31,079 nucleotides of DNA from an uncultured Lentisphaeria bacterium. Its GTDB lineage: Bacteria; Verrucomicrobiota; Lentisphaeria; Victivallales; Victivallaceae. Shown piece by piece: positions 1 through 31,079 of this stretch. A program made the translations under genes and the position numbers. Numbering within the stretch: position 1 is the stretch's first letter; the number at the start of each line of letters is the position of its first letter. Below the pieces are notes generated by a model that saw only the letters and a list, made by a program, of their open reading frames with translations, did no database searches and was not told the DNA's origin. The DNA lies in assembly GCA_949298665.1 (NCBI GenBank), contig CASFXO010000097.1, positions 1-31,079 on the forward strand. The letters are read 5' to 3'.

Positions 1-2
1 CG

Positions 3-221
3 ATGGTTGAAAGAGTTATGCGGGAACTTGGCCGGAGAATCAAGAAAATTGCTTATGGATGGAGTGACAAGGGCGTAACGAAAGTTGCGAGAATCATATT
101 GAAACGGTTTGCTGACGCCGGAGCTTGGGAGGACTACTGGCTAAAACAGATGACGATTATCGGCAACGTCTTCATCGGCGTTGGAAATTACAAATGCGTT
201 TCACAAAATTTGAGACAATAA
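3..221 (+). CDS. Transposase C-terminal fragment (ISH6/IS256-like), 5' part outside the window
   Basis: ERVMRELGRRIKKIAYGWSDKG...ARIILKRF..W..YW resembles, from memory, the C-terminus of ISH6-type DDE transposases. The frame is open to the window edge. Confidence 0.6.
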   Translation: MVERVMRELGRRIKKIAYGWSDKGVTKVARIILKRFADAGAWEDYWLKQMTIIGNVFIGVGNYKCVSQNLRQ

Positions 222-222
222 C
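200..222 (-). repeat. Candidate right terminal inverted repeat of the IS
   Basis: Reverse complement GTTATTGTCTCAAATTTTGTGAA resembles IS256-family ends and contains the transposase stop codon. The left repeat is not in the window, so pairing cannot be confirmed. Confidence 0.4.
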
Positions 223-277
223 TAAAAATTAGAATGTTCTGTTGTATTTTCCCAAAATTAAGGAGTACTGGAAAATC

Positions 278-1039
278 ATGAAAGCGCAAAAGTCATTTAC
301 CCTGATCGAACTTCTGGTGGTGATTGCGATCATCGCGATTCTTGCCTCCATGCTGCTGCCCGCGTTGAACCGGGCCCGCGAAGCGGCGAAGACCATCAGC
401 TGCGTCAGCAACCTCAAGCAGATCGGCACCGCCGGTCAGATGTATGCCGCCGATTACGACGATATGATGTTCTTCGCCTCCTCCAACCCCAGTGGAACCT
501 CCGGGGTGAAATATCGTTGGTATGTACAGCAGGAATTTGCCAAGTCGCTCGGCGGCGGTCAGAGCCCGGTCAAGCGCGGCAGCGCTCTGGTTTGTCCCGC
601 CGTGCAGCGGGAAACGGTGTTGATCGGTTACGCCGTCAATACCATGTGCGGCTATTATCCGAAACCCGGCGGCAAGGGCGACATGTATACCGGCGTGAAA
701 CTCTCCAAGGTTCGGGCCGCTTCTTCGAAAATCCATATGATCGACAGCGCCGCTCCGTTCTTCTACTACTGGCATGTGGTCGGCAAAACCGAGGAAATGG
801 CGGGAGGCAGCTTTGCCTGGACCATCCACCCGTGGAAAGGTGCGGCATACGGCGATGATGCCGCCAATGCGCTTTTGAACATGTTTTTCGATGTTCCCGC
901 GCTGGCGGAATTACATACGGGCAAGATCAACGCCGTGTATCTGGACGGACATGCCGCGTCCCGGAACTACAAGGAATACCGCGACAAGTGGTATGAATGG
1001 CATCCGTCGGAACCGAACGTCCCGATGTCCATGCGCTGA
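278..1039 (+). CDS. Prepilin-type N-terminal cleavage/methylation domain protein with C-terminal H-X9-DG motif (DUF1559-like)
   Basis: N-terminus [30 protein letters not shown]...C.SNLKQIG. C-terminal [20 protein letters not shown] at 260-265 favours ATG 278 over the track start at 242. Confidence 0.9.
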
Positions 1040-1114
1040 AGATCGAGTTGCATTGCGCCGGATCGTGGTGTATTTTCCCGGAGACGGTTTTGAAGACGAG
1101 AAAGGAATGGATTG

Positions 1115-1891
1115 ATGATAGTTCGTAAAATTCTGCTCGGTCTGGCGGGCGCCGCGGCGATTTCCGCCGGCGCGGAATGCCTGTACTCCGATTCATTCGA
1201 CCGCGACTCCGGCGACTGGTACGTGGAAGGGGGCCGTTCCGTGGCGATCCGGGACGGGCGGCTGTACATCGACGCCGATCCCGAGGAGTTCGTCAAGGGC
1301 GGACTCAACGGCGGCGTCTGCACCGTCTGGAACCGGACCCGGATCGACGGCGACGTCCGTGTCGATTTCGACGTGTGCGTCGAGCATTCGGTGACCGGGA
1401 CCAACAACATCAATTTCTTTTTGTTCTACTCCATGCCGGACGGCAGTTCGCCGGAGGCGTCCACGCAGACGCGGAAATATGCCGATTACGCGGATTATCA
1501 CCAGCTGAACGGCTATATTTTCACGTTTCTGAACGCCAGTGAGAACAAGAAGAACGCCCGGATCCGCATCCGGCGCTGTCCCGGTTTCCGGCTGTTGCGC
1601 GAAACCTACGCCGCCGAAAACCGGGCCGATACCGCGTATCACATCACGCTGATCCGGCAGACCGGCGTGCTGCGCTTTCTTCTGGACGGCAGGGAGCTGC
1701 TGTCGGTCAGGGACGAACAGCCGCTGGAGGGCGGCTGGTTCGGCTTCCGTACTTTCCGCACCAGATTGTGGTTCGACAATCTGAAGATCACCCGCCCGGA
1801 CACGGACGGGGCTGCGGTGGCGCCGTCCCGGAATGCCGGGGACGGCAAGGCGCAATCCGGCGCGCCGCAGGAGAAAAAAGCCGGCCAATAA
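1115..1891 (+). CDS. Secreted ConA/LamG-like beta-sandwich protein (DUF1961/DUF6250-like)
   Basis: Signal-peptide-like N-terminus (RKILLGLAGAAAISAGA). Beta-rich core ending GGWFGFRTFRTRLWFDNLKIT. SD AAAGGA at 1101-1106. Confidence 0.65.
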   Translation: MIVRKILLGLAGAAAISAGAECLYSDSFDRDSGDWYVEGGRSVAIRDGRLYIDADPEEFVKGGLNGGVCTVWNRTRIDGDVRVDFDVCVEHSVTGTNNINFFLFYSMPDGSSPEASTQTRKYADYADYHQLNGYIFTFLNASENKKNARIRIRRCPGFRLLRETYAAENRADTAYHITLIRQTGVLRFLLDGRELLSVRDEQPLEGGWFGFRTFRTRLWFDNLKITRPDTDGAAVAPSRNAGDGKAQSGAPQEKKAGQ

Positions 1892-1990
1892 CATTATGAC
1901 GGTCAGAAAAGACCGGCTGACAATCGGCGGAGTGTGGATGCTTTTCCGGCCGGTTCCGGGTTTTTTCGGCTGAAGAAGGGTTGTTTGACA

Positions 1991-3022
1991 GTGGGACGCA
2001 ATCCGATACCGACAACCAGACTGCTGGATTATATAGAGTCGCGCATTCTGGCGGGAGAATATTCTCCGGGCGAAGTCCTGCCTTCGGTGCGGCGGTTCGC
2101 CGCGAAATTCAAGTTGAGTTACGGGACTACTTATCGTGCTTTCGAGCGGCTGTGCGAAAACGGCGTGCTGGAGCAGAAGCCCAATCATGGTTTTTTCGTT
2201 CTCCGCAGTCCGCTGCGGCGCAATGACGGGGACCGGCGGATCGCGGTTTTCATGGAGTCGGCGGTCAACCCTTCGGCGGGGGGCATGATGTATCACGCGC
2301 TGCTCGGCGCCCGGGACGTTGCGGAGGCGGCCGGGTTTGAATTGTCGGTGGTGGCGCGTCATTGCGGCGCCGGTTCGACGGACTTTTTCCGGGAGGCCAG
2401 CCGTCAATGCGACGGGATGCTGCTGTTGAGCGCGTATGACTGGTATCTGGCGGATTTCGAATCCGCGTGTCCGGCGGTGGGGATTCTGATGCTCAATTCC
2501 TACGGCGGACGGTTATCGACGGTCAATGCGGATTTGTACGACACGGCGAAGAAGGCGGTGGATTACTTTTTATTCCGGGGGGTGAACCGGGTGGTGTTGC
2601 TTTCCAGTCCCAAGCCGATCTACCGGCAGCGGGGACGGCTGTTTTTTCAGGCCTGGAATGATCTGGGAGGTCGGGCGGAATTTGTGGACGTCATTTCTCC
2701 GGCCAATTACGATTTTCAGCCGGGCTGCGGCTACTTCTTCACGTCGGATGACTGGTTCAATTACGCCTCCTGTGCCTATTGCGAGCGGACCGGGCGGCGC
2801 CTGGAGGACGATTTCCCGGTGCTGGCCGCGGACGGAAAGCATCTGCTCAATCCGGATTATCCGGTGTTTCCGACCATTTCCTTTGACTGGCGCGAACTGG
2901 GGCGCCTGGCGATGGAGGAACTGTTGCGGCGCATAGCAAGCCCCGAGTCGTGCGCCCGGAATCTTTCGATCTGCGGTCGTCTGGAAAACGTGCCGCGCAA
3001 GGTCATGGTCAAGGTGAGCTGA
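1991..3022 (+). CDS. GntR-family regulator (winged HTH plus LacI-type ligand-binding domain)
   Basis: I.AGEY.PGE.LPSVR..A.KF.LS..T..RAF..L...G.L....HGFFV is a GntR winged HTH. The C-terminal half resembles a periplasmic-binding-protein fold (PTISFDWRELGRLAMEEL). GTG 1991 chosen as start. Confidence 0.88.
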   Translation: MGRNPIPTTRLLDYIESRILAGEYSPGEVLPSVRRFAAKFKLSYGTTYRAFERLCENGVLEQKPNHGFFVLRSPLRRNDGDRRIAVFMESAVNPSAGGMMYHALLGARDVAEAAGFELSVVARHCGAGSTDFFREASRQCDGMLLLSAYDWYLADFESACPAVGILMLNSYGGRLSTVNADLYDTAKKAVDYFLFRGVNRVVLLSSPKPIYRQRGRLFFQAWNDLGGRAEFVDVISPANYDFQPGCGYFFTSDDWFNYASCAYCERTGRRLEDDFPVLAADGKHLLNPDYPVFPTISFDWRELGRLAMEELLRRIASPESCARNLSICGRLENVPRKVMVKVS

Positions 3023-3053
3023 CTCCTTTTCCCTGCCGAAAGTATTCCTGCGG

Positions 3054-3083
3054 TTGGACTTTTCCTCTTTGGGGTGCTATATT
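3054..3083 (+). promoter_or_regulatory. Putative sigma70 promoter for the CBM48/glycogen cluster
   Basis: TTGGAC (3054-3059), 18 nt, TATATT (3078-3083), with a TG extended -10 motif at 3075-3076, in an AT-rich intergenic stretch. Confidence 0.5.
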
Positions 3084-3145
3084 ATTTTCTGAACATGACG
3101 GAGCGACCGAAACCGGTTTCTCAAATTGAAAAAAGGGGGACTGCC

Positions 3146-3469
3146 ATGGAAAAGAAGATAAAAAATCAAAATACCAGAGGGGCCTCCGGCACCATGCCGG
3201 TGCGCAGACGCGTGGAATTCATGATTGACGCCGGCGTGGGCAAACGGGTTTCCGTGGCCGGTTCCTTCAATGACTGGGATCCGGAAGCCAAGCCGCTGAC
3301 GGACCGCAAGGGGGACGGTGTGTATCGCGGCTGCCTGATGCTGCCTCCGGGTGAGTATGAGTATAAGTTCGTGGTGGACGGCGACTGGCGGATCGATGAA
3401 GCGAATCCCTGCTTTGCCTCCAACGACCTCGGGACGCTGAACAGCGTGCTGAAGGTGGAGGCGAAATGA
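3146..3469 (+). CDS. Stand-alone glycogen-binding CBM48 / AMPK-beta-like domain protein
   Basis: VSVAGSFNDW...L.PGEYEYKFVVDGDW..D..NP....D.G..NSVL.V. SD GGGGGA precedes ATG 3146. Confidence 0.9.
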   Translation: MEKKIKNQNTRGASGTMPVRRRVEFMIDAGVGKRVSVAGSFNDWDPEAKPLTDRKGDGVYRGCLMLPPGEYEYKFVVDGDWRIDEANPCFASNDLGTLNSVLKVEAK

Positions 3470-3561
3470 TCCGATCCCGGGGCATGACCGCCGTCGGCAC
3501 GGTGCCGGTCGGCAGCATCCGGAGTATCCGGCAAAAGGAAAACATTTGAAGATGCGGCAGG

Positions 3562-3600
3562 CGGCGCCATCGTCGGAAAATCGGCATGGCGCCGTTTTTT
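3562..3600 (+). terminator. Rho-independent terminator-like hairpin between the CBM48 gene and glgP
   Basis: Perfect 9-bp arms CGGCGCCAT (3562-3570) and ATGGCGCCG (3586-3594), extra inner pairing, then T6 (3595-3600). Confidence 0.7.
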
Positions 3601-3638
3601 GTATGACATAAGGCAGTTTGGAACTTCGAGAAACAACT

Positions 3639-6176
3639 ATGAGTGTAAAATTATTCAACGTGGCTCCGCGCATTCCCGCCGAGCTGAAATTTCTGGAACG
3701 GCTTTCCTACAACATGTGGTGGTGCTGGCATCCGCTTGCCATCGAGCTGTTTGTCCGGATCAATCCGAATCTGTGGCGGGAGGTGGAAGGCAACAGCCGG
3801 CGCGTTCTGATGCAGGTATCCCAGAACCGGCTGGAGGAACTGGCCCGGGATCCCGCTTATCTGCGGCAGCTGCGCACCGTGCAGTCGGAGTTCGAACGGG
3901 CCATGCCGGAAAAGGAAAATTTCGCGGATCGGCGGATCGCCTATTTTTCGATGGAGTTCGGCATTCACGAAAGCGTGCGGATCTTTTCCGGCGGGCTGGG
4001 CGTATTGTCCGGGGACCATCTGAAAGCGGCGTCGGACATGAAACTGCCGCTGGTCGCGGTCGGACTGCTGTACCGGCAGGGCTATTTCCGGCAGATGCTG
4101 GACCGCAACGGCTGGCAGATCGAACGCTATCCCGAAAATGAAATCCATAACATGCCTCTGGTTCGCGCCCGGGATGCTCAGGGCCGGAGCATCACCATCA
4201 GCATCAAACTGATCGATCGGGACCTCTTCGCCGCGGTCTGGATTCTCTGGGTGGGCAACATTCCCCTGGTGCTGCTGGATACGGAAATTCCCCAGAATCC
4301 GCCGGAGCTGCGCGAAGTCACCTGGCGGCTGTACGGCGGCGACCGCCGCATGCGGCTGCATCAGGAACTGCTGCTCGGCATCGGCGGTTACAAGGCGCTG
4401 GTCGCGCTCGGCTGCACCCCGGCGGTCTGCCATATGAACGAAGGCCATGCGGCATTCATGTCGCTGGCCCGGCTGGAAGAACTCGTGCAGAAGGGGCTGG
4501 ACCCGGAAACCGCGCTGGAAATCGTGTGGCGCACCAATGTTTTCACGACCCATACGCCGGTTCCGGCGGGCAACGAGGTATTCGACATCGCGCTGGTACG
4601 GCCTTATCTCGAAACCTACGCCCGGAGTGTCCAGATGGATGTGGACCGCATCATCCGCTGGGGCGTGCCGATCAGCGAACGCGACCACAGCACCGAAATG
4701 TCCATGACGGTACTCGGGCTGCGCATGGCCAATTACAGCAACGGCGTCAGCCGTCTGCACGGAGAAGTGGCCCGGGAAATGTGGAAGATGCTCTGGCCGC
4801 AGCGGTCCGTGGCGGAAATTCCGATCGGGCATATTACGAACGGGGTACATATCCCGTCCTGGATTTCGCCCCGGATCCGGGTGATCTTCGACCGGTATCT
4901 GAATGCCCGCTGGTTGCAGAATCCGGACCCGGCGCAGCTTTGCCAGGCGGTATTCAACATTCCCGACGAGGAATTGTGGATGGCGCATGAGCTGTGCCGT
5001 CAGTCGATGATCCGCAAAGCCCGGCATGTGGTGCAGCACAGTTCCGCCTTTGCCGCCGATATCGGGCAGGGCAGCATCAACGGCAAGACGCTGCTGGACC
5101 CCGACGTGCTGACCATCGGTTTTGCACGGCGGTTCGCCACCTACAAGCGCGGCACGCTGCTGCTGCGTTATCCCGACCGGCTGGTGGCGCTGCTGAAAAA
5201 CAAACAGCATCCGGTTCAGTTCGTCTTTTCCGGCAAGGCGCATCCGGCCGACGAAGGCGGCAAGCGTCTGATTCAGGAACTGGTCCAGTTCGCCCGGCAA
5301 CATGGGGTGCAGGATCGCCTGGTGTTTCTGGAGGATTACGACATCGCGCTGGCCCGTTCGCTGGTGCAGGGGGTGGACGTCTGGCTCAATACGCCGCGGC
5401 GCCCGCAGGAAGCCAGCGGAACTTCCGGGATGAAGGCGGCGATCAACGGCGTGATCAACTGCAGCATTCTCGACGGCTGGTGGGCCGAGGCCTATACGCC
5501 GGAATGCGGCTGGGCCATTCCCAACAATGAAAATTACACCGATACCGAGGATGTCGACAATTACGAAGCGCAGGCGCTTTTCTGTCTGCTGGAAAACGAA
5601 ATCATTCCCTGCTTCTACGAACGGGGCGGCGGCGATCTGCCGCAGCGCTGGATCCGGCGGATGAAGGAGTCGATCGTCATGGCGCTCGGACACTTTTCCA
5701 GCGCCCGGATGGTGCGGGAATATGAGGAAAAATATTACCGTCCGGCCCGCGACGACTATCAGCGGCTGCTGGCGGACGACGCTGCGGAGGCCAAGGCGCT
5801 GGTGGAGCGGAAATGGCGAATGGTGAATAATTTCGGAAAACTTTACGTGGAGCGTCCGGAAATTTCGATGGTGCTGGACGACATTCATGTGGGGGACCGG
5901 TTCCGGATTTCCGTCAAAGCCGGGCTGGGCGAACTCCGGCCGGAGGAAGTCGAGGTGGAAACCTATTACGGCCAGGTCAATATTCACAACGAAATCGTTC
6001 GGGGAAAGGCGGAGCCGATGCAGCTGGCGGAAGACCTTGGCAACGGCAATTACCGGTATGAGTGCGAGCTGGTCTGCAATACCGCCGGTCGTTTCGGCCT
6101 GACGGCCCGGATTACGCCGAGCGGCCATGAATGGGACAACAGTGTTCCCGGTTTCATGTGCTGGCCGAAGGATTGA
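3639..6176 (+). CDS. glgP: Alpha-glucan (glycogen) phosphorylase, GT35
   Basis: AYFSMEFG, GGLGVLSGDHLK, HMNEGH, FTTHTPVPAG, GFARRFATYKR, GKAHPAD and EASGTSGMKA (PLP lysine codon at 5433-5435). ATG 3639. Confidence 0.96.
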   Translation: MSVKLFNVAPRIPAELKFLERLSYNMWWCWHPLAIELFVRINPNLWREVEGNSRRVLMQVSQNRLEELARDPAYLRQLRTVQSEFERAMPEKENFADRRIAYFSMEFGIHESVRIFSGGLGVLSGDHLKAASDMKLPLVAVGLLYRQGYFRQMLDRNGWQIERYPENEIHNMPLVRARDAQGRSITISIKLIDRDLFAAVWILWVGNIPLVLLDTEIPQNPPELREVTWRLYGGDRRMRLHQELLLGIGGYKALVALGCTPAVCHMNEGHAAFMSLARLEELVQKGLDPETALEIVWRTNVFTTHTPVPAGNEVFDIALVRPYLETYARSVQMDVDRIIRWGVPISERDHSTEMSMTVLGLRMANYSNGVSRLHGEVAREMWKMLWPQRSVAEIPIGHITNGVHIPSWISPRIRVIFDRYLNARWLQNPDPAQLCQAVFNIPDEELWMAHELCRQSMIRKARHVVQHSSAFAADIGQGSINGKTLLDPDVLTIGFARRFATYKRGTLLLRYPDRLVALLKNKQHPVQFVFSGKAHPADEGGKRLIQELVQFARQHGVQDRLVFLEDYDIALARSLVQGVDVWLNTPRRPQEASGTSGMKAAINGVINCSILDGWWAEAYTPECGWAIPNNENYTDTEDVDNYEAQALFCLLENEIIPCFYERGGGDLPQRWIRRMKESIVMALGHFSSARMVREYEEKYYRPARDDYQRLLADDAAEAKALVERKWRMVNNFGKLYVERPEISMVLDDIHVGDRFRISVKAGLGELRPEEVEVETYYGQVNIHNEIVRGKAEPMQLAEDLGNGNYRYECELVCNTAGRFGLTARITPSGHEWDNSVPGFMCWPKD

Positions 6177-6201
6177 GGTGCAACCGCAGACGGGGGCGTG
6201 C

Positions 6202-6219
6202 CGCCGGTCATGACCGGCG
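6202..6219. repeat. Perfect 18-bp palindrome between glgP and glgA
   Basis: CGCCGGTCATGACCGGCG equals its own reverse complement. Confidence 0.85.
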
Positions 6220-6258
6220 CGGCGGCAGGTTCCCGGCGGCGCGGAAAGGAGATGTCGA

Positions 6259-7773
6259 ATGGGAAAGTCGTCCAGGAAAAAACCGCGCATTCTGATCGTC
6301 ACACCGGAGATTACCTACCTGCCGGAAGGCATGGGCAATATGGCCAATGCCCTGAAAGCCAAGGCGGGAGGGCTGGCCGACGTGTCGGCATCGCTGGTGG
6401 CGGCCCTCTTCCGTCAGGGGGCGGATGTGCACGTGGCGCTGCCGCATTACCGGCGCATGTTTCACGTGGACGTCGGGAAGTTGATCAGCAACGAGCTGCG
6501 GGTTTATCTCAGCCATCTGTCCACGGGACGGGTGCATCTGGCGGAGGATCGGATTTTCTATTACCGGGACTCGGTCTACGGCAGTTACGCCGACGACAGT
6601 TTTCTGTCGGCGATGGCATTTCAGCGGGAGGTGCTGAACAACATCATTCCGCATGTGCGCCCGGACCTGATTCACTGCAACGACTGGATGACGGGGCTGA
6701 TTCCGGCGATGGGGCGCCGGATGGGGATTCCCTGTCTGTTTACCGTGCACAATATCCATACGCAGAAAAGCACGCTGGACCGCATCGAAGACCGCGGGAT
6801 CGACGCGGCGGAGTTCTGGAATTATCTCTATTACGAGCGGATTCCCTATAATTATGAGGAAAGCCGGTCCACCAATCCGGTTGATTTTCTGACCAGCGGG
6901 ATCTTCGCGGCGCATTTCATCAACACGGTCAGTCCGACGTTTCTGCGGGAGATCGTGGAGGGACGGCACGATTTCATCCCGGACCAGATCCGTCGGGAGA
7001 TTGCGGCCAAGGCGCATGCCGGCTGCGCCTGCGGGATTCTCAATGCTCCGGATGAATCTCTGGATCCGGAAAAGGACCCCTACCTGAAGCATCGTTACAC
7101 GCCGGAAACCGTGCTGGAAGGCAAGGCGGCGAACAAGGCACTGCTGCAACAGCGCCTGGGGTTGGAGGAGCGTCCGGACGCGCCGATTTTCTTCTGGCCG
7201 TCGCGGCTGGATCCGCTGCAGAAGGGGTGCCAGCTGCTGGCGGAAATTCTCTTCGACGTGGTGAGCAAGTACTATTCCCGGCATCTGCAGATCGCCATTG
7301 TGGCGAACGGCAGTTATCAGTCGGTTTTTCAGCAGATCGCCGCGTTTCACGATCTGCGCGGCCGGGTTGTGGTGCGGGATTTCGACGAGGAGTTGTCGCA
7401 TCTGGGATTTGCGGGTTCGGACTTCGTACTGGTGCCGTCGCGGTTCGAACCGTGCGGGCTGCCGCAGATGAACGGGCAGTATTACGGGACGTTGCCGGTG
7501 GTGCACGATACCGGTGGGCTGCACGACACGGTGGAACCGTTGAACCTGGCGGCGGCGACCGGGAACGGATTCCGTTTCGAAACCTACGATTCCGGTGGGT
7601 TGTTCTGGGCGATGGATGAGGCGATGCGCTTCTACGACCTGCCGGAAGAGGCCAAACTGCCGGTTCTGCAGCGGGTGATGCGGCAGGCTCGGGAACGGTT
7701 CAACCACGACGTGACGGCGGAGGCCTATATCCGGATTTACGAATCGATGCTGGATCGTCCGTTGCTGCCGTGA
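6259..7773 (+). CDS. glgA: Glycogen synthase, GT5
   Basis: KAGGLADV (K-X-G-G donor-binding motif, 6361-6375), IHCNDW, FTVHNI, GILN, PSRFEPCGLPQM, TGGLHDTV. SD AAGGAG upstream. Confidence 0.93.
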   Translation: MGKSSRKKPRILIVTPEITYLPEGMGNMANALKAKAGGLADVSASLVAALFRQGADVHVALPHYRRMFHVDVGKLISNELRVYLSHLSTGRVHLAEDRIFYYRDSVYGSYADDSFLSAMAFQREVLNNIIPHVRPDLIHCNDWMTGLIPAMGRRMGIPCLFTVHNIHTQKSTLDRIEDRGIDAAEFWNYLYYERIPYNYEESRSTNPVDFLTSGIFAAHFINTVSPTFLREIVEGRHDFIPDQIRREIAAKAHAGCACGILNAPDESLDPEKDPYLKHRYTPETVLEGKAANKALLQQRLGLEERPDAPIFFWPSRLDPLQKGCQLLAEILFDVVSKYYSRHLQIAIVANGSYQSVFQQIAAFHDLRGRVVVRDFDEELSHLGFAGSDFVLVPSRFEPCGLPQMNGQYYGTLPVVHDTGGLHDTVEPLNLAAATGNGFRFETYDSGGLFWAMDEAMRFYDLPEEAKLPVLQRVMRQARERFNHDVTAEAYIRIYESMLDRPLLP

Positions 7774-7781
7774 GGGATGGC

Positions 7782-9803
7782 ATGAAATTCCCGACGCGCG
7801 ACAATCGACCGCAGCCTTTCGGACGGGATCCGTATCTGGCGCCTTATGCCGGCGACCTGGAACGGCGACAACTGGCGGCGGCCGCCGCCCGGCGGCGACT
7901 GTTGCGCGGGGGACCGGAGACGCTGGCGGCATTCGCTTCCGGGCACGAGTATTACGGACTGCATTTCCGGGAGGGGGAATGGGTGTTCCGGGAGTGGGCG
8001 CCGCATGCCTGCGCGGTCACGCTGATCGGGGAGATGTCCGGCTGGAAGGCTTTGCCGGCGTTTGCCCTGTACCGGTTGAGTGACCGGGGTGACTGGGAAA
8101 TTCGGCTGAGCGCGGAGCGGTTGTGGCACGGCATGCATTACCGGCTGCTGATGGAGTGGCCGGGGGGAAGGGGGGAACGGCTGCCGAGTTATGCGCGTTA
8201 CGTGGTGCAGGACGAGCGGAGCGGAATCTTTTCCGCGCGGGTCTGGCGGCCGGAGCGGCCTTATCGGTTCCGGTACGAACCTCCGGAACCGTTTCCGGCG
8301 CCGCTGATTTACGAGTCTCATGTCGGCATGGCGCAGGAACGGGCCGGGGTGGGGACGTTCCGCGAATACCGGGAGACGGTACTTCCGCGCATTGCCCGGT
8401 CCGGTTACAATACGGTGCAGTTGATGGCGATCATGGGGCATCCGTATTACGGATCGTTCGGTTATCATGTGGCGAACTTTTTTTCCATAGCGGGGCGTTT
8501 CGGAACGCCGGACGATTTCCGGGAGCTGGTGGATGCGGCGCATGGGCTGGGGCTGCGGGTGATCATGGATCTGGTGCATTCCCACGCGGTGCGCAACGAG
8601 GTGGAAGGACTGGGACGGTTCGACGGAGAGCGCAGCACCTATTTTCATGCCGGAGAACGGGGGGAGCACCGGGCATGGGATTCGCTGTGCTTCGATTACG
8701 GCAAGACGGAGGTGTTGCATTTTCTGCTTTCCAACTGTCGTTTCTGGCTGGACGAATACCGGGTGGACGGTTACCGGTTCGACGGGGTAACCAGCATGCT
8801 GTACCGGCATCACGGATTGGGGCGGGCGTTTTCCGGGTACGCCGACTATTTCGGCGGCGAGGTGGATGAGGAGGCGCTGACGTATCTGACGCTGGCCAAC
8901 GAGGTGATTCACGCGGTGCGGCCCGACGCCGTGACCGTGGCGGAGGACGTCAGCGGCATGCCCGGACTGGCGGTGCCGATCCGGGAAGGTGGCGCCGGTT
9001 TCGACTACCGCATGGCGATGGGGGTGACCGACATGTGGTTCAAGCTGTTCGATCTGCCGGACGAGACGTGGAACATGGGTTACATGTACCACGAATTGAC
9101 CAACCGGCGGCCGGATGAGCGGACGGTCAGTTATGTGGAGTGTCACGATCAGGCCATTGTCGGCGGACAGACGGCGATTTTCCGTCTGGCGGGGGCGGCG
9201 ATGTACAATGCCATGCGCCGCGATTCCGGAGACAGCCGGGTGGACCGGGCGGTGGCGCTGCATAAGCTGACGCGGCTGGCGACCGCGGCGGCGGCGGGAC
9301 ACGGCTATTTGAATTTCATGGGGAATGAATTCGGGCATCCGGAGTGGATCGATTTTCCGCGGGAGGGGAACGGATGGTCGTATAACTACGCCCGGCGGCA
9401 GTGGTCGCTGGCGGAGGATGAGACGCTGCGATACGGGCAACTGGAGGCGTTTGACCGGGCGATGCTGGCGCTGCTGCGGGGAAAAGGGAATTTTTATGAT
9501 TGCGCGCCGCAGCGGATGCGGTGTGATGAAGAGCGGAAGATTCTGGTGTTTGAACGCGCGGGGTGTTTTTTCGTGTTTAACTTTCATCCGACGGATTCGG
9601 CGGCGGATTACGCCCTGGAATTTCCGCCGGGAGCTTATCGGATTGTTTTGAACAGCGACGCGGCCGCTTTCGGCGGGTTTGACCGGATTGACTGCGGCAT
9701 GACTTATGAAACCGCCGCGGTGCCGGATGGGAAGGGGAGGTCCCACCAGGCGCTGCGGCTGTATCTGCCGTGCCGGACCGCGCTGGTTTTGCAGAAGGCG
9801 TGA
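7782..9803 (+). CDS. glgB: 1,4-alpha-glucan branching enzyme, GH13_8 (eukaryote/Bacteroidota type)
   Basis: FREWAP, YESHVGM, SFGYHV, YRFDGVTSMLY (nucleophile Asp at 8781-8783), VAEDVSGMP, ECHDQ and YLNFMGNEFGHPEWIDFPREGN. ATG 7782 follows SD GAGGGA; GTG 7770 overlapping the glgA stop is an alternative start. Confidence 0.94.
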   Translation: MKFPTRDNRPQPFGRDPYLAPYAGDLERRQLAAAAARRRLLRGGPETLAAFASGHEYYGLHFREGEWVFREWAPHACAVTLIGEMSGWKALPAFALYRLSDRGDWEIRLSAERLWHGMHYRLLMEWPGGRGERLPSYARYVVQDERSGIFSARVWRPERPYRFRYEPPEPFPAPLIYESHVGMAQERAGVGTFREYRETVLPRIARSGYNTVQLMAIMGHPYYGSFGYHVANFFSIAGRFGTPDDFRELVDAAHGLGLRVIMDLVHSHAVRNEVEGLGRFDGERSTYFHAGERGEHRAWDSLCFDYGKTEVLHFLLSNCRFWLDEYRVDGYRFDGVTSMLYRHHGLGRAFSGYADYFGGEVDEEALTYLTLANEVIHAVRPDAVTVAEDVSGMPGLAVPIREGGAGFDYRMAMGVTDMWFKLFDLPDETWNMGYMYHELTNRRPDERTVSYVECHDQAIVGGQTAIFRLAGAAMYNAMRRDSGDSRVDRAVALHKLTRLATAAAAGHGYLNFMGNEFGHPEWIDFPREGNGWSYNYARRQWSLAEDETLRYGQLEAFDRAMLALLRGKGNFYDCAPQRMRCDEERKILVFERAGCFFVFNFHPTDSAADYALEFPPGAYRIVLNSDAAAFGGFDRIDCGMTYETAAVPDGKGRSHQALRLYLPCRTALVLQKA

Positions 9804-9825
9804 GCGCCACAGGAGGACGGGAGCG

Positions 9826-11136
9826 ATGAGTGAGACGATTCACTACGAATTGAAACGGGAAGTGCCGGTGACGGCGGAAGCGGATGTGGTGGTGTGCGGC
9901 GCCGGACCGGGAGGATTTACCGCGGCGGTGACGGCGGCGCGCAACGGAGCGGACGTCGTGTTGATTGAGCGTTACGGTTTTCCCGGCGGGATGGCGTCGG
10001 TGGGCGAGGTGACCCCGTTCATGTGCAGTCATTCGCACGGTCTGCCGCTGGACCGGCCGCTTTACGGGGAATGGATCGATGCCATGCGCCGGTACCTGCC
10101 GGGCAAGGTGGCGCCGCACGCCGAAAACCGGGTGGAGAACGACGAAGAGCGCATGATTTCCAAAAATCTGGCGATGCTGGCGGTGGAGGACCTCTGTCAG
10201 GCGGCCGGGGTACGGCTGATGTACCACCATACGCTGTTTGACGTGCAGCGCGAGGGGGAACGGATTACCGGGGTGATTCTGTCCGGCAAGGACGGATTGA
10301 GCGCGGTGCGCGGCAAGGTGTTTGTGGACGGAACCGGCGACGGGGACCTGGCGGCGCTGGCGGGAGTCCCGTTTGAATACGGCGATGAGGAAGGCAACTG
10401 CCAGCCGATGACGCTGTGTTTCAAATTGAGCGGTGTGGACCGGTCCCGGATGCCGTCGCGGGCGGAGGTCAATGCCCTGTACGACCGGGCGAAGGCCGCC
10501 GGAAAAATCCGGTGCCTGCGGGAAAACGTATTGATGTTTGATGATCTGGAGCCGGATGTGATGCATTTCAACACCACGCGGGTGGTGCTGAAGAGCGCGT
10601 TGAACGCGCGGGAGCTGTCGGAGGCGGAAATCGATGCCCGGCGGCAGCTGCGGGAATATCTGGCGTTTCTGCGGGAATATGTACCGGGGTTCGAACGGGC
10701 CGCGGTGCATTCGATCGCGCATCATATCGGGGTGCGGGAATCGCGCCGGATTCGGGGACGGCGTTATTTGACGGTGGCGGCGTTCGAGCGGGCGGAGAAA
10801 TTTCCGGATGCGATCGCCCGGGTGAGTTATGACGTGGACATTCACAATCCGAAGGGCACCGGAACGGTGATCCGGCGGCTGCCGCCGGACGACTGGTATG
10901 AAATTCCTTATGGCTGTATTGTGGCGGAAGGGTGCGACAATCTGCTGATCGGGAGCCGCTGCATCTCCGTGGACCATACGCTGCACAGTTCCATGCGGGT
11001 GATGCCGCCGGTCTGTTCGATCGGGCAGGCTGCGGGAATGGCCGCGGCGATGGCGCTGGCGGCGGGGACGACGCCGGCGGCGCTGGACGGTGTGGCGGTG
11101 CGGGAGAAACTGCGCGCCTTCGGGGCATATTTGTAA
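9826..11136 (+). CDS. FAD-dependent oxidoreductase (PF12831-like), substrate unknown
   Basis: DVVVCGAGPGG Rossmann motif, FVDGTGDGDLA, RESRR, YEIPYGC, RCISVD, GQAAGMAAA. SD AGGAGG precedes ATG 9826. Confidence 0.9.
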   Translation: MSETIHYELKREVPVTAEADVVVCGAGPGGFTAAVTAARNGADVVLIERYGFPGGMASVGEVTPFMCSHSHGLPLDRPLYGEWIDAMRRYLPGKVAPHAENRVENDEERMISKNLAMLAVEDLCQAAGVRLMYHHTLFDVQREGERITGVILSGKDGLSAVRGKVFVDGTGDGDLAALAGVPFEYGDEEGNCQPMTLCFKLSGVDRSRMPSRAEVNALYDRAKAAGKIRCLRENVLMFDDLEPDVMHFNTTRVVLKSALNARELSEAEIDARRQLREYLAFLREYVPGFERAAVHSIAHHIGVRESRRIRGRRYLTVAAFERAEKFPDAIARVSYDVDIHNPKGTGTVIRRLPPDDWYEIPYGCIVAEGCDNLLIGSRCISVDHTLHSSMRVMPPVCSIGQAAGMAAAMALAAGTTPAALDGVAVREKLRAFGAYL

Positions 11137-11138
11137 AC

Positions 11139-13193
11139 ATGACGGATTCCGGCATCCGCCGGTGTCGCGCAGAGAGCGGCGCCGGCGCCGGGAAGTTACG
11201 GGTGGGACGGTTCGGGGAGCGAAGAGACGGGGTGGAGGGGTTTTACGCGATACTGCTGGCTGTGCTGGAGATGACGTTCGTATTCGTCGGACTCGGGTTG
11301 CTGCACAGTCAGCGCAAGGTGATCGGGTCGGCGTCGTTTTATCTGTCGCTGGGACTGCTGTTTTTGTTCGCACAGCTGGTGTGTGCGGCCGATTTCCGGG
11401 CGGTGCTGGTGGGGACGCTGGATTTCCAGATCGGACCGACCGTGCTGTTTCTGCCGTACCTGGCGGCGTTGCTGCTGGTGTACATTACGGAGGGGACGCT
11501 GGCGGCGCAGCGACTGATCATCGGATCGCTGGTGCTTTTCGGGCTGTATCTGTATCTGGGGGAAATCACCCGGCTGCAATGTTCCTGGACCGGGTATTCG
11601 ATTTCTTCCGGACTGTCGGCGGAGGCGCTGGATTTTCTCCTGCGCGAAAGCCGCCGGTCGATGGTGGCGCTGGTGCTGGCGCATCTGCTGGATCTGTTCA
11701 TGCTGCCGATCATCTTCACCCGGCTGAAGACGGCACACTGCCGGTTGTTTTTCTGCGTGCTGGGGGCGCTGGCCTTCACCCAGATCGCGGACTCGCTGCT
11801 GTACGTGACGGTGCTGTACTGGGATCGGCCGAATCAGTTCGAGTTTCTGACCGGAGCCTTTCTGGCCCGTTCGGCGGCCACTCTGTGGCTGAGCATGCTG
11901 CTGACGGTTTATCTGCGGAAGATTGAAAGCGAAGCCGAGCCGCATGGCCGCAGTACGCTGGATATCGTCTTCGCCTTTTTCGGTGGTTATGGGCGTTCGA
12001 AGTTGCTGGAAGAGAGCCTGCGGGAATGGGAAGGGCGCTACCAGCAGGTGCTGCGCAACGCCAGCGAATTGATCGTGCTGCTCAATCCCGAGGGACGGGT
12101 GCTGGACGCGAATCTGGCGGCGGCCCGGATTCTGCATATGGAATCACCGTCGGAGATGATCGGGATGAAGTTTTTCCAGTGGATGCGCAATCCGGACGGG
12201 ACGCTGTTCCGCCCGGCGCTTTCCGGGGACGGGGAACATCTGTCGCCGGAGAAAGGGGTGTCGCGCTTTCAGGTGCTGCTGGGGGGGCCGCGCCCGGAAC
12301 GGGAACGGCTGATTTCCTGTTCGCTGTCGTTGCAGCGGCTGAAGGCGCGCCCGGTACTGGTGCTGATCGGTCGCGATGTGACGGAGGAGGCGCGGCTGGA
12401 AAAGGAACGCGAACGCCTGAGCGAACAGCTGGCGCACGCCCAGCGGATTGAATCCCTGGGGCAGCTCGCGGGGGGGATCGCGCACGATTTCAACAACCAC
12501 ATTCACGCGATTCTCGGACACGTGGACGTGATCAACTACATGCATGCCCCGAGCGACCCGGAGGTGGCGCGTCATCTGGGCAAGATCGCGGAAATCGCCG
12601 AGCAGTCCGGGCGACTCACCGGTCAGTTGCTGGGGTTCGCCCGCAAGGGAAAATATCAGATCGCCGATCTGGATCTGCGGGAATTGACGGAAACCTGCAT
12701 CGGCATGATGCTGCCTAAAAGTCAGACCGGACTGGATATCGAATTTCAACCTCCGGCGGTGCCGATGATCGTGCGCGGGGACAGAATTCAATTGCAGCAG
12801 GTGCTGCTGAATCTGATGCTCAACGCGCGTGACGCCACCGAGCGGAATGCCGGGCGCCGCCTGCTGGAGCTGGTGTTGTGCGAGGCGGCTGAGTGCGGTG
12901 TCCGGATCGAGCCGCCGCCGGAGATGCGCAAAAATCCGCCGCTGCGGGATTTCTATTGCATCATCGTGCGGGACAACGGGCACGGGATGGACGCCGATAC
13001 GCTGCGGAAGGTGTTCGAACCGTTTTTCACCACCAAGCCGGTGGGGCAGGGCACCGGGATGGGGCTGGCGATGGTGTACGGTACCGTGACCAGTCATCAC
13101 GGCTGGGTGCAGGTATCCAGCCGTCCGGGCGAAGGGACGGCTTTCTACGTGTTTCTGCCGAAGGCGGCGGCGGAAGGCGAAGCCCAGGGGTAA
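11139..13193 (+). CDS. Sensor histidine kinase: multi-TM VUT/YhhQ-like domain, PAS, HisKA, HATPase (no receiver domain)
   Basis: H-box [11 protein letters not shown] (His at 12483-12485), N-box [37 protein letters not shown]-like segment ([18 protein letters not shown]). Hydrophobic N-terminal domain. Start uncertain: ATG 11139 or GTG 11232. Confidence 0.92.
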
Positions 13194-13200
13194 AAACCGT

Positions 13201-14019
13201 TCAGTGTTTTGTGTCACCGGCGCGGTAGCGGCCCGGAGAAATGCCTTTTTTACGTTTGAACAGGGCCGCGAAATGGTATTCGCCGGCAAATCCCAGTGCA
13301 TCCGCAATTTCCTTGAGGCCGCGATTGGAATGTCGCAGCAGCTGCATGGCCACCTCCAGTTTCCGATCGAGCAGATATTGACGCGGCGTGCTGCCGAAAT
13401 CCTTTCGGAAAATCCGGATGGCCTGAGCCGGGGAACGGCGGATGGCCCGCCCCAGTTCCGCCGCCGTCGGCGCGGGGGTGTGCAGGTGTTGCTCCAGAAG
13501 TTCCCGCATGGCCAGTCCCGCCGGAGTGTGGCCGGACGGGATCTGCTCCGCCAGCTGAACGGCGGCCGTCGCCGTAATCTCCATCAACAGCCGGGGCATG
13601 ATCCGGGTATGGGCGTCGTGGGGATGGCGGTGCAGTTCCCGCAGTCCTTCCCGGAAGAGTTCCGGCCTCCGGAAATGATGAACCAGAGTCCGTCGCCGCA
13701 GCCGGTGGAGATCGAACAGCGCGTCGGCCAGCGGCCCGCAGACATTGAACCAGTATTTGATCCATGGATTTTCCGCGTCGGAGTGGTAATGATTTTCCGT
13801 ATGGGAAGGGATCAGATACAGATCGCCGGTTTCAGGCCGGGTGATTTCGCCGTCGATTTCCACGACGCCGCGTCCGGAGGCGACGTATTCGAGGACACAG
13901 GTGGGGGTGTTCCGGCGGCTGATCCGATAGCTGCCGTCACAGTAACTGATCCCGGCCAGCTCCAGGCGCAACGGCCAGTCGGCAGGCGGCGGGGGCGGAA
14001 TGAAGATTTCTTCCTGCAT
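13201..14019 (-). CDS. AraC-family transcriptional regulator (cupin plus double HTH)
   Basis: N-terminal cupin (LEYVASGRG...GDLYLIP...H.YHSD..NPW.KYW). C-terminal FRKDFGSTPRQY, LKEIADALGF...HF..LFKRKKGISPGRYR. ATG 14019 preferred. Confidence 0.93.
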   Translation of the reverse strand: MQEEIFIPPPPPADWPLRLELAGISYCDGSYRISRRNTPTCVLEYVASGRGVVEIDGEITRPETGDLYLIPSHTENHYHSDAENPWIKYWFNVCGPLADALFDLHRLRRRTLVHHFRRPELFREGLRELHRHPHDAHTRIMPRLLMEITATAAVQLAEQIPSGHTPAGLAMRELLEQHLHTPAPTAAELGRAIRRSPAQAIRIFRKDFGSTPRQYLLDRKLEVAMQLLRHSNRGLKEIADALGFAGEYHFAALFKRKKGISPGRYRAGDTKH

Positions 14020-14053
14020 GTTCGTTTTGTATATTTTTTTGCGTATTTTATCA

Positions 14054-14082
14054 TTCAAAAAGCGGCAATTCTTTATTATAAT
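14054..14082 (+). promoter_or_regulatory. Putative sigma70 promoter for the DUF4965 gene
   Basis: TTCAAA (14054-14059), 17 nt, TATAAT (14077-14082). Confidence 0.6.
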
Positions 14083-14102
14083 ATATAAAAACTTTTTTTC
14101 AA
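14075..14102 (-). promoter_or_regulatory. Putative sigma70 promoter for the AraC gene
   Basis: Minus strand TTGAAA (14102-14097), 16 nt, TATAAT (14080-14075). Confidence 0.55.
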
Positions 14103-14194
14103 TTCAACCCTGAAGCATGACCATTTTTCCGAGCACCTGGCCGATTCCATGACGGTGGGCATGCCGGAAATAAAACAGCAAGGAGAACGGGCCG

Positions 14195-16216
14195 ATGATG
14201 ATGACACCCTTCCGTCCACCCGCCGTACCGTTGTTGACGGTGGATCCCTATTTCAGCGTCTGGTCGATGGCGGATCGACTGTTTGACAACGATCCCTGCC
14301 ACTGGAGCGGCGTGCCCAATGCGTTGAATCTGATGCTGCGCATCGACGGCGTCCCGTGGCGCGTGATGGGATTGCTGAAGCCGCAGCTGCGCCACAGCCG
14401 CAACTGCAATACGCAACAGCCGATGGGGATGGAGCAGCGGGCGCTGGAAGTCCGGCCGGTGACGACGCATTATGAATTTTACGCCGCCGGAGTGCGGCTG
14501 ACGCTGGATTTCCGGACGCCGTTTCTGCCGGACGACCGGCAGGCGATGATGCGTCCGGTCTCCTATGTGGAATGGACGGTGGCGGCCGGGGACGGGCGGA
14601 AACACCGGGTGGAACTGTATTTCGACGTATCGGCGGAGCTGTGCGTCAATGATGGGACCGAGGCGGTGGACGGCCGGCGCGAGAACATCGGTGGACGACC
14701 GGCGCTCTCCTTCGGCAACCGGGAACAGCGGCCGTTGTGGCGTTCCGGCGACGACGTTCGGATCGACTGGGGACGGATCTGGCTGAACGCTCCGGCGGAA
14801 AGTAGGGCTGTGATCGGTACGGCGGAGTTGCGTCGCCGTTTTGCCGCCGGTGAGGATTGGCCGGAGGCGGATGAACTGCCGGGGACGGTACCGGTGGCGC
14901 AGACGCTGCCGGTGATGGCCTGTCGTCAGGATTTCGGTCTGGTCGATGGAAAGGAGCGGAGCGCCTTTGCAGTGGTGGCTTACGATGACGTATGGTCGGT
15001 GGAATATTTCGGCACCCGGCTGGCGGCGGCCTGGCGCCGGGAGGAACCGGATTTCCGGCGGATGCTGGAGGCGGCGACGGCGGAGTACGAAGGTCTTGCC
15101 GCAAGCTGCGACCGCCTGGACGCGGAACTGACGGCCGAGGCGGAAGCGATCGGGGGAAGGAAATATGCCGCAATCTGCGCGCTGGCCTGGCGTCAGGCGC
15201 TTGCCGCACACAAAATGGTTTACGATGAAAACGGAGAACTGTTGTTTTTCTCCAAGGAGAACTTCAGCGGCGGTTTCATCGGCACGGTGGATGTGAGTTA
15301 TCCCTCCATGCCGCTCTTTCTGCGCTTCTGTCCGGAACTGGTGCGGGGGCTGATGCGACCGATTTTCCGTTATGCCTCAAGTCCGGACTGGCAGTACGAA
15401 TTCGCGCCGCACGACGTCGGGCGTTATCCGCTGGCCAACGGTCAGTTGTACGGAGACAACCAGCTGGAATATCAGATGCCGGTGGAGGAATGCGGCAACA
15501 TGCTGCTGATGGCCGGGGCGGTGGCCCGGGCCGAACCCGATACGGAATTCACGGCGGAAGAGTGGCGGCTGCTGCGGCGTTGGGCGACTTACCTGTCGCG
15601 GACCGGTCTGGAATTGGAACGGCAGTTGTGCACCGACGATTTTGCCGGGCATCTGGCGGGGAATGCCAATCTGGCGATCAAGGGGATCCTCGGCATCGGC
15701 GCTTTTGCGCAGCTGTGTGAAAAACGGGGAGAGCCTGAGGACGCGGCAACTTTCCTTGCCCGGGCCCGGGAACTGGCGCGGGAATGGCTGGTGCGGGCGG
15801 CGGGCGACGGCCATACCGTGCTGGCTTTCGGCGCGGCGGACAGCTGGAGTCTCAAATACAATCTGGTCTGGGACCGGCTGCTGGGCTTGAATCTGTTTCC
15901 GGAGGAACTGGCCGCGGCGGAAGTGCGGTCGTATCTGGGGCGGATTCTGCGTTACGGCGTGCCGCTGGACAACCGGAAAGCCTACACCAAGGCCGACTGG
16001 CTGGTCTGGGTGGCGTCGCTGGCGCGGGATCGGGCTGATTTCGAACGCCTGATTGCGCCGTTGTACCGGTTTCTGGAGGAAACGTCGAGCCGGATTCCGT
16101 TCGGCGACTGGTACGGCGTGACCGACGGTCTGGAACAGGGGTTCCGGGCGCGTTCGGTGGTGAGCGGCGTCTTCCTGCCGTTTCTGTCGCGGGAAGGGAG
16201 CGGTTTCGGCGCCTGA
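14195..16216 (+). CDS. DUF4965/DUF5127/DUF1793 'glutaminase A-like' protein, probably a glycoside-hydrolase-fold enzyme
   Basis: RPPAVPL...DPYFSVWS, FFSKE, GTVDV.YP, FAPHDVGRYP.ANGQ.Y, MPVEECGNML, QLCTDDFAG, LKYNL.WD, YTKADW. SD AAGGAG upstream. No signal peptide evident. Confidence 0.85.
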   Translation: MMMTPFRPPAVPLLTVDPYFSVWSMADRLFDNDPCHWSGVPNALNLMLRIDGVPWRVMGLLKPQLRHSRNCNTQQPMGMEQRALEVRPVTTHYEFYAAGVRLTLDFRTPFLPDDRQAMMRPVSYVEWTVAAGDGRKHRVELYFDVSAELCVNDGTEAVDGRRENIGGRPALSFGNREQRPLWRSGDDVRIDWGRIWLNAPAESRAVIGTAELRRRFAAGEDWPEADELPGTVPVAQTLPVMACRQDFGLVDGKERSAFAVVAYDDVWSVEYFGTRLAAAWRREEPDFRRMLEAATAEYEGLAASCDRLDAELTAEAEAIGGRKYAAICALAWRQALAAHKMVYDENGELLFFSKENFSGGFIGTVDVSYPSMPLFLRFCPELVRGLMRPIFRYASSPDWQYEFAPHDVGRYPLANGQLYGDNQLEYQMPVEECGNMLLMAGAVARAEPDTEFTAEEWRLLRRWATYLSRTGLELERQLCTDDFAGHLAGNANLAIKGILGIGAFAQLCEKRGEPEDAATFLARARELAREWLVRAAGDGHTVLAFGAADSWSLKYNLVWDRLLGLNLFPEELAAAEVRSYLGRILRYGVPLDNRKAYTKADWLVWVASLARDRADFERLIAPLYRFLEETSSRIPFGDWYGVTDGLEQGFRARSVVSGVFLPFLSREGSGFGA

Positions 16217-16252
16217 CCCATGAAAAAATGGGGGTCCCGTTGAAAACTGCGG

Positions 16253-16280
16253 TTGCTCCTTCGGCTTGTGGACGTATATT
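16253..16280 (+). promoter_or_regulatory. Possible promoter for the FAD oxidoreductase / decarboxylase / C-GCAxxG-C-C unit
   Basis: TTGCTC (16253-16258), 16 nt, TATATT (16275-16280). Weak consensus. Confidence 0.35.
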
Positions 16281-16323
16281 ATAGAAAACGATTCGCAACA
16301 GCGCAAAGAAGGAGATTCGCATC

Positions 16324-17628
16324 ATGTTGTTTCAACGGGAAATCCCCATTCGCGACACCTATGACGTCTGCGTGGTCGGCGGCGGTCCGGCCGGGGTGGC
16401 GGCGGCGGTCGTCGCCGCGCGGCAGGGGGCGCGGGTGTTTCTGGCGGAGGCGAACGGCTGCCTGGGGGGGATGGGAACGGCCGGCGGGGTGCCGATGTAC
16501 ATGACGTTCGGGAACGGGGTGGACTTCTGTGCGGACGGTTTCGGGCGTGAAGTGCGCGACCGGCACGCCGCCGAAGGGGTGATTCACGGCAATCCCGATT
16601 TCATCAACATCGAACGGCTCAAGCGGATTTACGACGACCTGCTGGAAGGCGCGGGCGTGGAGTTTTCGCTGATGACCGAACTCATTGCGGCGGAAACGGC
16701 GGACGGCGGGATCACCGCGGCGGTGTTTCACGCCAAGAGCGGTCTCTTCGCCGTCGGCGCGCGGGTGTTTGTGGACGGCACGGGGGACGGCGACCTGGCG
16801 GCTTACGCCGGGAACCGGACGGAAAAAGGCGACGAAAACGGCGCGGTGATGCCGTCCACGCTCTGTTCCGGCTGGGCCGGGATCGACTGGGAACGGTTCC
16901 GGGCGTCCGGCGACAAGCCGCGGGAGATTCTGTTCAAGGCGTTCGAGGACGGGATTTTCCGTCACAACGACCCGCACCACACCGGCATCAATCCGACCGG
17001 GAACCACCTCGGCGGCGGCAATATGGGGCACCTCTTCGGCCTGGATCCGCTGGATGAGAAGTCGCTGACCGCCGGTCTGGTGGAGGGGCGGCGGCAGATG
17101 GTGGAATTCCAGCGCTATTACCGGGAGTACATCACCGGATACGAGCAGGTGGAGCTGACCTTTACCGCTGCTCTGCCGGGGATTCGGGAATCGCGGCGGG
17201 TGGTCGGGGATTACGTGCTCGATCTGGACGATTACAAGGCGCGGCGGGTCTTTGACGATGAAATCGGCCGCTATTGTTACGGCATCGACATTCACCCCGC
17301 GTCCACCTCGGCGGCGGATCAGGAGGAATTCAAGCGTTTGAATGTCGGCATGCATTATGACCGCGGCGAGAGCTACGGTATTCCCTACCGGTGTTTGGTG
17401 GCGGCGGACTGCCGGAATCTGCTGGTGGCGGGCCGCTGCATCAGCTGCGACCGTTACGTGCAGGCGTCGATCCGGGTGATGCCGGGCTGTTACATTACGG
17501 GACAGGCCGCGGGCATGGCCGCCGCCCTGGCCGCCGGAAACGACGGCGACGTTCGGACCGTTGCCGTCGGCGAACTCCAGCGGAAGCTGAAGAAAATGGG
17601 GGCGTTCCTGCCCAACTGCCGGGGATGA
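16324..17628 (+). CDS. FAD-dependent oxidoreductase (PF12831-like), paralog of 9826..11136
   Basis: DVCVVGGGPAG, FVDGTGDGDLA, RESRR, YGIPYRC, RCISCD, GQAAGMAAA. SD AAGGAG upstream. Confidence 0.9.
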   Translation: MLFQREIPIRDTYDVCVVGGGPAGVAAAVVAARQGARVFLAEANGCLGGMGTAGGVPMYMTFGNGVDFCADGFGREVRDRHAAEGVIHGNPDFINIERLKRIYDDLLEGAGVEFSLMTELIAAETADGGITAAVFHAKSGLFAVGARVFVDGTGDGDLAAYAGNRTEKGDENGAVMPSTLCSGWAGIDWERFRASGDKPREILFKAFEDGIFRHNDPHHTGINPTGNHLGGGNMGHLFGLDPLDEKSLTAGLVEGRRQMVEFQRYYREYITGYEQVELTFTAALPGIRESRRVVGDYVLDLDDYKARRVFDDEIGRYCYGIDIHPASTSAADQEEFKRLNVGMHYDRGESYGIPYRCLVAADCRNLLVAGRCISCDRYVQASIRVMPGCYITGQAAGMAAALAAGNDGDVRTVAVGELQRKLKKMGAFLPNCRG

Positions 17629-17684
17629 CGTGCTGTGAAGAGAGCTCCGTCCGGGGGGAAATGCATCGAAGGCGGAGGTTGGAA

Positions 17685-17711
17685 ATGAAACATGCCGTGA
17701 TATTGACCTGA
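17685..17711 (+). CDS. Putative 8-aa upstream ORF (MKHAVILT)
   Basis: Strong SD GGAGGT (17674-17679) 5 nt before ATG 17685. Its TGA (17709-17711) lies 1 nt before the decarboxylase ATG. Confidence 0.35.
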   Translation: MKHAVILT

Positions 17712-17712
17712 A

Positions 17713-18930
17713 ATGAAAGAAAATTTTGCGGAAAGTGAGCGGAGCGGACGCCATGCGCGTCCCGGGGCGCCGGAGATGGCGCGGCTGAACGCCTGTGCCC
17801 GGGAGCTGGTGGCGCGCCGTTTTCTGCAGATGGGTTATCCCTTTGATCAGGACGTCGGCCTGAAGGGGTTTTACGAATGGCTGCTGGAAACCGGCCTGCA
17901 GGATGTGACGCTGATCAACGTCGGCGACCCCTACAAGACGGAATGGGACATGCTCAATACGGATGAATTTGAGCGCAAGGCGATCGATTTTCTGGCGGAC
18001 GGCTTCGGTTTCCGCGGCGGGCACTGGGGCGTGGTGACCAACGGCGGGACCGACTGCAACATGCACGGGGTTTATTTCGGACGAAAGGCGCTGGCGGCGC
18101 GTTCTCCGCTGCCGCCGATTCTGTATGTGTCGGAGGAGGCGCATTATTCCGTCCGGAAACTGGGGGATATCCAGAATCTCGAAACGCGCGTGATCCGGGC
18201 CCACGCCGACGGGGCGATGGATACCGAAGACCTGCGCCGCCGCCTGGAGCCGTCGCGCCCGGCGCTGGTGGCGATTGCCGTCGGAGGGACGTTCAAGGGG
18301 GCGATCGACGACCAGAAGGCGATCGACGCGGTGTTGCGGGAGGTACGGCCGGTGGCGGTCTACCGGCATCTGGACGTGGCGTTGTTCGGGGGATATCTGC
18401 CGTATCTGGACGACCCGGAAGCACGGGAGGTGGTGGATGCGGCGTCGATGCATTTCGACTCGCTGGCGGTATCCGGACATAAGTTTCTGGCGTTGAACGA
18501 GCCGGCGGGAGTTTTCATCTGCCGGAAGGAGATTCTGGACGATCTGCAGTCGATTCCGGTGCCGTATCTGAACGGGGTGATTCCGACGATCAGCTGTTCC
18601 CGCAGCGGGTTCGATCCGCTGAAACTGTACTGGCGGATTGCCGCCACCGGGCGCGAGGGGTTTCGAAAACAGGCGGAGCACGTGCTGGCCATGACCGCGC
18701 TGCTGCGGCGGGAACTGGAGGCGCGCGGTGTGCATCCGCTGGTCAACCGCTGGTCGAATACGGTCATTTTCCCGCGTCCTGCGGCGGCGGTGGTGCATCG
18801 CTATTGCATGGCGTGCAGTGAGGATGCTCATTACGGGAAATTGGCCCACGTGGTGGTGATGCAGTATTTTCAGCCGGACCTGATCCGGCAGTTGGCGGCG
18901 GACATCGCTGGAGGAATTCAAAATGAATGA
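17713..18930 (+). CDS. Group II PLP-dependent decarboxylase, histidine/serine decarboxylase-like
   Basis: MGYP, NVGDPY, WGVVTNGGT..N.HG, YVSEEAHYS, G.TFKGAIDD, HLDVALFGG, SLAVSGHKF (PLP lysine at 18481-18483), SCSRSG. Confidence 0.85.
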   Translation: MKENFAESERSGRHARPGAPEMARLNACARELVARRFLQMGYPFDQDVGLKGFYEWLLETGLQDVTLINVGDPYKTEWDMLNTDEFERKAIDFLADGFGFRGGHWGVVTNGGTDCNMHGVYFGRKALAARSPLPPILYVSEEAHYSVRKLGDIQNLETRVIRAHADGAMDTEDLRRRLEPSRPALVAIAVGGTFKGAIDDQKAIDAVLREVRPVAVYRHLDVALFGGYLPYLDDPEAREVVDAASMHFDSLAVSGHKFLALNEPAGVFICRKEILDDLQSIPVPYLNGVIPTISCSRSGFDPLKLYWRIAATGREGFRKQAEHVLAMTALLRRELEARGVHPLVNRWSNTVIFPRPAAAVVHRYCMACSEDAHYGKLAHVVVMQYFQPDLIRQLAADIAGGIQNE

Positions 18931-19252
18931 CATGGAACAACGGGCGGCGGAGATTTTCGGCCGCGTTCCGAAAACGCACAATTGTGCTCAAACCATCGCC
19001 GCCGCCGCCGGGCGCGACGATCTGGTGGAAACACTGCAACCCTGTGGCGGCGGCCGTGCTCCGGAAGGGCGCTGCGGCGCTCTTCACGCGGCCTGTCTGA
19101 TCGCGCCGGAAGCGGAACGGGAGCGGCTGCGGCAGGCTTTCCGCGATGAATTCGGCACGGAAAACTGCCGGGAACTGAAACAGCGCGGCATTCCCTGTGC
19201 CGTCTGTGTCGCCGTCGCCGCCCGGCTGCTGGATGAAGCACTGAGCCGCTGA
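18923..19252 (+). CDS. C-GCAxxG-C-C family putative redox-active protein
   Basis: HNCAQT...GRCGALHAA...FRDEFGTENCREL...IPCAVCV. Start overlaps the decarboxylase stop (ATGAATGA). Confidence 0.8.
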   Translation: MNDMEQRAAEIFGRVPKTHNCAQTIAAAAGRDDLVETLQPCGGGRAPEGRCGALHAACLIAPEAERERLRQAFRDEFGTENCRELKQRGIPCAVCVAVAARLLDEALSR

Positions 19253-19300
19253 CGCATTTCCCCGTGTACGGTCAGCCGTGCCGTCACCGCTGTCTGGGAC

Positions 19301-20491
19301 TTAAATGTGCACCAGCAGCCCCTTCAGGTAAAAGGATTCCGGGACGGCCAGCGCAGTCGGATGATCGGCGGCCTGTTCCAGACGCCGGATGATGCGCCCG
19401 TTCACGCCGGCTTCGAGCGCGGCGTCGGCGGTGATTTTCTGGAAAAGCTCCGGCGTCATCAGGCCGGAGCAGGAGAACGTCGCCAGCATTCCGCCGGGGT
19501 TCAGCAGCTGGAAGCCCAGCCGGGCGATGTCCTGATACGCCCGGCAGCCCCGGGGCAGGGCTGCTTTGCCGTCCACGAATTTGGGCGGATCCAGAATGAC
19601 CAGGTCAAATCGCTGTTGCGTGTCCCGGCATTCCCGGAGTGCCTCGAAGACGTCCTGACGGCGGTTTTCGTACCGGTCCGGACCGAAGCCGTTGAGGCGG
19701 CAGTTTTCCGCCGCCAGCGCCAATGCAGGTCCGGAAGAGTCCACATTGACGACATGCCGCGCGCCTCCCGCCAGCGCCGCGACGGCGAATGCCCCGGTAT
19801 AGGAAAAGCAGTTCAAAACCGTTTTCCCCGCCGCCGTCTGCCCGATTGCTGTCCGGCCGGCACGCTGGTCGAGATAGAACCCGGTTTTGTGTCCATGGCG
19901 GACGTCGACCAGCAGCCGGAGGTCGTTTTCCCGGATTTCGATGGTGTCGGGCGGGGCTTCGCCGAGCAGCACGCCGGTACGTTCCGGCAATTGTTCCCGG
20001 GCGCGGACGGAGACGTCGGACCGTTCGTAAACGCCGCGGCAGCCGGTGGCTTCCCGCAGCAGTTCCGCCAGCAGTTTCCGTTGCCGTTCCGCCCCGGCGC
20101 TGAGGATCTGGAGCACGATGAATTCTCCGTAGCGGTCGGCGATCAGACCGGGCAATCCGTCCGCTTCGGATGCGATGAGGCGGCAGCCGCCCTCCGGTAT
20201 GTCCAGTCCGACGGCGTGCCGCAACCGCAGCGCGGCGGCAATGCGGTCGGCAAAGAAACCGCGGTCGATGACCGCTTCCGGAGCGAACGACCAGACCCGG
20301 CCGACGATCTGCGAAGCCGGAGAAAACGCGGCATGCGCCAGCAGCCGTTGATGCGCGTCCCGGACTTCGACGGTATCACCGGGGGCGGGATCGCCGCTGA
20401 CGCTTTTGACGGCTCCGGAAAAGATCCAGGGATGACGGCGCAGCAGGGATTTTTCACGTCCCGGCAGCAGATGCAGACAGGGAGAAGTCAT
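19301..20491 (-). CDS. rlmI: 23S rRNA m5C1962 methyltransferase (RlmI/YccW family)
   Basis: N-terminal PUA domain (EKSLLRRHPWIFSGAV), SEADGLPGLIADRYG, GHKTGFYLDQR, VLNCFSYTGAF, DLVILDPPKF, FSCSG, YLKG. Confidence 0.9.
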   Translation of the reverse strand: MTSPCLHLLPGREKSLLRRHPWIFSGAVKSVSGDPAPGDTVEVRDAHQRLLAHAAFSPASQIVGRVWSFAPEAVIDRGFFADRIAAALRLRHAVGLDIPEGGCRLIASEADGLPGLIADRYGEFIVLQILSAGAERQRKLLAELLREATGCRGVYERSDVSVRAREQLPERTGVLLGEAPPDTIEIRENDLRLLVDVRHGHKTGFYLDQRAGRTAIGQTAAGKTVLNCFSYTGAFAVAALAGGARHVVNVDSSGPALALAAENCRLNGFGPDRYENRRQDVFEALRECRDTQQRFDLVILDPPKFVDGKAALPRGCRAYQDIARLGFQLLNPGGMLATFSCSGLMTPELFQKITADAALEAGVNGRIIRRLEQAADHPTALAVPESFYLKGLLVHI

Positions 20492-22071
20492 GGTACACGG
20501 TTCCTTGTTACGGGAGGGAGGTTCAATTCGGGAATGACGGAGCGCCGGGCGATGACCAGCAGCCCGTTGTGGCGGAAAACCAGCCGGTATTCCGGATTTT
20601 CAAGGAGCCTGGTCAGGCAGGCGTTCAGGTCCGAAACCGGCGTGAATCCGGCGTAATTGTCATGGTCGAAAACATACACGTCGCTGCCTTCCGGCGGGCC
20701 CGGAATCGAATAGACCCGGCGGTGGCGGATAAACAGCGGTCCCGGTTCGTTCTGGGCGGTGACGCTCAGGTGGCGCGGAATCATCTGCAGCAGGATTTCC
20801 CGGGTTTCCGCCGCCTGGGCGTCGGCTGCGAGCATGGCCGCGTACCAGTCGGCGCGCAGCGGCAGGGAGAGCAAGCCCGGGTGCAGATTGCGGTTCCACC
20901 CCGGAACGTAGGAGTAATAGCGCGTCATCGGCAGGTCGCAGCACAGAATGTGGACGCTCAATGCCAGCAGCAAGGCGAAAAGCCACGCGGTTCCGGGCGT
21001 CGCCCGAAGTCGGAGTTTCCGCCTCCGGACGGCGGCGCGCAGGGTCCGCGCTCCGATCAGGGCCGCCACCGGCGTGACGCCGATCAATGCCGAGGCGTAA
21101 TGGCTGACCAGCAGATTCTGGTGCGGTGCTCCGGAAATCAGCTGGATCCCGAGGACCGGAGCAAAGAGCAGAAAAAATCCTCTCCAGCTGGCCGCCGGCA
21201 ACAGGGCGAACGGCAGCAGCACGCTCAGCAGCACGCCGGGCATATGGGGGGAGAACAGCCGTTTCACCATGGCGACAAGATTACCGGGACTGACCTCATA
21301 GCGGCCGTAATGCCAGTAGTCGCTGTGCATGATCCAGGGAAAATAGACTTTCAAAATGAAGAGCGTCCAGCATCCCGCCGCGGCGAGCAGGAACAGGCCG
21401 TCTTTTCTCCGGCCCCGCCGGGAAAGGCAGTAGAGACCGACTGCCCCGAGCGGAATCACGAAATCCTCCTTGATCAGCGGCACGGCCGCCAGCAACAGCA
21501 GAAAGCCCCATTTTCGGCCGTGTGCCCGGGCCAGAAACGCCCCGAAGAAAAACAGCGGAAACAGACATTCGATATGAAAGTCAAACAGCGCCATCCGGGA
21601 AAAATACGGGTTCAGCAGATACATCGCCGTCAAAATCAGCGGCGGGCCCGGCCTGGAAAAACAGCGTCGGGCCAGCGCATACAGCAGCGGCGCCGCTCCC
21701 GCCAGCGCCGCCACCTGAACCAGTACCAGCCATCCGGGCGAATCCTGAATCCAGTACAACGGTACCAGCAGCAGCACCAGCGGGGAGAAATGGTCGAAGG
21801 CCCCCCCCCGGAAATCCTGCATCCAGCCCTGACCCGTTGCCGCCAGATGCAGCAGCGAGTCGTAGATGCCGAAGTCCCACAGCCCCATCTGCAGCGCTTC
21901 CAGCTTGAAGCAGCCGAGCAAACCGTAAACCAGCGCCGTCACGATAGTCATGACCGCGACGACCCGCTGCGCCGTGGCCTCCGTTTCCGGTCCCCGGCAG
22001 AAACGGCACAACAGCAGCGTGCCGAGTGCCGCCGCCGTTACGGCAAGCAGAATAATCCAATAGTAATTCAT
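20488..22071 (-). CDS. DUF2079 family integral membrane protein (GT-C-like)
   Basis: Many TM segments, WDFGIYD after TM1, DHFSPLVLLLVPLYW, YLLNP, FDFHIE, KED, HYSA-like HYASA. Stop overlaps the rlmI start (ATGA). Confidence 0.8.
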   Translation of the reverse strand: MNYYWIILLAVTAAALGTLLLCRFCRGPETEATAQRVVAVMTIVTALVYGLLGCFKLEALQMGLWDFGIYDSLLHLAATGQGWMQDFRGGAFDHFSPLVLLLVPLYWIQDSPGWLVLVQVAALAGAAPLLYALARRCFSRPGPPLILTAMYLLNPYFSRMALFDFHIECLFPLFFFGAFLARAHGRKWGFLLLLAAVPLIKEDFVIPLGAVGLYCLSRRGRRKDGLFLLAAAGCWTLFILKVYFPWIMHSDYWHYGRYEVSPGNLVAMVKRLFSPHMPGVLLSVLLPFALLPAASWRGFFLLFAPVLGIQLISGAPHQNLLVSHYASALIGVTPVAALIGARTLRAAVRRRKLRLRATPGTAWLFALLLALSVHILCCDLPMTRYYSYVPGWNRNLHPGLLSLPLRADWYAAMLAADAQAAETREILLQMIPRHLSVTAQNEPGPLFIRHRRVYSIPGPPEGSDVYVFDHDNYAGFTPVSDLNACLTRLLENPEYRLVFRHNGLLVIARRSVIPELNLPPVTRNRVP

Positions 22072-22091
22072 GATGCCATAACATACACGCG

Positions 22092-22138
22092 CCGCCGCCG
22101 GTTTTCAATCCCGCCCCGGCGGGAATTCCCGGCGGCGG
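22092..22138. repeat. GC-rich inverted repeat between batA and DUF2079
   Basis: CCGCCGCCGG (22092-22101) pairs with CCGGCGGCGG (22129-22138), with an inner TCCCGCC/GGCGGGA stem. No U tract follows. Confidence 0.6.
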
Positions 22139-22165
22139 ACCGGCGTACGGCGCCATGGCTGGGGG

Positions 22166-23188
22166 TCAGGGCAGTTGCAGTTTCCAGGTGGATTCCGCCA
22201 GAAATCCACAGGCGAGCAGCGCGACGGCCAGCAGTGCGAGATCGGGCGCGATTTCCCGGTACTCGATGAATTTGGGCTGTTCAAAGCTGGTGGTTTCCAG
22301 CTGGTTGATTTCGTTCATGACCCGTTTCATGCCGTCTGCGTCGTCGGCGTGGAAGTACTGTCCGCCGGAATTGGCGGCGATGGCGCGCAGCATGTCTTCA
22401 TCGAATTCGTCGGCGACGGGTTGGAAGCGTCTGCCCGCGAAGGTGTCCACCGGGATGTAGGCGTTGTCGCTGCCGATACCCACGGTGTGGATGGTGACGC
22501 CGGATTCCCTGCCCAGTTCCGCCGTCTGCTGCGGGGTGAGCCGGTTGTCGACATTGTTCCGCCCGTCGGTGAAGAGCACCAGCACACGGCGCGGCGCGGC
22601 CGAATCCTTCAATCGGTGGATGCCGGAAGCCAGCGGCGCAGCCAGTCCGGTCTGATCCCCGATCAGCCCCGGTTGAAGCCGGTCCAGCTGGCCGAGCAGC
22701 CAGCCGTGGTCCAGTGTCGGCGGCACGATGCTGTACGCCATGGGGGCGAAGCCGATGAGACCGATGCGGTCATTGGGACGGCCCTGGACGAATTTGCGCA
22801 GTTCCTCCTTGGCGACTTCCAGACGGTTTTTGATACGGCCGCTTTCCAGACCGTTTTCCAGCGTCCGGGTGTCGCGGACATCGGGCGGCACGTCGATGGT
22901 CGCCATGCTGCCGGACAGGTCGAGCGCCAGAATGATGTCGATCCCCTGGGAGCGGATCACCACTTTTTCATCTCCGAAACGGGGGCGGGCCAGCGCCACG
23001 ATCAGGACGGCGGCAGCGGCAAAATAGAGCCAGTTCGGCAGACTGAGCCGCCGCCGACCGACCGCGGCGAACGGCGTCGCCGACGGTACGGTGATCGACG
23101 GATATTTCCGGTAACGGGCATAGTACCAGATCAACGGCAGCAGCAGTGCGAAGAGCGCCAGCGCCCACGGATAGGCCAGTTCAAACAC
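22166..23188 (-). CDS. batA: BatA-like VWA domain protein
   Basis: N-terminal BatA motif (FELAYPW.L...LLPL..Y; LARPRFG), MIDAS DLSGSM, DRIGLIGFA, LFTDGRNN, TVGIG, C-terminal TM. GTG start with SD AGGAGGTG. Confidence 0.85.
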   Translation of the reverse strand: MFELAYPWALALFALLLPLIWYYARYRKYPSITVPSATPFAAVGRRRLSLPNWLYFAAAAVLIVALARPRFGDEKVVIRSQGIDIILALDLSGSMATIDVPPDVRDTRTLENGLESGRIKNRLEVAKEELRKFVQGRPNDRIGLIGFAPMAYSIVPPTLDHGWLLGQLDRLQPGLIGDQTGLAAPLASGIHRLKDSAAPRRVLVLFTDGRNNVDNRLTPQQTAELGRESGVTIHTVGIGSDNAYIPVDTFAGRRFQPVADEFDEDMLRAIAANSGGQYFHADDADGMKRVMNEINQLETTSFEQPKFIEYREIAPDLALLAVALLACGFLAESTWKLQLP

Positions 23189-24158
23189 GGGACACCTCCT
23201 CTCCCTGCCGCTCCAGCGGAGACGGCGTGGTATGTTCCACGAGTTTCTCCGCGCCGTCGACGGCCCGGAGCAGCTGTTCCTCGTCCGGCGGCATCCGGGC
23301 GAATTTGACCAGATCGGCCGCTTCCAGAAATTCGCCGAGAAACGGTTTATCCCCGGCCGGCAGCGGCGTGTCGGGCGATTTCAGGTCCTCCAGAAATTCA
23401 TCCGTGGTCCGGACGGAGGCCGGCAGCCGGTAGCGTTCCTCCAGATAATTACGGACCAGATCCGTCAGCCGGACGAACGCGGTTTCCAGATGGATGCGGT
23501 GACTGCGCACTTCCGTGCGGAGTTGTTCCAGCGCCTCGGTGGTCCGGACCCAGGGCGGGCGCGGCGGCGCCGGTGCTTCCCGGCGGCGACGCAGCCACAG
23601 GAACAATCCAATTAACACCACTGCTGTGACCGCCACGGCGATCCACTGCAATTTCCGTCCGGAAGCCTGGCTGCCCGGTGGCACCATGCCGGCCAGTTCC
23701 AGATCGTCCTGACCGGTTTGCAGCGGCAGCACGGTCAGCGGCGGAATCGCTACGGTCAGTGTCTCCGGCTTTTCCGATGAGGACAAGGCCACGGCGATGG
23801 TTCCGGCGGCGGTTTCCCCGGGGCGCAGGGCCTGCAGGCGTGCGCGGATTTTCCAGTTGGCGCTGCTCCAGTGGTAAGCGTCGAAACGGATTTCCGCCGC
23901 TCCGTTCTGCACCGTATGTTCCGGTGGAGTAAGCCGCACTTCCCGCGGGCGCATATGCAGCGGCAGCCGCAAATCCAGCTCCACGGTTACCGGAGTGCCC
24001 AATTCCACTTCACGGGAGGGGAGAATCAGGGCGCTTTCCGGCATCGGCGGCAGCGGCAGCCGGAAGGACCAGCCGTACCCGGCCAGAACGACCACCGCCG
24101 CCAGCACCGGAACGACGGCCGCGGCGATCAGCAACAGATTTTTTCCGGATTGCTTCAT
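23181..24158 (-). CDS. Conserved membrane-anchored protein of MoxR/Bat operons (DUF4381/BatD-like)
   Basis: Ig-like beta region, central TM, then RLTDLVRNYLEERY......TTDEFL and ADLVKFA. It lies between DUF58 and batA, the usual position for this gene. Confidence 0.7.
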   Translation of the reverse strand: MKQSGKNLLLIAAAVVPVLAAVVVLAGYGWSFRLPLPPMPESALILPSREVELGTPVTVELDLRLPLHMRPREVRLTPPEHTVQNGAAEIRFDAYHWSSANWKIRARLQALRPGETAAGTIAVALSSSEKPETLTVAIPPLTVLPLQTGQDDLELAGMVPPGSQASGRKLQWIAVAVTAVVLIGLFLWLRRRREAPAPPRPPWVRTTEALEQLRTEVRSHRIHLETAFVRLTDLVRNYLEERYRLPASVRTTDEFLEDLKSPDTPLPAGDKPFLGEFLEAADLVKFARMPPDEEQLLRAVDGAEKLVEHTTPSPLERQGEEVSRV

Positions 24159-24161
24159 GGA

Positions 24162-25043
24162 TCACCCCCGGAACCGGCGGCGCCGCCGGTTGAAGAATTG
24201 AATCAGCGGTTTCAACGGATCCTCGCCGCTGCGGACGTCGATCAGATCCACCTTGGCGCGTTCGCAGACGCCGGTGCTTTCGTGCAGTTCGGCTGCCGCC
24301 GCCGCGTTCACCCGTTCCGCAGTGCGGTGCCCGCCGCCGATGGTGACCAGACGGCCGCTTTCGGCATCCTGCACCGTGACCGGGACGGTCAGCGGCCAGT
24401 GCAGTTCGGCCAGGTCGCGGAGACGCACGGCGACGACATCATGGCGACGATTCAGCACCTTCAATGTTTTTTCGTATTCTCCGGCGTCCAGAAAGTCGCT
24501 GATGAGAAAGATGACGCTGCGTTTGGACAGCAGGGCTCCGGCTTCCTTCAGGGCCAGGGAGATGTCCGTTCCCCGGCCCTGTGGTGCGAAAGCCAGCATC
24601 TCCCGGATCAGCCGCAGGGTGTGCGTGCGGCCCGAGCGTGGCGGCAGCAGCAGCTCCCGCCGGTCGCTGAAGAGCAGCAAGCCCACTTTGTCGCCGTTGC
24701 TGCCGGCGCTGAACGCCAGCAGTGCGGCGAGTTCCGCGGCGGTCCGGCGTTTGGTTTTCTCGCCGGAGCCGAAAGCCCCGGAGGCGGAAACGTCCACGAG
24801 GAGCATGACGTTGAGTTCCCGCTCTTCGATGTAGCGTTTGACATAAGGCGTGTTCATGCGGGCCGAGACGTTCCAGTCGATGTCCCGGATGTCGTCGTCG
24901 GTGGTGTATTCGCGGACTTCGTCGAATTCAATGCCGCGCCCTTTGAAAACGCTGTGATACGCGCCGCCGACGATTTCCTCGACGTCGCGGTTGGTCCGGA
25001 TTTCCAGCAGCCGGATCTGCTTCATGAGTTCAGGTGGCAACAT
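24162..25043 (-). CDS. DUF58 domain protein (VWA-like)
   Basis: FKGRGIEFDEVREY...DDIRDIDWNVSAR, EEREL, DVSASG, FLISDF. Confidence 0.92.
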   Translation of the reverse strand: MLPPELMKQIRLLEIRTNRDVEEIVGGAYHSVFKGRGIEFDEVREYTTDDDIRDIDWNVSARMNTPYVKRYIEERELNVMLLVDVSASGAFGSGEKTKRRTAAELAALLAFSAGSNGDKVGLLLFSDRRELLLPPRSGRTHTLRLIREMLAFAPQGRGTDISLALKEAGALLSKRSVIFLISDFLDAGEYEKTLKVLNRRHDVVAVRLRDLAELHWPLTVPVTVQDAESGRLVTIGGGHRTAERVNAAAAAELHESTGVCERAKVDLIDVRSGEDPLKPLIQFFNRRRRRFRG

Positions 25044-25093
25044 GGTTTTCGGATCCTCCCGTTCGCTTGATCGTGTGTGGAGAGGAGGAAAAC

Positions 25094-26116
25094 TCAGGGC
25101 GTACGCAGTTCATCCAGCAGCGATTTGATTACGGCGTCGGTGTCGATGTTTTCCGCTTCCGCCTCATACGAGAGGATGATCCGGTGCCGCAGCACGTCCG
25201 GCGCAATGTCCTTGACGTCCTGCGGGACCACATAGGCGCGTCCGGCGAGGAACGCCGCGCCCCGGGCCGCCACCGCCAGTGCGATCGAAGCGCGCGGCGA
25301 TGCTCCGAACGAAATCAGGGCCGTCGTCTCATCCAGTTTCGCCGAGGACTGGCGTGCCGAGAGTTCCGCCCGGTGCCCCGGACGGGTGGCGAATACCAGG
25401 TCGAGAATGTATTCGACGATTTTTTCGTCAATGTAGATCTGATCGACAATTTCCCGGGCGGCGACGATGTCTTCGAGTTTGCCGACTGCGACGGCTTCCA
25501 CCCGGCAGGCCGGATGCGCCATGCGGCGGATGACCAGCTCCTCCTCGGCCCGTTTCGGGTAATCCACTTTGAGTTTGAACATGAACCGGTCCAGCTGCGC
25601 TTCCGGCAGCGGATACGTTCCTTCCTGTTCGATCGGGTTCTGGGTGGCCAGCACCAGGAACGGCGCGGGCAGGGCGAAAGTTTCCCCGGCGATGGTTACC
25701 TGTTTTTCCTGCATGGCTTCCAGCAGCGCGCTCTGGACTTTGGCCGGGGCGCGGTTGATTTCGTCCGCCAGCACGATGTTGGCGAAGACCGGTCCGAGCC
25801 GGGTCGAAAATTCATGCGTCGAAGCGTTGTAAATGCGCGTACCGATCAGGTCCGCCGGCAACAGGTCCGGCGTGAACTGCAGACGCGAGAACGTGCCGTT
25901 GAGCGTCTGGGCCAGTGTGCGGACCGCCATGGTTTTGGCCAGCCCGGGCACCCCTTCGAGCAGGACATGGCCGTCGGAGATCATGGCCAGAAGCAGGCGG
26001 TCGAGCAGTTTGTCCTGGCCGGCGATGATGCGGCCCATTTCGGTTTTGACCAGCTGCAGCGCGTTCTGACGTTGCCGGACGATTTCCTGTAGTTGCTGAA
26101 TGTCTTTGGTTTCCAT
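25094..26116 (-). CDS. moxR: MoxR-family AAA+ ATPase
   Basis: Walker A LEGVPGLAKT, RLQFTPDLLPADL, Walker B LADEINRAPAKVQSALLEAMQE, ATQNPIEQEGTYPLPEAQLDRF, GASPRAS, VLRHRI. Confidence 0.95.
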   Translation of the reverse strand: METKDIQQLQEIVRQRQNALQLVKTEMGRIIAGQDKLLDRLLLAMISDGHVLLEGVPGLAKTMAVRTLAQTLNGTFSRLQFTPDLLPADLIGTRIYNASTHEFSTRLGPVFANIVLADEINRAPAKVQSALLEAMQEKQVTIAGETFALPAPFLVLATQNPIEQEGTYPLPEAQLDRFMFKLKVDYPKRAEEELVIRRMAHPACRVEAVAVGKLEDIVAAREIVDQIYIDEKIVEYILDLVFATRPGHRAELSARQSSAKLDETTALISFGASPRASIALAVAARGAAFLAGRAYVVPQDVKDIAPDVLRHRIILSYEAEAENIDTDAVIKSLLDELRTP

Positions 26117-26184
26117 GATTTTCCCCCCATGAAAAATAATGAAAAAAACATTGAACGGATCAAAAAATCGCGTTTTCTGAAATC

Positions 26185-26213
26185 AATGTACTCTTTGCTT
26201 CGGCGAATGTCAA
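26185..26213 (-). promoter_or_regulatory. Near-consensus sigma70 promoter for the moxR operon
   Basis: TTGACA (26213-26208), 17 nt, TACATT (26190-26185). The -35 box contains the DUF6044 TGA stop. Confidence 0.7.
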
Positions 26214-28033
26214 GTGTGGTTCCCGAAAATCTTTTGCCCATCCTCCGGCCGGGCCGGGATCCGGTAAACCAGAATCCGGTACAGGCAGCCTTTCATTTCG
26301 TAGATGCCGAGCAGTTCCAGACCGAGTTGCCGCGCGTTGAGCACCGGTACCCGGGACAGCAGATAGCGCGTCCCGTATTCGCGGATCAGAACCTCGCGGT
26401 CAACGGCCAGTTCCACCGGGCGGTATTCATGTTTGCGCGTCGGAATCCAGGTGAGCCATGGGTTGTAGAGATAGAAACGTCCGCCCCAGGCATCGAAATA
26501 TTCCCGGAGATCGGGGTTGGCGTTCAGCGTCGGTGCGATCAGCCGGCGGAACTTGTTCATGGCCGCCTGAGGATGCAGACTGTTGTAGCCGTCGATGCAG
26601 CGGAACCCGTTGTAAACCAGTACGGAAGGATGAAAGCCGAACGCCGCCGCCGGTTCTCCCCGGTACCCGATGTCGCGTCGGATGGCCGTAAAAAGCGGTT
26701 CCGAAAAAAACTCCCGCCAGGTAACTTCGGAATCCGCCACCTCGTCGCCATACAGGTGCTTCAGAAATCGCCAATTGCCGGCCGTATCGTTGTAGGGCGC
26801 CGCGGAGAACAGAATCCAGCAGAGCTGCCCGACCAGCATGAAAATGGCCAGTATGCGTCCGGTTTTTCTCCAACGTCCTTTCCCGTCGGAGAGGACGGTC
26901 AATGCCAGGGCGAACCCCAGATAATACAACGGCAGCTGAAAGACCAGAATCCGGGCCCAGTTGAAGCCGTCCAGCATCGGCAACACCGGCGCCGTCAGAC
27001 ACTGTATCACGCCGCAGGAGCCGCATGCGGCAATCACGCCGATTCCCAGAATGGCGGCGGCGCACCAGATCAGCAGCCGGAACCGGGCGGCATTCTTCCT
27101 GGAAAAGTCCGCTTCCGCCGGAACGGAAGGCGGCGCCGCGCCGTTGCGGCTCCGGTGACATCGGACGATGAGCCCTGCGAGCAGCACCAGCAACGTCAGC
27201 GGCAGAAGCAGCGGCATGCCGCGACCGTCCGCGTGCTCCAGACCGGTTGCGAAAGCATCCCACAGGCACTGTAAAAAATCTCCCTGAGGACGGAACAACG
27301 CCCGGTTCACCGGCTCCCGGACGACCAGCATCAGATAGAAGAGTTTCAGGTCGACCAGCACATATCCCGCCGTCAGCAGGAGCCAGCCCGCCGCCAGATT
27401 CACGTTGCATTTCCGCCGGAGCCCCCACAGCACGATCGTCGCCGCCGCCCAGAGTCCGATGAGAAATATGCCGACGACGGAAAAACTGGAGAAGAACGGC
27501 AGCAGCACCACCCAGAAAACTTCCGGCGTGAAACGGTCCCGGGCGGCATAGCGGAGAAACAGCAGCGGCGCCAGCGGCAGGGAGGCCAGTGCCGGCGTCC
27601 AGACCGGCAGCAGCGGCAGCGCGGCGTAGCACAATGCGGCTCCGACTGCGATCCAGTCCGGTGGCGCGGCAAGTCGCCGGATCAGCAGCAGCATGGCGCA
27701 GAAGGCCAGAAGTGCCATGGAGATCTTCAGGATGACATAGGCTTCGAACAGCGGAAAAAGCAGGAACAAAAGACTTTGATACGAATAATCCGCCTCCCAG
27801 CAGTAAAGCGTGGACAATCCGTCCATGAACCGGGTCGGCGCATCCCAGACGAAAAAAAGTCCGTCATCCCGGAACATCCGGTACAGAGGCAGCCAGTCCA
27901 GATTGTCGTGGAACGCGACGAGGCCGTCCTGTCCCAGCAACACCAGCGGTCCCCAAACCGTCATGGCGACCAGCGTTCCCATCATGCAGGATATCCGATC
28001 CTGCGGAAAAAAAGGAAACTTGCGAAGATTCAT
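26210..28033 (-). CDS. DUF6044 (YkoS-like) integral membrane protein, putative GT-C glycosyltransferase
   Basis: HDNLD after TM1 (27910-27896), many TM segments, C-terminal GFHPSVLVYNGFRCIDGYNS..P.....FRRLIAP.L and YFDAWGGRFYL. Confidence 0.75.
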   Translation of the reverse strand: MNLRKFPFFPQDRISCMMGTLVAMTVWGPLVLLGQDGLVAFHDNLDWLPLYRMFRDDGLFFVWDAPTRFMDGLSTLYCWEADYSYQSLLFLLFPLFEAYVILKISMALLAFCAMLLLIRRLAAPPDWIAVGAALCYAALPLLPVWTPALASLPLAPLLFLRYAARDRFTPEVFWVVLLPFFSSFSVVGIFLIGLWAAATIVLWGLRRKCNVNLAAGWLLLTAGYVLVDLKLFYLMLVVREPVNRALFRPQGDFLQCLWDAFATGLEHADGRGMPLLLPLTLLVLLAGLIVRCHRSRNGAAPPSVPAEADFSRKNAARFRLLIWCAAAILGIGVIAACGSCGVIQCLTAPVLPMLDGFNWARILVFQLPLYYLGFALALTVLSDGKGRWRKTGRILAIFMLVGQLCWILFSAAPYNDTAGNWRFLKHLYGDEVADSEVTWREFFSEPLFTAIRRDIGYRGEPAAAFGFHPSVLVYNGFRCIDGYNSLHPQAAMNKFRRLIAPTLNANPDLREYFDAWGGRFYLYNPWLTWIPTRKHEYRPVELAVDREVLIREYGTRYLLSRVPVLNARQLGLELLGIYEMKGCLYRILVYRIPARPEDGQKIFGNHT

Positions 28034-28116
28034 CGTGTTTTTTCCATGTCATGAAAACGCCCCGGCCCGCGGTTTCATGCCGCAGGACGGGGGCGCACCG
28101 CCGGGACAGGTATCCG

Positions 28117-31079
28117 TTATCCCACCGGCAGGGGGTTTTTCAGGAGCGGATCCTCCGGCGCGTTCGGAAATGTCGTTTCGGAAGCCATGCCTGCGGCAAT
28201 TCCTGCCGTCGCCGGATATTGAATCGTGTCGTCGGGCAGCGCGTCTTCTGCCCCCCATGCGGCGAAATCGTAACTGCTGGAGCCGCTGAGCCTTTCGATT
28301 TCGGCAAACTGTTCCTGCCCGGTCAAGGCGGTCTCCAGCGGGGCGCCGTTGCGACAGACGAGAGCCGGTCCCAGAGCGGTCCCGTCCGCGTCGAGGAAGG
28401 TCAGTTTGACTCCGCCCCCGCTCGCGCTCAGCGTTATCCGCTCAAAATCACCATCGTCCAGACGATAGAAGTCCATCCGGTCGCCGTTGCTCACGGCCGC
28501 CCGGATGCCATGCCCCTCGCCGCCGGGGAGGACCGGCAGCGTTGCGGCCTGTTCCCAGGTATTGTTGTCGAGGTTGAATGCAGTCCGGGCGGCCTGAAAA
28601 TGGAAATCCGGCGTCGCATCGGACGGACATTCCACCTTCAGCACATAATCGGTGTCGGGTTGCAGCTCCACGGTGAAATTCGCCTTTCCTGCCGCTGCGG
28701 TGGCGGCGGAATAGTTTTTGGTCGCGACGGGTTTGAAGGTGCCCCGGTCCATGCGTCCGATGGTATACTTCCCGGCCGAGCAGGAGAGTTCCAGCAGTGC
28801 GCCGTCGCTGCCGCCGGAAACCGTGTAATAACGGATGTCTCCTCTGCCTTCCCAGATGTTGGTGAAATCCGCCTCTCCCGTTCCCGCCGGCAAAGCCTCC
28901 GCCGTGCCCGTCTGCCGCAGCGTCAGCTGATAATCGCTCAGTGCGGCAGTGGCCTGAACTTTCAGGTAATAGGTTCCCTGCAGATACTGGTTGAGGAACA
29001 TGCCCGCGTCTTCTTTCGCCCTGGGGCCGCTGTGAGCGCGGGTGGCGATGACCCGGAACGCTTCGTCGTACAGCGTGATTTTTACTCCGGCGGCCGCTTC
29101 CGCGATGCCGAAATCGTAGACGCCGTCGGCGGTGAACCGGTAATAATCCAGCTTGTCGCCGGAGCCGACCGCCGCCCGGATCGAAACCGGAGCGGTTCCG
29201 GCATCCAGTGCGTCGGCGTCTTCAAAGCTGTTGTTGGCGGAATATGCATAGGCCGCGGCGACGAAACGGTAGTCCGTGTTGTATTTGCCTTTGCCGCCGT
29301 CGGTGGTTTCGATCTTCAGATAATAAGTAGTGTTCGCGGCCAGGTTGACCTGAAAACGGTTTTTCGACGCGGTTTCGGACAGGACGTCCGCCGGCTTGAA
29401 GGTCCGGCTGCCGGCGGTTTTGAATTTCCCGTTGACGATGGTACCGACGGAAAGCTTCAACGGTTGTGCCGGAGCCTCCGTCGCGGCGAATCCGAACAGG
29501 CCGTGAAAGCCCGTTTCGCCGGTGGTGAATCGATAGTAATCCGCGCCGTCGCCGTATCCGACCCAGTCGGCGCCGGAGAACAGGGACGGACCGTTGCCGT
29601 CCGGCAGCGGAATTTCCAGCTCGGCGGGGGTATCCATCGGGAAGTTCGGTTCCGGCAGAAATTCGTGTTCCAGCCGGACGTCCAGAGACAATTCGGTTTT
29701 GCCGGAATTTTCCGTCTTGAGGTAATAGGTGCCCGCCTCCAGCAGCAGATTCGCCATCAGGCTCACGGTCTGCAGTTTGTTGTTGACGTTCCGGTACAAA
29801 GTCAGTTTGCCGCCGCCTTCCTGGTGAATATTGATCGTGCCGGTTTCCCGGAGCGTGAAGGCCCGGTATTCCGTCCGGCGCGAGGCAAGCGTGACGGAAA
29901 AACCGCCGGAAACGCCTGCCGCGCTTTCCGTCAGCGCGACGGCCTGATACGCGACGGCCTGTTCCGCCTGCAACTGGTAGTCGGTATTCTTTTTGCCTTT
30001 GCCGCTGTCCGCGGAACGGATGGAAAGATAATAGTCTCCGGCCAGAAGCTGCAAGCCGGAGATCCGACCCGTACCGTCTTTACCGACGGTGACGCTTTTC
30101 AGAGCGACCGGAGTGGTTTCGTTGCCGGAGCGGTCGAAATTCTTGCGGTAGACCGTCAACACCGCCTCCCCGGGATCGGCGCTCAGCGCGAAATCGTACA
30201 AGCCCGCCTCGTCTCCCGTCAGGGAAAAGGCATAATAATCCATGGCGTCACCGAAGCCCACCCATTCTCCGGCGATCCCATCGGTCAGCCGGAAGGCATT
30301 GGCCGTGGTCCACCGGTCATCGGCGGAATTGGCGTTGATGAAGACACTGCCGGTCAATCCGACCTCATAGGCGGTGTTTTTCGCGGAAGCCGCCCCGGGG
30401 GCGTCGACGGCGATGTAATAGACTCCCGCCTGAAGCAGCAGGGGGGCGGTTTCGCCTTCCTGCCGGGACCACCGGCCGGTCTTCTTGTCGAATTTCGGCG
30501 TGACGGTGAGTGATTTAAGCGTTTTGGGCTTTTTCTCCTCTCCGGTGCGGGCATCGTAGGCGGCGCTGAAGACGGTCAGCTTCGCCGCGGATTCCTCCAG
30601 TCCGGTCAGGTGAAAAACATATTCCCCGGCCCCCTCGATCACCACCTTCCGGTAATCGGTCTTGTCGCCGAACCCGACCCATTCGTCGGTGACGAGCGCG
30701 ATATCGACCGTCGGCTGCGTCGCTCCGACGACGATGGCGTCTCCGGCGGTTTCCCAGGTGTCGTCGGTCCGCAGATTGGCGCGGGTGAAAACGGTTCCGT
30801 TCAGGCGGAGTTCGTATCCGATCGGGTCCGCCGGGGTGGTTTTCACCGCTTCCACTTTGACGACATAATCGGCGCCGCCGGTCAACCGGAGGGTTCCCGT
30901 GGTACCGGAGACGCCGACCCAGGTATTGGTTTTTCGGTCAAAGCGGGGCGTCACGGTGATCGACTTGATGGTTTTCAGGGAAGTGGGAGCGCCGTTCCGG
31001 TCGTACACGATGCTGCTTACGGTCAGCCGCACCGGCAGCCGGTCGACGTCGTTCAAGGTGAATTCATATTCCCCCGGCG
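28117..31079 (-). CDS. Large repeat-containing putative surface/secreted protein (tandem PPC-like beta domains), 5' end outside the window
   Basis: The frame stays open past the track start (31056) to the window edge (PGEYEFTLNDV...). Recurring W-V-G-F/Y-G-D-x-x-D-Y, YYL.I/V, KGK.NTDY and N..W/F..A motifs. Confidence 0.85.
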   Translation of the reverse strand, partial: PGEYEFTLNDVDRLPVRLTVSSIVYDRNGAPTSLKTIKSITVTPRFDRKTNTWVGVSGTTGTLRLTGGADYVVKVEAVKTTPADPIGYELRLNGTVFTRANLRTDDTWETAGDAIVVGATQPTVDIALVTDEWVGFGDKTDYRKVVIEGAGEYVFHLTGLEESAAKLTVFSAAYDARTGEEKKPKTLKSLTVTPKFDKKTGRWSRQEGETAPLLLQAGVYYIAVDAPGAASAKNTAYEVGLTGSVFINANSADDRWTTANAFRLTDGIAGEWVGFGDAMDYYAFSLTGDEAGLYDFALSADPGEAVLTVYRKNFDRSGNETTPVALKSVTVGKDGTGRISGLQLLAGDYYLSIRSADSGKGKKNTDYQLQAEQAVAYQAVALTESAAGVSGGFSVTLASRRTEYRAFTLRETGTINIHQEGGGKLTLYRNVNNKLQTVSLMANLLLEAGTYYLKTENSGKTELSLDVRLEHEFLPEPNFPMDTPAELEIPLPDGNGPSLFSGADWVGYGDGADYYRFTTGETGFHGLFGFAATEAPAQPLKLSVGTIVNGKFKTAGSRTFKPADVLSETASKNRFQVNLAANTTYYLKIETTDGGKGKYNTDYRFVAAAYAYSANNSFEDADALDAGTAPVSIRAAVGSGDKLDYYRFTADGVYDFGIAEAAAGVKITLYDEAFRVIATRAHSGPRAKEDAGMFLNQYLQGTYYLKVQATAALSDYQLTLRQTGTAEALPAGTGEADFTNIWEGRGDIRYYTVSGGSDGALLELSCSAGKYTIGRMDRGTFKPVATKNYSAATAAAGKANFTVELQPDTDYVLKVECPSDATPDFHFQAARTAFNLDNNTWEQAATLPVLPGGEGHGIRAAVSNGDRMDFYRLDDGDFERITLSASGGGVKLTFLDADGTALGPALVCRNGAPLETALTGQEQFAEIERLSGSSSYDFAAWGAEDALPDDTIQYPATAGIAAGMASETTFPNAPEDPLLKNPLPVG

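Follow-up and report, generated by a model that had tools for sequence, protein, structure and literature searches.

Transporter-derived input modules of sensor histidine kinases are exemplified by CbrA, in which an SLC5/SSS domain is joined to a histidine kinase; the transporter domain of CbrA is large (13 transmembrane (TM) helices) and reportedly still transports. A different type of solute carrier is represented by the Vut_1/YhhQ/QPTR family (PF02592, COG1738, TC 2.A.88), whose members are stand-alone proteins of about 220–250 residues. YhhQ possesses six TM helices, and TCDB places VUT together with the ECF-type vitamin binders (PMC5372724). Furthermore, Pfam includes the family PF20973 (VUPS, "Vitamin uptake-like sensor"). 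Our literature search (VUPS, PF20973, and COG1738/YhhQ combined with kinase or sensor) did not retrieve any paper on this domain, and ligand, transport or phosphorylation data were found for no VUPS protein in the searchable literature.

In the present work, we analysed a sensor kinase gene located in a stretch of 31,079 nucleotides from an uncultured Lentisphaeria bacterium (hereafter, the window, i.e., the whole stretch). The coordinates of the gene, of its domains and of its immediate neighbours are reported in Table 1. A first-pass annotation, made by eye, had proposed a membrane-anchored histidine kinase with its membrane part at about 11232–11930, followed in frame by PAS, HisKA and HATPase; our analysis agreed with this proposal, the membrane part extending over about 11232–11936 and Pfam giving the order VUPS, PAS, HisKA and HATPase_c in one reading frame throughout. 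The start position is the same in an identical public protein of 653 residues and in about 100 orthologs, supporting GTG at 11232 as the start codon. The ortholog from the same-genus genome shows 94% identity. The NCBIfam scan of the kinase retrieved generic kinase models only, all far under their cut-offs.

The protein shares with CbrA the concept of a kinase input module descended from a solute transporter fold, whereas the two folds are unrelated (SLC5 versus a VUT/ECF-S-like bundle) and the VUPS kinase has lost several conserved transporter residues. As for the Vut_1/YhhQ proteins, helices TM2–TM6 are homologous; the transporters, however, have six TM helices and stand alone, while the input domain of the kinase has seven and is fused to a cytoplasmic kinase part of 420 residues.

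Table 1. Position of the kinase gene, its domains and its flanking genes in the window.
Feature	Position	Strand	Basis and remarks
FAD-dependent oxidoreductase (PF12831)	9826..11136	+	Pfam; follows glgB, with 95 nt between it and the kinase
VUPS-PAS-HisKA-HATPase_c sensor histidine kinase gene	11232..13193	+	653 aa, GTG start; translation, Pfam
7-TM VUPS input domain, residues 1–235	11232..11936	+	PF20973, AF2, hhalign
Juxtamembrane linker, residues 236–268	11937..12035	+	Ortholog conservation, full-length AF2
Cytoplasmic PAS domain, residues 269–388	12036..12395	+	PAS_4 29.2 bits, PAS_8 23.9 bits; AF2
DHp/HisKA dimerisation and phospho-acceptor domain, residues 389–475	12396..12656	+	Pfam, AF2
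HATPase_c catalytic domain, residues 516–645	12777..13166	+	PF02518, 77.5 bits
AraC-family regulator, convergent	13201..14058	-	HTH_18, AraC_binding, HTH_AraC; stop 8 nt past the kinase stop

The VUPS input domain and its kinship with Vut_1/YhhQ

Probing the kinase encoded in the window with Pfam assigned its N-terminal part to PF20973 with 62.9 bits (E 4e-17, cut-off 27), far better than expected by chance; the match spans residues 21–228 (nt 11292–11915) and positions 4–206 of the 206 of the profile. The score was 66.2 bits for the domain alone and 66.4 bits in the genome-level search, and the other VUPS proteins scanned reached 118–177 bits, compared to 62.9 for the window kinase. When 52 diverse VUPS domains were aligned and residues present in at least 81% of them were considered, G32, G41, L81, Y84, D154, D187 and Y227 emerged, all of which are present in the window kinase. 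We regard it as near certain that the protein is a divergent member of the VUPS family.

An exhaustive search revealed that in distant relatives the VUPS domain precedes HisKA, HisKA_3, GGDEF, PAS, GAF or REC; other members from the same phylum are VUPS-HisKA_3 kinases or consist of VUPS plus a short tail with no assigned domain, and some VUPS proteins lack a PAS domain (P0178, P0181, P0182 and L008). The window kinase resembles the PF20973 proteins in carrying a multi-TM domain at its N-terminus and cytoplasmic signalling domains behind it; it differs from the others in that its ortholog group is specific to Lentisphaerota and keeps one fixed architecture, VUPS-PAS-HisKA-HATPase. The first-pass annotation had taken the architecture as one not known to be characterised. 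Pfam already curates it as PF20973, with many outputs and under a name that states the likeness to vitamin uptake proteins; the transporter-like sensor design is thus catalogued, and the window kinase opens no new class.

The Vut_1 profile (PF02592) matches the same stretch with 18.4 bits, below its threshold of 27.2, and the kinase scored 21.2 bits in the genome-level Vut_1 search; several of its orthologs exceed the Vut_1 gathering score unaided (43.9, 40.9 and 40.0 bits). Profiles of the domain were also aligned to 11 true Vut_1 proteins from the same phylum. A narrow profile, built on close orthologs only, gave an hhalign probability of merely 41.7%, confined to the C-terminal half, while a broad profile of the 52 diverse VUPS domains gave 97.5% (E 7e-12), with residues 57–235 of the kinase aligned to residues 41–218 of the transporters. 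In this profile-profile alignment, residues 66–97 pair with the Vut_1 TM2 and its ARR motif, residues 141–166 with TM4 and the following K, and residues 181–196 with the 'Q..D[ST]' helix; all three pairings had been recognised by eye. The Asp that had been read into the first motif, however, is absent, its position being occupied by L81 and that of the next Glu by I85.

According to these data, which together with the fold similarity described below argue for common ancestry, the sequence comparison confirms that the input domain is genuinely, if distantly, homologous to the Vut_1/YhhQ family. The remote-homology guess of the first-pass annotation, that of a transporter turned sensor, proved correct. 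The first-pass annotation had set out as its own counter-evidence that the domain would score to another known sensor family and show no similarity to Vut_1: the former turned out to be the case, the sensor family being VUPS, and the latter did not. The two extra N-terminal TM helices claimed for the protein were reduced to one, since in the global hhalign helix 1 pairs with TM1 of the full-length, six-TM Vut_1 and helix 2 is left unpaired, and AF2 predicts seven helices; the domain therefore corresponds to the six-TM VUT fold plus one helix. The appearance of two extra helices derives from the Pfam Vut_1 model, which begins after TM1. Moreover, given the seventh helix and the lack of several residues conserved in Vut_1, the input domain does not represent a "complete YhhQ".

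Predicted fold and residue conservation

The AF2 model of the membrane domain, built on the ortholog alignment, depicts a seven-helix bundle (pLDDT 83.5, pTM 0.80) with helices at residues 2–26, 33–53, 67–87, 89–118, 130–167, 172–195 and 202–234, a short beta-hairpin at 56–66 and nearly no extramembrane loops. In the full-length AF2 model, helix 7 is followed by a short amphipathic helix (243–249), a helix (253–276) leading into the PAS domain, a PAS-like beta-sheet (280–382) and two long helices (384–437, carrying H418, and 443–471). The topology is presumably N-out, C-in; the C-terminus lies in the cytoplasm in E. coli YhhQ, as shown by experiment (PMC5372724), and in the window protein a cytoplasmic C-terminus is needed for the kinase.

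Among the predicted viral structures (BFVD), the best Foldseek matches were phage Vut-like proteins (TM 0.59–0.76); the top one was a viral protein of 207 residues (E 7e-5, TM 0.65/0.76); another hit, a phage protein annotated as "Putative vitamin uptake transporter", had E 2e-3. The same search against the PDB, where no deposited YhhQ structure was found, returned no match at E ≤ 0.001. The best PDB matches were weak and non-significant, and corresponded to ECF S components (RibU 3p5n, 5kc0; target-normalised TM 0.48–0.55, E 0.6–1.5), with which the domain shares a weak fold likeness and no detectable sequence similarity; no ECF energising module was found in this genome context. In a language-model atlas, the domain neighbours clusters bearing VUPS and Vut_1. 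The only PDB-chain sequence match of the membrane domain, adiponectin (E 0.09), was discarded as due to chance.

The positions conserved in at least 90% of the 11 Vut_1 proteins, all from one phylum, were then mapped onto the kinase. D64, E68, R150, R155, S159 and T160 of Vut_1 correspond to L81, I85, C170, C175, A179 and L180; an Asp/Glu pair in TM2, two Arg and a Ser-Thr of the Vut_1 proteins compared are therefore missing from the kinase, and the first two positions (L81 and I85) are hydrophobic in nearly all VUPS proteins. Conversely, G71 (G88 in the kinase), D167 (D187), three aromatic positions and one Lys/Arg are kept. The replacements suggest a loss of transport, though they do not prove it, since the references are 11 proteins from one phylum and no residue is conserved throughout COG1738 (PMC5372724). 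The VUPS domain may thus represent a remodelled transporter site, an idea which the residue pattern fits and does not prove.

The conservation of the single domains was evaluated on 96 full-length orthologs. The mean identity is 0.55 for the membrane domain, 0.53 for the ATPase domain, 0.63 for the linker and 0.32 for the PAS domain, which is the least conserved one (entropy 2.18 bits). F249, G251, Y253 and L259 of the linker are invariant, and polar residues lying within the membrane helices are invariant as well. Conservation of the membrane domain at the level of the ATPase domain, and far above that of the PAS domain, argues against a mere anchoring role.

Kinase core, candidate partner and genomic context

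The HisKA match (residues 409–472) scored 23.5 bits in the scan of the window protein, under the Pfam cut-off of 26.9, and 27.5 bits in the genome search, above it. The H-box histidine is H418 (codon 12483–12485), embedded in an invariant AHDFNN motif, and the HATPase_c boxes were recognised at residues 527 (N), 581 (G1, DxGxG), 595 (F) and 607 (G2, GxGxG); the 47 orthologs compared show no variation at N527, N531, D581, G583, G585, G607, G609 or G611. With the H, N, G1, F and G2 boxes intact and invariant, the kinase is predicted to be active, and its motifs are those of a sensor histidine kinase of class I (HisKA-type).

The window kinase is an orphan: no receiver domain was found on the contig of the window, nor adjoining any of the orthologs looked up. 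Class I kinases typically, though not invariably, have their cognate response regulator encoded alongside. The search of the genome, which is 78% complete, retrieved three REC and five HisKA proteins, including two adjacent pairs; the genome has two orphan kinases other than that of the window. The sole unpaired receiver found belongs to an NtrC-type sigma-54 activator on contig C117. Being unpaired, this protein is a candidate partner, by inference only, and its designation as the partner regulator would be a guess.

The same-strand genes upstream of the kinase are a glgP-like gene, glgA, glgB and the FAD oxidoreductase, whose start was set at the Met matching the first residue of its ortholog in the same genus. 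The FAD oxidoreductase lies between glgB and the kinase also in the same-genus genome (G022), and the AraC neighbour is found both in G022 and in the contig of P0003; in a close relative the kinase starts 8 nt after glgB. The search of the neighbours by tblastn at 11 ortholog loci revealed that the order glycogen genes–FAD oxidoreductase–kinase–AraC–GtaA is common only to the same-genus genome; being confined to the same genus, the glycogen neighbourhood was rejected as a conserved functional link. A plus-strand ORF (13204–14088) has no Pfam match and was dismissed as a shadow of the minus-strand AraC gene. The scan for consensus promoters and terminators in the gap between the FAD oxidoreductase and the kinase was uninformative.

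A different organization emerged in the related Victivallales genomes, most of which have the kinase right behind mcsA-mcsB. Fourteen of the 26 kinase-type orthologs sampled in the class (genome searches for VUPS and mcsB) come immediately after mcsB in the same orientation; the arrangement occurs in nine out of ten genomes of family f2, in three out of three of family f3 and in two genera of family f1, and it is absent from the genus of the window and from two sister genera. Of six ortholog contigs looked up, four have the kinase directly after mcsB, with a gap of -8 to +122 nt; in three of these four a UVR/McsA-like gene precedes mcsB, and the contig of P0073 has mcsB only. Around the orthologs lacking the mcsB adjacency, no McsA or McsB was detected in the flanking sequence retrieved. 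The mcsB gene was not retrieved from the recovered part of the window's genome, and the same-genus genome carries it on a contig other than that of the kinase. It is present in 97 out of 100 genomes of the phylum, with or without the kinase. Since the mcsAB adjacency is widespread in the relatives and the glycogen order is genus-limited, the former is probably the ancestral arrangement, lost in the genus of the window.

Possible signals and signalling route

On the whole, we lean, with moderate confidence, towards an orphan class I kinase endowed with a non-transporting VUPS intramembrane receptor, in a Lentisphaerota (Victivallales-like) host. The VUPS bundle of seven helices would have derived from the six-TM VUT/YhhQ fold through the addition of one helix on the N-terminal side and the replacement of several conserved polar residues; having lost transport, it would serve as a receptor within the membrane whose stimulus is either a small molecule or a membrane state. 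The in-helix polar residues that VUPS conserves (Y84, D154, D187 and Y227) might read the signal, and the conformational change would run from helix 7 through the amphipathic linker (243–249) to the PAS domain, reaching the DHp domain along the long signalling helix. The autophosphorylation of H418 would be set in this way, and the phosphoryl group would then be passed to an unlinked response regulator.

The proposal from which this work started, a two-component sensor for a nucleobase- or vitamin-like small molecule and candidate transceptor, would have VUPS still bind and import a queuosine precursor (preQ0, preQ1 or queuine) or another micronutrient of the VUT type, with flux or occupancy being signalled to the kinase. 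The true homology to Vut_1/YhhQ across TM2–TM6 and the retention of D187, the Asp of the 'Q..D[ST]' helix, speak for it. Moreover, a separate Vut_1 gene was found neither in the 78% of the genome recovered nor in the sampled genomes of two families of the order, f1 and f2, which makes the VUPS kinase the only Vut-like protein of these two families as sampled. The seventh helix, however, alters the N-terminal topology, and L, I, C, C, A and L stand where the transporters compared have the TM2 Asp/Glu, the two Arg and the Ser-Thr. No Rfam match to a riboswitch, including preQ1, was obtained in the window or in the 500 nt upstream, and the Pfam assignments of the neighbours include no queuosine gene near the kinase. 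In addition, the genome encodes QueC and TGT, so that at least part of the de novo preQ0 route is present. The queuosine proposal is thus not borne out, nothing in these data supports sensing of preQ0, preQ1 or queuine or a retained transport, and we consider such a transceptor highly improbable. A broader version, namely a working VUPS micronutrient binder or carrier acting as a transceptor whose substrate is a 7-deazaguanine, a nucleobase or a compound resembling a vitamin, feeding the NtrC-type sigma-54 regulator and wired to McsA/McsB in most Victivallales, appears quite improbable; if true, it would connect nutrient sensing, His-Asp signalling and phospho-arginine proteostasis in a way not described before, within a Gram-negative lineage.

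The two remaining possibilities move the signal elsewhere. The membrane domain might serve only for anchoring or dimerisation, with the cytoplasmic PAS as the real sensor; PAS domains commonly bind cofactors or ligands, and this one sits between the membrane domain and DHp. Its low identity among the orthologs, set against that of the membrane domain and linker and the invariant in-helix polar residues, and the reuse of the membrane domain with many outputs, some of them in proteins lacking PAS, render this rather unlikely. Somewhat less unlikely is a stress-linked intramembrane sensor that perceives the state of the membrane or envelope, the kinase working together with the McsA/McsB protein-arginine-kinase quality control: more than half of the orthologs sampled follow mcsB directly, the gaps are short or negative in four of six contigs, three of which carry the UVR/McsA-like gene as well, and the AF2 model has almost no extramembrane loops. 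The link is nevertheless broken in the window and its genus, where the kinase follows glgP-glgA-glgB and the FAD oxidoreductase, and where mcsB either was not found in the 78%-complete genome or maps to another contig; mcsB, besides, is found across the phylum regardless of the kinase, and being neighbours does not demonstrate that two genes work together. Two leads emerge: the descent of the fold from carriers of vitamins and queuosine precursors points to a shortlist of compounds for ligand tests, and the second lead that can be tested is the persistent mcsA-mcsB-kinase order of related Victivallales, which is missing from the window.

Gene neighborhood of the kinase and its orthologs

In other Victivallales/Lentisphaerota genomes, mcsB, coding for a protein arginine kinase, lies directly 5' of orthologs of the VUPS-PAS-HisKA-HATPase_c kinase and is preceded by an mcsA-like (UVR) gene in three contigs out of four. 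The gap before the kinase ortholog ranges from -8 to +122 nt in these four loci (L027, L029, L030, and L031), and 14 of the 26 orthologs in the genome sample immediately follow mcsB. The mcsA-mcsB-kinase order is lost from the genus of the window.

In the window, a row of glycogen genes is located immediately 5' of the genes for an FAD-dependent oxidoreductase and the kinase, all on one strand. Compared with the contig of a close relative (L026), this oxidoreductase gene represents an insertion between glgB and the kinase gene; together with a second PF12831 paralog, it brackets the kinase, AraC, and GtaA-like genes.

Coordinates of the features considered (L, looked-up locus; G000, genome of the window; C, contig)
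Feature	Location	Remark
kinase ortholog with the preceding mcs genes	L027:6334-9950; L029:4932-7932; L030:4277-7935; L031:4134-7965	mcsB in 4/4, mcsA-like (UVR) gene in 3/4
238-aa gene	L032:7926-8642	weak FlmR_OhkR_N (PF12640) match
GlgP-like phosphorylase with DUF3417, starch/glycogen synthase, branching enzyme	window 3618-9803	same strand as kinase
FAD-dependent oxidoreductase, PF12831	window 9826-11136	first paralog
GtaA-like gene	window 14195-16216	
FAD-dependent oxidoreductase, PF12831	window 16324-17628	second paralog
NtrC-type sigma-54 activator	G000:C117:7467-8461 (= L033:1968-2960)	receiver protein
VUPS domain plus C-terminal tail	L003:1147-2175; L005:1402-2451; L011:1156-2175; L012:1453-2448	330-350 aa
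TGT (tRNA-guanine transglycosylase) match	G000:C170:2475-3530	

Candidate partners

The genome search retrieved three REC and five HisKA proteins in all from the genome of the window, and the sole unpaired receiver protein among them is an NtrC-type sigma-54 activator, whose gene is interrupted by the contig end; for this reason, we consider it a candidate partner of the orphan kinase. In one ortholog contig (L032), the kinase gene shares 4 nt with the 238-aa gene that weakly matches FlmR_OhkR_N; the product of the latter may be the kinase's partner in that lineage.

Other VUPS proteins and the TGT match

VUPS proteins of 330-350 residues occur in other lineages of the phylum; their C-terminal tail (about 110 residues) has no Pfam match. 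The metagenomic protein P0104 (564 residues) combines VUPS, FeoB_C, and Gate domains, its VUPS domain being 61% identical to the query over 72% of the query length; this combination may represent either a genuine fusion or a chimeric gene call.

The TGT match of the window's genome contains one TGA, and those of two further genomes (G006 and G064) likewise harbor one stop each; the match probably runs past the gene end.
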